From a virus: DNA of 64,000 nt. The position numbers were made by a program, and so were the translations under genes. This document shows positions 1 to 64,000 of this stretch, piece after piece (the first letter of the stretch is position 1; the number at the start of each line of letters is the position of its first letter). The notes beneath the pieces were generated by a model. It was not told the DNA's origin, did not search any database, and was given only the letters and a program-made list of their open reading frames with translations. The stretch is from positions 64,001-128,000 of the IMG/VR virus record IMGVR_UViG_3300025288_000012, one strand, 5' to 3'.

Positions 1-2
1 AG

Positions 3-179
3 GCACGCATGTTGGACAGGTACACGAACATAACTGCCTATATTGAGAGTGACCATGAAACTGCTTTGGACATAAAGGCAAACATGGTTCGCAGAGATTG
101 TGCTATACTGTCATTGACCAATCTATTGGATAGAGCACTTAGCGAATCCATGATTCTCACAACTATATTCGCGGTGTAA
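3..179 (+). CDS. 3' end of a gene entering from upstream (possibly HAD-like/phosphatase partner of the PRTase)
   Basis: Frame 3 is open from the window start to TAA at 177-179 (..AYIESDHETALDIKANMV..LTTIFAV*). Function is a guess. Confidence 0.45.
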   Translation, partial: ARMLDRYTNITAYIESDHETALDIKANMVRRDCAILSLTNLLDRALSESMILTTIFAV

Positions 180-182
180 GCT

Positions 183-677
183 ATGAAAAAATTTCTTGTT
201 GACTACGCGACCTTCCTTTCGGGTACACGCTCTTTGGCATCTACGTTGGGTAACGTTGGCCTCGTGCTTACGTTGCCTCGAGGTGGTATGTCCTTCGCAC
301 ACATACTCAGTCTAGAGTGTGGATGTGCCTGCAAAATGCTGGACTTGGATATAAAGAACATCGACCTAGAAAGCTACATCGAGCGTGCTGTTGAAAACAA
401 AGGGCACATAGTAATAGCTGACGATTCCATAGGGACGGGAGCTACTTACGAACGAATCAAACGGTTGATGGAGTTAATGCCTGTAACTTGGGTGTACGCA
501 GTGTTCTACGTAGACGGTGCGTTCAACTCCGAAGACAAAGAGATCAAGTACGTCATGAAGACAAATCAATGGGTTGTACTTCCGTATGAGGACCCTGAAC
601 TGATCGAAGTTGGAAATCAGAATAGCCTGTTTCGCAACGGAACTGATCCGTACCAAGCCACTCGAAGGAAAGGGTAA
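183..677 (+). CDS. type I phosphoribosyltransferase
   Basis: PRPP-binding loop IVIADDSIGTGAT; N-terminal LPRGG motif. Confidence 0.85.
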   Translation: MKKFLVDYATFLSGTRSLASTLGNVGLVLTLPRGGMSFAHILSLECGCACKMLDLDIKNIDLESYIERAVENKGHIVIADDSIGTGATYERIKRLMELMPVTWVYAVFYVDGAFNSEDKEIKYVMKTNQWVVLPYEDPELIEVGNQNSLFRNGTDPYQATRRKG

Positions 678-682
678 GTAGT

Positions 683-1609
683 ATGACTATAACTACCTGT
701 GTAAGCTGCGGTGGCCGAACAGAGACTCTTCAGTTAGTGCATTGCGATGACTTGGAAGACTTGTGGAAGAGAGAACTTGATCTAGATGTGACATTTGACT
801 TGCAGTTGCTAAGGCTGCACAAGTGTACACAGTGCGATCTAGTGCAGTACTCTCCGATGGAAAGAGCTATAGGTGACTCCGAGTTCTACGACAAGCTGAC
901 GTTGAAGACAAAGGATTTCATCTACCCTAAGTACAAAGAAGAATTCAGGGTTATAGGGAAGCTTATAGGTAGAGGTGCGTCGGTATTGGATGTAGGGTGC
1001 GGTAGTGGTGCACTATGGTATCACCTGGATGATGATGTTTCCTACACCGGCATAGACTACAGTGCGGTATCGTGTCAACTTGATCCAGGTGTTGACGGTA
1101 AGATACTGTGCGAATCTCTGAAAGAGCACAGTGAAAACAATGTAAGGCAGTACACTGACGTAGTCATGTCCCAGGTGCTCGAACACGTGGATGACCCCAT
1201 TGGGTTTGTGAGGTGTGCACTCAATACACTTAAAGTTGGTGGAAGCCTGTATATAACTGTACCCAACGGTGATTCTTACTTGAAGTACTTGGTAAACGGT
1301 GCACTAAATTTGCCACCGCACCACGTGTCAATGTGGAATGAGAAGTCTTTGGACACGTTGGCAGAAGGCTTAGGTTTGACTAAAGCCTTTGTGTTTAGGG
1401 AGACACTTCAGGATGTTCATGAGATTGACTTCATGGAAGCATTCCTATACTCCTTTGGATTTTTACGAGAGCCAAAAGAAGCAGTTCGTTGGTCTTTATG
1501 GGCAAGAACTGTAAAAAAATATGCTAGGTATCTAACGTGGCTAATCCCCAATACCAATAGTCAAGTAACGGGCCATTCCATCACCATCCAGTACAGGAAA
1601 ACAACATGA
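683..1609 (+). CDS. class I SAM-dependent methyltransferase with N-terminal Cys pairs (sugar-methyltransferase-like)
   Basis: Motif I VLDVGCGSG; SQVLEHVDDP; LPPHH; CxSC...CxQC. Confidence 0.85.
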   Translation: MTITTCVSCGGRTETLQLVHCDDLEDLWKRELDLDVTFDLQLLRLHKCTQCDLVQYSPMERAIGDSEFYDKLTLKTKDFIYPKYKEEFRVIGKLIGRGASVLDVGCGSGALWYHLDDDVSYTGIDYSAVSCQLDPGVDGKILCESLKEHSENNVRQYTDVVMSQVLEHVDDPIGFVRCALNTLKVGGSLYITVPNGDSYLKYLVNGALNLPPHHVSMWNEKSLDTLAEGLGLTKAFVFRETLQDVHEIDFMEAFLYSFGFLREPKEAVRWSLWARTVKKYARYLTWLIPNTNSQVTGHSITIQYRKTT

Positions 1610-2727
1610 AAAATATTTGGTTGCTAAGTCTTGAACGTGTTCCCACCCGATACACATGGGAATGGGGTACCTTCATCCCTCAGGAGATTCTGCGTCAAGC
1701 AAAGATCCGAGGTATTGAGGAGGTAGTTGTAACTGATGCTGAAAACTACATCCCGTACTCCGGTCTATCCATAGTCGACGTAACGGGTGAGTTGCCGACT
1801 CAGACTGCCTCTACTGGCGGTTTCCTTAACTGGGCAACTACTAACATCTGGAAAAGTTCGCAGCTCAAGAAAGTTGCGGAAATGTTCAACAAAGGGTACG
1901 TAAGGAATGGTGACATTTTCTACGTTACTGACGCATGGAACCCGGGAATACTTCAGATCAAGTACATGAGTGAGTTGCTTGACGTTGACGTGAAGATCAT
2001 GGGCCAGTGGCACGCTGGTGCGCACGATCCTTGGGATTTCCTGGGTCGTAAGATCAAGGACAAGAACTGGGTGTTCGAGCTGGAACGTGCTCTGTTCCAT
2101 GCAATCGACTACAACCTGTTCACTACGAAAGCCTACATTGAAATGTTTGGCTGCAACCTTGGACTTAACATGGAAACACCCAGGGTCATACGGACGGGTT
2201 ATCCCAACAGATACTTGTTGAAGTCTTTACCGAAGTACAAAATTGGAACACGGGACAACAACATCCTGTTCCCTCACCGTATCGCTCCTGAGAAGCAGCT
2301 TGATATTTTCCTAGACCTGGCGAAAGAGTTGCCGCAGTACAACTGGATCGTATGTCAGGACAAACAGCTTTCAAAGGAAGAATACCACACACTGCTGGGT
2401 AACTCCAAGCTTGTGTTCTCGGCAGCGTTGCAAGAGACCTACGGTATTGCCCAGACTGAGGCAATCATTGCAGGTGCAATGTCTCTTAGCCCTGACAGAC
2501 TCAGCTACAGTGAAATGTACTTCGAGGAGTTCCTGTACCCCAGTGAATGGACCTGGGACTTTTCAAGCTACCTCCAGCATAAAGATTCACTGGTGGGTCT
2601 AATAAAGACCATGATGGAGTCGTATGAAGATGAGGCCATGAAAAACTTGATCTCGAAGCAAGAAGACCATCTGGTAGAAAATGACTACTTAGGTGGTGAG
2701 AAAATTTGGAATCTTTTACTTGACTAA
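1606..2727 (+). CDS. GT-B (GT4-like) glycosyltransferase
   Basis: FPHRIAPEKQ and E-x7-E motif ETYGIAQTE; ATGA overlap with upstream gene. Confidence 0.85.
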   Translation: MKNIWLLSLERVPTRYTWEWGTFIPQEILRQAKIRGIEEVVVTDAENYIPYSGLSIVDVTGELPTQTASTGGFLNWATTNIWKSSQLKKVAEMFNKGYVRNGDIFYVTDAWNPGILQIKYMSELLDVDVKIMGQWHAGAHDPWDFLGRKIKDKNWVFELERALFHAIDYNLFTTKAYIEMFGCNLGLNMETPRVIRTGYPNRYLLKSLPKYKIGTRDNNILFPHRIAPEKQLDIFLDLAKELPQYNWIVCQDKQLSKEEYHTLLGNSKLVFSAALQETYGIAQTEAIIAGAMSLSPDRLSYSEMYFEEFLYPSEWTWDFSSYLQHKDSLVGLIKTMMESYEDEAMKNLISKQEDHLVENDYLGGEKIWNLLLD

Positions 2728-2736
2728 GGCTGATAT

Positions 2737-3693
2737 ATGTCGAACATTATTGTCACGGGCGGTGCAGGTTTTATTGGTGCAGGTCTAGTCAGGAAGTTGT
2801 TGGAACTGCAAGACGTAAAGTCACTGGTAATAGTTGATTCGTTCCTTACAGGCGACGAGCGCAATATTCCAGAAGACTCACGAGTACAAGTCATGCAGAA
2901 GGACGTTATTGAGGTGCAGCCGCAGGACTTTAGTAAGGTGGATCAAATTTACCACCTTGCATGTCCTGCAAGTCCTGTCTGGTACGAGCGTGATCCGGTC
3001 CATACCATCAAGTCTGCCTTCGTCGGAACCTTGAACATGCTCAATGTTGCGAAGGTATACGACGCGAAGATTCTCATTACGTCTACGTCTGAAGTTTACG
3101 GTGATCCTGAAGTGTCTCCGCAAAAAGAGTCGTACAACGGAAACGTACCTATCAATGGAACTCGTTCATGTTACGACGAAGGCAAACGTGCAGCTGAAAG
3201 TCTTGCATTTGACTTCTGGCGTATGTACCGCACTGAAATCAAAATTGCTCGCCTGTTCAACACCTATGGTCCTAAGATGTTGGATAACGATGGAAGGGTA
3301 GTTAGTAACTTCATTGTGCAGTCGTTGAAAGGGCTGCCTGTAACCATCTACGGTGATGGAAGTCAGACTCGTTCGTTCTGCTACATTGACGACACGGTGG
3401 ACTTCCTTATTAAGTTCATGCGCAGTGACCGGCACATTACGGGACCGATAAACGTAGGCAACCCTACCGAGTTCACGATAAAAGATCTGGCAGAGAAAGT
3501 GTCTTCCATGGTAAGCGTCTTAACAGGTTACGCTCCAAAGTTCGTGTTCAACAAACTTCCGAGTGACGATCCGAAGCAACGAAAGCCCGATATCACTAAG
3601 GCTAATGAGTTGCTGGGATGGGCTCCCATAGTTGGCATTGACGAAGGCTTGGAAAAGACCATCAAATATTTCATCACGGAGGGACTGGCATGA
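2737..3693 (+). CDS. UDP-glucuronate decarboxylase / UDP-xylose synthase-like extended SDR
   Basis: GGAGFIG, HLACPASP, TSTSEVYGDP, YDEGK (YxxxK), ARLFNTYGP, DDPKQRKPDI. Confidence 0.9.
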   Translation: MSNIIVTGGAGFIGAGLVRKLLELQDVKSLVIVDSFLTGDERNIPEDSRVQVMQKDVIEVQPQDFSKVDQIYHLACPASPVWYERDPVHTIKSAFVGTLNMLNVAKVYDAKILITSTSEVYGDPEVSPQKESYNGNVPINGTRSCYDEGKRAAESLAFDFWRMYRTEIKIARLFNTYGPKMLDNDGRVVSNFIVQSLKGLPVTIYGDGSQTRSFCYIDDTVDFLIKFMRSDRHITGPINVGNPTEFTIKDLAEKVSSMVSVLTGYAPKFVFNKLPSDDPKQRKPDITKANELLGWAPIVGIDEGLEKTIKYFITEGLA

Positions 3694-4151
3694 CTGAGAA
3701 ACTTGGACAACAGGTTTTCATAGACCCGAGTAAGAAGGACTACTTGGTTAGAATGGACCTTGATACGGTTGGTCTAGGTAAGACTCAACCACTTATCCTT
3801 ACAACCGGCGAGACTCTAATCTTTGTGAAGTTCGCACTTCCGGGTATTCATTGCTACCCCGATGCACCTGATGACGTAAGCTACCTTCGTAGTCCTCACC
3901 GTCACCTATTTCACTTCAAGGTCGGTGTTCCCGTTAACCACGCAAACCGTGAAATCGAGTTCCATCAGTTCTTGAACTGGTGTAAGTCACTTTTCACGGA
4001 GAGCATCCTAGACTTGAGTTACAAGTCCTGTGAAATGATTGCGCAGGACGTAACAAATGCAGTCTTCGGCAAGTATGCAGTAAGCAAATGCGTGGTTGAG
4101 GTCTGGGAAGATGACGAATGTGGAGCAGTGCTAACCACGTCCAGAATCTGA
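3690..4151 (+). CDS. QueD/PTPS-like T-fold protein (7-deazaguanine-pathway-like)
   Basis: PHRHLFHFKV (HxH metal site), REIEF, SCEMIA (cf. QueD T/SAENIA), VEVWEDDECGA. Confidence 0.65.
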   Translation: MTEKLGQQVFIDPSKKDYLVRMDLDTVGLGKTQPLILTTGETLIFVKFALPGIHCYPDAPDDVSYLRSPHRHLFHFKVGVPVNHANREIEFHQFLNWCKSLFTESILDLSYKSCEMIAQDVTNAVFGKYAVSKCVVEVWEDDECGAVLTTSRI

Positions 4152-4454
4152 TAGAAGGGAAGGCATAATGGACATTACGCGCATCCGCAGATAGGTTTTT
4201 GCACCAAACAGCGATGGTGGTCGAAGAAGTAGTGAGTGAGCCAAAAAGCAACCTACGCTACGAAAAAAGAGAAGCTTACGTTTCTAGCCTCTCATAACGC
4301 TTGGTGTGGTAGCTGTGTTAGTCGGATCATTGATCTATGGTCTGGTAAGGGGAAAGCTTCCTATAAAGGACTTAATTAGTCAACTCGGTCCAACAAACAA
4401 GCAGGAATGTTGCTTGGATATTGGGTACGGGACAATCAAACGTAAAGGTTCACC

Positions 4455-6275
4455 ATGATAAACCCAGCAAAATCGAAAAAGACTTCTGGCTTGCCTGATC
4501 CAGTACGGGCTGCAAAAGGTCTTAGCCTCACTAAGTTATGGAGGAGTACTCCAGCTTACTTCAAGAACAAGTCAAGGGATGACGATGTTCGTCTAAAGGC
4601 GTACAAGCTTACCCAGACTAAAGGTGGCATGCCTGCAGTAGTAGCAAAGGCTACCAGTTTAGCGCAACGCCCACCACGTAGTATTCATACCTGTAGCATC
4701 ATAGGTCTGGATAAAGAGGTACCGAAGCTTAGTGCGCAGAAACGTGTTCTGGTTAGTTGTGGGTGCGAATCCTATACGTTCACATGGGAGTATGCGAACT
4801 GGACGTGGGGAGCCTCAAAGATACTGTACTCAAACGGTGATCCTGCAGTTGTGAAGAATCCAGGCAACAAGCCTGGTGTGTGTATTGCAAAAAATGCGCT
4901 AGTAACAACTGAAGAAGGTGAAAAGTTAATACAAGATGTAAAAGAAGGGGATTCTGTTCTTACACTCGAGGGTTATAGAACGGTAATCGCAGCAAGAAAA
5001 ACGGGTATTAAAAAAACTAGGAAAGTAGTTACTTCCGGTGGTCACTCTCTTCGGCTGACTAACGAGCACAAAGTACTTGCTTTCGATACTAGATTTAGAT
5101 GGAAGAAAGTTAAATTTTTGAAATCTGGTGATTTCGTTTTCCAGGAAAAGGCAAAAATACAATCCACGACGTTCTACCAAATAGACTCAGAAGGATTCCT
5201 TGCGGGGCTACTTATAGCCGAGGCAGACGAGTCTGGATACGCACCTGTAGAACCGATGGTGAAATCCCTGCTAGAGAAACACTTCAAGAAAGTTTTTGGA
5301 ACTAGCCCAGCGTATACTAATGCTGAGGCTCAACATATCCAGTTGTCAAACATCGACGAAGTAAGTAAAAAGTTAGGCTTTGTGTATACCGTTTCAGAAA
5401 AACAAAGAATACCTTTAGAGTTTCAGACAAGGGACTTAGACTTTAGAAGGTCCCTTATATATGGTCTGTGGATGGGTGATGGTCACATTGCTGTAGAAGG
5501 TTCTTACGCCTCTTACGGATCGACAAGTTTAGAACTAGCCAGGGATGTGCAAAATATACTCAGGTCGTGCGGAGTCTACTCAAGAATATGGGAAAATGAA
5601 GAATCCACCCTAGACCCCTTATATCACGTAAGAGTTCCACCCTCAAGTATTGGGGCCTTCCTCAGCTGTATTTGGAAGTACAAAAGTACCTTTGAAAAGT
5701 ATGGTAATGGTTCCCCCACTAACGGTGTGGAAAATACTTTAGGGATACCACTGAAAGCCTGGGCTAGATCCGTACGCAAATCAGTATTCAAGGATTTGGT
5801 ACCAGAAGATACGGGCGATACGTATCACCTAATACGCGGAGAAACTACGGATACCGGTAAAGTATTAGCGTACCTAATAGCCAATCATGACCAAGAGTTA
5901 CTAAAGGTCATGCTTCCTGGAAGCTTTAAACCCAGCTACTGCGCTAAAAAAGGGCTAATAACGTATGCCTCCCTACAAGTACGCAGGAAGACTAGTTTAA
6001 GAATGGTTCCATCCTGCCCCGATACCTCTAATCTCAGACTCAAGGAGTGGTTAACTTCCATTAAGGTACCTCATGCGCAGCTTGATATACTTAGAAGTAT
6101 TCTTCGCTCTGGTGCCACAGCCGAAAAGGTCGAAGCAGTTTCGTGGATGGGGAAAAGCGAAGTATATGATCTTGAGATTGAAGGAGCCCATCACTTTCTA
6201 GCTAACGGTTTTGTAGTGCATAACTGTAAGCACTTGGTTGAGCTTATACGAACAGTAATGGAGCGTAAGGACTAA
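4455..6275 (+). CDS. SWIM-like Zn-finger protein (158-aa extein) interrupted by an intein
   Basis: After removing the intein the extein reads ..SCGCESY..NP..PGV|CKHL.. (CxC...CxH). Confidence 0.7.
   Translation: MINPAKSKKTSGLPDPVRAAKGLSLTKLWRSTPAYFKNKSRDDDVRLKAYKLTQTKGGMPAVVAKATSLAQRPPRSIHTCSIIGLDKEVPKLSAQKRVLVSCGCESYTFTWEYANWTWGASKILYSNGDPAVVKNPGNKPGVCIAKNALVTTEEGEKLIQDVKEGDSVLTLEGYRTVIAARKTGIKKTRKVVTSGGHSLRLTNEHKVLAFDTRFRWKKVKFLKSGDFVFQEKAKIQSTTFYQIDSEGFLAGLLIAEADESGYAPVEPMVKSLLEKHFKKVFGTSPAYTNAEAQHIQLSNIDEVSKKLGFVYTVSEKQRIPLEFQTRDLDFRRSLIYGLWMGDGHIAVEGSYASYGSTSLELARDVQNILRSCGVYSRIWENEESTLDPLYHVRVPPSSIGAFLSCIWKYKSTFEKYGNGSPTNGVENTLGIPLKAWARSVRKSVFKDLVPEDTGDTYHLIRGETTDTGKVLAYLIANHDQELLKVMLPGSFKPSYCAKKGLITYASLQVRRKTSLRMVPSCPDTSNLRLKEWLTSIKVPHAQLDILRSILRSGATAEKVEAVSWMGKSEVYDLEIEGAHHFLANGFVVHNCKHLVELIRTVMERKD
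4881..6224 (+). mobile_element. intein (448 aa) with LAGLIDADG endonuclease
   Basis: Block A CIAKNALV, block B LTNEHKV, FLAGLLIAEA / YGLWMGDG, ends FLANGFVVHN, +1 Cys. Confidence 0.93.
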
Positions 6276-7357
6276 TGACTTCTGAAGATTGCCTTCCGAT
6301 CCTTAAGGGATACGATAAGAACTCTCCTACTGACTCACTTACGGGTGGGCAAATTCAGAGCATGCTGGACTTGTTGATTCTAGAGTCATTAGCTCCCATA
6401 ATACGAAACTCCGATGTGTTTGACATACAACTAGTTCACCTCTTGTCTGTCACAGCTAGAAACAGAAAAAGGCGATTGTCAGCTCTTCCTAGAGAAGAGT
6501 TAATAAATGAGCTGTGTCAGGCTCTGGCCGTAAATGACAGGGCTAGAAAAATAGAGATCATAAGTCAAGCCAAGATAGAGCGAGGTTTCCTGTACAAGTT
6601 TGTAGTGAACTTCCTTCGGCAGTGTAGTGGTTATGAGAGACTGTACTATGAATACCTTACTGAGTCCTCACCAAAGAAAAGAGAGTCTCTGCATCTAAGG
6701 CTAAGGTCAACTGAAAAAGCTCTTGGGTTCAGCAGAGACCGGCTGTACAGCAGCATACAAGCATCAACGGACTACCTCGAACTGATGTACGAGTTCAGAA
6801 ACGTCATAGTTGGCAACTACATTCGGTTCGCATATCAGCAAGCTAAAATGTACGTTAGCAAAAAGGGTAGCAACTTCAACTTCAATGATGTGTACCAGAA
6901 CTTCTTGGTCATAATAACAAAGGCTATCGACAAGTATGATGCGTCCAAGGGTGCTCTAACAAGCTACGTAAAGTGGTGGATACTTAACGCCCAAACAGCT
7001 AATAATTCAGATCATGGTCACGAATACGGAATAGCATATACCTTGCCGCAGATGCAGAAAAAGAGTATGGCCACTAACGGAGTTTCAGATGGTCAGGTTA
7101 ACTTCAGCATAAGCCTTAACAAACTTGTAGGTAAGGATGGTGACGAGACTGAGTTTGGTTCGTCACTCAAAGGGAGTGAAGGTGTAGAGCACGAGCTAGA
7201 GAGAAAACAAGAGTTAGATCAAATAAGGTATCTAGTAAAGAAGGCAGACATACGAGGAATGGCCAGACTCTCATTAGAGATCGACGAATTCTTTTCAGCT
7301 AAGGAGCTTAAGCAAATGAGGGAAGTTATGAGAACGCAACTAGGAGTTACAGTATGA
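6275..7357 (+). CDS. phage sigma70-family RNA polymerase sigma factor
   Basis: Region-2-like NYIRFAYQQAK..DVYQNFLVIITKAIDKYDASKGALTSYVKWWI (cf. RpoD AVDKFD..FSTYATWWI). Confidence 0.8.
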   Translation: MTSEDCLPILKGYDKNSPTDSLTGGQIQSMLDLLILESLAPIIRNSDVFDIQLVHLLSVTARNRKRRLSALPREELINELCQALAVNDRARKIEIISQAKIERGFLYKFVVNFLRQCSGYERLYYEYLTESSPKKRESLHLRLRSTEKALGFSRDRLYSSIQASTDYLELMYEFRNVIVGNYIRFAYQQAKMYVSKKGSNFNFNDVYQNFLVIITKAIDKYDASKGALTSYVKWWILNAQTANNSDHGHEYGIAYTLPQMQKKSMATNGVSDGQVNFSISLNKLVGKDGDETEFGSSLKGSEGVEHELERKQELDQIRYLVKKADIRGMARLSLEIDEFFSAKELKQMREVMRTQLGVTV

Positions 7358-7545
7358 ACTTAGGTAATATGGTACCACTTAAGGACTTGCAAGTTCCTCA
7401 CAAGTGGTTTGCCTGGAAGCCAGTCACAGTAGAACGGAAAGGAAGTGACGGACAGATTTACTGTCAAGTGAAGTGGCTTTGCGTAGTGAGCAGAGCTTTA
7501 GTCAGGATGCCAGGCGTATCGGTATTCAAATATGAGTCCTTTTAA
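7354..7545 (+). CDS. hypothetical protein
   Basis: ORF with ATGA overlap on the sigma gene. Confidence 0.5.
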   Translation: MNLGNMVPLKDLQVPHKWFAWKPVTVERKGSDGQIYCQVKWLCVVSRALVRMPGVSVFKYESF

Positions 7546-7546
7546 A

Positions 7547-7555
7547 ACTGTAAAT
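7547..7555 (+). promoter_or_regulatory. ACTGTAAA motif, candidate phage-sigma promoter (also 16379, 28637, 37687, 38777)
   Basis: Same octamer recurs just upstream of several gene starts. Confidence 0.45.
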
Positions 7556-7611
7556 GCAATACAATGGTGACTTTTTAGTGCACCATTTAATCAACCACAA
7601 AGGAATATGCT

Positions 7612-8808
7612 ATGAAACTTGGAGACGTTAAACCCAAAGTTGGCCGAGAGCGTGTTGACTTGAACGACGTTCTTGGCATGGTTGTGCTGCCCAAAGATAA
7701 ATGGGTAACAGTACGCTTGCTTCCTATGGATGTGTTGCCTGTTCGTAGGCACTGGGTTAACATCATTGCGGGGAAGGACAAACGTGAAGTAAAGATCCCG
7801 AAGATCTGCGTGGCGTTTGATACCACTACTGAGGCTGACAAAACGGGTGTACATTGCCCGTATTGTGAACTCGCTGATGGACCAGAGCAGTTCTACTTGG
7901 CGAACGTAATCGTTCGGTCAGAGCAGGAAGATGCTCCCGCACGTCTGAAGATGACTCCTGAAGAAAAAGAAAGCGGCTTCAAGAACAATAGCAGCACGTC
8001 GTGGACACCGGTACGAGTTCTTCGCATTACATCCGGACTAGCGAAGAAAATACAAGGGCTGAAAGACCTGAACCGAGTCAAGAGCAAGAAGACAGGCAAA
8101 ACCCTTACCTACGACATTTCTGACGAACGCTACGGCTGCGATATTGAAGTAAAGTACAATAGTGACGCCAAGGGTGCAGATAAGTACCAGGTTCAGAAGG
8201 GGGAGCGTTCAGCCATTACGGAAGACGAAAGTGCTTACTTGGTCTACGAGCTGAATGACTCATTACTCGATGAAATCGGTCGTGAAACTGAGAAAGAGGC
8301 TGCTGCTGAATTCAAGCGTATGCAGATTGTCGGCGAAGATGAACTTCCGGATGAAGACGAAGAAGAGGAAATGAGTCTGGGCAAGAAGAAGAAAGCTCCT
8401 GCCAAGAAGCGTAAGCCTGCAGATGATGACGAAGATGATGAAGACGAGGATGATGAAGACGAAGATGACGAGGATGATGATGAACCTCCGGCTCGTAAGA
8501 AGAAGGCACCAGTGAAGAAGGCTCCTGCCAAGAAGTCACCCGCAAAACGTAAGCCTGCAGATGACGAGGATGACGAGGAAGAAGAGGATGACGAGGAAGA
8601 AGATGATGACGAGGACGACGAGGATGATGACGAGCCAGCTCCTCGCAAGAAAAAGCCTGCACCGAAACGTAAGCCTGCAGATGATGACGAAGATGATGAA
8701 GACGAGGATGATGAAGACGAGGATGAACCTCCGGCTCGTAAGAAGAAGGCACCAGTGAAGAAGCGCAGGCCTGCTGATGATGACGAAGACGACGACATTC
8801 CGTTCTGA
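7612..8808 (+). CDS. ssb: T4 gp32-like single-stranded DNA-binding protein with long D/E- and K-block tail
   Basis: TVRLLP..RHW..CPYCE..GCDIEVKY core; ends DDDDIPF; adjacent to RecA. Confidence 0.75.
   Translation: MKLGDVKPKVGRERVDLNDVLGMVVLPKDKWVTVRLLPMDVLPVRRHWVNIIAGKDKREVKIPKICVAFDTTTEADKTGVHCPYCELADGPEQFYLANVIVRSEQEDAPARLKMTPEEKESGFKNNSSTSWTPVRVLRITSGLAKKIQGLKDLNRVKSKKTGKTLTYDISDERYGCDIEVKYNSDAKGADKYQVQKGERSAITEDESAYLVYELNDSLLDEIGRETEKEAAAEFKRMQIVGEDELPDEDEEEEMSLGKKKKAPAKKRKPADDDEDDEDEDDEDEDDEDDDEPPARKKKAPVKKAPAKKSPAKRKPADDEDDEEEEDDEEEDDDEDDEDDDEPAPRKKKPAPKRKPADDDEDDEDEDDEDEDEPPARKKKAPVKKRRPADDDEDDDIPF
8398..8790 (+). repeat. intragenic repeats encoding (KRKPADDDED..EPPARKKKAPVKK)n
   Basis: cgtaagcctgcagatga occurs 3 times; a ~50-bp block at ~8410 recurs at ~8668. 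Confidence 0.9.
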
Positions 8809-8827
8809 TAGCTACTAGCACTAACCC

Positions 8828-8858
8828 AATGGGTGGATTCGTCCACCCAACCCATTTT
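8828..8858 (+). terminator. stem-loop/terminator after ssb
   Basis: GGGTGGA-TTCG-TCCACCC followed by AACCCATTTT. Confidence 0.6.
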
Positions 8859-8879
8859 AACTTAAAAGGTGACTTTATC

Positions 8880-11567
8880 ATGGTTAGAGAAATTCAAAGG
8901 TCAACAAGACAGGCCAAACCTGCTCCCGCTAGAGCACGGAAATCTAGGTCAGAGCCTGAAGAAGAAGTTGTCGTTACGCGAGCAGTAGCTAGATCTGGAG
9001 CTAGGGTTCCGAAGGTTTCAGTAGTGAAGGAGGCTGAATATGAAATGTTCAACCCTCTAATAAACATTGATGACCAGTTAGATGCTATCGAGAAGGACTA
9101 CACGTTAAGTGGTTCTTCAATGGACCCTGACGAAATAAGGCAGCCAACTGGCCTACTGGTTGTTGATCTCATGCTAGGAAGAGGATTGGTACCTGGATGG
9201 TACACGTTCTTCGGACCAGAGCAGTCGTGCAAGTCAACAGGTGCTTCTACTTTCATGGGTGCAGCGCTAAACTCTGGTATACCAGTCATTTCGTATTGGG
9301 ACTTTGAGGGTTCTGTTTCTCATAGCTATCTTACCAACATCATTGAGACCCAAGGTTTCAAGATGGATCTAAAACATGTGTTCGGTCTAAAAGATGCGGC
9401 TGGAAACTGGACAGTAAAACCTCGAGTGCGTTACTACTCCGAAGGTGTTGCTGAGAAGTTCTTTGACTACCTTGCTAGCCTTGAACGTAAGCTTCCAGAC
9501 AAGGTGAAGATCAATGATAAGTGGTACATGATTTACGAGAACACCAAGGCTAACCAGAAGTTGCTGGCTGGACACTACGATCCCAAATACTTGTCCAAAA
9601 CTGGAAGGCTTCGCATACCTGCTAATGATGGTACTTTGCAAGCGTTAGTAATTCTGGACTCGTACCCAGCTATGTTGCCTGAGCGTCTTGACGTTGACGA
9701 TCCAGGTGCTGGTATGGCAGCTCAAGCTCGTATGTTCAGTGAACAACTTCGTCGAGTTAAAGGCAAGATGAAGGCGAAGCGTATTGCCGTTATAGGCGTC
9801 AACCAGCTCCGCAAAGCACCAATGGTGATGTTCGGCTGTTACCATGGTAGCGTAAGTGTAACTATGGCTGATGGGTCGAAACCTACTATCAAAGAAGTAG
9901 TTGAGAATAAGCTTACTGGACCAGTTCTGGCGTTTGACCCGTCAACCAGTACCTTCGTGCCCAAGCCAATAACTGGGTGGTTTAACAATGGTCCAGCAAA
10001 GAAGTGGTTAAAAATAACCTACGAAACTAGCAGGAACAACCGGGGCGCAAATAAGGATAGCATCGTCGTAACCCCAGAGCACTTGATGTGGAGTGAAGAG
10101 TTCAAAACGCTACTAGCTGCACTCAAGTTTAAAAAGGGTGATACGTTTTCAGCACCTTCTCCGTATGCGTTATCCTATCATGCGGAACAGCTGTACCTAG
10201 GGATGATGCTGGGTGATGGGTGGTTTAGCGTAAAGGAAGACTTCCTAAAGATTAGTTTCATGCACAAGGAAGAATATCAGTGGCTTACGGCGTGGAAACG
10301 GTCAATCCTTAACTTCGGTGGCTGTGATACCAAGCTATTGACTCAAGAGATGCCCTACGTGTACAACCCCAAGCTAGCCAAACTTGCTATGGAACGTAAG
10401 TCTGGTTGTGAAGGACGCGAGAAAAGGCTGTCACAGGAATTTTGCGAAGCACTCGATCTACCTGCAGTAGCAGTGTGGTACATGGATGACGGCGGCAAGG
10501 GAGGTAAGCTACGGAAGATGCAATCCTATCCCTTACAGGATGTTAGACTTCTTTGCGATGTCTTGAACAAAAAGTTCAAAACAAACTGTACAGTGGCCAC
10601 ATGGGCAGATAACTCCTGCGTAAGTGGTGTGGGACATGGGATTAAATTCGACACACGAATGTACAACCTTATGGCACCTTATGTGCACGCTAACTTCCGA
10701 CAAGAGGTTGCGGACCGAGTAACTATCAACTGCAACGCTTCCGGTATAGTGAGGCCAGAAACGATTCGCAAGCATACCCCGAAAGGAATCCGGTACTTTG
10801 GGGAATTCAAGGCATGGGGTGCTTGTGGTACGACGCAATCCATTCCTGTAAAAATTCTAAAGGTAGAGGAAATCTCGAAAGGAAACTATGGTCGCAAGGC
10901 ACAAGCAGATAAGTTCGTACTAAGCGATTCTCGTTATGAGATTGAGATAAAGGATTTGGGACTATTCGTAGCTGATGGTGTCGTGGGCAAAAACTCGCCT
11001 GAATACGAACCTGGTGGAGAGGCTATAAAGTTCTTCAGCGACTGCCGGTTGCGGGTGTTCCCAAGGGCCCTTAGTGGTGTTCCTGGTGCAAAAGGTAAGG
11101 GGATGATAGAAGAAGAACCAAGCATCCTAGAGTCTGGTGGTAAGGACTCCTATCGCTACATTCATATCCGTGCTCACAAGAACAAGCTCAGTGTGCCAAA
11201 TCTCGAAGGCTGGTTACGTCTGTGGATTACGGATGGTGAAGGCGTGGCTCGTGGTTTTGATCCGGTGTGGGATGTATACTACTACTTGCGCGAGACAGGT
11301 CAGATAAGTGGTCAACGATCTAAGCTCAAGCTAGCTTTGGATGGTAGAGAGAATCCGAAGAAGGCATTGCCGTGGATGGACTTGAAGGCACTTGTCATAG
11401 GTACTAAAGCTCAAAGGATTGAAGTGTGGAAATCTTTGATGCCTGGTTCTAGGCCGTTTGATCTTAAAGGATTCTGCAAGAAGCAACTGCAGGAGCGTAA
11501 CGGGCTCGATCTGTACTTTAGTCACATGAAGGCATCATCTGCTGCAGACGAAGAGACTGAGGACTGA
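8880..11567 (+). CDS. recA: RecA/UvsX recombinase with intein
   Basis: Walker A GPEQSCKST, LVILDSYPA, VIGVNQLR, VMFG|SPEYEPGG; start moved to ATG 8880 after RBS AAAAGGTG. Confidence 0.92.
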   Translation: MVREIQRSTRQAKPAPARARKSRSEPEEEVVVTRAVARSGARVPKVSVVKEAEYEMFNPLINIDDQLDAIEKDYTLSGSSMDPDEIRQPTGLLVVDLMLGRGLVPGWYTFFGPEQSCKSTGASTFMGAALNSGIPVISYWDFEGSVSHSYLTNIIETQGFKMDLKHVFGLKDAAGNWTVKPRVRYYSEGVAEKFFDYLASLERKLPDKVKINDKWYMIYENTKANQKLLAGHYDPKYLSKTGRLRIPANDGTLQALVILDSYPAMLPERLDVDDPGAGMAAQARMFSEQLRRVKGKMKAKRIAVIGVNQLRKAPMVMFGCYHGSVSVTMADGSKPTIKEVVENKLTGPVLAFDPSTSTFVPKPITGWFNNGPAKKWLKITYETSRNNRGANKDSIVVTPEHLMWSEEFKTLLAALKFKKGDTFSAPSPYALSYHAEQLYLGMMLGDGWFSVKEDFLKISFMHKEEYQWLTAWKRSILNFGGCDTKLLTQEMPYVYNPKLAKLAMERKSGCEGREKRLSQEFCEALDLPAVAVWYMDDGGKGGKLRKMQSYPLQDVRLLCDVLNKKFKTNCTVATWADNSCVSGVGHGIKFDTRMYNLMAPYVHANFRQEVADRVTINCNASGIVRPETIRKHTPKGIRYFGEFKAWGACGTTQSIPVKILKVEEISKGNYGRKAQADKFVLSDSRYEIEIKDLGLFVADGVVGKNSPEYEPGGEAIKFFSDCRLRVFPRALSGVPGAKGKGMIEEEPSILESGGKDSYRYIHIRAHKNKLSVPNLEGWLRLWITDGEGVARGFDPVWDVYYYLRETGQISGQRSKLKLALDGRENPKKALPWMDLKALVIGTKAQRIEVWKSLMPGSRPFDLKGFCKKQLQERNGLDLYFSHMKASSAADEETED
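9837..10994 (+). mobile_element. RecA intein (386 aa), LAGLIDADG type
   Basis: CYHGSVSV.., VTPEH, LGMMLGDG, WYMDDG, ends ADGVVGKN, +1 Ser; VMFG|S site as in mycobacterial RecA-b inteins. Confidence 0.92.
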
Positions 11568-11568
11568 C

Positions 11569-11907
11569 GTGACAACTGATTCTACTCGTGGTGAGGTCAA
11601 ACAGATTGACCAGAGTTCTTACTTTGACTGTCCAAAGCTTTGGGCACGCCTTAAAATAAGTGCATGTTATGAGTACATGGAGAAGTCAAAGGAACGATGC
11701 CCTGCGAATAAAACCCCGAAATACGCGATGGCTTGTTCAAAGTGTACGGAGTTCAGTACCTACCATCGGGTAGTAATCAGTAGCGAGGAATTTGAAGGTA
11801 AGGTTCTTTCTGACCTTGGTGGTGCAGAGGGTCTGGCAAAGCAGGAAGACCTCGAGGATTTGGAGTTGTGGGAGAAACGAAGACTTCGAGGCTTGTCAAA
11901 TTCTTGA
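11569..11907 (+). CDS. hypothetical Cys-rich protein
   Basis: ORF fills the gap between genes; several Cys including CSKC. Confidence 0.6.
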   Translation: MTTDSTRGEVKQIDQSSYFDCPKLWARLKISACYEYMEKSKERCPANKTPKYAMACSKCTEFSTYHRVVISSEEFEGKVLSDLGGAEGLAKQEDLEDLELWEKRRLRGLSNS

Positions 11908-11956
11908 AGTGCTAGTAAGTTTGCCCACGTAGTAATTTATAACGGTTACTTATCCT

Positions 11957-12826
11957 ATGAGAATATTGTTGGTTGACGGTAACAACTATGCGTATCGAGG
12001 CATGTACGCTATAAAGGACCTGAGCTCTAATGATGGAATACCCACTAATGCAGTACGTGGGTTTTTCACTATTTTGAGCACAGACATAAAAGTACTAAGA
12101 CCTACTCACGTTGCTCTGTCATTTGACCGCACACCTTCATTCAGACGACTTGAAATGTATCCTGAATACAAAGGTACTAGAGATCATAGTGGTGTAAACA
12201 TTGATCCCCAGCTACGGATCATCCGTAAGCTTACCCGAGCTTCGGGTCTGGCTACATTGGATGTGATAGGTGAAGAGTCGGATGACATAATTGCTACACT
12301 GGCCGTGTTGTTCGGTGAACTAGACTTTGAGGTACTTATCTCGTCGACTGATAAGGACTTTGCAGCCCTAGTTGGAAAGAAAACGAAGATAGTCGAGCCT
12401 CGTACTAGGAGCCTCATAGGTCAGAAAGGGGTTATGGCGAAGTTCGGTGTACGCCCTAATCAAATGCAGGACTTACTAACACTAATGGGTGACAAGGCTG
12501 ACAATGTCCCAGGTGCAAAAGGAGTAGCGAAGAAAACAGCCGCAAAGCTACTGTCAAAGTATGGAAGCATAAAGGGCATCTACGGTGCTGTGAAGAGAAA
12601 TGAGCTAACGCCTGCTCTTACACGAAATTTAGTTGAGTTCAGATCGAGTGGACAGCTAGAGCTTAGCTACAAGCTTATCAAGCTGTTCACTGAGGTAAAG
12701 GTCAATAGTGATCCTAGTAGATTCGATCTTAGTACAAAAAGAGTAGATGCGAATCTAGTTAGGAGAATGTGTGAGGAGTTGAATCTTACCGACACTCACA
12801 AGCTAATAAGGGGCATGAACAAATGA
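11957..12826 (+). CDS. 5'-3' exonuclease / flap endonuclease (PolI N-terminal type)
   Basis: LLVDGNNYAYR, ESDDII, STDKDF, LMGDKADNVPGAKGVAKKTA (H3TH). Confidence 0.92.
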   Translation: MRILLVDGNNYAYRGMYAIKDLSSNDGIPTNAVRGFFTILSTDIKVLRPTHVALSFDRTPSFRRLEMYPEYKGTRDHSGVNIDPQLRIIRKLTRASGLATLDVIGEESDDIIATLAVLFGELDFEVLISSTDKDFAALVGKKTKIVEPRTRSLIGQKGVMAKFGVRPNQMQDLLTLMGDKADNVPGAKGVAKKTAAKLLSKYGSIKGIYGAVKRNELTPALTRNLVEFRSSGQLELSYKLIKLFTEVKVNSDPSRFDLSTKRVDANLVRRMCEELNLTDTHKLIRGMNK

Positions 12827-13047
12827 AAATGAAGTTAATGGTTATAAAGCAACCAACTGAACCTGAAGTCACGTACTCCGCTGAGGGTGAAGAAGAAGTA
12901 AAAAGAAGCGTAGAGGAAATAGCTATAGAGCTTCAGAAGGTGAACCTTGAGCTTAGCAGCCTAACAGGCGAAATTGAGTCCATGGAGGACGAACTCCAAA
13001 TAACCTTCAGCGATATAGTTGAGACTAAAGAGGCCACTCATGGCTGA
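12823..13047 (+). CDS. hypothetical coiled-coil protein
   Basis: ORF overlapping both neighbours. Confidence 0.55.
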   Translation: MKMKLMVIKQPTEPEVTYSAEGEEEVKRSVEEIAIELQKVNLELSSLTGEIESMEDELQITFSDIVETKEATHG

Positions 13048-13669
13048 AATGGCTGAATTGATTAGGGCTGAAGTGGAACACCGCGAAGAAGAAAGTCACA
13101 ACTTCGAGCAGGACAAAACAGAAAGGGAGAAGTTCAAGTTCAGGGACGTAGCAGAGTCGGATAGACATAATAGAAGAGAAATATCCAACGCTGTAAAGAA
13201 GCTTTTTAAGAAGATCTCGATGAAGACTCATCCTGATCGTACACAGAACAAGTCTGACGAAGAGAAGAAAATTCTACACGAGCTTTTCCTGGAAGCTAAA
13301 ATTGCGTATGCCTCAGATGACCTTCATGGGCTGGAGGAAATTTGGAGTTGCGTAAAGTCCATGAAGCCGCGTCTTCTCAGCAGGCTGATTGAAAAGTTGC
13401 AGCATCTAATGCTGCAACTTCAGAAGTCAAAAGTATCACTCAATATGCTAAAGAAGTCGTCGCAGTACAATATGCTAACAGACTTCAAAGTTGACCGGGC
13501 ACGACCCAAGGTAGAGCAGTTCTACAAAGGACTTCTACTGAGAAAGATCGAGAGGTTGAAAAGAGAAATAAACTTTAGGGATGCAACTAGGTATGGTGAA
13601 GAAGCGAAACCACAAACCATCGCTATAACTATAATCACCACAACTAATTCTGGTTGGACAAGCCTTTAA
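13040..13669 (+). CDS. J-domain (DnaJ-like) protein
   Basis: KLFKKISMKTHPDR J-domain signature. Confidence 0.75.
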   Translation: MAEMAELIRAEVEHREEESHNFEQDKTEREKFKFRDVAESDRHNRREISNAVKKLFKKISMKTHPDRTQNKSDEEKKILHELFLEAKIAYASDDLHGLEEIWSCVKSMKPRLLSRLIEKLQHLMLQLQKSKVSLNMLKKSSQYNMLTDFKVDRARPKVEQFYKGLLLRKIERLKREINFRDATRYGEEAKPQTIAITIITTTNSGWTSL

Positions 13670-13680
13670 CAAGGAACAGC

Positions 13681-14730
13681 ATGAGTCTTCACGGTGTAAG
13701 TACTAGCGATTGGCATCTAGGTGGTATGCAAAGGGTCCTAACTGACCCAGTTGGTAGCATGATTAGGGAGATTAAGAAGCCTTATGAGTATGCACTTAGC
13801 CAAGGCATTAAGTATGTATTCGTACCTGGTGACATAAGTGATTCACACCACATGGATGACCACACCTTCATCCAGTTGTTGACTCTGCTTCTTACCTACG
13901 ATGAACACATAACTACGTTCTACTTACGAGGTAATCATGACGTAGCGCATAAGTACAAGACGTCACTCGATGCTCTTGAATTCATGGCGAAGAACAATTT
14001 CTTCAAGAACTTCAAGGTTTACAGCTCACCCAAGGCTGTCGGCATTGACGGTGTGAGCGTAGGATTTATCCCATTCCCTGGATCAGAAGTCAAGGCAAAA
14101 AGGCCTCCACTCATATTCGCGCATGTGGAAGAGCCTGGTGCGATAGGGGATAACGGAAGACCTCTAAAGACAAAGGAGAGTCAGATCATCCGTAGGGCTG
14201 GTGACTACATGATCTCAGGTCACTTGCACCAATTCCAAGTACTTGAGGCGAGACGTACTCTGTATAACGGTTCACCCTACCAGAAGACATTTGGTGAGTC
14301 ATTGCCTAAAGGGTTTGTTGACTTCAAAGCTGAGTACGTCAAAGGCAAGCTAGAAGTAGATCACGAGTTCATAAATAGTCATCCGAACTTTGAGTTACGA
14401 AACATCCTCATACGGAAAAGTTCTGACTGGGAGAAGATTGTTGACGATCCTAACATACGGTACAAGGTGGTTGTTGACAAGTCAGCTGGTGTAGTGGTAC
14501 CAAAGGACATAACACTCAGCAGACCCAACATAGTGTACTTGAATGGGTCAGACTCATTGGTCAAAGTGAAGGATGTTCATGATATTGAAGGTCAATCACT
14601 GGCATCGCTTCCGATCTTCAATCCCATCAAAGGACTTAGAGCGTACTTAGAACGTTCGGGTCTTGACGAAGTCACAGTGAAACTAGGTATATCAATGACC
14701 AAGGAAGCGTGGAAGCACCTGAATAAGTAA
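13681..14730 (+). CDS. sbcD: SbcD/Mre11/gp47-like metallophosphoesterase nuclease
   Basis: SDWHLG, PGDISD, RGNHD, SGHLH. Confidence 0.88.
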   Translation: MSLHGVSTSDWHLGGMQRVLTDPVGSMIREIKKPYEYALSQGIKYVFVPGDISDSHHMDDHTFIQLLTLLLTYDEHITTFYLRGNHDVAHKYKTSLDALEFMAKNNFFKNFKVYSSPKAVGIDGVSVGFIPFPGSEVKAKRPPLIFAHVEEPGAIGDNGRPLKTKESQIIRRAGDYMISGHLHQFQVLEARRTLYNGSPYQKTFGESLPKGFVDFKAEYVKGKLEVDHEFINSHPNFELRNILIRKSSDWEKIVDDPNIRYKVVVDKSAGVVVPKDITLSRPNIVYLNGSDSLVKVKDVHDIEGQSLASLPIFNPIKGLRAYLERSGLDEVTVKLGISMTKEAWKHLNK

Positions 14731-14746
14731 CGCGTAAATCACCTAT

Positions 14747-14776
14747 AAAAGCCTGCAACTGTGCAGGCTTTTTTTT
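14747..14776 (+). terminator. intrinsic terminator (potentially bidirectional)
   Basis: AAAAGCCTGCA-ACTG-TGCAGGCTTTT followed by more T. Confidence 0.9.
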
Positions 14777-14779
14777 CGT

Positions 14780-15850
14780 CTCCACTTCCTACGTTTATGC
14801 GTATAAAAATGGGTGGGTGCACCCAGTAATAACTGAAACTGCGGATCGATTTTGGCCCGGTTGTGTGATCTTGTACGACGAACTCGCGGGTAGCGAATTC
14901 AGGTTTTCGTGCTTTCGGTAAAAAACACCTGTTTTTTGAGCTTCTGTTCCGGGAAAATAGGGTGAACTAAGGTGCATTTTTGGGTCATGAACCTCCACTT
15001 TTCCAAAAGGCTCCCGAAATATCGATTTTTGTCAAACCCGTAAAAAATATTTATCTCATTTAGAATCAAAGACATACGGTTCCAATTGTTGCGCTGCAAC
15101 AGCGCGTACAAGGTGTTTCAACCGGGAAAAACTATGGCGGCACTGACAGTTCACGAACCAGTACGTGCAGAGCACTACATATGGTTCAACATACTGTTTT
15201 CCGCCTGGTTTGAACCCACGTAAAAACGCAGTTTCGTGCAACCTAACTGTAAACGACGTGTAAGACGTGCCGTCATGGCTGATTGAATCAAATTGTGAAT
15301 GTGAGCCGCGTATCACTAAGTTCCATGATGCCTCGTATGATGTACGATGCGATGTGCGGAGCAATTGCGAGACCACGAGGCAGGAGTCGGAGACGACCAA
15401 TAATGGTCAGGTACCGCAGAGGCTGATTGAATATTATGTATCCTGTGAAATAAGTATCAGTATCAATGTGGTTTTACCGGTTTCGGGGGAAACCGGTCGG
15501 GGTAGAAAATTTCGGATGGTTTAGAACTATTGATCGAATACGAGCCTAAGGCGAGTTCGATCAATAGTTCATCAAACACGCTGGTGTGTAGCGTGTTTGA
15601 GATTAAGCGTAGCCAGTGTGGTAAAAAGGTGGACGAAAACAGCGTCCTTGCAATATCGGCGATAGCCCTGCCTGATTTTCCTGCAGAAAATGCAGTACCA
15701 CCCACAAAACCTCAGGAAAACCATGGCTTTACGTTAAAACCTCAGGAAAACCATGGCTTTACGTTAAAACCTCAGGAAAACCATGGCTTTACGTTAAAAC
15801 CTCAGGAAAACCATGGCTTTACGTTAAAACCTCACAATTGCTAGAGTCCT
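14780..15850. other. long non-coding region with multiple inverted repeats and A/T tracts (origin, terminus or ncRNA candidate)
   Basis: No convincing gene; inverted repeats at 14920-14937, 15477-15496, 15524-15570, 15572-15600. Confidence 0.55.
15706..15834. repeat. perfect 30-bp tandem repeat x4.3 (AAAACCTCAGGAAAACCATGGCTTTACGTT)
   Basis: Four identical copies from 15706 plus a 9-bp partial copy; no spacers. Confidence 0.97.
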
Positions 15851-15958
15851 TATATGCCAAATTTGGACCTCCGGTCCAAATTTGACGGTTCTGTAACATT
15901 CCGCCGCGCGCCCCGCCCGCCCGCCGCCCCTCCACCTCGAACGAACATACCAACCTAT

Positions 15959-16192
15959 ATGAAAATCTTTCCACTTGCCCCGTTTCATCTCCATGTACCG
16001 ACTACTAATGCTCAGATGTACTGCTGCCTAACGGAAGAAGAACTCGCAGATCGTAACCAGAAAGCAGATCTGTGCATGTTGGTCAAGAGGCTAGTGCGAA
16101 CCCTGGAAGCGGTGTCACCCAACAATGAACTTTCAACTATTGCGATGGACTTCATTAAGAATGCCACTGACATTGGTAAGCCTTTGCGATAA
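15959..16192 (+). CDS. hypothetical protein (start uncertain; ORF track gives 15854)
   Basis: Helical C-terminus DLCMLVKRLVRTLEAVSPNNEL; the 5' part of the longer ORF is hairpin and GC tract. Confidence 0.5.
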   Translation: MKIFPLAPFHLHVPTTNAQMYCCLTEEELADRNQKADLCMLVKRLVRTLEAVSPNNELSTIAMDFIKNATDIGKPLR

Positions 16193-16391
16193 TGGAACTA
16201 GAACTTTCACTAGAACTTTCACTACAACGTTGTAGTGAATTCGGTCATTCGTGCTGAATGAAGCACGAATGACCCAACTATATGTTGGCTGGGTATAGAG
16301 GAGTTTGAGCTACAGGATTTTTCCATCGTTTCATGCACTCCTGCAGATGGCTATTGCCCGTTAGTGCTAGGCATGATTACTGTAAAATGAA

Positions 16392-19300
16392 ATGTTATTC
16401 ACTACTTCGGGAATGGGCATGAACATAGGACTACAAGAAGCTTCATTTGACATTTGGGATACCAAATATCGGCTGCGTGACTCGGAAGGCAATCCAGTAG
16501 ACAAAGACCTAGAAGCCTCGCGCAGGCGTGTCGCTACTGCCTTAGCTGAAGCGGAGCCAGCCGAGATGCGAGCTAGTTACGAGAAACTCTACTATGACGC
16601 TCTGGAGTATGCTATCCCTGCTGGGCGCATCTACTCCAATGCTGGTGCATCGGATCATAAAAGAGCCGTGTCTCTAATCAACTGCACGGTCAGTGATACC
16701 ATCCAGGATTCGATGGACAGCATCCTGATGAAGCTATACGAATCTGGTCTTACGCTACGGGCAGGGTGCGGTATAGGATATGAGTTCAGTACTTTGCGCC
16801 CGAAAGGCAGTTTCGTTTTCGGTGCGGGTGCTGTAACATCAGGCCCGTTGTCCTTCATGGACGTATATGACAAGACGTGCTTCACTATTTCTTCAGCAGG
16901 TGGTCGTCGTGGTGCTCAGATGGCCACCTTCGACATTTCACATCCTGACGTACTTGAGTTCATACGGGCAAAGCGTGAGGATGGCCGTCTGCGTCAGTTC
17001 AACCTATCAGTGTTGGTTACTGACGAATTCATCCACGCCGTCAAGAATGATTTGACCTGGGTGTTTAAGTGGGATGGAAAGCCGTATGGAAATCCCATTC
17101 CGGCTAAAGAGTTGTGGGACATCATTATGAAGTCCACCTACAACTTCGCTGAGCCTGGCTTCCTCCTTGTAGACCGTATTAACCATTACAACAACCTTTG
17201 GTTCTGCGAGAACCTTCGTGCTACGAATCCTTGTGTCACAGGGGATACCTTAGTTGCAGTAGCAGGGCGTGGTCCAGTACCTATTAAGCAACTTGCTGAA
17301 GAAGGTGTAGATATACCCGTATACGGGTATGACTTTGAAACAGGAAAAACCGTAGTCAAGTACGGGCGAAACCCACGTCGAACCGGAATAGGACATAAGG
17401 TTTATCGCGTAACACTTGATGACGGTTCCTCTTTCAAAGGTAATGCTAAGCACAAAGTTCCACTACGCGATGGGTCAATAGTGGGGATTGAGGACTTAGT
17501 GGGTGGGGAAAGTCTCGTACCTTTCGTCCTAAAGGACGACCGTTATGGCACATTTGTTCAAACTACGGACGGCTATAGCAAAGACTACCAACTCCTGCTG
17601 AACTGCAAGTATTATGGCACGGATCTGGATTTTGGTACAGGTGTAGGTAAAATCCATAGTCACCACGTAGATGGTGACCACTTCAATAACGACATGGACA
17701 ATCTAGAAGCTATGTACCATGAGGAGCATACGTCCCATCATCTTACAGAAGCAAATTACGGCGTAGTCAGTCAAGGACGTGTTCAACCTCTCAAGGTTCG
17801 TAAGACAAAACACTCTAAAACCACACGTAGGTTAATCGGACTTAAGACGCTTGCTCGATTTTCTAATAACCCAGCTTTTAAAGCTAATCATCGCGCGGCC
17901 GTAGCTGAGGCAATGCAAAAACCTGAGACACGTGCTTTACTGTCAAAGGTTAAAACTAAAGATCGCCAAGTATTGAGCTGCGTGTGTGAGGGGTGTGAAA
18001 CACCTTTTAATCTTACCGTAATTGTAGGACGGACTAGCCCACAACGCTTCTGTAGTCAATCGTGTGCTGCTGCGCACAACTCAGCTATAGCTGCGAATAC
18101 ACCTCGTACCCAAGAGACGTTAGACGCAATATCAAAGGGGTCCAAAGCATTTGCAGCTACTCGAAAAGGGCGTAAGTCTAAACGTGCTGCTGGTTCTGCC
18201 TCTATTGTGCAGAGTTCCTTGAAATGTGGCTCGATGATGCTTCATCTTGGACATAAAATCTCAGCACGTACTTGGGACTCCTTGAAGTACGTTCTTCATG
18301 AGGCTGGGATCAAACCAACTATCGGTGCTGCCTGGATTGATAATCAGTGGGATGGTGACTGGAAAGCCTTCACTAAGGAGTGCAAGGCCTATAATCACAA
18401 GGTAGTAAGCATTGAGTACGTAGGGCGAGAAGACGTTTACAATCTAACTGTGGACGATGTACACAATTACTGCATAGTGACAAAGTCTTGGAAGGATAAG
18501 GGTATCACATACTGGACAGGTGTGCTGCAAAAAAATTGCGGTGAGCAACCGCTTCCCCCTTACGGGGCGTGCTTGTTGGGTTCCCTCAACCTGACCAAAT
18601 TCGTACTCAATCCGTTCACTTCAGCTGCTACCTTCGACTTTTCAAAGTATGAGGAGATCATCAAGATCTTTACCCGTATGCTGGACAACGTCGTAGAAAG
18701 TAATGGTCTTCCCTTGATCCAACAGCGTCATGAGATCGAGTCCAAGCGTCGTCACGGAATGGGTTTCTTGGGTCTCGGTTCTACCTTGACTATGCTAGGT
18801 ATGACCTATGGCAGTCCAGAGTCAGTAGCCTTCACCTCTGAGGTCACGAAATGTTTGGCCATGACCAGCTTTGATGCTGGTGTTGACCTGGCTATCGAAA
18901 AAGGTGAAGCCCCTATTCTGCAACAAGAGTTCAATTCGGTTGAGCTTCAAAATTCTCCCAATGGTCGTTTCAATACCAACATGCGGTACGCGAACGAGAC
19001 CTACACTGGTCGTCAGCTTTTGCTTCAAAGCCATTACTTCGATGCGTGGCGGAGCGACGAGAGAGGGTCAGCAATTCTCAAGCGTATCAAGAAACACGGC
19101 TGTCGGTTTACCCATGCTACGTCTTTGGCACCTACAGGCTGTTGCCTGTCCTCAACTAAAATAATAACTGATGCTGGAATAAAGTCTTATCAGTCTATTA
19201 TGGAGGAGAACGGTATTGACTGGAAGTCTATAGAAAAAACAAACGAAAAGCAATGGCTACCACTCAAGCCTTTCACCTTACCGTCACTTGATAACTATGC

Positions 19301-19478
19301 TGACAGCAGTGATAAAATTTGGTACAATGGTTACGAAGAAATTTACGAAATTGTATTTGAAGATGGCTCTATCTTTGAGTGTACTCCCATTCATAAACTT
19401 TTTGTACGAATTGGTAAACATATCGTAGAAGTTGAAGCACAATACTTGAAAGGAGACGAAGATATTGTGTCCTACTAA
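16392..19478 (+). CDS. nrdJ: class II (B12-dependent) ribonucleotide reductase, N-terminal part; contains one intein and ends in a split-intein N-half
   Basis: PAGRIYSNAG, INCTV, GGRRGAQM, ATNP|CGEQPL, ACLLGSLNL, SLAPTG|C. Confidence 0.93.
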   Translation: MLFTTSGMGMNIGLQEASFDIWDTKYRLRDSEGNPVDKDLEASRRRVATALAEAEPAEMRASYEKLYYDALEYAIPAGRIYSNAGASDHKRAVSLINCTVSDTIQDSMDSILMKLYESGLTLRAGCGIGYEFSTLRPKGSFVFGAGAVTSGPLSFMDVYDKTCFTISSAGGRRGAQMATFDISHPDVLEFIRAKREDGRLRQFNLSVLVTDEFIHAVKNDLTWVFKWDGKPYGNPIPAKELWDIIMKSTYNFAEPGFLLVDRINHYNNLWFCENLRATNPCVTGDTLVAVAGRGPVPIKQLAEEGVDIPVYGYDFETGKTVVKYGRNPRRTGIGHKVYRVTLDDGSSFKGNAKHKVPLRDGSIVGIEDLVGGESLVPFVLKDDRYGTFVQTTDGYSKDYQLLLNCKYYGTDLDFGTGVGKIHSHHVDGDHFNNDMDNLEAMYHEEHTSHHLTEANYGVVSQGRVQPLKVRKTKHSKTTRRLIGLKTLARFSNNPAFKANHRAAVAEAMQKPETRALLSKVKTKDRQVLSCVCEGCETPFNLTVIVGRTSPQRFCSQSCAAAHNSAIAANTPRTQETLDAISKGSKAFAATRKGRKSKRAAGSASIVQSSLKCGSMMLHLGHKISARTWDSLKYVLHEAGIKPTIGAAWIDNQWDGDWKAFTKECKAYNHKVVSIEYVGREDVYNLTVDDVHNYCIVTKSWKDKGITYWTGVLQKNCGEQPLPPYGACLLGSLNLTKFVLNPFTSAATFDFSKYEEIIKIFTRMLDNVVESNGLPLIQQRHEIESKRRHGMGFLGLGSTLTMLGMTYGSPESVAFTSEVTKCLAMTSFDAGVDLAIEKGEAPILQQEFNSVELQNSPNGRFNTNMRYANETYTGRQLLLQSHYFDAWRSDERGSAILKRIKKHGCRFTHATSLAPTGCCLSSTKIITDAGIKSYQSIMEENGIDWKSIEKTNEKQWLPLKPFTLPSLDNYADSSDKIWYNGYEEIYEIVFEDGSIFECTPIHKLFVRIGKHIVEVEAQYLKGDEDIVSY
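17232..18536 (+). mobile_element. NrdJ intein 1 (435 aa) with HNH endonuclease and Cys-rich Zn motif
   Basis: CVTGDT.., HHVDGDHFNNDMDNLE..H, CVCEGC..FCSQSC, ends VLQKN; +1 is the catalytic Cys of NPCGE. Confidence 0.92.
19140..19478 (+). mobile_element. split intein N-half (112 aa) in NrdJ
   Basis: APTG|CCLSSTKIITDAG block A, ECTPIHKLF block B, then stop. Confidence 0.9.
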
Positions 19479-19553
19479 GACTTAATCTGCTAGGTGCAAT
19501 CGAGCAATCATCACTGTAATTTAATGATGTTAAAATAGTGGAGATTGCACCAG

Positions 19554-20858
19554 ATGAAAAATCTACCAATAGACTGCATATTAGGTTGGTATTCCAAGTC
19601 GTTTAAGTGGTTTTCTGAGCATTCCACTTCGGAATTAAAGAGAGAACTAGTTGCACTACCTAAGTCGCAATTAAGAATTTTATACGGAACTCCAGCTGGG
19701 TATGACAACTCAATGTTTTCTAAGGTACCAGAATACGTTTTGCGAAACGGTCTTTTATACGCAAAAAAATTTAACGATAGACATGCAGCATTCAAGTACA
19801 TTAAGTATACTCTTGAGTTGGATACTTTAGACCATTTGATTCCCGGTCAGTTTGGTATATTTCTTGAGCTTTTATTGAAGCGGGGCGTTACATTGCAGCC
19901 TAAGACTAGGGAGTACGCGGTTGCAAAATACGGAGAAGCGTTAGGTCCATATTATCGTACAAAGGTTTTAGCTAAGGCAAACCCATACAGCGTAGAGGCC
20001 GTTATGACTAGGAACGGTCTATGCAAGTCTGATGCCTTAAAAGTAATAGAAGAGCGCAAGAAAGCAACTTCAGGATCTTTAGAAACTTTTGTAAAACGCT
20101 ACGGTGCAAAGGAAGGAAGTCGAAGGCACAAACTTTTCGGGCAACGCTCCTCACATACTAAAGAGAAATTTAAAGAGAAATACGGCAAAAGGTGGGCAAA
20201 GAAATGGAGATCTTATAGAAGATCGAAGGATAGCTCTTCATTAGAATTCTGGATAACGAAATTGGGTCCAGAACTCGGTCCTGCAGCGTACAAAAAGAAA
20301 ATTTTAGCCTGTACGTTTAACTACGAGGAGTGCTTGCTAAAATTTGACGGTGATGAAAAGAATGCAAGCAAATTCTACAGAGACTACTGTTTACGAAAAA
20401 CAAGACATTGGAGAGGTGCTGGTAATGGAGGTGCTCTAACAAAAGAATCTAAAAAGTTTTTCAATCCTATACTTGACTATTTGGATGAAATAGGAATTGA
20501 CTATATAATAGGTGACTCACGTGGTGGTAAAGAATACTACATCTGGGATAATTTTCAGAAGAAAATTAGGTATTATGACTTCTGCATTCCTGATATCAAA
20601 TACATAATAGAGTTTGATGGTGGTACACATCCTAGTCCTTTGCTCTCAAAAAATGAGCTTAGAACTTGGCGGTGTTTTTTAAGTGGTGTTTCAGCACAAA
20701 CCCGATTAGAAGATGACAATAGAAAAGAATACTTAGCAGTTAGAAAGGGATTCACCTTTAGCCGCATACACGTGGACGAGTTTAGGGCCGATCCACATAT
20801 GCAAATTAAAAAGCATTTGAACCAAATAACTAAACTTCTTAAAAAGGAAAGACCGTGA
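19554..20858 (+). CDS. free-standing Vsr/DUF559-like homing endonuclease between the split-intein halves
   Basis: YYDFCIPDIKYIIEFDG..H..DDNRKEYLAVRKGF; repeated F..KYG units; visibly AT-richer than the flanks; GGAG RBS before ATG 19554. Confidence 0.75.
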   Translation: MKNLPIDCILGWYSKSFKWFSEHSTSELKRELVALPKSQLRILYGTPAGYDNSMFSKVPEYVLRNGLLYAKKFNDRHAAFKYIKYTLELDTLDHLIPGQFGIFLELLLKRGVTLQPKTREYAVAKYGEALGPYYRTKVLAKANPYSVEAVMTRNGLCKSDALKVIEERKKATSGSLETFVKRYGAKEGSRRHKLFGQRSSHTKEKFKEKYGKRWAKKWRSYRRSKDSSSLEFWITKLGPELGPAAYKKKILACTFNYEECLLKFDGDEKNASKFYRDYCLRKTRHWRGAGNGGALTKESKKFFNPILDYLDEIGIDYIIGDSRGGKEYYIWDNFQKKIRYYDFCIPDIKYIIEFDGGTHPSPLLSKNELRTWRCFLSGVSAQTRLEDDNRKEYLAVRKGFTFSRIHVDEFRADPHMQIKKHLNQITKLLKKERP

Positions 20859-21595
20859 AGATATCGTCAGTGCGAAAAACAGGTTTTAAGAAACCTACCT
20901 GGGATATTGAGGTAAGAGAAAAACACTGCTATCAACTTTCTAATGGAGTTTTGTCTCATAACACAATCGCTTTGTCACTGGGCGACAACTGCTCAAATGG
21001 TATCGAGCCGAGTTACTCACACAGCTACGTGCGCAACGTTATCCGCGAAGGCCGCAATGCCAAGGAAGCAGTTATGGTGTACTCTCACGAGTTCCGAGTG
21101 TACAAGCACCTAGTTGAGAACGAAGGCTTGCCCCATACTATTACACCTGAGCAGAAAGCTCAAATGATTGAGCAGGACCTAGATCCAAATGTGCCGCATC
21201 CTCGGTTCATGCCAGAGTGTTTCAGTACAACTGATACCATAGATCCTGAGCACCACATTGATATTCAAGCTGCTGCCCAAACGTGGATTGATAGCTCTAT
21301 CTCTAAGACTATCAATGTACCTACGGACTTTCCCTTCGAGAAGTTCTCAGACATCTATCTCAAGGCGTATGACGCTGGACTTAAAGGCTGTACTACGTTC
21401 CGGTTCAATCCAGAGGCGTTCAGTGGAGTCCTTGTGAAAGAGGAAGACCTGAAGAACACAAACTACACGTTCGTCCTTCAATCAGGTGAGGAGAGAACAT
21501 ACAGTGGAAATACTCTTATTGAGTATGAAGGTCAGACACAGACTGCCGCAAATCTGTTCGACGCTGTTAAAGAAAACTACTTCGGAAAGCACTGA
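20855..21595 (+). CDS. nrdJ: class II RNR C-terminal part, beginning with a 36-aa split-intein C-half
   Basis: MKISSVRK..TWDIEV..SNGVLSHN|TIALSLG..SNGIEP; DSSISKTINVP; LKGCTTFR. Confidence 0.92.
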   Translation: MKISSVRKTGFKKPTWDIEVREKHCYQLSNGVLSHNTIALSLGDNCSNGIEPSYSHSYVRNVIREGRNAKEAVMVYSHEFRVYKHLVENEGLPHTITPEQKAQMIEQDLDPNVPHPRFMPECFSTTDTIDPEHHIDIQAAAQTWIDSSISKTINVPTDFPFEKFSDIYLKAYDAGLKGCTTFRFNPEAFSGVLVKEEDLKNTNYTFVLQSGEERTYSGNTLIEYEGQTQTAANLFDAVKENYFGKH

Positions 21596-21596
21596 A

Positions 21597-22223
21597 ATGC
21601 ACACCACTACTCCCGCTAAAATAACCGAAAAAATTGTGTCAGTCAAGCTCAGCGAGTCGGCACCTGTTCCGCTTCAATCACTTCATGAGAAGATGAAGCG
21701 GCCCAAAAAGCTACCTGCTACTGCGTATCAACTTCGGACACCCTTGGCAAACAGTTCAGTTTACATACTCGTAAGTGACATAGTCCTTAATGAAGGAACT
21801 GCAAACGAGTCGCGTCGTCCTTTTGAGATCTTCATCAACTCCAAGGAGATGGAGAACTTTCAATGGATCGTTGCACTGACTCGTATGCTGAGTGCTGTGT
21901 TCCGTAAAGGCGGTGACGTTGCTTTTGTAGTCGAGGAACTGAAGGAAGTTTTCGATCCTCGTGGTGGTTACCTATCCAAGTCTGGTTATATTCCTTCTCT
22001 TGTAGCTGAGATCGGAATGGTATTGGAGGAGCATTTCACCATGCTGGGAATAATAAAGAAAGATGACTCGCTGACTAAGGCCATCGAGGAAAAGAAAGCA
22101 CAGCACCTAGCGAAAGGTGGGTCAATCAACGGTGCAACTTGTCCGAAGTGTGGATCCCCCACGTTGGTTCCTCTTGATGGATGCCCAACGTGTCTTACTT
22201 GTGGACATAGTAAGTGCGGCTAG
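21597..22223 (+). CDS. NrdJb-like (TSCPD domain) subunit with C-terminal Zn ribbon
   Basis: RPFEIFINSK, ALTRMLSAVFRKGG, CPKCG..GCPTCLTCGHSKCG. Confidence 0.85.
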   Translation: MHTTTPAKITEKIVSVKLSESAPVPLQSLHEKMKRPKKLPATAYQLRTPLANSSVYILVSDIVLNEGTANESRRPFEIFINSKEMENFQWIVALTRMLSAVFRKGGDVAFVVEELKEVFDPRGGYLSKSGYIPSLVAEIGMVLEEHFTMLGIIKKDDSLTKAIEEKKAQHLAKGGSINGATCPKCGSPTLVPLDGCPTCLTCGHSKCG

Positions 22224-22362
22224 GCGTGGAAACGGAAGATCAAGTAGTGCCTGATGGAGCTGCTGCACCAGTCGTTAAACTCTAGCAGCTCCTGAGGAAC
22301 ATACAGCTCCTCCAACTTTCCAACTTTCCACTATCCGTAAGGGATAGCACTAAAGGTGCTCT

Positions 22363-22833
22363 ATGTTTGTTACTCGCGGTAAGCTGCTGGCTTTTGATTT
22401 CGTCAAACTAGATAGTGACTTTGACCAGGACAGACTACTAGCACGAATTAGACATTCGTTTTCAGCCCACTCTGGTTTCATTGCCTTCTACGGGTTTTTG
22501 AACTACAGCAACATTGGGCATCAACGACTAGAGCACCTTTTCAATCAACGACTCGAGTTGCATTTTGCTGACGAGAATTGTGACTTGAGGCAGACTGTTG
22601 CCGGTCCAAGATTGTTCGGCTTCGATCTTCCACTTCAACTTGGTTTCGACAAGCAAGCAAAGATCAAAGCACTGTCAGCCTTGGGCGTCAACTGCCTAAA
22701 ATGTTTGGGCACAGCTACCCCATCAATCTGGGGTAGTTCCATTATGACTGCACCAGGTGAATTTTTTAAGTCGAAGTACAACTTTCGTGCCGACAACGCA
22801 TGTACGTTAGGTGATTTTCTACTCTTGAGGTGA
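22363..22833 (+). CDS. hypothetical protein
   Basis: 156-aa ORF after RBS AAAGGTG. Confidence 0.6.
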   Translation: MFVTRGKLLAFDFVKLDSDFDQDRLLARIRHSFSAHSGFIAFYGFLNYSNIGHQRLEHLFNQRLELHFADENCDLRQTVAGPRLFGFDLPLQLGFDKQAKIKALSALGVNCLKCLGTATPSIWGSSIMTAPGEFFKSKYNFRADNACTLGDFLLLR

Positions 22834-22837
22834 GGCT

Positions 22838-23038
22838 ATGACACACAATGAACTTCTTGCACTGCGTCCGGGTGACGTTATACACCATGAGTTCTTCAAA
22901 GACACAGTGATGGTTTCGGCAAACTACGGTGGCCGAGTTACAGCAGTAAGGACGTATGACGTTACCAACCCCTCCGAGTGGAAGGTAGTTGCAAAAGTAT
23001 CCTATGACGACAATAAGGAACAGCACGACAATGGTTGA
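22838..23038 (+). CDS. hypothetical protein
   Basis: GAGGTGAGG RBS, 66 aa. Confidence 0.6.
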   Translation: MTHNELLALRPGDVIHHEFFKDTVMVSANYGGRVTAVRTYDVTNPSEWKVVAKVSYDDNKEQHDNG

Positions 23039-23738
23039 CGTCGTTAGAAACACAAGCTTATCACCAACGGTGTCAATCATGTTTCTTACGGGGAACATGC
23101 ACTCAGGTAAGGATACCTTCGCCGACTTCTTGCTGACTGCCACAGACAACTCTGTAAAAATCGGAATGTCTGATGCTATAATAAGTGTTGCCTCGTACCT
23201 GTACAACCTTTACGACCCGAGCGCTTGGACGGACCAAGAGCAGCGAAAAGTACCCCGTAAAGAATTAGGTGGGAAAACTACCCGGGATATTTTGCGCTGC
23301 GTTGGTGACTCTCTTAGAGAGAAGGATCCTTACGTTTGGACCAGACTTATGGTTCGTACCTTATATGAACTCACGCGCACGGGTGACAAAAAATTGATCG
23401 TGGTAACTGGAATACGACTTATCTCTGAAGCCTTTGTTGCCCGTTCTATTGGAAGCTTAGTTGGCCTTTCAAGAAAATCCCTTACAGTGGATGACACACC
23501 AACTGAACGGGAAGTATCTTTCATCCTGGAAAATTTATGCCACAGCGTAGTAAAAAACGACGGCACTCTATCTGATCTTAAGATAGAGGCATTAAGAGAA
23601 CTGGCGTACTGCCCGAAGCTTACGCCACGTTCTACACTTGAACTCCAGACTCTTGAGTCCACAAACTTCCTTAGTCTTAAAAGTAGTATCGATCTTCATC
23701 AACTATCATTTAAGGAAAAATCATGTTTGACATGTTGA
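23031..23738 (+). CDS. deoxynucleoside monophosphate kinase (T4 gp1/T5 dnk-like)
   Basis: P-loop GNMHSGKDT, TRDILRCVG, YVW, VTGIR..E. Confidence 0.75.
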   Translation: MVDVVRNTSLSPTVSIMFLTGNMHSGKDTFADFLLTATDNSVKIGMSDAIISVASYLYNLYDPSAWTDQEQRKVPRKELGGKTTRDILRCVGDSLREKDPYVWTRLMVRTLYELTRTGDKKLIVVTGIRLISEAFVARSIGSLVGLSRKSLTVDDTPTEREVSFILENLCHSVVKNDGTLSDLKIEALRELAYCPKLTPRSTLELQTLESTNFLSLKSSIDLHQLSFKEKSCLTC

Positions 23739-24199
23739 CCCAACTTTCATTCGCTGCAGTAGGTATCAAGGCCAAGCGTCTACATCCAAAGGCTATTTTA
23801 CCTCAGGTGATGACTCCGGGATCAGCTGCTGCTGATCTTTATGCTGTTGAGGATCAGTGGCTTCACCCCAACAAGCCTACGTTGTTCGGCACCGGCTGGG
23901 CTTTTGAGCTGCCTAGCAACATGCTGTACTTTGAAGTTGTACCGCGTTCAGGTCTGGCGTACAAGGAAAACATGACTGTGGCAAACAGTCCTGCCACTAT
24001 CGACTTCGACTATCGGGGTGAGCTGAAGGTCATGCTGTACAACCGTACTGGTCAGCCTATCAATATAAAGGCAGGTGAGCGTATGGCACAGCTGATAGTC
24101 GGCATTACCTTTACATCAATGGTGCCTTTCAACGAAGTTGAAGAACTTACCAGCACCGAACGTGGTGAGGGTGGATTCGGTTCAACCGGAAAGAGCTAG
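23723..24199 (+). CDS. dut: trimeric dUTPase
   Basis: SAAADL, PRSGLA, TIDFDYRGE, GERMAQL, RGEGGFGSTG. Confidence 0.95.
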   Translation: MFDMLTQLSFAAVGIKAKRLHPKAILPQVMTPGSAAADLYAVEDQWLHPNKPTLFGTGWAFELPSNMLYFEVVPRSGLAYKENMTVANSPATIDFDYRGELKVMLYNRTGQPINIKAGERMAQLIVGITFTSMVPFNEVEELTSTERGEGGFGSTGKS

Positions 24200-24207
24200 G
24201 AACTTTA

Positions 24208-24525
24208 ATGCACACCGAACCCAAAACATGCCTCACCGATGGAAGCCCTCCTGATCTCGACTACGACAAGATTGGTGAGAACGGCCAGCAGAAAGACTAT
24301 CTGGTCCTTTGCCCGGAGGAGAGAGCTAGAGGTTTCATTCGCCCTGTCAGGCAGAGTTATCGTCATACAAAATGCGGTGCCGTAACTACTATGCAACTGG
24401 CACTTGCTGAGACTTACGCAAGAGACCCGAAGTTCTATTCAGGTACCTATTGCGTAGGCTGTGGTGCGCATTTCCCTGTTGCAGAGTTCACTTGGGAGCC
24501 TGACGGCTCAGTTCTAGGGTCTTAG
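24208..24525 (+). CDS. hypothetical Zn-binding protein
   Basis: H.KCG..T..AETYARDP.FY..TYCVGC..HFP. Confidence 0.7.
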   Translation: MHTEPKTCLTDGSPPDLDYDKIGENGQQKDYLVLCPEERARGFIRPVRQSYRHTKCGAVTTMQLALAETYARDPKFYSGTYCVGCGAHFPVAEFTWEPDGSVLGS

Positions 24526-24526
24526 C

Positions 24527-24862
24527 ATGATCTGTATCATCGTATGCCTGTGCGGCTCGTCACGCTTCTACGGTGCTTTTCAAGAGCACCTGTACCTTGA
24601 AGAGCCGAAGGGAAAAATCATCCTTACCATGGGTTTCTTACCTCACGTTGGTCCGAACGATCCATCATGGTATGTTGGGCATCACTGAAGAGCAGAAAGA
24701 AATGCTGGATACCCTTCTCCATCGTAAGATAGACCTTGCCGATGAAATTCTAGTCTTGAACGTAGGAGGCCACATATGTAAATCAACTGCGCGTGAGATC
24801 GAGTATGCTCTTAACCAAGGCAAATCATTAACTACTTGGAGCCACTAAATGGCGTCTAACCA
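24527..24862 (+). pseudogene. frameshifted small Rossmannoid (nucleoside deoxyribosyltransferase-like) gene
   Basis: N-part IVCLCGSSRF..GKIILTMG, core RKIDLADEILVLNVGG..STAREIEYA and tail INYLEP do not share a continuous frame. Confidence 0.6.
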
Positions 24863-25103
24863 TCCCCAACGTAAGAAAAAACAAAACGTAACAAAGCCGG
24901 AAGAGTTGACGCTAGACGCGCTCCGAAAGCTCATAAGCTCAAAGTACGGTCGGTTCCCACCGTACAAGCTTGCACATCCTGAATCCGTGGTTGTTGCAGT
25001 GTATATGTTCAACCACGAGCAAGATATGCAGCTACTGCAATTCCAGTCATTCCTTCTCCGGACCTTAACAGCCTTCCAGCACGGTAGACTTCAGTCCCAG
25101 TGA
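24849..25103 (+). CDS. hypothetical protein
   Basis: 84-aa ORF. Confidence 0.5.
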   Translation: MASNHPQRKKKQNVTKPEELTLDALRKLISSKYGRFPPYKLAHPESVVVAVYMFNHEQDMQLLQFQSFLLRTLTAFQHGRLQSQ

Positions 25104-25134
25104 TCATCTTCAAATAACCTAAAGGAAAAATCTC

Positions 25135-26544
25135 ATGAACACCACCGATGTAAATCAAAAGGTATTCGTCGTAGATCAGTTGGAACCTGAAGTTACAGCT
25201 ATGCTACAGGCGTTCTACTCGCGTTCGGATACGTCTATCGAAGACCGGCTGTCCACACTTGGTACTGACAGTGCAAAAATCAAAGAAAATCTGAAGAAGT
25301 GGTACATCGGCTACGGTCACTCCAGCATTGCGGACTGCGGCGACACTACTCTGTTCATCGAGAACGTGTCCATCATTGCAGCTAAGGCCATTCAGGATGA
25401 CCCGCTGTACAACGGTCAAGAAACATCGACTCGCTATTTTGACTTCGAGCATCGGGCATTTGTTAGCCCGTTCGGTTCCACCTACAGGGAACTCGCCACA
25501 GTTCAGCAACGGCTAGTTGACCTGTATGCCCGTATGCGACCTCTAGTTCTGGATCGTATTCGTAGCGCCCATCCCTTCTACTTCAACGAGTCTTCTGAGG
25601 ACTCTTCGCAGATGCAACTGAAGAAGTGGGAGAATGCAACTAACGCAAGGTCGTTCGACATTGTGCGCGGTCTTCTGCCTGCCGGCATGACTACCCAACT
25701 AAGCTGGAAGGGAAGCCTACGTCGCATTTCCGAGAGGCTTAACACACTCTCCGACCATCCGTGCTCTGAGATCAGTATGCTGGCGCAGTCCGTAAATGCG
25801 CAACTCGTGGAGCGTTATCCTAGTTCGTTCAAGCCTATCGCTGAAGACTCCAGCTCATTGCCTTGTCCCTTCTACGATCTTGACTCTCCTTGCACTGACC
25901 TAGGTTTTGAAATCGGAGCCTTGCACTACAGCTACACGAACTTCAGGGAGTTCAATGACTCCCAGTACTACAAGGCGTTCCTGCTTAACCGTGATCGTAA
26001 GACGCAAGTTCCCAACTTTTTCAACTTCTACGGGCAGTTCCAGTTCGAGTTTCTACTTGACTACGGTTCATTCCGTGACATCCAGCGTCATCGTAATGGA
26101 CTTACACCCTTGCCTATGCTCGGAGCCTACTCCATAAATGGAGTGCCGAACATGTTTCATCCCTGGTACTTGGAGCAGCTGGGTGACCTACGAGAAGAGG
26201 TTGAGTCTGAGCTGAGTGAAATCTACTCTACCATCGACGAAGTATTGCTCGAGTGTGCGGCATTGAACCTTGACATGCACGTTGCCCATGCGCAGATGCA
26301 GTACTACTACCCGATGGGAACCATAGTCCCAGTCAGCGTCATCTACGGACTGGCTGAGGCTATCTATGTAAGCGAGCTTCGCACCCAGGCAACGGTTCAT
26401 CCCACACTTCGTGTAGTTGCACATGGTATCGCTGAAGCCGTAAAGGAAGTCTTCCCTGACATTGCACTTCACATTGACAAATCTGAAGACGGATTCGTTC
26501 TTCGTCGGGGTAGTCAAGACATCTTTGAACAGACCGGAGTCTGA
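25135..26544 (+). CDS. thyX: FAD-dependent thymidylate synthase, tandem-domain ThyX type
   Basis: GYGHSSIAD, QETSTRY, DYGSFRDIQRHR; between dut and tmk. Confidence 0.8.
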   Translation: MNTTDVNQKVFVVDQLEPEVTAMLQAFYSRSDTSIEDRLSTLGTDSAKIKENLKKWYIGYGHSSIADCGDTTLFIENVSIIAAKAIQDDPLYNGQETSTRYFDFEHRAFVSPFGSTYRELATVQQRLVDLYARMRPLVLDRIRSAHPFYFNESSEDSSQMQLKKWENATNARSFDIVRGLLPAGMTTQLSWKGSLRRISERLNTLSDHPCSEISMLAQSVNAQLVERYPSSFKPIAEDSSSLPCPFYDLDSPCTDLGFEIGALHYSYTNFREFNDSQYYKAFLLNRDRKTQVPNFFNFYGQFQFEFLLDYGSFRDIQRHRNGLTPLPMLGAYSINGVPNMFHPWYLEQLGDLREEVESELSEIYSTIDEVLLECAALNLDMHVAHAQMQYYYPMGTIVPVSVIYGLAEAIYVSELRTQATVHPTLRVVAHGIAEAVKEVFPDIALHIDKSEDGFVLRRGSQDIFEQTGV

Positions 26545-26545
26545 T

Positions 26546-27166
26546 ATGACTAGCGGAAAGTTCATAGTAGTAGAAGGCATTGATGGTTCGGGAAAAACCA
26601 CCCAAACAAAGCTTCTGGAAGAACGGCTCGGTGAAATGGGCATCCAGACTATACTTACTCGTGAACCAGGTGGCACTGAGCTTGGTGAACGTCTTCGGAC
26701 GTTTGCCTTCGCCAACAAGTTTCCGTCTGACCTGGACTCCTGCCTTATGTACAGCGCCCGTTTACTCAATCTGGAGCAGACTATTCGTCCTGCTCTCGAG
26801 TGTGGTATATGGGTAATATGCGATCGGTTCACAAGCTCTACGTGGGCGTATCAGTCTGGGGCATCCATTGATGTACTGGTAGCCCTCGATAAGGCTCTGG
26901 TAAACTCTGGTTTGCCCATGCCCGATCTTGAGTTCTTCCTAACTCTTGACCATGCGACCTCAGCTGCTAGACGTCGAAATCGAGCTGGTGATGCAGTTAG
27001 ATTTGAAGAGCAATTGGAAGTTACTGAACGGGCGTACGCTAGTCGTTACCGCGAGCACCCGCCAGCTTGGCCAGTCAAAGAAATTTATGCAGGACAAGGA
27101 CTGGCAAAAGTAACTGATGCCATCATGACTAATATTATTGAGCTGGTTAGCTTACCCCGGAGTTAG
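26546..27166 (+). CDS. tmk: thymidylate kinase
   Basis: FIVVEGIDGSGKTTQ, TREPGG, DRFTSSTWAYQ. Confidence 0.95.
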   Translation: MTSGKFIVVEGIDGSGKTTQTKLLEERLGEMGIQTILTREPGGTELGERLRTFAFANKFPSDLDSCLMYSARLLNLEQTIRPALECGIWVICDRFTSSTWAYQSGASIDVLVALDKALVNSGLPMPDLEFFLTLDHATSAARRRNRAGDAVRFEEQLEVTERAYASRYREHPPAWPVKEIYAGQGLAKVTDAIMTNIIELVSLPRS

Positions 27167-27171
27167 TACAA

Positions 27172-28134
27172 ATGAAATTGACCAACGGTGACTACATCGT
27201 ATTGGACTTGGCCCGGTCGCACTTGGCCAAGGTCGTAAGTGCAGAGAAGCCATATCAGGCTATCTTGGAAAAGGATCGTGAAGGCGAGTTCCAAAAACTC
27301 AGCCCTATCGAGTTCAAAATGTCTGAAGTTCTTGCCAACTTGGGTCGATCACCCAAGGCTGGTTCCGTGCACGGTGTGAAGGTTGAGCCTTTGTTCCGCA
27401 CCGAAGAATCAAAGTTCTTCGGTGTAGTTCGAATCTATCAGGACATGAACGACGAACGCTACTCTGCGTTCCGTAAGTACATGGTTGCGTTTGTTAAGAC
27501 CATCAAACAGAAGCGACTTGATGGTGCTAAGATGGAACTCGAGGTAAGACCTGTGTCTGGAAAGTACGCTGGATACTACAAACACCGTCCTAAGCAGGAC
27601 GCAGACATCCTGTGTGTACGTCCCAATGAAGTACTAGATGGTCTGCAGTATGTATTTGCCCATGAGTACGGTCACAGTATTCACAACCGTATGATGCCTC
27701 GTAATATCTGGCTTCGTTGGATCAAACAGTACCACAACCACATCTCTATCACTGCCGTTGACGACGCTGAGTTGGTACAGATACGGGAAGAGATCGAAGG
27801 CGTACGATCAGTCGCTGAGTACCTTCGTGACTGCACCGACGATACCAAGCCTGTTATCCGTGCCTGTCTGAAGTACATATCCCAAGTGCATGGACTAAGC
27901 AAGCACCACATCGAAGCTATGCTTGGGTCAGACGAATCGTTGGAAAACATCTGGCCCTCTGCTATTGAACTGTCTGACAAGGACATGGTTATAAGCGAGT
28001 ATGCTGAAAAGTCTCCCGAGGAGTTTTTTGCTGAATGCTTCGCCTTCCATTTCCTGGGTCGCATATTACCTAAAGCCCTAGTGTCTTTGATGGAAAAGAC
28101 CCTGTCAAACTTAGTACACCCGAAAGGCAATTGA
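27172..28134 (+). CDS. zincin-like metallopeptidase-domain protein
   Basis: FAHEYGH (HExxH) and SEYA..SPEEFFAE. Confidence 0.65.
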   Translation: MKLTNGDYIVLDLARSHLAKVVSAEKPYQAILEKDREGEFQKLSPIEFKMSEVLANLGRSPKAGSVHGVKVEPLFRTEESKFFGVVRIYQDMNDERYSAFRKYMVAFVKTIKQKRLDGAKMELEVRPVSGKYAGYYKHRPKQDADILCVRPNEVLDGLQYVFAHEYGHSIHNRMMPRNIWLRWIKQYHNHISITAVDDAELVQIREEIEGVRSVAEYLRDCTDDTKPVIRACLKYISQVHGLSKHHIEAMLGSDESLENIWPSAIELSDKDMVISEYAEKSPEEFFAECFAFHFLGRILPKALVSLMEKTLSNLVHPKGN

Positions 28135-28135
28135 C

Positions 28136-28657
28136 GTGGGTAGTGCAACCTTGCTTGCGGCCTCTCAAATTCAGGAGCTGAAGGGCTTCCTTGGTCTTGT
28201 CGTAAGCAAAATTGACAGACCTATCTTCGTAGTACCTAACAAAGAAGTCATGCTGACGGCTTTACGAACTGTGCAGCTTTCTCTCACTAGCGTCTGTAGC
28301 GTCTGCATACTTTCACTTGAAACGCGAGGGTCTGAGCTAGAGTCGTACCTAGATGAAGAAAGTTGTAACTCCTTGCGAACTCGCCTAGACTACGTAACTC
28401 AAAGCTTAGACTTCTTCAAGCAACGTTCCCCTGTTGCGTTGTTCCGCACACACGGCGTACCAGGTGGAAGTGAAATAGGTGCACTACTGGACATGTGCAG
28501 TCACACATGCTTCTCGGTTCAGGCCTTACTTAAGGCAGACTCGTTAGCTGCAACCTACTTTTCTTCTCTTGCCTCACTACTTTACGAAATTGCTCGATAC
28601 TTGAATGCCTCAGTTGGGCAACGTGAGCTAGAGTACACTGTAAAAATGAGTCTCTAG
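28136..28657 (+). CDS. divergent PduO-type cobalamin adenosyltransferase-like protein
   Basis: ELKGFLGL, VPGGSEIGALLDMC, LASLLYEIARYLN; N-terminal TxTGD motif not seen. Confidence 0.5.
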   Translation: MGSATLLAASQIQELKGFLGLVVSKIDRPIFVVPNKEVMLTALRTVQLSLTSVCSVCILSLETRGSELESYLDEESCNSLRTRLDYVTQSLDFFKQRSPVALFRTHGVPGGSEIGALLDMCSHTCFSVQALLKADSLAATYFSSLASLLYEIARYLNASVGQRELEYTVKMSL

Positions 28658-28671
28658 CACGGATTACGAAA

Positions 28672-29418
28672 ATGACCACAACTCGAACAACTCGGAAAGT
28701 ATCTAGCACTTCATCCAAACCTAAGATGAAGATCGAATCGCTTGCAGTGAAGTACCGTCCTAAAGTATTGGAGGACTTGGTAGGACAGCCACACCTAGTC
28801 TCACAGCTTCGCGGCATGTTCAAGGCTGGCAAAATACCAAGTGCAATCCTTCTGGCAGGCGAATCAGGTACGGGCAAGACGACTACTGCTCGTATGATTG
28901 CACGTTATCTGAACTGCAATAACCCTGATCCAGCAACACATGCACCTTGCGGTGAGTGCATAAGCTGCAAATACGGTGATGGTCACCCTGACTTCCTTGA
29001 AATGAACATGGCCGATGCCCGAGGCATTGACGACATTCGCGGCCTTATTGCCTCGTCCAAGAACATGCCTGTCATGGGTGAGAACCGCATATTTCTTCTG
29101 GACGAGTGCTTCCCCCCAGATACAGAGATTGAGGTAGAGCCCGGTAAGTTTAGAACTATCAGCGATATATGCTCAGACCCTCAAGACGTAAACGTGCTTT
29201 CGTTTAATCATGAAACTGGTGAAGTTGAGAGTAAACAAGTTGAAGCGAAGCTCCCAAAACCATCTGATGACCGAGAAATGGTTGAAGTCATTCTAGCGGA
29301 TGGCTCTGTCCAACCTTGCACTTCAAATCATAAATGGTGGAGTGTAACACGGGGCATGATGGTAGAGGCCAAGGATCTTATGCCCGAAGAGGAGTTACTT
29401 GTCATTTACGAGTCATGA
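28672..29418 (+). CDS. dnaX: DNA polymerase III gamma/tau-like clamp loader, N-terminal part plus split-intein N-half
   Basis: KYRP..DLVGQ, GESGTGKTT, C..PCGEC.SC, IFLLDE|CFPPDT. Confidence 0.92.
   Translation: MTTTRTTRKVSSTSSKPKMKIESLAVKYRPKVLEDLVGQPHLVSQLRGMFKAGKIPSAILLAGESGTGKTTTARMIARYLNCNNPDPATHAPCGECISCKYGDGHPDFLEMNMADARGIDDIRGLIASSKNMPVMGENRIFLLDECFPPDTEIEVEPGKFRTISDICSDPQDVNVLSFNHETGEVESKQVEAKLPKPSDDREMVEVILADGSVQPCTSNHKWWSVTRGMMVEAKDLMPEEELLVIYES
29107..29418 (+). mobile_element. split intein N-half (103 aa) in DnaX
   Basis: CFPPDTEI block A, CTSNHKW block B, then TGA. Confidence 0.9.
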
Positions 29419-29480
29419 GTCCACTGAACAGTTTACCTTCTCGGTAGTGACTTTCTCAAACCCATTTAGGAACCTACACA

Positions 29481-29621
29481 ATGCGAGTCTCAACCATCAA
29501 GGTTTCGAGTGTACGCCACATCTCCATTGCGAGCAACCAGGTATTTGACTTAACAGTTAAAGACAACCATAACTTTTTCGTTCGCCCAAAAGGAGCAACT
29601 GGTTCTGTATTGGTTTCAAAT
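29481..29621 (+). mobile_element. split intein C-half (47 aa) in DnaX
   Basis: VFDLTVKDNHNFFV block F, ends LVSN, +1 Cys. Confidence 0.88.
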
Positions 29622-30359
29622 TGTCACCAAATTACTCCCCAGGGAGCGCAGGCTCTTCTGAAACCTTTGGAAGAACCACCTGCGTCTACCTTGTGGATAT
29701 TGGCCACTACAAATCCTGAGAAGCTACCTCCTACTGTTCGCGGTAGATGCCATCAGTTTGAAGTGAAAGCCATAGCTCCTAACGAGCTCTCACGACGCTT
29801 GAGTCGCATTGCCCGTCTTGAGGGCATTGACACCAAGGCTATTGAGGACTGGTCAGGCATAACAAAGATCATTTCCGACCTTGCTAATGGCAGGATGCGT
29901 GACTCTATTCAGATGCTGGAGAGCGTGATCTTTGCACTCAACAGTGGAGAGGACGTTGATCCGCGTTCTGTAATCAAGACCTTCCTAAACTCTACTGAGG
30001 CTGAGCTTGACGAGAGTGCAGCCCGACTGTTGCTGGGCATAATTCAGGCAAACATGAAGGTGTGTCTGAAAGAGATTCGTGGGTGTGGTAATGCTCGTGG
30101 CTTGATGAACAAGCTGCGCTGGTTGATTGTTTACCTGACTGACAACTCGGTAGGGCTGGCTAAGTTCACCCCGTGGTCAGGCAAGGCATTTGCAAAGCTT
30201 GCACAGGGTACCGGAGTGCGGATAAACCTAGCCCTGCTGCTGAACCTCCAGTCGCTGTTGATAGAAATGGAATTCCGTTTCAACTCACTGAGCCTTGAGG
30301 AATCAATAGTCATGAGCGCTATGCTGGCTGACTTCATTACCAAGAGAAAGAACGAGTAG
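29481..30359 (+). CDS. dnaX: DnaX clamp loader, C-terminal part
   Basis: SN|CHQIT..AQALLKPLEEPP, LATTNPEKL..TVRGRC, GRMRDS. Confidence 0.92.
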   Translation: MRVSTIKVSSVRHISIASNQVFDLTVKDNHNFFVRPKGATGSVLVSNCHQITPQGAQALLKPLEEPPASTLWILATTNPEKLPPTVRGRCHQFEVKAIAPNELSRRLSRIARLEGIDTKAIEDWSGITKIISDLANGRMRDSIQMLESVIFALNSGEDVDPRSVIKTFLNSTEAELDESAARLLLGIIQANMKVCLKEIRGCGNARGLMNKLRWLIVYLTDNSVGLAKFTPWSGKAFAKLAQGTGVRINLALLLNLQSLLIEMEFRFNSLSLEESIVMSAMLADFITKRKNE

Positions 30360-30364
30360 GCGGC

Positions 30365-32731
30365 ATGATTAAATTACTCAAACTTGAGTTATCGAATGTA
30401 GTGTACTTCAAACAAGCCTCAGTTAGACTCGATAGGAGCAGCATAGTATTTATAAGAGGCCAGAACAAAGATAGCGACCCAGCAAACCCAAGTTCTAATG
30501 GTGCAGGTAAGTCGTTGCTTATGTCTACGATACCTAACGTGTTTTACTCTGCTACACCGCTATCCATAAAGAAGAAGTCGCGTAAGGACATATTAGGTAA
30601 AGGAAGTAGCGTTTCACTTACCTTTAGGTCTGAGGATGGCTCGAAGTACAAAGTCACCCAGTCTCCTTCAAAATACCAAATAGTGAAAGATGGGGAAGAC
30701 TTAGACATAACTCGCATACCTCTAGCTGAGGCGATGATTAGAGAGTTGTTCCCTCTATCCGAGGTACTGTTCTACTCAACGTGCTTTGTATCTACCCAGC
30801 GTCCTTTTCCTTTTCAACAAGACTCTGACAGTGCACGGCTGGAACACCTAGTGGACATGTTCAGGCTAGACCAGTACGACAAAATACGCGATTACTTCGC
30901 ACAAAAGCTGCGAGCTTTGAAGGACGATGAAGTAAAGCTATCGGTGCTTGAGCAGCGTGTGGTTGTTGCCAGTGACAAAATCAAGGCACTACAAGCTATC
31001 CTGGACAGCATAGACAGCAAGTCTCTAAAGTCCAAGAGTGAAAAGTACGAATCTACACTGAAAGCATTGGAGTCAACTCAGTACGAACACAAGGCAGAAC
31101 TAAATGCCTTGAAGACGTTGTACGATGTTGAGGTAGAGCTTGATTCCCTTCGAGCAGCGTACATGTACACTACTCCACCGGACGAAACAATAGCGTACTT
31201 AAAGTCTGTACGTGCAGACGTTAGGACCTACGAGACGTACAAGAGCAAAGAGGAACAGTACAAGAAGTCGTCAGCCTCAATAACTAAGAGCATCAAAGCC
31301 CTTAAACTGCCTGACCGAACAAAAGAAGAATGCTCCGAGCAGTCGCAGCTTTTCACCAAAGAGCTTTCCTCAGCAAAGACTCGTCTGAAGGTGTCAGAGG
31401 AAAAAAGCGCCCGTTACAAAAAGGTAGTGACAGACGGTAAATCTGTAGCCGAAGATTTACTTCACGTAGGTGTGGACGTCAAGCATGGTGACGTAGTTGA
31501 TCTGAAAACTGATCTTGAGTCGCAGCTGTCAATCTACAAGACAACTCTTAAGCTTGAAAAGCTGCTGAAGGATCATGACCACGAGGGTGGGGTAGTATGC
31601 CCCACATGTCTTAGCGACATTGACCTTGAAGGTACCCGCAAGGCTGCAAGTGATGCCAAAAAAGCTATTCCCAGACTAGAACAAAAAATTCATGCGCAGG
31701 AACTGTACCGATCGTACTTAGACCTTAAGGTAAAACTCAAGGAGATAGACTTCCGTAAAGCAGCTCACGATAGGCTATCTTCCAAAGTAAAGGAGCTTGA
31801 GGCTGCCTTAGAGCAACTCGGTCTAGACCTTGACGTGTGGCTTCAGCACAGTACGTACACAAAGACTCTTGCTTCACTCGAGCGTCCAACTAAGGTCGCG
31901 ACACCCGTTACTGACCTATCCGTACAGGATATTGATTCGCATCTTGAACTGTGTGCTGACATTAAGAAGCATCTTGAGGCAAAGTCAAAACTTGTACAGA
32001 CTCACCCAACTCTGGCGAGGCTGAAAAAAGCCTCTAACATTAAGAAGGTAATGAGTAGCGTTTCTGCCTCACTTGCAGAACTTGAAGTAACGCTCTCCAA
32101 GACACGAAAGTCGCTTGCCTCAGCTTCAATGAAGCTCGACAACTACACTAATACTCAACGTGCACTCGCACTACACGTAGAAGACCTAGAGTCAACGAAC
32201 GCCTCTATACAGAAGCTAAGCCATTCAGTTTACTCCAAGCGCCTTCTGGAGCTGCTACTAAAAGCGTATGGCGCAAAAGGTCTTCGCACCATAGTCGCAA
32301 ACGAAATATGCGGACTTATCGAAGCAGGCATGAACCACTACCGAGGCTTGGTTTTCGCTGAGCCTTTTGTGTTCAGCGTTCGTGCCTCAGAGCAAGGGCT
32401 TTCCATAATAGTGGATCGAGGTAACGGTAAAGTTTCAGACGTTAGGTCATTAAGTGGTGCCGAATCGAACTTCTTCCGCATGTTGTTTGTACTGTCAGTG
32501 TTACCACTTCTGCCTTCGGATAGGCGCACTAATTTCCTAATCCTAGATGAACCGACTTCCCATGCCGACGAAGTGTCGCGGGAGATATTCAAGGAACGTT
32601 TCCTACCAGCAATACAGCAGATAGTACCACATACTTTTGTCATTAGCCCTCATGAAGCCGATTACATAGAAGGCAGCAGAGAATGGTTAGTGAAGAAGCA
32701 TAATGGTATTTCTGAACTTATTGTTGTCTGA
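30365..32731 (+). CDS. sbcC: SbcC/Rad50/gp46-like SMC ATPase
   Basis: NGAGKS, Zn hook CPTC, LSGAE signature, LILDEP, long coiled coils. Confidence 0.9.
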   Translation: MIKLLKLELSNVVYFKQASVRLDRSSIVFIRGQNKDSDPANPSSNGAGKSLLMSTIPNVFYSATPLSIKKKSRKDILGKGSSVSLTFRSEDGSKYKVTQSPSKYQIVKDGEDLDITRIPLAEAMIRELFPLSEVLFYSTCFVSTQRPFPFQQDSDSARLEHLVDMFRLDQYDKIRDYFAQKLRALKDDEVKLSVLEQRVVVASDKIKALQAILDSIDSKSLKSKSEKYESTLKALESTQYEHKAELNALKTLYDVEVELDSLRAAYMYTTPPDETIAYLKSVRADVRTYETYKSKEEQYKKSSASITKSIKALKLPDRTKEECSEQSQLFTKELSSAKTRLKVSEEKSARYKKVVTDGKSVAEDLLHVGVDVKHGDVVDLKTDLESQLSIYKTTLKLEKLLKDHDHEGGVVCPTCLSDIDLEGTRKAASDAKKAIPRLEQKIHAQELYRSYLDLKVKLKEIDFRKAAHDRLSSKVKELEAALEQLGLDLDVWLQHSTYTKTLASLERPTKVATPVTDLSVQDIDSHLELCADIKKHLEAKSKLVQTHPTLARLKKASNIKKVMSSVSASLAELEVTLSKTRKSLASASMKLDNYTNTQRALALHVEDLESTNASIQKLSHSVYSKRLLELLLKAYGAKGLRTIVANEICGLIEAGMNHYRGLVFAEPFVFSVRASEQGLSIIVDRGNGKVSDVRSLSGAESNFFRMLFVLSVLPLLPSDRRTNFLILDEPTSHADEVSREIFKERFLPAIQQIVPHTFVISPHEADYIEGSREWLVKKHNGISELIVV

Positions 32732-32761
32732 CTTTAAATGTAAAAGATAGTATCAAACAAG

Positions 32762-33616
32762 TTGGAGTTTCAAATGCGGTGCTTTGGTGTTTCTAATCAC
32801 TCCCCGGAAACTGTTCTGGACTTCCTAGTGTCTAAAGGCTCAATAGACGCAGCTTCAGCAGTTTCCGTAGTCCCAGTTGGGAAACGCTTGTTGGAGAAGC
32901 CTCCGAAGCGTAAAGTTCTCTTCATAGTGCAAATAGCAGACCTATTCAGGAATCTTGCGGTCCTTAACGGTGCTAACTACACTAACGCTGAAGTTTTCGT
33001 GTTTGCCTCACCACTCCGCATAAATGAACTTACTGGGTGTACACCTCTAGATACTACACCGAGCGCAGCATCCAAAGGTGTAGGCTTCAATTTGTTGCAC
33101 TCGCTCCAACTGGCTAAGTATAGAGCTGCCCAGAAGAAGCCACCGTGCCCAACTGCGAGAGCCACTACTAAATACTTGATCATCCTTACAGATAACGTCA
33201 AGCATGGTTCACTTTTGACCCCCCTAATGACGTTCATCTACACCTTGCCAAAGTCTACGCACCAGACACCAGTTAAGGAGGCAGTTGCTAGATACTTCTA
33301 CGGTAGTAGCCTTACGTCCGTGGAATCATTTCTGGCAACACTTCTGTCTGAAAACAACTTGACTAAGATCAGAGATATTCTGACTTCAGAAATAGCTGAG
33401 TCATACCGTGCTGCCATGAAGTCCATTAAGACCGGCGAATGCACACTTCCCTCAGCCTGCACCAAATTCAGTGTAAGTGACTACGAAATAAAGTATTTGC
33501 AGTCCATAGTAATATCAATGAAAGGACGAAAGCACTTACGGGGCAAGTCACTTCTAACAATCCAGAAATCGGGGTTGCGTCCAAGTTCCGCCTTAACGAA
33601 AAAAGCAGGAGCCTAG
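32762..33616 (+). CDS. hypothetical protein
   Basis: 284-aa ORF. Confidence 0.7.
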   Translation: MEFQMRCFGVSNHSPETVLDFLVSKGSIDAASAVSVVPVGKRLLEKPPKRKVLFIVQIADLFRNLAVLNGANYTNAEVFVFASPLRINELTGCTPLDTTPSAASKGVGFNLLHSLQLAKYRAAQKKPPCPTARATTKYLIILTDNVKHGSLLTPLMTFIYTLPKSTHQTPVKEAVARYFYGSSLTSVESFLATLLSENNLTKIRDILTSEIAESYRAAMKSIKTGECTLPSACTKFSVSDYEIKYLQSIVISMKGRKHLRGKSLLTIQKSGLRPSSALTKKAGA

Positions 33617-33617
33617 A

Positions 33618-33959
33618 ATGAGTTCTATAAAACTATACCTAGACAAAACTGCGGCCGTTAGTGCACGTTCTAAAGTTGAAAACGTAGCTGACGACCTTAA
33701 GCTACATTCGTTGAATACTTTTCTTGATGCTCTAAAGGAAGGTCTTGATGACTCAGAGTCAGCGTGTCCTGCAGCAACTGCACAATTCGATTCTATGATT
33801 AACTCTATGTTCTCCGCCATAGCCCGCAAGATCAGGGAGTCTGACTCTAGTGGAAGGCTGTTCTCAATCGACATATCTTCCACTACTGACCCCAGCTCTA
33901 ACAAGCTGACCTGGACATTCGATTTCCACGCTGACCTTCGCAAAGTTCCAAACCCGTAA
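33618..33959 (+). CDS. hypothetical protein
   Basis: 113-aa ORF. Confidence 0.65.
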   Translation: MSSIKLYLDKTAAVSARSKVENVADDLKLHSLNTFLDALKEGLDDSESACPAATAQFDSMINSMFSAIARKIRESDSSGRLFSIDISSTTDPSSNKLTWTFDFHADLRKVPNP

Positions 33960-34033
33960 AAAATAAATTTTACAAACACCTCGGTTTTGTGTACAATGAC
34001 ATTGAGGGATTGTATATCTCTAGTTACGGGTTG
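33951..34033 (+). promoter_or_regulatory. sigma70-type promoter A with UP-like tract and conserved leader
   Basis: TTTACA(33969)-17 bp-TACAAT(33992); leader TTGAGGGATTGTATATCTCTAGTTACGGGTTG. Confidence 0.8.
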
Positions 34034-34074
34034 ACAATTTATCCATCCTCAATTTTATCGAAGGAAGAAATACC

Positions 34075-34518
34075 ATGATGACCATCGCCGCAGCCGCTGC
34101 TGAGTACGAGTACAACATTTGCAAAATCTTCGTAGTGACCGGGCTTGCACACCCAGTCTTTTTCGAGACTATCGAACCTAGGGTAACCGCACTGGTCAAC
34201 CTTATTTCTGACCCTGCAGTTGATTACCGTACCGTTTCTTATGAGGAACGGGCGTCGATGGGTTACGACAGCGACGAGTCGTGGGCATTGGAAGTGTTGC
34301 ACACTGGTGACCATTTCTCTGCTCCTCTGTACTATATGTGCTGTATGGATAGGGCAGTATTAGAGAAGCTGGCCTTGGAAATTTCAAGGATGCTGCCTTC
34401 GTATTCACTGCGACTGTGCCGTTGGGCTAGGTTCCGCTGGATTATGGTTAACCAGAAGATCACACGGGACTTCCCTCTAGTACCGTATTCAGACAAGCCT
34501 GAGGCTGAGTGGGTTTAA
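34075..34518 (+). CDS. hypothetical protein (probably early)
   Basis: RBS GAAGGAAG; directly downstream of promoter A. Confidence 0.7.
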   Translation: MMTIAAAAAEYEYNICKIFVVTGLAHPVFFETIEPRVTALVNLISDPAVDYRTVSYEERASMGYDSDESWALEVLHTGDHFSAPLYYMCCMDRAVLEKLALEISRMLPSYSLRLCRWARFRWIMVNQKITRDFPLVPYSDKPEAEWV

Positions 34519-34527
34519 GTCTTGTCT

Positions 34528-34558
34528 GGGTCTAGCTGTAAGAGCTAGACCCTTTATT
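34528..34558 (+). terminator. stem-loop/terminator
   Basis: GGGTCTAGCT-GTAAG-AGCTAGACCC-TTTATT. Confidence 0.7.
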
Positions 34559-34585
34559 CTTCCTTCACTTGTTAAGGAGCTCCAA

Positions 34586-36145
34586 ATGGCATTCGTCAAA
34601 ATCCCCCGATCGTACTTCGCTAAAGCAAAACTTGAATACTCCGACTGGCGCTTCGCCTGGTTTCGTGAGGTTGTTCAGAACTCAGTTGACGCAGGCTGCT
34701 CGACCATCAGGTTTACAACTAGGGTGTTTCCTGAAGGCAACCTTTGTGTGTCTGCTACCGACGATGGCACTGGAATGTCCGAGGACATCATAGTAAACGT
34801 GTTGCTGGCCTTGGGTGAGTCTGCCAAATCTGGTGAGGACCCAGTTGGTGGGTTCGGCATGGCAAAGAACTTGATTTTACTCGCCCATGAAAGCTGGAGT
34901 GTAATTTCGGGCAGTACCAAAGTGTCCGGTGTGGGTGGAAACTATGAGGTTGACAGCCTTCCCAACTACCAACTTGGTACCCGGATAACCGTTACACTGG
35001 ACGCGGCTGATAGCTCTCCCGTAGAGTTTGAAAATGCGTTACTGCGTCTGGTTAGAAACTCCAACTGTCCTACCGTGGCTATTTACCTGAACGATGTTCT
35101 TCTGGAACGCAACCAGGTTGAATTCGACTACGAAAAATCTTTCCCGCAAGGCTTGCTCTCTTTCTCCGATTCCACTTCTGACGTTCACTCCTTATGGGTT
35201 CGCGTTAATGGAATCCCTATGTTCGAGTACAGGCTGTGGAGCAAGTCCTCAAAGGCGTTCAGAGCAGTGCTTGAGCTTAAGGACAGCCGTTCCGTACTTA
35301 ACGTAAACCGCGATGGTCTTAAGTCTGATGCACAGCGTGACCTTAACGAGCTGATTCACAGCCTGTCTGAAGACTTGTCTACGCTTAAGCGTGCAACGCT
35401 GCAGTTCAAGTTCGTCGTAAACCCGAACCCGAACCCGCAGTTCAAGACAATCTACTCTGACCGTAAGTCACTGGCAGTTGACGATGCCTTTTCAGATGAA
35501 GCAGAACGTACTGCCTCAACACTAGACAAGCTCAATGAGAAGCTCGGTAAGACTATGGCCGATGCTGCGTATCCACTAGATTTTCAGGTTCAAGTTCACA
35601 GTATCTCACTTCGTAAGTCTCGAAAGGACACTGAAAGCATTTCACTTAGGACCATCAAGTCCATAATGGTCAATTCCATGACCAAGAAGCTCGCCCATAC
35701 GTGGATGGTCGCCTGCAAATCGCTTTTGTCGCTACCCAGATTCACCGACTCCGAGCTGGTTGTGTTCGAGAGTAACGCACAACCCGTATGTGTTTCTAGT
35801 CTCGGTTTCGACCCTACGACTGAATTTCACCACAAGGACAAGCTGATAAAGTTTGGTTTCATCTTTGACGCTAACACACAGGCCTGCTGCGTAGAGTACC
35901 CAAACAGCATTCACTTCTTGCTCAACCCCACTATCTTCAACGATGACTTGCCTTGGAAAGGCCGTATGGTTGTTGCAAACCTTATGGATGTTGCCTTTCA
36001 TGAAGTTTCTCATGTGTACGAGCCTAGCCATGGACCGGACTTCTGTTTGGAGGAAATGAAGCTTCGTAGGCAGTACAGGGCAAAGTTCTACGATGGTCAG
36101 ATCTACAATGTTGCCCATAGACTTTTCGTATCCGTAAAGGATTGA
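34586..36145 (+). CDS. GHKL (HSP90/rIIA-like) ATPase with C-terminal HExxH
   Basis: REVVQNSVDAG, DDGTGM, GGFGMAK; AFHEVSH..H. Confidence 0.8.
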   Translation: MAFVKIPRSYFAKAKLEYSDWRFAWFREVVQNSVDAGCSTIRFTTRVFPEGNLCVSATDDGTGMSEDIIVNVLLALGESAKSGEDPVGGFGMAKNLILLAHESWSVISGSTKVSGVGGNYEVDSLPNYQLGTRITVTLDAADSSPVEFENALLRLVRNSNCPTVAIYLNDVLLERNQVEFDYEKSFPQGLLSFSDSTSDVHSLWVRVNGIPMFEYRLWSKSSKAFRAVLELKDSRSVLNVNRDGLKSDAQRDLNELIHSLSEDLSTLKRATLQFKFVVNPNPNPQFKTIYSDRKSLAVDDAFSDEAERTASTLDKLNEKLGKTMADAAYPLDFQVQVHSISLRKSRKDTESISLRTIKSIMVNSMTKKLAHTWMVACKSLLSLPRFTDSELVVFESNAQPVCVSSLGFDPTTEFHHKDKLIKFGFIFDANTQACCVEYPNSIHFLLNPTIFNDDLPWKGRMVVANLMDVAFHEVSHVYEPSHGPDFCLEEMKLRRQYRAKFYDGQIYNVAHRLFVSVKD

Positions 36146-36744
36146 CCATGACCCATAAGTTCATAGAACCTGTAACCGCTGGCGTGTACTACGACAACGG
36201 CTGGTCCAAACCAATGGAAGTAGAAAACCTCGTACTTGACGGTATCGTTCTGCAACCTATCGAAAATCGGCACCTGTTCGGTGCTGACGGTACCTGCAAG
36301 GACCCTGAGGTGTTTGTGAAGTGCAGCATAAGGAGACCTTTGAATCGCTTCACCGGAGACAAGCTCACTGACAGTCTCTTGTTCTCCTACAATCCTGATG
36401 CCACTTTGGTCAACACGTTGTCTTACAGTTTGGCTCGTATGCGTTCCACAGTTTGGGCTTATCACTTGGACAAAGTGGAGTCCTTCAATGTGTCACAAGG
36501 TGATCGGAAGTTTGCCCTCCGATTGTTCCATCCCTTCTCAACCAAAATGTTCAACTGGTACGTCGAAAAACTTCTGGATATTCGACACTTGAATTTCTCG
36601 GCACAAAGCTCTGGTCTAGAGTACCTTACGGAGTTGCCTCAATCCATCGACTTGTGGTGGGATGTGGAGAACGACGTGATTCTCACCTTCGATAAGAATT
36701 ATGCTCTGCATCTGACTGATATGCTGAAACGATCAAACCTGTAA
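36142..36744 (+). CDS. hypothetical protein
   Basis: 200-aa ORF, 4-bp overlap with the upstream gene. Confidence 0.7.
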   Translation: MTMTHKFIEPVTAGVYYDNGWSKPMEVENLVLDGIVLQPIENRHLFGADGTCKDPEVFVKCSIRRPLNRFTGDKLTDSLLFSYNPDATLVNTLSYSLARMRSTVWAYHLDKVESFNVSQGDRKFALRLFHPFSTKMFNWYVEKLLDIRHLNFSAQSSGLEYLTELPQSIDLWWDVENDVILTFDKNYALHLTDMLKRSNL

Positions 36745-36766
36745 TGAAAATACTCTGCTCTCAAGG

Positions 36767-36841
36767 CAAAATAAATTTGCATGGTCGAAAAAAATCGTGT
36801 ACAATGGAGTTGAGGGATTGTATCTCTCGAGTTACGGGTTG
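36767..36841 (+). promoter_or_regulatory. sigma70-type promoter B with the same conserved leader
   Basis: AAAATAAATTTGCAT, TTGCAT(36777)-17 bp-TACAAT(36800); leader TTGAGGGATTGTATCTCTCGAGTTACGGGTTG. Confidence 0.8.
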
Positions 36842-36883
36842 CAAAAGTCCATCGTAGTTCAATTTACCCCAAGGAGTTTCACC

Positions 36884-37372
36884 ATGAAAACCAAGTTCGC
36901 CCTTACCTTCAAAACCAAGTTCACCGCTACCTTCACCGTTACCTCCGACGCCGCTCTGACCGCAGCCGACAAGCGCGCATTCAAACAGTCTCTGACTGAG
37001 AAGTTGGACAAAGTCAAAGTTCGCGGCTTCGATGTACTTCCGGGTGTGGTTCGCCTGGTCGTTCCTGAAGAAGCGGCTCCGGCACGCGCAACCCGCACTC
37101 CTCGTGCTGCACGAGTTCTGGAAGAAGCAGCTCCAGCTCGAAAGGTTCGAGGTGCGAAGGCCGCAGCTGCAGTCGCCCCGACACGTAAGGCCCGCGTAGC
37201 GAAGGAAGAAGTCGCAGCTCACACCCGCAAGGTTCGCGGTGCGAAGGCTGAAGTCGAAGTCGCCCCGGCACGTAAGCCCAAGCTGAAAGCCAAAGCTGTT
37301 GCGGCCAAGCCGAAAGCTCGCAGCGTACGCCCCGCCGTTGAAGACGACGATACCGATTTTGACGACGAGTAA
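36884..37372 (+). CDS. histone H1/AlgP-like basic Ala/Lys/Arg-rich protein
   Basis: AAGGAG RBS; PARKVRGAKA repeats; short acidic tip. Confidence 0.75.
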   Translation: MKTKFALTFKTKFTATFTVTSDAALTAADKRAFKQSLTEKLDKVKVRGFDVLPGVVRLVVPEEAAPARATRTPRAARVLEEAAPARKVRGAKAAAAVAPTRKARVAKEEVAAHTRKVRGAKAEVEVAPARKPKLKAKAVAAKPKARSVRPAVEDDDTDFDDE

Positions 37373-37385
37373 CCCAAACGGGTTT

Positions 37386-37410
37386 GGGAGCTTCGGCTCC
37401 CGCCCTTTTT
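37386..37410 (+). terminator. intrinsic terminator
   Basis: GGGAGC-TTCG-GCTCCC..TTTTT. Confidence 0.8.
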
Positions 37411-37434
37411 GACCGAACCTTCACGAGGTTTAGT

Positions 37435-37683
37435 ATGGTAAAGAAAACCACCCCGCCTGAACCCGAAGCTATTCCCGAATTCGTAGTTAAGCTCTCAGGT
37501 TCTAGTCAAATCCGTGTCGCTTTAACTGAATTCAAAGGAGTAGAGTACGTAGACATCCGCAAGTACTACGAAGCAAATGGTGAATGGAAACCAACCCCTA
37601 AAGGCGTTTCTATCCCACTTACAGATTTCAACAAGGTGTATTCCAAACTTCGTCGCATGAAAGCACTTATTGCCGAAGGTTGA
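37435..37683 (+). CDS. PC4/YdbC-family ssDNA-binding / transcription coactivator-like protein
   Basis: IRVALTEFKGVEYVDIRKYY..WKPTPKGVSI. Confidence 0.88.
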   Translation: MVKKTTPPEPEAIPEFVVKLSGSSQIRVALTEFKGVEYVDIRKYYEANGEWKPTPKGVSIPLTDFNKVYSKLRRMKALIAEG

Positions 37684-37746
37684 TTTACTGTAAATGTTAT
37701 ACGAGGTTTGACAAACCTACATTCTTTATTAACACTAAGGAGTTTT

Positions 37747-38769
37747 ATGATGGCCGCAGAAGACAATGATACTGGCGTAGTAGGAATCAAGGACGCCCAG
37801 AAGCAACAGCAAGATGCCCTTACAAGCAATGACCGAAACGACACGCCACAACCTATCAAGGTGGCACCCGTCGAGAAGAAACTCCAAGTCGACAACCTGT
37901 TTGACAACACCTTCAGCACCTGCGGTGTGAACGTTATCTTCACTCTCGGTCTAGCCTCCCCGCAGTTCCGTGACGGCTCGACCAAGTCCCTGTCCAAGTG
38001 GACGGTTGGAAGTACCGAGTACAACCTGTACAACCCGTTCCGTAAAGGCAAGCAGACTGAACAGGATGTGCCGTCCGGCATCCTGCGCCATGCTCTTTCG
38101 ACCTGTCTGAAGGCAGTTAGCCTTATCAACAACAGCTCGATCCTTTTCCTGGGCAAACCCAAGGACGTGTACTCGGCACTCAACACTGCGGTGAGTCGTG
38201 TTGCTGAGGTTTGCACCTCCAGTTTGGGCATCAGTCCGAACTTGGTTCTGGGAGCCTTCGCAGAAGAGGACGGTTCAGTTGATGAAAGCACTCAACTTCA
38301 GTTCTCTGACGTTGTTCGAGTAACCTCGTGGTTGTCTATGGACTGGCGTGACGAAATGGCAGGCGAAACACCCGTCATGACTCACGAGGCCATGGTCAAC
38401 TTCTACGTCAACGTAGGTGCACTGTACGACAGTCAGGACAAGCTGAAGATGCTCCGCCAGTTCGAAGCCACCCTGCGGCTCTCCGCTGAAAAACAGTGTG
38501 GACCGAACACGTCCATCTTGTTCGCTGTCAACCTCAGCACAGATGATCTTATCGACGCTGAGATTCGTGACTTGCTGGGTGTTCTCCTCGAGGAAGAAGG
38601 CGAAGGCTTTGAGCTCTTCACCAAACAGAACATGCTTGACAATTTCAGTCAGTTTGACTTCATGCCAAAATCGAAGAAAGGAGTTACCGAAGACCTTTTG
38701 AATCCACGTGCCCCCGCGGGTGACATTCTGTTGGTGAAAGTGCTGAATCCCATCCCGGTTACGGCATAA
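37747..38769 (+). CDS. hypothetical protein
   Basis: TAAGGAG RBS; ~340 aa. Confidence 0.75.
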   Translation: MMAAEDNDTGVVGIKDAQKQQQDALTSNDRNDTPQPIKVAPVEKKLQVDNLFDNTFSTCGVNVIFTLGLASPQFRDGSTKSLSKWTVGSTEYNLYNPFRKGKQTEQDVPSGILRHALSTCLKAVSLINNSSILFLGKPKDVYSALNTAVSRVAEVCTSSLGISPNLVLGAFAEEDGSVDESTQLQFSDVVRVTSWLSMDWRDEMAGETPVMTHEAMVNFYVNVGALYDSQDKLKMLRQFEATLRLSAEKQCGPNTSILFAVNLSTDDLIDAEIRDLLGVLLEEEGEGFELFTKQNMLDNFSQFDFMPKSKKGVTEDLLNPRAPAGDILLVKVLNPIPVTA

Positions 38770-38833
38770 CGCTGTAACTGTAAATACCCATCGTACATCA
38801 AAGTACACAAATCCCCAAACAAGGAGTATCAAA

Positions 38834-39940
38834 ATGGCTCGTGAAACTGCAACTCGTAATCGTCGTCCCTCCGCTGCTGCCTCCGCCAAGCCCGCCCGCC
38901 AAGCCCGTGGTGCAAGGGCCGAAGTCGCCAAGCCCGCCCGCCAGGCACGTGGTGCAAGGGCCGAAGTCGCCAAGCCCGCCCGCCAGGCACGTGGTGCAAA
39001 GGCCGTTCCGGAACGTCAATCTCGTCGGGCTGCTGCTGCCAAACCTGCTCGCGCCGCACGTGGTGCAAAGGCCGAAGTCGCCAAACCTGCTCGCGCCGCA
39101 CGTGGTGCAAAGGCCGTTCCGGAACGTCAATCTCGTCGGGCTGCTGCTGCCAAACCTGCTCGCCAGGCACGTGGTGCAAAGGCCGAAGTTGCCAAACCTG
39201 CTCGCGCCGCACGTGGTGCAAAGAAACAAGTTTCGATGCCTACGTGTAACGTGTTCGCAATGACCACGGTGCAACTCAAAGGTGTTCTGGTCGAGCTCAA
39301 CGAAAGAAACCTCGTGTTGCAGCACAAAGCTCACGAACGTGGATCCAAGATGGTCGTCAGTACCTTTTCCCTGAAGGACGTCCTCAGCATGCGCGGCGGT
39401 CAAGGTGAAACCGTTACGGCGACCGTTCGTCGTATGACCAGTATCGAGTCCGTCACTGGTACCATGGACGAAATGGAATCAGTCGGAGTTGACCTGCTCC
39501 GCTTCACCACAGAAAGCGGTGAAGAGGTGTACGTGAACCAGAACTTCTCGGATAGTGCCAACGTGGACATCCAGATCTTCTCCGAAGACGCTGCCCCGGT
39601 AAAGGGCGGTAAGGCCAAACCTGCCGTCGAGGACGAGGACTCTGACGAAGAGGAAGAGGAAGAGGACGACGAAGAGGAAGAGGAAGAGGAAGAGGAAGAG
39701 GAAGAGGAAGAGGAAGAGGAAGAGGAAGAGGAAGAGGAAGAGGAAGAGGACGACGAGGACTCTGACGAAGAGGAAGAAGAGGACGACGAGGACTCTGACG
39801 ACGAGGAAGAAGAGGACGAGGACGACGAGGAAGAAGAGGACGAGGACTCTGAAGAGTACTCTGACGACGAGGAAGAAGAGGACGAGGAAGAGGAAGAGGA
39901 AGACGACGACGACGACTTCGACGAAGAAGACGAAGACTAA
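38834..39940 (+). CDS. bipolar protein: basic KPAR repeats, central domain, ~100-aa poly-D/E tail
   Basis: AAGGAG RBS; composition visible in the translation. Confidence 0.8.
   Translation: MARETATRNRRPSAAASAKPARQARGARAEVAKPARQARGARAEVAKPARQARGAKAVPERQSRRAAAAKPARAARGAKAEVAKPARAARGAKAVPERQSRRAAAAKPARQARGAKAEVAKPARAARGAKKQVSMPTCNVFAMTTVQLKGVLVELNERNLVLQHKAHERGSKMVVSTFSLKDVLSMRGGQGETVTATVRRMTSIESVTGTMDEMESVGVDLLRFTTESGEEVYVNQNFSDSANVDIQIFSEDAAPVKGGKAKPAVEDEDSDEEEEEEDDEEEEEEEEEEEEEEEEEEEEEEEEEEDDEDSDEEEEEDDEDSDDEEEEDEDDEEEEDEDSEEYSDDEEEEDEEEEEEDDDDDFDEEDED
38880..39222 (+). repeat. mosaic tandem repeats encoding AKPARQARGA(K/R)AEV and AKAVPERQSRRAAA
   Basis: cgtggtgcaa(a/g)ggcc core repeated about 7 times. 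Confidence 0.9.
39671..39748 (+). repeat. (GAAGAG)13 microsatellite encoding 26 Glu
   Basis: Perfect hexamer run. Confidence 0.95.
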
Positions 39941-39958
39941 CTCGTAGCTTCAACCTAA

Positions 39959-39991
39959 AAAAATGGGTGGGTTTAATGCCCACCCATTTTT
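39959..39991 (+). terminator. perfect 13-bp inverted repeat / terminator
   Basis: AAAAATGGGTGGG-TTTAATG-CCCACCCATTTTT. Confidence 0.75.
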
Positions 39992-40010
39992 CATTCAAAA
40001 GGAATGTCTC

Positions 40011-40334
40011 ATGGCGAACAAACAAGTAGTAGCTTTGAAGAAACTGGTTCGGAAATTCGAGTCCTTAATCAAAGCAATGGACCTTCATCACCAAAAGGCT
40101 ATCACGACTCTTGAGTCGGCCTTCGATGAAGCCGAAGCAGCTATCAAGGCAGCTGATGAATCGGCAGCCAAACCCGCAGCGGCGAAGCCGCCAGCGCGTG
40201 GTGCAAAGCCAGCGCGTGGTGCCAAGAAGGCAGCAAAGGCTGATGCGAAGCCGGCACGCGGTGACAAGAAGGCAGCGCGTGGTGCAAAGTCAGCGCGTAG
40301 CGACAAGAAATCGGTTCCTGTCAAGGAAGACTAA
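40011..40334 (+). CDS. helical protein with AlgP-like KPARGAK tail
   Basis: AAAAGGA RBS; repeats KPARG. Confidence 0.7.
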   Translation: MANKQVVALKKLVRKFESLIKAMDLHHQKAITTLESAFDEAEAAIKAADESAAKPAAAKPPARGAKPARGAKKAAKADAKPARGDKKAARGAKSARSDKKSVPVKED

Positions 40335-40346
40335 GCAGTAGGGATC

Positions 40347-40383
40347 AAAAAAGGGAGACAGCTTACGTTGTACTCCCTTTTTT
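40347..40383 (+). terminator. stem-loop/terminator
   Basis: AAAAAAGGGAG...CTCCCTTTTTT. Confidence 0.6.
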
Positions 40384-40638
40384 CGTTTGGGTTTCTAGTT
40401 ATGCTCTCCTCCGAAGACCTAGTTGCACGTATTGAATGCCGGCTAACATGGTTACGTAGTGCGCACGAATCTAATGTTTCTACTAACCCTAGACATGCCT
40501 CAGAGCTAGAAGTAGGCATACTTCAACTTGAGTCTTTACTTGCGAAGTATAGTAACGAGGCTTCTAGCGCCCAAACCAAAAACGTCGTCTCAGACCTAGC
40601 CAGGCTAGGTATCTCAATCTTATCGTAACCCAACTACT

Positions 40639-43209
40639 ATGGCAACCAGATCATCTTACAACGAAGATTCAATTCAGCATCACAAGGGTCTTGAAGGCTG
40701 CCGTAAAAGGCCTGGGATGTATCTCGGTGAACGTGGTGACCACATGGTGTTCACCTTAGTCAAAGAGCTAGTTGATAACTCCTTCGATGAATTCCTTGCC
40801 AAACGCAACTCGGCAATTGAAGTCTGGGCAGACTCTGCAAGCAACACCTATATCGTGGCTGACTCCGCCGAAGGTATCCCTGTAGGTTTGCACAAGAAGG
40901 CTGGCATCAGCACGCTGACGCTGATCTTCACTGAGCTTCATGCTGGTGGTAAGTTCAACAACTCAGCATACACAGCTTCGAGTGGATGTTTCACTGGTGA
41001 CACCCGTGTATTTACCTTAGATGGAATGCACCCCAGCTTTGAGAAGCTATGGGAAAAATGGAAGCATGATCCAACTCCCTTTTATGTTTTGAGCCGTGAT
41101 GATGAAGGGAGATTGGTACCGCGAAAATGCTACCACGTACAAAAATCTAAGATCGTAAATGAGATTGCCCGGGTTCATTTGTCCTCTGGTGCTGTTATCT
41201 CGTGTACCTTAGATCACCCCTTCTATCTAAGTGACGGCTCAGTTGTTCAGGCTAAAAACTTAAGTAAGCATGAGAGTCTGGACTCTCTTCACTGGGAGTA
41301 CGACTCTGATGGGTACATAGTATCAAATAGGTTCAGACAGAATTTTGGTGTAAGAAATTTGCACCGGGTTGTAGCTAAGACTATTCTGGGTGCACAAGTC
41401 GAAGGTCTTCATGTTCATCATAAAGACGAAGTTGTGGATAACAATGTTCCTTCAAACCTGAAGCCACTATCACCACACGACCACTACAAGGAGCACCCCG
41501 AAAAACTTGGTCTAGGATGCAGCACTTCTGCTGCTACTAAGAACGCAGTTGCATTTAATGATACGGTAGACAAAGTTGTTATAGAAAGAGTGGACCCTAC
41601 ACCCGTGTACGGAATTTCAGTTGAGGATTTCCACAACTACGTATTGTTTGAGGGCCCTGTTGTAGGGAACACTCACGGTGTAGGATCGTCAGCAGTCAAT
41701 GCTGTGTGCTCGAAGTTTGAAGTGTGGACTTATCGGGATAAGGCGTGGCATCATCAGGCATTCAGTGAGGGCAAGCCACTGTTTGCAGTGAAGAAAAGTC
41801 CTCCTCCTTCATCTGTAACCTCAAAGCTCCGAACCTGCGGAAAGCTGGGCACGATCATTCGTATCCAGCCTGACCAGTCTATTGTATCCGTAAACAAAGG
41901 CAAGACAAAGGCGGTACTACCACTTAGTGCTACCGCATTGCGCTTGAAGAACTTGGCCTTCTTGAATCGCAACCTGAAGATCACCTTCACTGCAGGAAAG
42001 AAGACTGCAACCTACCTCAACAACGAAGGCATCGTAAAGGTTGTCAAGTCGCGGGTCGCTAAGCAGGAACTTGAGCCACTGGGCAAGCCTTTGGTATTTG
42101 AGAGCGACCAATTGCAGTTCGCCCTTCAATGGACATCGTACACTGAAGACGACGGAATGCAATCCTTCGTTTCGTGTAGCCCGACTCGTGACGGTGGTTC
42201 ACATCAGGATGAATTCTTTGAGGCACTAATAAAGACTCTTGCGGTGTACAAGACGTCTAGGGACAAGTACACGCCTAGGGATGTGCGTAACGGATTGATA
42301 GGGTGCCTGAACTGGAACATGAGCGGTCCTGAATTCTCCTCCCAGGTAAAGGATCGCCTTACGTCAAACCTGAACAAGGGGCTGTTCACTATTGCCTTCA
42401 AAGAGCTAACTGCCTTGTTCGCAGCTAACAAGACACTAGCAAAGCGCATCATCAAACGTGCATCTGAGGCCAAGAAGGCTAAAGAAGAGTTCAAGAAGGT
42501 CATGGACGGCATCAGTAAGGTCAATGCAGCTAAGCGCGGGATCATTCTCCCTAACATCTTGGCAACAGCACGTCGATGCAAACCTTCGGAGCGGGAACTT
42601 TTTCTGGTAGAAGGGGAAAGCGCCAGCGGCACCGCCAAACGGGCACGTAACATCAACTTCCAGGAAGTGCTCCGACTCAATGGTAAGCCTATGAACGCCA
42701 TGCGTAAGCCATTGGCTGCGTTGCTGAAGTCGAAGGCAATTGTAAATATATTGGCGGCCATCGGTTACGATCACAGGCAAGCTGAGCCGCACAAGCACCT
42801 TCGGGTTGAGCGCTTGTACTGCCTAGCCGACGCGGACCCAGATGGTGAGCACATCAACGCTCTTATCCTCACCGTCATTCACAGGTTGTTGCCTCAGCTG
42901 TTTGTCGAGGGACGCGTATTCATCTGTAACGCACCGTTGTTCAGCGCCTATTATAAGGGCCAGCGATATTTCGGTAAGACCCACCAAGAATGCCACCTCC
43001 AGATGCCAAAGGGTACTCCTAAGGATATTGTCACCCGTAGTAAAGGCTGGGGAGAATTGCCGCCGGAAGTGCTGGAGATAATTGCTTTTCACCCAGAGAC
43101 ACGAAACGTCATTAAGCTCAGTCCTCCCAAGGACAAAAAAGAGCAAGCGTTTTACGACCTCATTATGGGTTCGGACACGTCGGGGCGTAAAGCCTTGTTG
43201 GGACTTTGA
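40639..43209 (+). CDS. gyrB: type IIA topoisomerase ATPase/TOPRIM subunit (GyrB/ParE-like) with intein
   Basis: RKRPGMYLG, ELVDNSFDE, LHAGGKF, SG|THGVG, LVEGESA, ADADPDGEHI, SKGWGE. Confidence 0.93.
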   Translation: MATRSSYNEDSIQHHKGLEGCRKRPGMYLGERGDHMVFTLVKELVDNSFDEFLAKRNSAIEVWADSASNTYIVADSAEGIPVGLHKKAGISTLTLIFTELHAGGKFNNSAYTASSGCFTGDTRVFTLDGMHPSFEKLWEKWKHDPTPFYVLSRDDEGRLVPRKCYHVQKSKIVNEIARVHLSSGAVISCTLDHPFYLSDGSVVQAKNLSKHESLDSLHWEYDSDGYIVSNRFRQNFGVRNLHRVVAKTILGAQVEGLHVHHKDEVVDNNVPSNLKPLSPHDHYKEHPEKLGLGCSTSAATKNAVAFNDTVDKVVIERVDPTPVYGISVEDFHNYVLFEGPVVGNTHGVGSSAVNAVCSKFEVWTYRDKAWHHQAFSEGKPLFAVKKSPPPSSVTSKLRTCGKLGTIIRIQPDQSIVSVNKGKTKAVLPLSATALRLKNLAFLNRNLKITFTAGKKTATYLNNEGIVKVVKSRVAKQELEPLGKPLVFESDQLQFALQWTSYTEDDGMQSFVSCSPTRDGGSHQDEFFEALIKTLAVYKTSRDKYTPRDVRNGLIGCLNWNMSGPEFSSQVKDRLTSNLNKGLFTIAFKELTALFAANKTLAKRIIKRASEAKKAKEEFKKVMDGISKVNAAKRGIILPNILATARRCKPSERELFLVEGESASGTAKRARNINFQEVLRLNGKPMNAMRKPLAALLKSKAIVNILAAIGYDHRQAEPHKHLRVERLYCLADADPDGEHINALILTVIHRLLPQLFVEGRVFICNAPLFSAYYKGQRYFGKTHQECHLQMPKGTPKDIVTRSKGWGELPPEVLEIIAFHPETRNVIKLSPPKDKKEQAFYDLIMGSDTSGRKALLGL
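40987..41670 (+). mobile_element. GyrB intein (228 aa) with HNH domain
   Basis: CFTGDT, CTLDHPF, LHRVVA..HHKDEVVDNNVPSNL, VYGISVEDFHNY, ends VVGN, +1 Thr. Confidence 0.88.
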
Positions 43210-43232
43210 ACTTCTAACTTTTGGAAACGAAC

Positions 43233-44774
43233 ATGGCAACAAGAACTAAGAAGGTTGCAGGTGTAACAGTTGCGAAGTCTGATGCCTTAGGCATTACACT
43301 TCATCAGACAACTGCTCACTACACGTCAGCCGCAATGAAAAGCTACGGTACAGAAGTAGTCGAGCAACGTGCTATCCCAGATTTTAGGGACGGTTGTAAG
43401 CCCGTACAGCGCATGCTACTGTGGGCCATGTACAAGCTTGGTATACACCACACCTCCGGCTACAAGAAGGCAGCTCGTACAGTCGGTGAGGTCATAGGCA
43501 AGTACCATCCCCACGGAGATGCCAGTGCGTTTCAAGCAATGGTAGGATTAACAGGAACAAAATTCCAAGGTCAAAAGGCTGGATGGGCTACTCGCAATTG
43601 CTCTACCCCTTTGATAGAGGGCCAGGGTAACTGGGGTGACTTCATTGATGCAGCGGCCGCCATGCGCTATGTGGAATGCCGTCTATCAAAGTTCAGTTAC
43701 CTGTATTTATTGGATCCAGACTACTTGGCCGTCATGGACTACGTACCTAACTACGACGACTCCGAAAAAATCCCAGTAGTCTTGCCCGCCAAGATACCCG
43801 TGGTGCTGTTAAATGGCTTCAGCTCTATCGCAGTTGGTGTGGCCGCAGGTTCACCGCCTTTGGCCTTCGAAGGGGTTCTGAAGCTTACAAAAAAGGCGCT
43901 CACTGGCGAGCCTGTCACGTTGAAAGACTGCGTACGCAATCTGAAGTTTGACTATCCTTACGGTGGTGTTTGCCTTACTGAACCCCGTGACCTCGTTCCT
44001 GTGTTCAAAGGCAAGGGCAGTGCATCGTTCATGCCAGCTTACGATCTCGACGAAGCGAAGAAGACATTGACCTTCGTGGACGTGTGTCCAGGTTTAATGA
44101 GCTCCGGTTCAGTCAGCAATTGGCTTGAGAAGATGGTAAGTCTTAAGACAGTATCTACTGTAGATGACGATACTGGAAAGCTAGGTGCTCGTTACACTGT
44201 AGTGTTCAATCGCTCCTTGTCTGGATCAGCTCTAGATGCTGCCATTGACGAATGCCTTGATCTCTCGGTTCGATCGGACTCCTACGACATTGGTGTGACC
44301 ATAAGGGACACCGTGGGCAGAGCCTCATTCCGTCGTGCGTCCATACCCGACGTGTTCAATATGTGGGCAGAGTGGCGCATTCAGGTTGAAGTGAAAGTCC
44401 TGGACAGGCTGATTTCTATCCAGGATCAGCTGAAGGCGCGACAAGAGCTATTGTTGCTGGCTGTTGAGAACCTGGACACGATCATCAAAGCCTTGAGGGT
44501 CAAGCAAGACAAAGTAGTTCTCCTGATAGGTGGTGTTGAGAAAGAGGTTGATGCAAGTGCACACTTCCTTATGAAGGCACTTAAGATCACACTGGAGCAG
44601 GCCAACTCGATCTTGGACATGAAGGTTCGTCAGTTGAGAAGCATGGAGAAGAGCCGCATACTGGCAAAGATAAAAGAGCACAATCTCAGCATCAAGTCTT
44701 TGAAGGCCTATCTAAGGGCACCCCACACCCGTGTCATTGAAGACCTCGACAACCTTCAGAAAATTGAGTTCTAA
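43233..44774 (+). CDS. gyrA: type IIA topoisomerase breakage-reunion subunit (GyrA/ParC-like, no C-terminal pinwheel)
   Basis: RAIPDFRDGCKPVQR, GKYHPHGD, AAMRY catalytic Tyr. Confidence 0.92.
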   Translation: MATRTKKVAGVTVAKSDALGITLHQTTAHYTSAAMKSYGTEVVEQRAIPDFRDGCKPVQRMLLWAMYKLGIHHTSGYKKAARTVGEVIGKYHPHGDASAFQAMVGLTGTKFQGQKAGWATRNCSTPLIEGQGNWGDFIDAAAAMRYVECRLSKFSYLYLLDPDYLAVMDYVPNYDDSEKIPVVLPAKIPVVLLNGFSSIAVGVAAGSPPLAFEGVLKLTKKALTGEPVTLKDCVRNLKFDYPYGGVCLTEPRDLVPVFKGKGSASFMPAYDLDEAKKTLTFVDVCPGLMSSGSVSNWLEKMVSLKTVSTVDDDTGKLGARYTVVFNRSLSGSALDAAIDECLDLSVRSDSYDIGVTIRDTVGRASFRRASIPDVFNMWAEWRIQVEVKVLDRLISIQDQLKARQELLLLAVENLDTIIKALRVKQDKVVLLIGGVEKEVDASAHFLMKALKITLEQANSILDMKVRQLRSMEKSRILAKIKEHNLSIKSLKAYLRAPHTRVIEDLDNLQKIEF

Positions 44775-44785
44775 GGAGAGACGAA

Positions 44786-45175
44786 GTGAATGGAACTGCG
44801 CTAGACAGAGCTTTTGAGAACCTCGAACATGCTCTGAGGGAATTGGGTAAGGCGACATGCTCTGAGGACTTGGGTTTCGTGCATGTGGAAGACTGGTTGG
44901 ACCAGTTCAATCCTGCCAAGCAGCCGAGTGATGAGGAGGCCTACGCCAGATTCGTCCTGGAGCTCCTCCGCTTTCCTTCCTGGAAACAGATCTTGTACAA
45001 GTCCATTATTAAGTCGTTTCCTTTGTTCTGCACCTATGACGGTACCTTGTACCGCGTAACTGGTGCTTCAAGGATGGGTGATGTGTGGTTGAACTACCCT
45101 GATAAGGTGGATTCCTACGTACTTCGTGTGCCTGTTACAGGGTGTTCATCCTGGCGCAAGATTTCAAACCCGTAA
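44786..45175 (+). CDS. hypothetical protein
   Basis: AAGGAG RBS, GTG start. Confidence 0.7.
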   Translation: MNGTALDRAFENLEHALRELGKATCSEDLGFVHVEDWLDQFNPAKQPSDEEAYARFVLELLRFPSWKQILYKSIIKSFPLFCTYDGTLYRVTGASRMGDVWLNYPDKVDSYVLRVPVTGCSSWRKISNP

Positions 45176-45241
45176 ATAGGCGTCGCATATTGTTGATTTT
45201 GTTGATTGTATGAACCTCCGTTTTATGATACAATTGTATCA
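45167..45241 (+). promoter_or_regulatory. sigma70-type promoter C with a palindrome over the -10 element
   Basis: AACCCGTAA(45167); TTGTAT(45206)-17 bp-TACAAT(45229); TGATACAATTGTATCA palindrome 45226-45241. Confidence 0.65.
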
Positions 45242-45352
45242 GCGAACGAAATGCCCCATCCTTAAATGATAATTTTAAGAGTCAGTTATCCCCCTGACTC
45301 TTACCCAAATGGAACTTCGGTTCCATCAAACCAGCACTTACTTGCCAGGTAG

Positions 45353-46741
45353 GTGTTCAAACATGCCGAGGAGTTCACAATGAGCAAAACAGTAGTTGAC
45401 CGTATGGCCGAGTTGATACGGTCAACTGGAACTACCCTTGAGACTTGTTCTACCACGAAGAGCGCAAAACTCATACTGGAGTCACTATCAGGCGCACAAG
45501 TGGTACTTGCAAGCTCCTTGCAGCAGATACCCCCTAGATCCCGATCTTTCACCCCGGTAAAAAAGGCTCTCATTGCACTGTCGAACGCAGTTGAGGGCCT
45601 TCACACGGGTATGGAAAATCGGGATTTGTCTTTGTCCGAGTTCAGGAATTTAATCAGGCTGGTGCAGGATAGATTTCTTGCTGACGCCTCTGATGCGCTT
45701 AGCCGCATAGTCCTTACCGACGAGCCTAAAACTCCCGATACCTCTAGAAAGCTCGTAATACGAGCGTCTGACTTTAAGACTGCACTAAAGACAGTCAAGA
45801 GTGAACTTAATGCCTTCTTCAAAGGCAAAGAGGAAGAAGAAAATCCGGTGTTGACCGAAATGCACCGGAGCGAAACTGCTTATAGGACGCGAGAAGAAAA
45901 AGAAGATGCGAACCTTAAAGCCCGGCTGGAGCATGTGGCATCACTGAAGACGAGGCTCCCGCTGAAACTTACCGGCGCGTATCAGCTGCTACGATTACCT
46001 ATCGTTCCAATCTTCAACTCAAGCATCCTGTCCGGAAAGAAACCAACGGGTCGTTCATCGCTGGTACGGAATTTCTCAAATCCCAAGCTCTTGGAGAGCT
46101 TAGGCATAAAGCACATACTAGTGCAGGACTATCTCATTCTTGAAGAACAGTTTGTCCTTGCAATCAAAATGAAGGACGTTGCTGAGTTTCAGAAAGACGT
46201 TGCGGAGCAAGAGGCAGCCAATATAAAACTTGAACTGCAAAAGTTCAAGCAATACGAAAAGCAGCGTGAGCAAACAGCCTTGCGTCTGCAAGACAGTAGA
46301 GATGCTGCTGCTGCGTTGAAAGCTAAGGAAGCAAAGGTTGAGGCCGAACGTAGGAAACAGTTCTTAGCTTTCAAGAGAGCAAATCCTGAAGCACCCATAC
46401 CCAAGAACTTGCAACCTAAGCCAAACAAGCCTGAAGATCTTAACAAGCAGATCTTCAGAGCATTGGTCGACTCCAGGAAAGTTGGTGAGACCAATGTGGT
46501 GAATGCCCCGAAAAAGCCAAATAATATCCATTCGGTGGTTCGTCCTGTGGACTTTGCAAAGTCCATTCTGGAGGTCGTCAACGAGAAAGCACCTTCCAAG
46601 TACGCTCTGGTCACAGATCAAGTACTAGTAAATCCCCGTAATGCCGATATATTGTTCTTCTGGATCATTCCTCGAAAGACCTTGTCAGCCCTTATCTCTA
46701 AGGGTTGGTCTAAGGTTGTGCAGTGGGGATTCCCCTGGTAA
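45353..46741 (+). CDS. hypothetical protein (start may be 45380)
   Basis: 462-aa ORF with a coiled-coil segment. Confidence 0.75.
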   Translation: MFKHAEEFTMSKTVVDRMAELIRSTGTTLETCSTTKSAKLILESLSGAQVVLASSLQQIPPRSRSFTPVKKALIALSNAVEGLHTGMENRDLSLSEFRNLIRLVQDRFLADASDALSRIVLTDEPKTPDTSRKLVIRASDFKTALKTVKSELNAFFKGKEEEENPVLTEMHRSETAYRTREEKEDANLKARLEHVASLKTRLPLKLTGAYQLLRLPIVPIFNSSILSGKKPTGRSSLVRNFSNPKLLESLGIKHILVQDYLILEEQFVLAIKMKDVAEFQKDVAEQEAANIKLELQKFKQYEKQREQTALRLQDSRDAAAALKAKEAKVEAERRKQFLAFKRANPEAPIPKNLQPKPNKPEDLNKQIFRALVDSRKVGETNVVNAPKKPNNIHSVVRPVDFAKSILEVVNEKAPSKYALVTDQVLVNPRNADILFFWIIPRKTLSALISKGWSKVVQWGFPW

Positions 46742-46747
46742 CATAGC

Positions 46748-47248
46748 ATGGCTCATCACTGCGCTATATGCGAGGCTAGATCCAGCGTTATTAACTGGCA
46801 CCACACTGTTCCTCAAAGTCGAGGCGGTGAGAACAGCAAGCAGATACCATTGTGTGCTACGTGTCACTCACAGCTTCATGCTAATGCGGTAGCTTTAGTT
46901 GCACGAATAAAAGGTTCAAAGAAACATCTAGTAGAATTTTGGTCCACTGTTGAGTCACGCAAAAGAGCTCAACCCTGGTTAGAGATTCTAGTTAGCTCCT
47001 TGTTAGTCCCACCTTCTGACAACGAAAGGAAACATCTATTATCATGTAAGCTCAGCACAGAGGTTTTTGAAGAGTTTAAGTTGTTACAGTTTGACCAAGG
47101 TTTGTCGTCCCAGGAAAAAACGGTGGAGTTTTGTATCAACTCCACAATACATGCTAAAGGACTAAGAGATGCCAGAATCAAAAAAGAACATGATGGGTCT
47201 TCTCCAATGTGGATCGTGCACGTTCAGAGAACGCGAAAAGATATTTGA
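46748..47248 (+). CDS. HNH endonuclease
   Basis: CAIC..WHHTVPQSRGG..N/IPLCATCHSQLH. Confidence 0.85.
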   Translation: MAHHCAICEARSSVINWHHTVPQSRGGENSKQIPLCATCHSQLHANAVALVARIKGSKKHLVEFWSTVESRKRAQPWLEILVSSLLVPPSDNERKHLLSCKLSTEVFEEFKLLQFDQGLSSQEKTVEFCINSTIHAKGLRDARIKKEHDGSSPMWIVHVQRTRKDI

Positions 47249-47903
47249 GAAGCGTTGTGCGGATTTAGGAAAGTTGCCCTCAGCACGAGCTTGCAGCTCA
47301 CACACCTCCGATGCTTTCTCCCTTATTAACTCCACTCATGATCGGAGTGCTCTTGAGAACTTGATGGGGATAATTAGCAACTACGGTGTTAACGAGCTTA
47401 ACGCACTAGCCTCTCTGTTGCTAAAGGAGAAGCAGACTAGGAAGTTCGGCTACCACTTCTACCAGAAGGTTTATGTACGGCTACAAGGACAGGTTAAGAA
47501 CAACTACTTCAGCAACTTCGTCGTAGGTCATATCCTTGACGCAACTAAAGAGAACGTCCGGATCGTTGGCTTCAATGGTAAGAACGTCGTTTGTGTGTAC
47601 GCAATAAATGAGCAAGCCAGCAGTACATACTACACGCTTGACCGTTTCATGCCTATTCGTGATGCAATGGTTGACGCTAAACACTACCTGGATCCAGAAT
47701 TTGGAACACCTACAACTCGTGGTCGCCTAGTCAGTCTAGCTGCTCCTGAGGTATCACTCCTTATTGACCATTCCCCTCATGCCAAACGCAGGCTGAAGAG
47801 GGCTCCCAAAGATGATTTGGTTTCGTTAGTAAGTCGTATGGCAAAAGGAGTAGTACGCGCCAAGCGTGCTTTCGATGACGACCGCGAAATAAAAATCATC
47901 TGA
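47169..47903 (+). CDS. hypothetical protein with N-terminal Cys motif
   Basis: CGSC..C..C. Confidence 0.7.
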   Translation: MPESKKNMMGLLQCGSCTFREREKIFEKRCADLGKLPSARACSSHTSDAFSLINSTHDRSALENLMGIISNYGVNELNALASLLLKEKQTRKFGYHFYQKVYVRLQGQVKNNYFSNFVVGHILDATKENVRIVGFNGKNVVCVYAINEQASSTYYTLDRFMPIRDAMVDAKHYLDPEFGTPTTRGRLVSLAAPEVSLLIDHSPHAKRRLKRAPKDDLVSLVSRMAKGVVRAKRAFDDDREIKII

Positions 47904-47910
47904 GGGCCAC

Positions 47911-49029
47911 ATGAATCTTACAACCTTAATATGCGAAAAGTTTGACACTACTCGTAGAACAAACTTGTACAGGACCATTTTCAGCTACTCCATCTCTTAT
48001 TTGTCAGGAGGTTATTCAGCCTTTGAATTTCAGGCTTTGATAAAGCCATTCTGCATAAGCGACTCGGCCAAGGTATTCAGGCTGACACTGTTGAAGCATA
48101 AGCGCATACACTTTGGTCTGAAGTTGGTGCTGCTTAGACTGAGTCTGTTGAGAGTACCAACTAAGTATGAGCTCAGGACAATAACGTCAGAGGTTGACGT
48201 GGACAAGATCGATGCGGCTCAGGCGTATGAGGTTTGGAACTCCCAGCCAGCCTTCCGACGACGGCTGTACAAGGAAGCCAGGCGTATGAACAGGGTTCGC
48301 CCTTTATCTGAGGAGGTTGCTGTTGAGGTATTCAATCGAGTGTACCCTCAGATTCTGTCGTACATAAAGTTCATATCCTACAGTAAGCTGAGGTTTGTTG
48401 CGAAGTCAAGCAACTGTGAACTTGGAGACCTGCACAGTGAGCTAACGCTGAAGGTTGCACAGGCATTCTATAAGCTTCTTCCAAGTGACAAGACTGAGTC
48501 CTATATAACCAACTACTTGAAACGAGTTGTCCACAACCATGCGATGAACATCATCCAGTCTAACACTACGAAACGTTCAGGCAGACTTGTCAACCTGGGT
48601 GTTGATTGCAACGATACTCCTATATTCTCACTTGTAGTTGCATCCGAGAACCAACTGAATGTGTCCTCCGTTGGTGATGAACAGGTTTCGTATGAGCATC
48701 TTGGCTCAGACAATCAGATGGAGAAGTTTGAACTCAGCTTCTCCGTTGTGCAGCTGTTGGACAAGTACAAGTCGCGGGAGCGTAAGTACAGGTTCCTTAT
48801 GATCTTGACGGGCATGCGGGATGAACCCTTCACGGAGTGGTTGATCCTTACGAAGAAATGCAGGCCAACGTCAACCAATGTTGAGGTGCAAATGGATACG
48901 AGTTCGGATCAATTCCTTGAGTGGTTATGTTCCTACATGCACATAGGACAATCAAAGGCCAACGTGTTTCTACTGAAAGTGAAAAAGGAGCTTGGTTTTG
49001 ACCACTCCAACAATCGAAAGTGTGCATAA
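47911..49029 (+). CDS. hypothetical protein, possible second sigma-like factor
   Basis: DLHSELTLKVAQAF..YITNYLKRVVHNHAMNII resembles sigma region 2. Confidence 0.45.
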   Translation: MNLTTLICEKFDTTRRTNLYRTIFSYSISYLSGGYSAFEFQALIKPFCISDSAKVFRLTLLKHKRIHFGLKLVLLRLSLLRVPTKYELRTITSEVDVDKIDAAQAYEVWNSQPAFRRRLYKEARRMNRVRPLSEEVAVEVFNRVYPQILSYIKFISYSKLRFVAKSSNCELGDLHSELTLKVAQAFYKLLPSDKTESYITNYLKRVVHNHAMNIIQSNTTKRSGRLVNLGVDCNDTPIFSLVVASENQLNVSSVGDEQVSYEHLGSDNQMEKFELSFSVVQLLDKYKSRERKYRFLMILTGMRDEPFTEWLILTKKCRPTSTNVEVQMDTSSDQFLEWLCSYMHIGQSKANVFLLKVKKELGFDHSNNRKCA

Positions 49030-49405
49030 GACAGCACTAGTAAATACGCTGCTGTCTCCTACCTCTACACTGTACAACCAGCTGCTGCTCTTCCTTGTCT
49101 ACTCGACCATAAAGGCAAATGGACGGTTGACGTTGAATCAGCTAAGACACCTTCTATTTGGGGAGCTTCTTCTTAGCCCAATGCTTATTGATGGTGCAGT
49201 AAGTGTGTTGGCCTCAAAATCGTTGTTCAACTGTGTCAGCATGTATCAGATAGTTTCTAATCGTCCTGATGCACTACCGAACTTCCATCTTGACTTGAAA
49301 AAAAATCCGGAGTTCGACAGGTGGGTTGAGGACTTGCTGCTAGAGAACCCTGCGTTCGGTTCTTTCACACCGCCTCTGTACACCAGACGAACCAAGACTT
49401 CCTAA
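48992..49405 (+). CDS. hypothetical protein
   Basis: 137-aa ORF. Confidence 0.6.
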   Translation: MVLTTPTIESVHKTALVNTLLSPTSTLYNQLLLFLVYSTIKANGRLTLNQLRHLLFGELLLSPMLIDGAVSVLASKSLFNCVSMYQIVSNRPDALPNFHLDLKKNPEFDRWVEDLLLENPAFGSFTPPLYTRRTKTS

Positions 49406-49416
49406 GAGGCACCAAA

Positions 49417-52185
49417 ATTAAGCTATATTCCCAAGTACTAGAGCTGAGAGCTCTAAGTAGCATAGCACGAAAAGGTGTTGGCATAAGTGGAGAAGACTTA
49501 TCCGCAACTGCTACCTCGAACACTAGTGCGTATCTACTAGCAAACTTAGACGAGTCTTTTTTCCACTACGAACCCTGCAAGGCTGCCTTCCGTCGTGTGA
49601 TGACGATGGCGAAGAAACGATCCACGATCCTGTCGTATGACGACCTCATTGAAGATCCTGCTCTCGATGAAGAGTTCAGGGACATACTTCGTGAAGGCAG
49701 ACGTAAGCCAGTTCGTGATCTAGAGTCTGCTCGTTCACTGTTCTCTACACTTGACAAATACAAGAAGTCAAGAGCGTTGTACCAGATGGCTAAGACTGTT
49801 ATCGAGACTTTGAAAGAGCCGAAGATCGACATTGATGCCTTGACTAAAGGTGTAACTAACACTCTAACCCAGATAATCTCCCGCGAGAACACTGCAGATC
49901 AGATTCGTGTCATAGGTAAGGATGCCAATGCGCTGGAACTTGTTGACGAGGCCCTTGATACTGAGGACGAGGCCCTTTACAAGACTGGCTACAAAGAGTT
50001 CGACGATAAGAGCGGTGGGCTTCCTGCTGAAGGCGTATTCCTTATGGCTGCTACTACCTCAGGTGGTAAGTCAGCGCTACGGATGAACCTGATGAAGAAC
50101 ATTTACAAGCTCAACGCCATTGACGTTGCGACAGTGTCCTTCGAGATGAATGCCCCGAAGGAAACAAGGCGTCTACTGTCGTGCCTTACGGGTATTGAGT
50201 ATTGGAAGTTTGTACGAAAGTCATTGTCCGAGGAAGAGCGGGCTAAGGCTAAGTTGGAATGGCGTCGCCTTCATAGATTCGGTGTGAAGAACGACTGCAA
50301 GTATTCAGTATTGTGCCCAACACGAGGTCTCAACATACGTCAGCTGCTGACTTTGATGAAGCCTTACAAGTACAAGGCTATTGCCATTGACTACATATCG
50401 TTGCTGGACGATGGTGGGCAAAAAGACCAGTGGAAACTTCTGTCCGACATAACCAGAGAGTGCAAGGTATTCTCGGCAGAGACGAAGTGCCTGGTCATAC
50501 TTTTAGCACAGCTTGACTCCGAAGACGATCGGGTTCGTTATTCAAAGGGTATCCTTGAGAATGCTGACAACTGCATAACTGGGGATGCTCTCATAAGTAC
50601 ACCCAATGGGTTGCGACGCCTTGATACCCTGGCTGGGTCCCAACCTATCGGTGCCCGGGTAGCTGACAAAAAGATTAGGATAGTATCAAATGGCAAAGTT
50701 CGTAGTGCCACGGCTTGGGTAGACAGAGGCATTAAGCCAGTTAGGAAACTCACCTCCCACAAAGGATTTTCTTTGAAAGGTACGGAGGAACACCCAGTCC
50801 TAGTTCTTGAACCTAATCTGGAGATGCAGTGGAAGGCTCTGTCAGATATACAAGCAGGGGACTACATTGCACTAGATACTAGGCACAACTGGTCGACGAA
50901 GGATGCCTATATTCCACTACCCGTAGGTGTCTATTCCTCATTTAATTTGTCGAAGGGAAGGTTGTACACGTCCTGGACACCCCCTTCTTTACCCAAGCGA
51001 ATTACACCAGCTGTAGCTCGTGTAATGGGGCATCTTATAGCAGAAGGAACTGTCCATAAACGTTGTATAGAATTTGTAACTGCTCATACCGAAGTTATTG
51101 AGGACTACTGGAAGTCTATTGAAGAGGCTTTTGGACTGTCTCTACATAGACCCTTGCAGGAAGACACACACTACCGGTGCAGAATTGACCGAAAATGGAT
51201 TGTTAACTTCTTTAACCAGATACCAGGATTTACGGGCGGCGCGAGCAATAAGTACATACCTGATTGTGTGATGACTTCATCAAAACCCGTAGTTACAGCT
51301 TTCTTGCGCGGTTTGTTTGAGGGTGACGATGGTAAGGGATCTACCCGCGTCTATTATTACACTACTTCAGCTGAACTTGCTACTCAAGTTCAGCTACTGC
51401 TTCTCCGTTACGGGATTGTAGCTAGACTTACTGTGGGTAAAAAACGAACAAACCCTTTCAATGGGGCTTCCGCGAAGGACATGCATACTGTTGAGATACT
51501 TGGTTACGATAATTTGGTATCATTTTATGAGCAGATCGGTTTTATCTCGGCCCGTAAAGATCTAAAACCCAAAGAGGTGAAATTCCAGAAACCACGTTTG
51601 TATATTCCGTATGTTGCCGGAATTCTTCGAGAACGCCACGAGGGCAGCCGAAATGGACTTTTGTCTAGCGGCAGAATGTTCGGGCAGTCAGATAGCTCAC
51701 ACTGCTTGGGAGTAGACCGTCTAAATGACGTAGCATTCATGCAGAAACTAAAGCTTCTTGACCCCATAATTCACCAACGCCTGAGTTTAGTTTCAAAATC
51801 CGGTCTTGCCTGGGATAGGGTAGTGTCAAACCGTAAGGCTGGAAACGAGAGAGTTTATGACATAACCGTACCTAGCACTGAAAGCTTTATTGCTAATGGT
51901 ATAGTAGTGCACAATTGCTGGGTCTGGAACTACTCCAAGCAGGAGCAGCGTGACCTGCATGTACTACCTATCAAACAGCTTAAGGCTCGCGATCAGGAGG
52001 TGTACCCATTCGACCTACGTGAGAACTTCGGTCACATGCAGGTGCTAAACCTTGAAGAGGACTGCGCGGACGAATCAGTTGAGGATGGTGACTATAGACG
52101 TTCAAATGAGCGCCGAGCTGCCCGCAAGCGTGAAGCAGTTGAAGTTGACGATCCTTTATCCGACCCATCAGTATCTGTAGAATGA
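49417..52185 (+). CDS. dnaB: DnaB-like replicative helicase with intein (proposed ATT start at 49417; first canonical start is GTG 49597)
   Basis: AATTSGGKS Walker A, SFEM, IAIDYI, LLAQL, RVRYSKGILENADN|CW. Confidence 0.88.
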   Translation: MKLYSQVLELRALSSIARKGVGISGEDLSATATSNTSAYLLANLDESFFHYEPCKAAFRRVMTMAKKRSTILSYDDLIEDPALDEEFRDILREGRRKPVRDLESARSLFSTLDKYKKSRALYQMAKTVIETLKEPKIDIDALTKGVTNTLTQIISRENTADQIRVIGKDANALELVDEALDTEDEALYKTGYKEFDDKSGGLPAEGVFLMAATTSGGKSALRMNLMKNIYKLNAIDVATVSFEMNAPKETRRLLSCLTGIEYWKFVRKSLSEEERAKAKLEWRRLHRFGVKNDCKYSVLCPTRGLNIRQLLTLMKPYKYKAIAIDYISLLDDGGQKDQWKLLSDITRECKVFSAETKCLVILLAQLDSEDDRVRYSKGILENADNCITGDALISTPNGLRRLDTLAGSQPIGARVADKKIRIVSNGKVRSATAWVDRGIKPVRKLTSHKGFSLKGTEEHPVLVLEPNLEMQWKALSDIQAGDYIALDTRHNWSTKDAYIPLPVGVYSSFNLSKGRLYTSWTPPSLPKRITPAVARVMGHLIAEGTVHKRCIEFVTAHTEVIEDYWKSIEEAFGLSLHRPLQEDTHYRCRIDRKWIVNFFNQIPGFTGGASNKYIPDCVMTSSKPVVTAFLRGLFEGDDGKGSTRVYYYTTSAELATQVQLLLLRYGIVARLTVGKKRTNPFNGASAKDMHTVEILGYDNLVSFYEQIGFISARKDLKPKEVKFQKPRLYIPYVAGILRERHEGSRNGLLSSGRMFGQSDSSHCLGVDRLNDVAFMQKLKLLDPIIHQRLSLVSKSGLAWDRVVSNRKAGNERVYDITVPSTESFIANGIVVHNCWVWNYSKQEQRDLHVLPIKQLKARDQEVYPFDLRENFGHMQVLNLEEDCADESVEDGDYRRSNERRAARKREAVEVDDPLSDPSVSVE
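50572..51915 (+). mobile_element. DnaB intein (448 aa), LAGLIDADG type
   Basis: CITGDA, GTEEHPV, MGHLIAEG, FLRGLFEGDDG, ends FIANGIVVHN, +1 Cys. Confidence 0.93.
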
Positions 52186-52655
52186 CCCGTACTGAAACAA
52201 CCTCAATTCTTCGTGATGCTACAATCTCGTATTGGGCACACAAGAACTATTCCTGCTACAGTGAGATAGCAGTTAACAGCTGGGGTAAGCTACGTGCTGA
52301 CGTCCTTTCACTCAACATGAAAGGGCTGATCGTTCTTTCGGAAATAAAAAGCTCTCGGTCTGATTACTTGACTGATTGCAAGTGGAAGTCATACTTACCG
52401 TTCTGTGATCGAATGTTTTTCGTTATGACGCCCAAAACATTTGCCAGCATAAAGATGCAGCTGGTATTAGACATTAAAGGTACCGGCGTTGGGGTAATGG
52501 TACTTGATCCAACCACTGGGTATTTGAAAAGTGTTATCTCTAGTAAAGCACAGCAGCTTGAAGATGAGATACGTCAAAAACTTATCATTCGCATGGCGTG
52601 GCGAAATGGTCAATCTCGTAGAACGCATCGTCGTAGAGTTAGACATTTCCTTTAA
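52182..52655 (+). CDS. MmcB-like PD-(D/E)xK nuclease
   Basis: RADVL..SEIKSSRSDY..D.KW..Y..FCDRMFFV. Confidence 0.8.
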   Translation: MTRTETTSILRDATISYWAHKNYSCYSEIAVNSWGKLRADVLSLNMKGLIVLSEIKSSRSDYLTDCKWKSYLPFCDRMFFVMTPKTFASIKMQLVLDIKGTGVGVMVLDPTTGYLKSVISSKAQQLEDEIRQKLIIRMAWRNGQSRRTHRRRVRHFL

Positions 52656-52670
52656 GGCACAATAACACCC

Positions 52671-53447
52671 ATGATAAAGAAAAAAGTACTACCAGTAGAT
52701 AGGCATGAAGGTGTATATGGTATAACTGCAGTTCGTAAGACTAAAAAAGTCAGTACTGCCAAACGAAAAGTGCCCGTTGCTAAAGCAAAGGCAGTGGAAA
52801 AAAGTACCACTAAGCGCCCGCCTTCTATAAAGAAGAAGCTAGTCAAGCGCAAAGCCGTGCTACTTCCTCCAGATCAGGTTTCCTACATTCCTGACCTAAA
52901 TATCCTTTACGATAGGCTGGAGCTTCCTACTGGAGCTGAAGGCCTACATCTAGAGAACGCAGTCTCCTTAAGCGAAGAACTACTGCAGTTCGTAAAGACC
53001 AAAACTGAGGCACGAACCCGTGACCTATCGAATCTGATTCTTCGCAGTTCAATACCAAGTATGCTGGCTTGCGACGCAAGCATAGCGTACACTAAGACTT
53101 TCCTTGAAAGTGGATTCGGCTTCTCTACGACACCCGACGAGACCATACCCGCAAGTCTGGCAGACCTAGTACGGTTTGAGGTCATTGCGTACTTCATCCG
53201 TGTTTCACGTCTGCCCAAGGTTGTGAAGACGAAGCTACTAGATACCTTAACCGACAAGTTTTCTGAACAGATCATAACTACAATGAGAGACTCTCTTCAG
53301 AAGAAAAAGCTAGACGATAAGGTAAAGGATATGGAGGCTTTCGTTATGCGGACACGATCAAACAACAAAGTAACTTCCTCGAAGCGTGAGGCCCAAGCTG
53401 AGCCCTCTGGAAGTGGCCGAGGCTCTATGAAACGTAGAGTTCCGTAA
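52671..53447 (+). CDS. hypothetical protein (position compatible with small terminase)
   Basis: Directly upstream of terL with TAATG overlap. Confidence 0.6.
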   Translation: MIKKKVLPVDRHEGVYGITAVRKTKKVSTAKRKVPVAKAKAVEKSTTKRPPSIKKKLVKRKAVLLPPDQVSYIPDLNILYDRLELPTGAEGLHLENAVSLSEELLQFVKTKTEARTRDLSNLILRSSIPSMLACDASIAYTKTFLESGFGFSTTPDETIPASLADLVRFEVIAYFIRVSRLPKVVKTKLLDTLTDKFSEQIITTMRDSLQKKKLDDKVKDMEAFVMRTRSNNKVTSSKREAQAEPSGSGRGSMKRRVP

Positions 53448-56400
53448 TGCTTACAGTAACGGGTAGAGAATCACCAGGATGTTTTTCGTGCACTAGTTAT
53501 TTGAGGTGCAAAGACGAACGTAAGTCATTCCTGTACAGCTGCAGTAGGTTCAGTCAGAACGAACAGTCCGCAAAGCAGTCTAGTAAACTCTTTGCTGACT
53601 TGCTGAAGGTTGAGACGGAGTTCGAGCCAGAGCACTACTCTCCTGCCGAAATCTACACTGGTGGTCCGTCAAAGTCGGAAAACTTTGACATCTATTCGGT
53701 CATAGAGGACGTAATATCGGAGAATGCACTTGCTCCACCCGACCTAAAGATCAATGATCGGGAATGGCCTGAGGCAAAGAACTTCTTTGAGTTCTGCATA
53801 AACGATAAGTTCCTGAAGGTCAAGCCCTACATAATGCAGGTAGCAATTGCAGTCATAACTCTGGCTGAGTATTGCCCCTGTTGCTCCAACACTGACTATT
53901 TGTTCAACAAGATACGTGCCACTGACAGCTACGGGAAGTTCAGAAAGTACGTAGTTCTGCTAGAGCACGGTGTGTGCCCAGTATGCCGTAAAGATAGACG
54001 TAGGCTAGTTCGCAAACACGGCCTCAAGTTCTACGATGAACTTGCAGCAAGTGCAGGTCAACGGGCTGGTAAGTCTGCACTAGTTGCAATGATTAGTGCT
54101 TACATTCTGCACCGCATGTTGAAACTGCAGAATCCAAATGAAGTGTACGGGCTTATGAGCTCCAACGTACTTCATGGAACGTTCGTTGCCTTAACGTTCG
54201 GTCAAGCAAAGGAAAACCTCTGGGATCCCTTCTACGGTAACATACTTGAGAGTCCATGGTTCTGCTTGAGTGAGGGAACGCCAGTTAGTCTACCTGACGG
54301 TAGCACTAAGCCTATTGAGCTTGTAGCAGTTGGTGAAGAAGTTGCAACTTTTGAAGGTACCGGAGTAGTTTCAGAGACATTCGCTAACGGAACTAAAGAG
54401 TGTCTTACCGTGACGCTTGAGTCAGGTCAACATCTAACTGCAACCCCTGAACACCAAGTACAATGCCTTAGCTCTTGTGGTAACTACTTAGTGTGGAAAA
54501 GGGTTGGGGATTTATCCATTGATGATTTAGTCGTAGCTGACGGCAAGATCGTACACCTGTCTAAGGTGTCCTCTATACACGACGCAGGTACCCGGAAAGT
54601 TTTTGACCTTACTGTTACCTCTACCCACAATTATTTTGCGGGTGGAATCTCAGTCCACAATTGTGGCTACAACGCCAATCTCCTAGACTTCTCCCGTAAA
54701 CGTGGTGACGAGCTTGTCAAGCTGAAAGACAACTTCATCAACTACAAACATCGCCGTCTGTTGATATACCCCGCTTCTCCTGACAAACGGATCCTGCGCG
54801 GCCGTTGCCTCCCAGGTAACTCCTTGATAAATACGTCAAATGGACTAATCAGAGTGGAGGAGGAAAGCAAACTTTTAGGTTCTATTACGCGGAAAGGCTT
54901 ATCTAGACGGGTCATAACAGACCACGTAGTTCAGCCAAGCAGAAAAAAAGTGTTACGCGCACTTTTGAGCAACGGATTAGAACTTGATGCTACTCCCGAC
55001 CATAGGGTACTGGTGTTAAACGATAGTCTAAACCCAGAATGGGTAGAGCAAAAAGACTTACTTGGCAAGTACGTGTTCTGTCAACTTGGTGGTGATTTCC
55101 CTAAGTCCTATCATTTCAACCATGACATTGCCTTGCACAAACCTATTTATGTGCAAATAGCTGAATACATAAGTAGCGGTAACGACTTCACCATTGATGA
55201 GCTTGCAGAATACTTTGACGTACACAAAAATAGTGTACTTTCTTATCACCTAGGTCCACTTCTGAAAGAAGGGGTGTTAGATAGACACCCTGTTCGTAAC
55301 CATGTTGGCCACCCTCTCCCTAGCATTTACTCAATAAACAAAAACTTTATACTTGAGGACTGGACTCTCTTAAGGAGGACTGGTAAGTTTACCAGCTACA
55401 ACTCTAATAAGGCAAAAGTCAAAATCCCTTCGTCCCTTACCACTGAGCTATCACGCCTGATTGGGTACTTAATCTCTGATGGTGATTTATCGTTCTCTGG
55501 TAATTCAATAGCTTTTTGCACGACCAGTCGAGCTAAAGCAAAAGATTTTTTTCGCTTATTCGTTTCTGTATTTGGGTGTAAACCCAGGTTAGTGCGCGAG
55601 GCAGGAGGTAATAGACGTAGTGGCTATGGCCCAACAGGTGAAGGTAGCTTATACACAATAGCGTTTTCGTACAAATCTATACTTAGCTTTTTTGAATTTA
55701 TTGGATTACACCATGTTTGTGCCACTACGAAAACACTTCCGACCTGTATACTTGAGGCCCCAAGAGAGTGTCTAGTAGAGTGCCTAAGTGCCATGGTAAG
55801 TTGTGACGGTGGTATTGTATCCAGATCAGATTTTGTAGGTGTTTACTACGCTACTAAAAGTTATGAGCTGTCAAAAATGGTTCAACTGTTGTTTATGCGC
55901 CTAGGCTATCCGTGCAGGAGGTACCCACATTTAGTAAGACTAACTCGTGATGCTTCTGTTAAATTCCTACAGGAATACACTGGTCTAAACAAACGTTCCT
56001 ACAAAAATGACATTTCGCTAACCCTGGCAACAGGGCGTAAATCAGTTCTTGCCTACAAAATCCCATATTCTAATAGTTACGTAGATTTCGATACTGAACT
56101 CGACCCTAAGTGCGCTAGATACCAGGACAAAGACTTAATTTTTGCTAGGGTGGAATCTTTAGAAAGTCTAGGCAAAAAAGTTGTTTACGACATTACAGTA
56201 GACAATCCTGACTCAGCTTTTCCTGCTAATGGAGTCTTGGTTCATAACACACGTTTCCTAGGAGCAATCGACGAAATTGGCTGGATGGACAATGACGCCT
56301 CTTCCAAGAAGATAAAAGCCAACGCCACCGAAACGTACGCTTCACTCGGTAACTCACTTCGCACTATTCGTTCTAAGGCTGAACGGTTGATGCGGCAAGG

Positions 56401-59080
56401 CTTCTTCAACGTACCAACTGGATATTTTCTTAACATCAGTTCGCCAAGTTCTGCCCGTGATAAGATCATGGACCTGGTCAAGAAGGCACAGGGCAGCAAA
56501 AAGACTTATGGAGTGCACAGGCCTACCTGGGAGTTAAACCCTGATGTTACCCGTGAAAGTCTAGCTGAAGATTTCAGGCGTGATCCTGTAGGCGCAATGC
56601 GAGACTTTGGTGCACAACCACCGCTAAGTTCTAGCCCGTTCATTGGAAACCCGCAGACTGTACTTAGCTGCCTGAGTGACAAGAAGAACTTCATCGAAAT
56701 CTCCTACGCTAGGAAGCGTAGCCCTGATGGTTCAATGAAACGCTTCGCCAAGCTTAATCGCGTCAAGGCTTCAGGCATGCCTTCTATCATGGCAATTGAT
56801 GCTGGGTACTGCCTTCCTGGCGATACCCTAGTACCAACCCAACTAGGCCTTAAATCTATAGGTGACTTAGTAGAGTTTCCTCCTAGATGTAAAGTTGGAT
56901 ATTCTATACCTCTAGGTATAAAGGTAGGTACGCAGGGCAACCCCGAAGTTGCATCTCATGTGATTTATTCGGGTATAAAGCCTCTACTGCAAATCTCCAC
57001 TAAGAGCGGCCACTTCCTGAAGCTTACTAGAAAACATCCTGTTCTCGTCCAGCAAGGAATGCAGTTGAATTGGGTTGAGGCTAAAGACTTGAAGATTGGG
57101 GATACACTATGCGTCAACCCAGTTCAGATTACCCGTAAGAAACGTCTTCCCTTAAATTTGAGTGACGCTTTACCTGTTGTTATATTTAGCAACTCCTCTG
57201 GAGTTCCCGGTGTTTACGGTAGAAAACGAGATAATAAATGGACTGTTATGCTGCCTATAGACAAGGTCCAGACACACTTTGGAATCTTCGATTCGTTTGA
57301 AGAGGCCGCAAGTGTGCGAAACAAATTTGTTAAGCAGTATGGTCTTCACAAACATCCATCTTCAACTAAGAAAGTTGTTAAGCCTCGGTTCATGACTCCT
57401 GAGTTAGCTTTCATTATAGGAGCACTTATTAGTGAAGGTCATTTCAATGAGTATCATCTTAGTATGGCTAATACTAACCTTGATTATCTGGATAAGCTAG
57501 ATTCCTGCTTTGAAAAAGTTTTTGGTAGAGTTCCAAAGCGATTTGGAGGAAAGAAGAAACCGGGCAGAGAGTTTACTATAAATGGTCGTGAAACTCGACA
57601 AAATTTTAGATGTTACGCGCTAGCGTTAAGCTCTAAACCTGTGTGTTCGTGGTTGAAAGAGTTGGGTGTTTTATCTTCCGAGCAGTATGGTCAAAAATCG
57701 TCCTATCATAAGAACATTCCAGCCTGCATTCTTCAAGCTGACACAGAGAGTCAGAAGGCTTTCATGGCCGCTTATATAGAAGGTGATGGAAGCATTGCAG
57801 GAAATCGTCAGACTATAAGTGTCTGGTCAAAGAGTTCGGAATTCTTGTATCAGTTCCAACTGCTACTAAACACTCATGGAGTATTATCTAACATAAGAAA
57901 AGGGTGTCTTACTACTGCAACAGCTAATATGGCTAATTCCCTGTACTGGCTAGTAGAAAAGTATCTTACCCACAAACATAAGTCTATCTACTTAAAGGAG
58001 GACCTGCATGTAGGGAATACCTCAGGGGTGCCTTCTTCTTCAATACAAGAGCTGCTTGATAATAGGTTATTGACTCAGCATCGTTCGAGATATGGTGTGG
58101 TTCACTCAGCTTACCTGGACGACAGCGGTGAGGAAGTGACTTTGGATAAACTACTTAGGTTGCCCAAGCTATTCCTATACGATATGTATAAAGTAGGAGA
58201 GTATAAAGAGCTATTAGCTCAGTTAAGACTGATCTCAAGACAAGCTGTAGAGAACCTGGAACACCTTTTGAAACTTAGGTATCAGCTTACGCCTATAGTT
58301 AGCATTTCCAGTGCAGGTAAAGCTAAGGTATATGACCTTTCTGTAAGCCCTTCAAATCCTAGCTTTATCGCAAATGGTTTAGTCGTTCACAACTCCAACA
58401 ACAGTTTCGCGCTTAGCATTGGTCATAAGCGTAACGGGGTACCTCAGATCGACTTGTTAGTTGAAGTTCAGCCCTTACCTGGTATGCCTCTGTCCTATAG
58501 ATATATCTACGATCACTTGATGAAGCCTCTTATAGAGCAGCGCAACGTTCAGGTTGTGGCAGCGGATAGGTGGAATAGCTTGAAACTTCTGTCGGACATT
58601 GAGGAAGACTTTGACATAGTCACAGTACAGCACTCTCTAAGGTATGCAGAAATGCAGTTGTTTAAGGAGTATGTTGAAGATAAGGAGCTTTTATTCCCCT
58701 GCCTTCCTAAAGGTGAGTCCATAGATACAGTACTGGCGTACAACGCAGATGACTATCCTAATTGTTTTGCTCATAATCCAGTTGGTCACTTTATATTGCA
58801 GTTGGTTACTGTGCAAGACACTGGAAGCGCAGTTATAAAGGGTGAACAACTAACTGATGACCTAGCCCGAGCTTCGATGCTGGCAGTTAGTCTGCTTTTG
58901 GACGAAGAGTATAAAATGTTTTGGGAAAAACCCATTGCCGAGACCGCGAACGTCATCGACGTTACGCAAATGGCCATATCTAGGGGAGTTACAGGTGGTG
59001 TATTCGGTGGAACTGGCGGAAACTCAGGTGGCTCTTCTTCAATCGCCATCGGAAGAGTTATCTCTAGATCGGATTCGTAA
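53447..59080 (+). CDS. terL: terminase large subunit with three inteins (mature ~735 aa)
   Basis: AGQRAGKS Walker A, RGR|TRFLGAIDEIG Walker B, AIDAGY|SNNSFA nuclease Asp, DDLARA. Confidence 0.88.
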   Translation: MLTVTGRESPGCFSCTSYLRCKDERKSFLYSCSRFSQNEQSAKQSSKLFADLLKVETEFEPEHYSPAEIYTGGPSKSENFDIYSVIEDVISENALAPPDLKINDREWPEAKNFFEFCINDKFLKVKPYIMQVAIAVITLAEYCPCCSNTDYLFNKIRATDSYGKFRKYVVLLEHGVCPVCRKDRRRLVRKHGLKFYDELAASAGQRAGKSALVAMISAYILHRMLKLQNPNEVYGLMSSNVLHGTFVALTFGQAKENLWDPFYGNILESPWFCLSEGTPVSLPDGSTKPIELVAVGEEVATFEGTGVVSETFANGTKECLTVTLESGQHLTATPEHQVQCLSSCGNYLVWKRVGDLSIDDLVVADGKIVHLSKVSSIHDAGTRKVFDLTVTSTHNYFAGGISVHNCGYNANLLDFSRKRGDELVKLKDNFINYKHRRLLIYPASPDKRILRGRCLPGNSLINTSNGLIRVEEESKLLGSITRKGLSRRVITDHVVQPSRKKVLRALLSNGLELDATPDHRVLVLNDSLNPEWVEQKDLLGKYVFCQLGGDFPKSYHFNHDIALHKPIYVQIAEYISSGNDFTIDELAEYFDVHKNSVLSYHLGPLLKEGVLDRHPVRNHVGHPLPSIYSINKNFILEDWTLLRRTGKFTSYNSNKAKVKIPSSLTTELSRLIGYLISDGDLSFSGNSIAFCTTSRAKAKDFFRLFVSVFGCKPRLVREAGGNRRSGYGPTGEGSLYTIAFSYKSILSFFEFIGLHHVCATTKTLPTCILEAPRECLVECLSAMVSCDGGIVSRSDFVGVYYATKSYELSKMVQLLFMRLGYPCRRYPHLVRLTRDASVKFLQEYTGLNKRSYKNDISLTLATGRKSVLAYKIPYSNSYVDFDTELDPKCARYQDKDLIFARVESLESLGKKVVYDITVDNPDSAFPANGVLVHNTRFLGAIDEIGWMDNDASSKKIKANATETYASLGNSLRTIRSKAERLMRQGFFNVPTGYFLNISSPSSARDKIMDLVKKAQGSKKTYGVHRPTWELNPDVTRESLAEDFRRDPVGAMRDFGAQPPLSSSPFIGNPQTVLSCLSDKKNFIEISYARKRSPDGSMKRFAKLNRVKASGMPSIMAIDAGYCLPGDTLVPTQLGLKSIGDLVEFPPRCKVGYSIPLGIKVGTQGNPEVASHVIYSGIKPLLQISTKSGHFLKLTRKHPVLVQQGMQLNWVEAKDLKIGDTLCVNPVQITRKKRLPLNLSDALPVVIFSNSSGVPGVYGRKRDNKWTVMLPIDKVQTHFGIFDSFEEAASVRNKFVKQYGLHKHPSSTKKVVKPRFMTPELAFIIGALISEGHFNEYHLSMANTNLDYLDKLDSCFEKVFGRVPKRFGGKKKPGREFTINGRETRQNFRCYALALSSKPVCSWLKELGVLSSEQYGQKSSYHKNIPACILQADTESQKAFMAAYIEGDGSIAGNRQTISVWSKSSEFLYQFQLLLNTHGVLSNIRKGCLTTATANMANSLYWLVEKYLTHKHKSIYLKEDLHVGNTSGVPSSSIQELLDNRLLTQHRSRYGVVHSAYLDDSGEEVTLDKLLRLPKLFLYDMYKVGEYKELLAQLRLISRQAVENLEHLLKLRYQLTPIVSISSAGKAKVYDLSVSPSNPSFIANGLVVHNSNNSFALSIGHKRNGVPQIDLLVEVQPLPGMPLSYRYIYDHLMKPLIEQRNVQVVAADRWNSLKLLSDIEEDFDIVTVQHSLRYAEMQLFKEYVEDKELLFPCLPKGESIDTVLAYNADDYPNCFAHNPVGHFILQLVTVQDTGSAVIKGEQLTDDLARASMLAVSLLLDEEYKMFWEKPIAETANVIDVTQMAISRGVTGGVFGGTGGNSGGSSSIAIGRVISRSDS
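54263..54661 (+). mobile_element. TerL intein 1, mini-intein (133 aa)
   Basis: CLSEGTPV, ATPEHQV, VFDLTV..HNYFAGGISVHN, +1 Cys. Confidence 0.93.
54806..56248 (+). mobile_element. TerL intein 2 (481 aa), LAGLIDADG type
   Basis: CLPGNS, ATPDHRV, IGYLISDG, LSAMVSCDG, ends FPANGVLVHN, +1 Thr. Confidence 0.93.
56810..58393 (+). mobile_element. TerL intein 3 (528 aa), LAGLIDADG type with AP2-like insert
   Basis: CLPGDT, LTRKHPV, IGALISEG, MAAYIEGDG, ends FIANGLVVHN, +1 Ser. Confidence 0.93.
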
Positions 59081-59106
59081 TTTTTGTTATCTTCAGGAGA
59101 AACTAA

Positions 59107-59388
59107 ATGCCTACTAAACTTAAGGTATCATTGCAGCAAGTTCGAGGCGAGACCAAGTCCGCTGGGATGTTGGACGAAGCTGCCATTGCTGCTACAAAAG
59201 TGTTCAATCCCTTAGAGGAACTTGCGAAAACTGGGGCATTTAAGTCTGAGTCTGCAGTTCACAACGCTATGGTCGGTGTGTGTCCCAAATGTTCAGCACC
59301 CATGACTCAAGCAAAGATCGCTAACGGCGATGATGTTTTCTGGTGCGCAACTTGCTGTGTAACCTCTCCGAAGCCGAACAATGTTTAG
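59107..59388 (+). CDS. small Zn-ribbon protein
   Basis: CPKC..FWCATCC; CAGGAG RBS. Confidence 0.75.
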   Translation: MPTKLKVSLQQVRGETKSAGMLDEAAIAATKVFNPLEELAKTGAFKSESAVHNAMVGVCPKCSAPMTQAKIANGDDVFWCATCCVTSPKPNNV

Positions 59389-61228
59389 CATAAACCGAAA
59401 GCCTCAAATTCGATCTGCTCCTCAGCCAGGTAAAAAGTCGACACTTGGCTCTACCTCCAGGCAGAAGTCTGAGTCAGGTAGAATGGAGTCGTTGAGCACA
59501 ATGAGCCCCACAGGCATGCAGAACACGACAGTGTCTTCAAACCCACTGTCTGTTGACTTGTCTCCTATGCTTACAGGCTTTGCCCCGCAGAAAGAAAGTC
59601 AGATGTTCTACCAGTTGTATCGTGACATGTACTACAACGATGCAATTTGTGGGTCAACAGTTGACCTAATGTCCTCAATGCCGTTCAGTGAGTACAGCCT
59701 TGGTGGCGTAAAGGATCTTGGGATCCTTAGGGCGTACACTGAGACGCTTGAGAGACTTAGCCTGCGGTCAATGTTCCCCGAGATTTCTGTTGACTACTTG
59801 GTATTGGGTGTGCACTGCTCTTCGCTTCTGTACTCCAAGGAGCGCAAGGTCTTCATCGACACTATGCCCCATGCTGTGGAAAACATGACTGTGCAGACGC
59901 TGCCCTTCTACAGCCAGGACCCTCTCATAACGGTTAAGTTTCCAAGAGAAGTCCAAAACCTGTTCGCTCCGAAGTCCGGTGAATCCAATAGCCGGATAGA
60001 GCGGTTGCGTTCGCTAGTTGGTAATACTGTCATAGAGAAGATAGCCTCAGGTTCGTTGGAGCTCGACCCACTGAGTACGTTGTATCTTCCGCGTAAGTCA
60101 TTCACTAACACCGACTTTGGAACCTCGTATTTCCGTCGAGTGCTGCCTATATACCTTATAGAAAAGAACCTGTACCGTGGTACGCTAATTGAGTCTGCTA
60201 GGCGTCAACGTGGCATTCTCCACCTTACACTGGGTGACGGTGACACGTGGGAACCTACTATCGCCGATATGGAGTACATGACTGAACTGTTCATGAACGC
60301 TGACAGTGACCCTCTAGGTGCGATAATTGCCACCCGTATGGGTGTTGAGGTTGGTGAACTACGTTCAGGTGGTGAGTTCTGGAAAGTTACTGACTTCGCT
60401 GACTCAGTAGTGTCATACAAGCTCAGAGCACTAGGTGTAAGCGAATCCTTCCTTTCTGGTGATGCCTCGTACAACACTGCCGACAATGGCCTATCTGTGT
60501 TCATCGACCAGATACGGTCTTATCGGGAGATGATGACCCGTAAGCTGTTCTATGATAAGCTGTTCCCACTTGTTGCACTTATCAATGGGTACACACTGAA
60601 CTCTAAAGGTAAGATATCAATCAAGGAGAATTTGCTTGATACGTTGTCTCCTGAAGAGGCTTTGTTCACACTGAACGATGGCTCTAGACTTTTGATACCT
60701 CAAGTGTCTTGGGCTAAAAACCTGAAACCTGAAGGTGACTCGCAGTACATGGAAGTTCTAACCACTCTGGCCGACAAGGGTATTCCTGTACCATTGCGTG
60801 TTCTTGCTGCTGCAGGTGGCCTGAACTTGGAAGAACTAATTCGCCAGAAGGAAGATGACCTTCAGAATCGCAAGTTGCTGTCGGAGTATTCAAAGCTCAT
60901 TGCAGATCTTAGCCCAAAGCCTGCTGAAGGAGGGGACGAAGAAATGGAAGCCTCTGCCACTGCATTGGCTTCAGCGCTTGCTTCCGTAGCACCTGGTCGT
61001 AGGACGAAGTCGGCACTGCTAGCTAGCGGAGGAAGAGTCCCACTGTTGTCTAGAGAGTTTGGTGAGACCGGCGAAATCAAGGACAAGTCAAAGACTGGTA
61101 AGTCCAAGTTCGTTCGGGATCAAAAATCTGCCAACGACCGCATCAACCGTAACATCGCAAAAGCTTTGAGAAACGCAAACTCCAATGGTAAATTTGGAGT
61201 ACAGACTGTACAAAGGAAATCACCGTGA
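59381..61228 (+). CDS. probable portal protein
   Basis: Position after terL, 615 aa, ALGVSESFLSGDASYNTA-type segment. Confidence 0.65.
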   Translation: MFSINRKPQIRSAPQPGKKSTLGSTSRQKSESGRMESLSTMSPTGMQNTTVSSNPLSVDLSPMLTGFAPQKESQMFYQLYRDMYYNDAICGSTVDLMSSMPFSEYSLGGVKDLGILRAYTETLERLSLRSMFPEISVDYLVLGVHCSSLLYSKERKVFIDTMPHAVENMTVQTLPFYSQDPLITVKFPREVQNLFAPKSGESNSRIERLRSLVGNTVIEKIASGSLELDPLSTLYLPRKSFTNTDFGTSYFRRVLPIYLIEKNLYRGTLIESARRQRGILHLTLGDGDTWEPTIADMEYMTELFMNADSDPLGAIIATRMGVEVGELRSGGEFWKVTDFADSVVSYKLRALGVSESFLSGDASYNTADNGLSVFIDQIRSYREMMTRKLFYDKLFPLVALINGYTLNSKGKISIKENLLDTLSPEEALFTLNDGSRLLIPQVSWAKNLKPEGDSQYMEVLTTLADKGIPVPLRVLAAAGGLNLEELIRQKEDDLQNRKLLSEYSKLIADLSPKPAEGGDEEMEASATALASALASVAPGRRTKSALLASGGRVPLLSREFGETGEIKDKSKTGKSKFVRDQKSANDRINRNIAKALRNANSNGKFGVQTVQRKSP

Positions 61229-61398
61229 AACTAAAGCTTGTCATTTCAATCTCCGCCGAAGACAAGGCGCGTATGGAAAAAATTGATCCTACCTCTACCG
61301 AGCAAGTTGAAGCACCTTCACTTGAAGTTGTTGCATCTTCAAGAAAAGTCCTTCGTAGGAATAGAGGGTACAAACCAAGCTTCAAGCGTGCCCCATGA
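61225..61398 (+). CDS. hypothetical protein (57 aa, not in ORF track)
   Basis: GTG start overlapping the portal stop, TGA overlapping the next ATG; MKLKLVISISA.. Confidence 0.55.
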   Translation: MKLKLVISISAEDKARMEKIDPTSTEQVEAPSLEVVASSRKVLRRNRGYKPSFKRAP

Positions 61399-62237
61399 TT
61401 ATCCAGGAGAAGGTCCTTCGCATGTACGCGGCTGCACGAGGGATGCGAATCAAGAATGCAGCTAGTTCAATAACGCTGCGTACTGGCGATAAGTTCTTTC
61501 TTGTTAGGTCAGCTACTGCTACTTACGTCTCGCTTGACGAAGAGCTGAAACCAAAGTTCAAGCTGGGTGAGTATGCGCTTCAGAAGCTTGAGACAAATTC
61601 AAAGAAGGTAGCAGTAAGATCAAAGGATCCAAAGCTACCTGATGCAGAAGTAGAGATAACTAAGCTGAAACTTGCTCCCAGGTCTAAAAAGCCTGGGATT
61701 CCCTTATCTGTGCTAAAAGAGCGTATTGACAAGGCTATTACTGCACCACCTTATGAGATAGTTTTAGCTCCTCCGGCTCCTTTCTTTACGCCTCGACAGT
61801 TGAAGAAGTTTTGGTCCACTAACAAGGCGAAGTTGCAAATGGGGTTCCGTAAGTCGTTACTTCGTGTCCTAGAAGGTAGGCCAGACGATAGCGCGAGTAA
61901 GATTGAAGTTAAGTTGACAGAGTCGTCTGTCAACGTACAGGCTACTATCTCACTTCCTGGTGATCGTTATGCCATGCTGCGGTATAATGCTACAGCAAAC
62001 GGTAAGTTCCTAGTTATCTTCGCGTCAGTGTCAGTAGAGTCCATTACGAAGAAGCCAGAGCTGGTCTTTAGAACACCTGCTGTTAAAGCCTTCTTCTCTG
62101 AATACTTAAAGATGAAGCCTAAGCTGACTAAGTCCTTCGGTCTCCCAGACGGTGCCACTACTGGTCCTTTCATGATGACCAGCAACGTACTTACACCCTA
62201 CCCTGCAAGGACACGATACTTCGTGACCCGCGTATGA
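61395..62237 (+). CDS. hypothetical protein
   Basis: 280-aa ORF. Confidence 0.7.
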   Translation: MIIQEKVLRMYAAARGMRIKNAASSITLRTGDKFFLVRSATATYVSLDEELKPKFKLGEYALQKLETNSKKVAVRSKDPKLPDAEVEITKLKLAPRSKKPGIPLSVLKERIDKAITAPPYEIVLAPPAPFFTPRQLKKFWSTNKAKLQMGFRKSLLRVLEGRPDDSASKIEVKLTESSVNVQATISLPGDRYAMLRYNATANGKFLVIFASVSVESITKKPELVFRTPAVKAFFSEYLKMKPKLTKSFGLPDGATTGPFMMTSNVLTPYPARTRYFVTRV

Positions 62238-62389
62238 TCTACTGTCTGTGCGTACCTCAATACGTACCAGCACCCGAGATACGGTATGTGCCAGTTTCGG
62301 GACCAGTTCCATATTTTGTACCAACACCAGTCGAGGAAATTCCCGGTGTTAAGGTTCCCACAATGTACATCGAAAGTCGCTCCATATGA
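62234..62389 (+). CDS. small Pro/Val-rich hypothetical protein (51 aa)
   Basis: ATGA overlaps at both ends. Confidence 0.45.
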   Translation: MIYCLCVPQYVPAPEIRYVPVSGPVPYFVPTPVEEIPGVKVPTMYIESRSI

Positions 62390-64000
62390 AACTCATGATA
62401 GCTTTGGACCAGGTTAGTCAGTCTGCCGCTGTTAAGCTTGACAAACGTGACGTAGCTCGTATCGAGAAGGACCCTGCTGGTCTTGCAGCACAGCTGTATC
62501 TTACTGACCTAGTAGGCATACTCAAGCAGTGCTCTGATCGTTACTACAATGACGGTACTAGCCTGTTGTCAGACAGGGCGTTTGACGCACTAAAGGACGA
62601 GCTGCAGGTAAGAAATCCTGCGCATCCCTTCCTGAATCAAATTGGCGCCCCAGTTGCCAAAGGAAGTCGGAAGGTACCACTACCTTATGCGCTGTTTAGT
62701 CTGGACAAGGTGAAAGCTGATACCGTAGCAAAGTGGACTACCCCTAAGAAGGGTCCTTACGTAGTTTCGGACAAGGAAGACGGGAACTCCTTAGAAATAG
62801 TGTACAAGTCTGGAGGTGTGAGCATCTACACCCGAGGTGATGGAGTTAAAGGGCAGGACGTTACCTTCCTTGCTCCTCATTTGGACATTCCTCAGGCTAT
62901 ACCATCAGGAAAAGTTCTTGCAGTTCGTGCAGAGGCCATAATTCCCAATGCCGCGTTCAAGAAATACTTCACAGGTGCATACCGCAACCCTCGCAATCTT
63001 GTTGCGGGTGCTATGAACAAACGTTCCGTACACGAGTCCCTACCGCACATACACGTCATTGCCTACGAGATCATAGAGCCTCGTATGAAGCCTTCGGCAG
63101 CATTAGCGAAGCTGAAACAATATGGATTCAACGTGGTACCTTACAAGGTGTACAACACACTAAGTGTTGCCATGCTAAGTAAGCTCCTGGCCACTCGCAA
63201 GGCACGTTCTAAGTACGACATTGACGGACTTGTTATTGAACAAGACCAGCTGAACCGTAGGCCTAGTGCAGGCAACAATCCAGGCTACGCAGTCGCGTTC
63301 AAAGAAGCCGATGAAAACCAGATGCACGACACCAAGGTAATTGAAGTGCAGTGGGAAGCCTCAAAGCTTGGAGCACTAAAGCCCGTCCTACGCATCCAAC
63401 CTGTAGAGCTTCCGGGCAACACAATAAACTACGTTACTGGTCACAACGCCTTCTTCATTGAGCATGGATACCGCAGCAAAGACAAGCTGAAGGGAATGCC
63501 CGTTAAACCGATCGGTCCAGGTGCGGTAGTAAAGATCATTCGTAGTGGTGACGTTATACCCCACGTGGTAGAGGTAGTAAAGGGTTGTACCAAGCCTCAG
63601 ATGCCCGACGAGCCATACAAGTATGGTCGCACTGGCATAGACATATACCAGACAGTGACCTCTGATCTAACCAAAGAGAAGCTCATAACTTCGTTCTTCG
63701 TTACAGTAGGTGTGGAGTACATGAAGCTCAACACTGTGCAGAAGCTAGTTCAGAACGGTTTCAATAGCATACCGAAGATCCTTCGTGCTAAAGCAGCCGA
63801 CTTCCTAGTCATACCTGGTTTCAAAGCCACGTTAGCGAACAAGCTTTACGCTGCCATTCAAGCAAAGACACGCGAAGTAGAACTCCACACCTTGATGGAT
63901 GCCTCAGGTGTGTTCGGTGCAGGTCTAGGAGAGAAGCGGCTAAAGCCTCTTATAGAGACCTTCCCCAATATTCTGACCTGGGTTAATCTAAAGCCTTCCT
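62386..64000 (+). CDS. ligA: NAD-dependent DNA ligase (runs off the window)
   Basis: Hand translation: YYNDG.S..SD..FD, SLDK, SDKEDG (KxDG), TRGDG..GQD, RNPRNLVAG, IDGLV, IRSGDVIP. Confidence 0.92.
   Translation, partial: MKLMIALDQVSQSAAVKLDKRDVARIEKDPAGLAAQLYLTDLVGILKQCSDRYYNDGTSLLSDRAFDALKDELQVRNPAHPFLNQIGAPVAKGSRKVPLPYALFSLDKVKADTVAKWTTPKKGPYVVSDKEDGNSLEIVYKSGGVSIYTRGDGVKGQDVTFLAPHLDIPQAIPSGKVLAVRAEAIIPNAAFKKYFTGAYRNPRNLVAGAMNKRSVHESLPHIHVIAYEIIEPRMKPSAALAKLKQYGFNVVPYKVYNTLSVAMLSKLLATRKARSKYDIDGLVIEQDQLNRRPSAGNNPGYAVAFKEADENQMHDTKVIEVQWEASKLGALKPVLRIQPVELPGNTINYVTGHNAFFIEHGYRSKDKLKGMPVKPIGPGAVVKIIRSGDVIPHVVEVVKGCTKPQMPDEPYKYGRTGIDIYQTVTSDLTKEKLITSFFVTVGVEYMKLNTVQKLVQNGFNSIPKILRAKAADFLVIPGFKATLANKLYAAIQAKTREVELHTLMDASGVFGAGLGEKRLKPLIETFPNILTWVNLKPS

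Follow-up and report, generated by a model that had tools for sequence, protein, structure and literature searches.

How does a phage obtain a working clamp loader when its gene for this ATPase is broken in two right after the Walker B motif? The question is raised by a locus in a 64,000-nucleotide stretch of DNA, here called the window, which comprises bases 64001-128000 of a 190,918-bp IMG/VR virus record (estimated to be 78% complete) from an uncultured large phage. Very probably, the answer is that a naturally split class-1 mini-intein interrupts the apparently sole DnaX/gamma-like clamp-loader ATPase of this phage at its Walker-B site, that the two gene products are joined by trans-splicing, and that an endonuclease gene formerly associated with the intein was later deleted.

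All large ORFs of the window are on the plus strand, including the two adjacent ORFs in different frames that encode the clamp loader (Table 1). The first-pass annotation had described a DnaX-N part reading LLDE/CFPPDT, with a 103-aa acidic N-intein and a stop ending at 29418, followed by a 62-bp spacer with an AGGA ribosome binding site and an ATG that opens a 47-aa C-intein ending in SN before CHQIT. The ORF reading and the net charge of the N-intein (-13) agree with this description. The annotation had further listed two stops in the N frame (29416 and 29425) and a single one in the C frame (29448), and it had held that no single sequencing error could join the halves. The N-frame stops, the second of which is TGA 29425-27, and the conclusion were correct, whereas the C frame upstream of ATG 29481 in fact contains two stops, TAG 29445 and TGA 29448. 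No single insertion or deletion can fuse the two ORFs, as the first N-frame stop is located 5' of the last C-frame stop. Directly upstream of dnaX-N, a 173-aa ORF (28136-28654) matches cobalamin adenosyltransferase (PF01923) only at a sub-threshold level (E = 1.4e-4).

Table 1. Coordinates of the features of the split clamp-loader locus in the window.
Feature	Position	Strand	Basis
N-half ORF, 248 aa	28672-29418	+	clamp-loader N-part fused to N-intein
N-extein, clamp-loader residues 1-145, Walker A GESGTGKTT, Walker B LLDE	28672-29106	+	PF13177, phrog_5846, colinear with intein-less L029 gene
N-intein, 103 aa (C146-S248)	29107-29415	+	Cys1, block A CFPPDT, block B TSNH, profile match
Endonuclease 3'-end remnant, 72 nt, ~17-23 codons	29402-29473	-	reads ..VPKWV(stop)ESHYREGKLFSGLMTRK(stop)
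N-half gene stop TGA	29416-29418	+	read from sequence
Spacer, 62 nt	29419-29480	none	no plus-strand promoter- or terminator-like site found, no significant RNA structure (z = 0.64)
Shine-Dalgarno-like AGGAA	29468-29472	+	8 nt upstream of C-half ATG; read from sequence
C-half ORF, 292 aa	29481-30359	+	C-intein fused to remaining clamp loader
C-intein, 47 aa (M1-N47)	29481-29621	+	block F VFDLTVKDNHNFFV, block G VLVSN, then CHQITPQ
C-extein, 245 aa + stop, CHQITPQ..LKPLEEPP	29622-30359	+	PF13177, phrog_5846, 94% identical to intein-less P0001

The two ORFs share the parts of one clamp loader between them. The Pfam domain DNA_pol3_delta2 (PF13177) is cleanly divided, with profile positions 1-109 in the N-extein (E = 3e-15) and 104-159 in the C-extein, and the same applies to the PHROG clamp-loader family phrog_5846, which was matched by the N-extein with E = 3e-35 and by the C-extein at positions 99-360. 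The C-extein begins with the +1 Cys and contains the sensor-1 motif ATTN, the arginine finger of a GRC motif, the Arg of which is invariant among the C-halves, and the lid and collar domains. Taken together, the exteins have the Walker A and B motifs, sensor 1, an SRC-type arginine finger, and the three-domain architecture of a DnaX/gamma-like AAA+ clamp loader. As Walker A and B are in the N-half and sensor 1 and the arginine finger in the C-half, both halves are needed for one ATPase site. When joined in silico, the exteins were colinear with the intein-less gene of the relative L029 (83.5% nucleotide identity), and the junction was exactly at GAG/TGT, corresponding to ..FLLDE/CHQITPQ.. in the protein. 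The intein-less homologue P0001 (395 aa, on L029) shares 94% amino acid identity with the exteins of the window. No other DNA_pol3_delta2 (clamp-loader) gene was found in the 190.9-kb record.

The point of insertion is known from cellular genes. According to Novikova et al. (2016; PMC4760082), cyanobacterial PolIII-gamma inteins have only one insertion point, which lies directly after Walker B, and the DnaX of Limnothrix rosea (P0204) aligns with the N-half of the window through the N-intein. Both observations agree with the earlier claim that the DE/CH site is common to the phage and cyanobacterial DnaX.

The sequences inserted at this site correspond to the two parts of a class-1 intein. Cys1 (C146) directly follows LLDE and opens the N-intein, which begins with CFPPDTEIEV, block B has the TxxH form, and the terminal Asn of the basic C-intein (net charge +3.7) is followed by the +1 Cys. 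Across 24 aligned relatives (N-halves or contiguous forms), neither Cys1 nor the block-B His varied and the block-B Thr was nearly invariant; in the C-halves, the terminal Asn and the +1 Cys were invariant. The penultimate residue is Ser instead of the usual His, and an SN terminus, present in 9 of 11 C-halves, is the rule in this family of clamp-loader split inteins. A penultimate His is common among inteins, not obligatory. The C-intein matches positions 119-148 of the intein splicing model PF14890, for which 18 matches were obtained across the whole 190,918-bp record. In the PDB, a profile made of six N-inteins matched only inteins, with NrdJ-1 (8ubs, E = 9e-9) being nearest to the N-half in sequence among the solved inteins, and a profile of the C-intein also matched only inteins, including the Spl DnaX mini-intein (7cfv); Pab PolC and DnaE inteins were among the matches of the half-intein profiles as well.

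The window halves (103 and 47 aa) align end to end with the contiguous mini-inteins of relatives, and the split point aligns with a loop that is continuous in the contiguous relatives of 496-551 aa and in LR745208.1. An AlphaFold2 model of the contiguous relative P0079 (pLDDT 85) showed an all-beta insert, and the rest of the fold matched E. coli gamma, whose chains matched the model with E = 1e-17; a Foldseek search with the whole 517-aa model, including the insert, returned only clamp loaders. In comparison with four split relatives, pN was 0.32-0.41 for both intein halves and pS was saturated at 0.7-0.9, and dN/dS is thus not quantifiable. Nevertheless, pN is far below pS, which indicates that both intein halves are under purifying selection.

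The first reading had also proposed that an endonuclease gene between the halves had been lost, and relatives support this. In syntenic loci, the gene order is ThyX, thymidylate kinase, a 320-aa gene, dnaX-N, dnaX-C, and a 788-aa gene. A minus-strand gene for an endonuclease-like protein of 267-459 aa lies between the halves in L023/24, the P0008 contig, L025, and L026, and also in L031, where the intein is at a second insertion site. These intervening genes and the N-half gene overlap at their 3' ends, and the products of the former match phrog_559/681 (endonuclease) and the zinc-ribbon repeats DUF723/DUF4379. Their nuclease label rests on the PHROG annotation "HNH endonuclease/endonuclease", as Pfam gave only the zinc-ribbon repeats and a sequence search of the PDB was uninformative with respect to the nuclease family. 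A pairwise comparison of the intervening gene with the endonucleases of a fractured DnaE locus and of the nrdJ locus of the window gave nothing significant. At this nrdJ locus, the end of a 1028-aa ORF (16392-19478) matches the N-terminal part of the intein model (19278-19469), and a 437-aa ORF (19545-20858) comes next; the pair fits a fractured nrdJ gene.

No intact free-standing endonuclease gene is present between the clamp-loader halves of the window, only a 72-nt remnant, which is interrupted by a stop at 29456-58 and extends 17 nt into the 3' end of the N-half gene. This remnant aligns with endonuclease C-termini (..VVYVWESHYSEGRMFTGQ.. in L026), and the BLOSUM62 local score of 55 against the L026 C-terminus was reached by none of 2000 shuffles. 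The relative L027/L028 has only a 90-nt spacer between the halves, in which L027 retains ..GYDVVWVWVWERHFRLG.., again with a score that was reached by none of 2000 shuffles. As the spacers retain the C-terminal codons of the endonuclease, the endonuclease-free state arose by deletion of its gene, and this deletion must have happened at least twice, as P0008, the nearest relative of L027, still has the endonuclease gene. By sequence comparison, the window is therefore a derived endonuclease-less stage, corresponding to step III of the model by Dassa, London, Stoddard, Schueler-Furman, and Pietrokovski (2009; PMC2677866). In L023, the endonuclease gene is frameshifted near its 3' end (2912-3010), with the conserved C-terminal motif in a frame other than that of the called gene, and this endonuclease appears to be decaying in place. 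When the window locus (28672-30359) was compared with L023, L025, L026, and L027, intein identity was about 50% irrespective of whether the exteins were 76% or 32% identical, and the endonuclease remnant of the window was closest to that of L026, whose extein is the most distant among these relatives. Such a pattern suggests that the intein-endonuclease cassette moved laterally between phage lineages.

A search of public data for split DnaX inteins, which had been named as a check on the first reading, showed that the locus is not a singular case. An exhaustive search with the N-half yielded at least 20 clusters (50% identity) of proteins of about 212-252 aa that consist of extein and N-intein and end at the same point as in the window. 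Proteins of 496-551 aa in which a contiguous mini-intein occupies this place were also obtained, as were longer forms. The search with the C-half gave mostly intein-less clamp loaders of about 370-400 aa, along with ten proteins of 278-297 aa that represent a C-half alone. In public data, split forms bear generic names only. A blastn search of deposited phages with 6 kb around the locus gave no match, and the protein search of deposited phages gave only intein-less clamp loaders of jumbo phages (26-34% identity; Lu11, PaBG, and Erwinia phages) and one phage with a contiguous mini-intein at DE/C, the uncultured 485-kb phage LR745208.1 (GenBank).

The same clamp-loader family has a second insertion site 10 residues downstream, reading ..SQAAQ/C..LVSN/CLLKILEEPP (L031:2140-4843), which is also found in P0016, P0018, P0078, P0086, P0088, and P0082 and occurs in a contiguous form and in a split form with a minus-strand endonuclease gene. 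A scan of viral contigs with the C-half mostly picked up inteins of other proteins (DnaE, RNR), which carry the same VKDNHNFF motif and are not clamp loaders. Among viral contigs, L016:2435-5245, L019:1944-5242, and L017:2176-5050 contain fractured DnaE genes, with a split intein and a same-strand endonuclease gene, and a split-intein ribonucleotide reductase; the C-inteins of these loci have the VKDNHNFF motif in common with the window C-intein.

In principle, the split could be a sequencing or assembly error, or programmed frameshifting or bypassing could yield a single precursor with a contiguous intein. In five contigs that come from different JGI/ENA samples and different assemblers, the entire 1,688-bp locus, spacer included, had the same sequence as the window (100% identity), and all of them have the layout of a naturally split intein in two separate genes. 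The exact 248-aa and 292-aa proteins were indexed in 41-43 blocks of a public assembly collection, with at least 24 contigs examined for each protein. As the locus is base-identical in five independently assembled contigs, an assembly error is excluded. Apart from the fact that the ORFs are adjacent on the same strand, nothing was found in favor of a single precursor. The two stops per frame are placed such that no single shift joins the ORFs, the C-half has a ribosome binding site and an ATG of its own, and related loci hold an antisense gene of 1-1.4 kb between the halves, which bypassing could not cross. We thus regard the probability of an artifact or a single precursor as practically negligible.

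Two other readings accept the split but dispense with splicing. The intein halves could have lost their splicing activity and now serve as a non-covalent docking module that holds the clamp-loader pieces together, resembling the fragmented NrdA of phage Aeh1, a split phage replication enzyme that is assembled without splicing via protein interaction domains (PMC3045599). The missing penultimate His of the window intein would be in line with such a loss, but Cys1, the block-B Thr and His, the terminal Asn, and the +1 Cys have been kept across many diverged relatives although docking does not need them, and an unspliced HINT domain of 150 aa would sit right after Walker B, within the ATP site. 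We therefore consider docking very unlikely. Still less can be said for a decaying pseudogene, in which the insertion and later deletion of the endonuclease gene would have inactivated the clamp loader and the phage would use that of its host. The spacer is indeed the wreckage of a mobile element, and the L023 endonuclease is itself frameshifted. However, both ORFs are intact and free of internal stops, pN is much lower than pS in exteins as well as inteins, lineages with as little as 32-50% identity retain the arrangement in two genes, many samples contain the identical locus, and this locus encodes the sole clamp loader in a record estimated to be 78% complete, all of which makes inactivation highly improbable.

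Most likely, the clamp loader thus has to be joined as a protein by trans-splicing. Co-transcription of the two halves is probable, as they share a strand, are separated by only 62 nt, and have no promoter- or terminator-like site between them. As read from the sequence, the N-half terminates at TGA 29416, and the C-half begins from an AGGAA-ATG of its own. The acidic N-intein and the basic C-intein are expected to associate and to fold into one HINT domain, and, judging from the conserved residues and the intein-less homologue, splicing would proceed through Cys1 (C146), the +1 Cys, and the terminal Asn47. The product would be a clamp loader of about 390 aa with the junction LLDE-CHQIT. In evolutionary terms, the ancestral state was probably a "fractured gene" with the endonuclease gene between the halves, as is still seen in relatives, and sequence comparison shows that in the window lineage nearly the whole endonuclease gene was later deleted, with its last 17-23 codons or so forming the present spacer.

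This scheme resembles the fractured genes described by Dassa et al. (PMC2677866), which include the endonuclease-less gp41-7 locus as step III. As in those cases, an intein marks the point at which a phage replication gene has come apart into two neighboring genes on one strand, the halves are separated by a free-standing endonuclease gene in relatives, and the stop of the upstream half lies within sequence contributed by the invading element; as at the gp41-7 locus, a later stage lacks the endonuclease gene and keeps a trace of it. In contrast to those loci, the endonuclease gene is on the opposite strand, the surviving trace is a coding remnant and not a hairpin, and the intein is hosted by a DnaX-like clamp loader, a protein absent from the eight enzyme types of that study (gp41, NrdA, NrdJ, IMPDH, DnaE, ligase, terminase, and one unknown). 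With the cyanobacterial DnaX inteins, the window intein shares the insertion point right after Walker B (point a of PolIII gamma, PMC4760082) and, in the case of the Spl DnaX mini-intein, the match to the C-intein profile, but those inteins are contiguous and in cellular genes, whereas the window intein is split into two genes in a phage. NrdJ-1 is likewise phage-derived and naturally split, and it combines an acidic N part with a basic C part, although the window intein differs from it and from the gp41-1/IMPDH-1 group in its host protein, its longer C-intein (47 aa), and its Ser-Asn end. The split DnaE inteins (Ssp/Npu) are also naturally split class-1 inteins of a replisome protein with Cys1 and +1 Cys, and Npu-type chains match the N-intein profile, but their halves are at separate genomic loci (Dassa step IV) and not 62 nt apart.

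Full-text searches of the published literature found no naturally split DnaX or clamp-loader intein. The fractured-gene kind, including its endonuclease-less stage, is known since 2009 (PMC2677866), and it is only the host protein that is new to the searchable literature. The clamp loader would join the short list of enzymes that are assembled by natural protein trans-splicing, and the many diverged natural split inteins of this family, with their Ser-Asn terminus and Cys +1, could be screened as orthogonal ligation tools. Trans-splicing might even be more than a tolerated relic: the clade may route several replisome enzymes, such as the clamp loader and the NrdJ of the same window, through mutually orthogonal split inteins, and the Cys1/+1-Cys chemistry could then serve as a post-translational gate, for example a redox-sensitive one, that times replisome assembly during infection, an idea that we consider unlikely. 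In one clade of uncultured large phages, there is an unusually complete series of stages, which comprises intein-less alleles, contiguous mini-inteins, fractured genes with endonuclease, endonuclease-deleted forms with a readable remnant, and the second site 10 residues downstream, and it provides direct evidence, at the level of sequence, for the pathway of gene breaking that was proposed in 2009.
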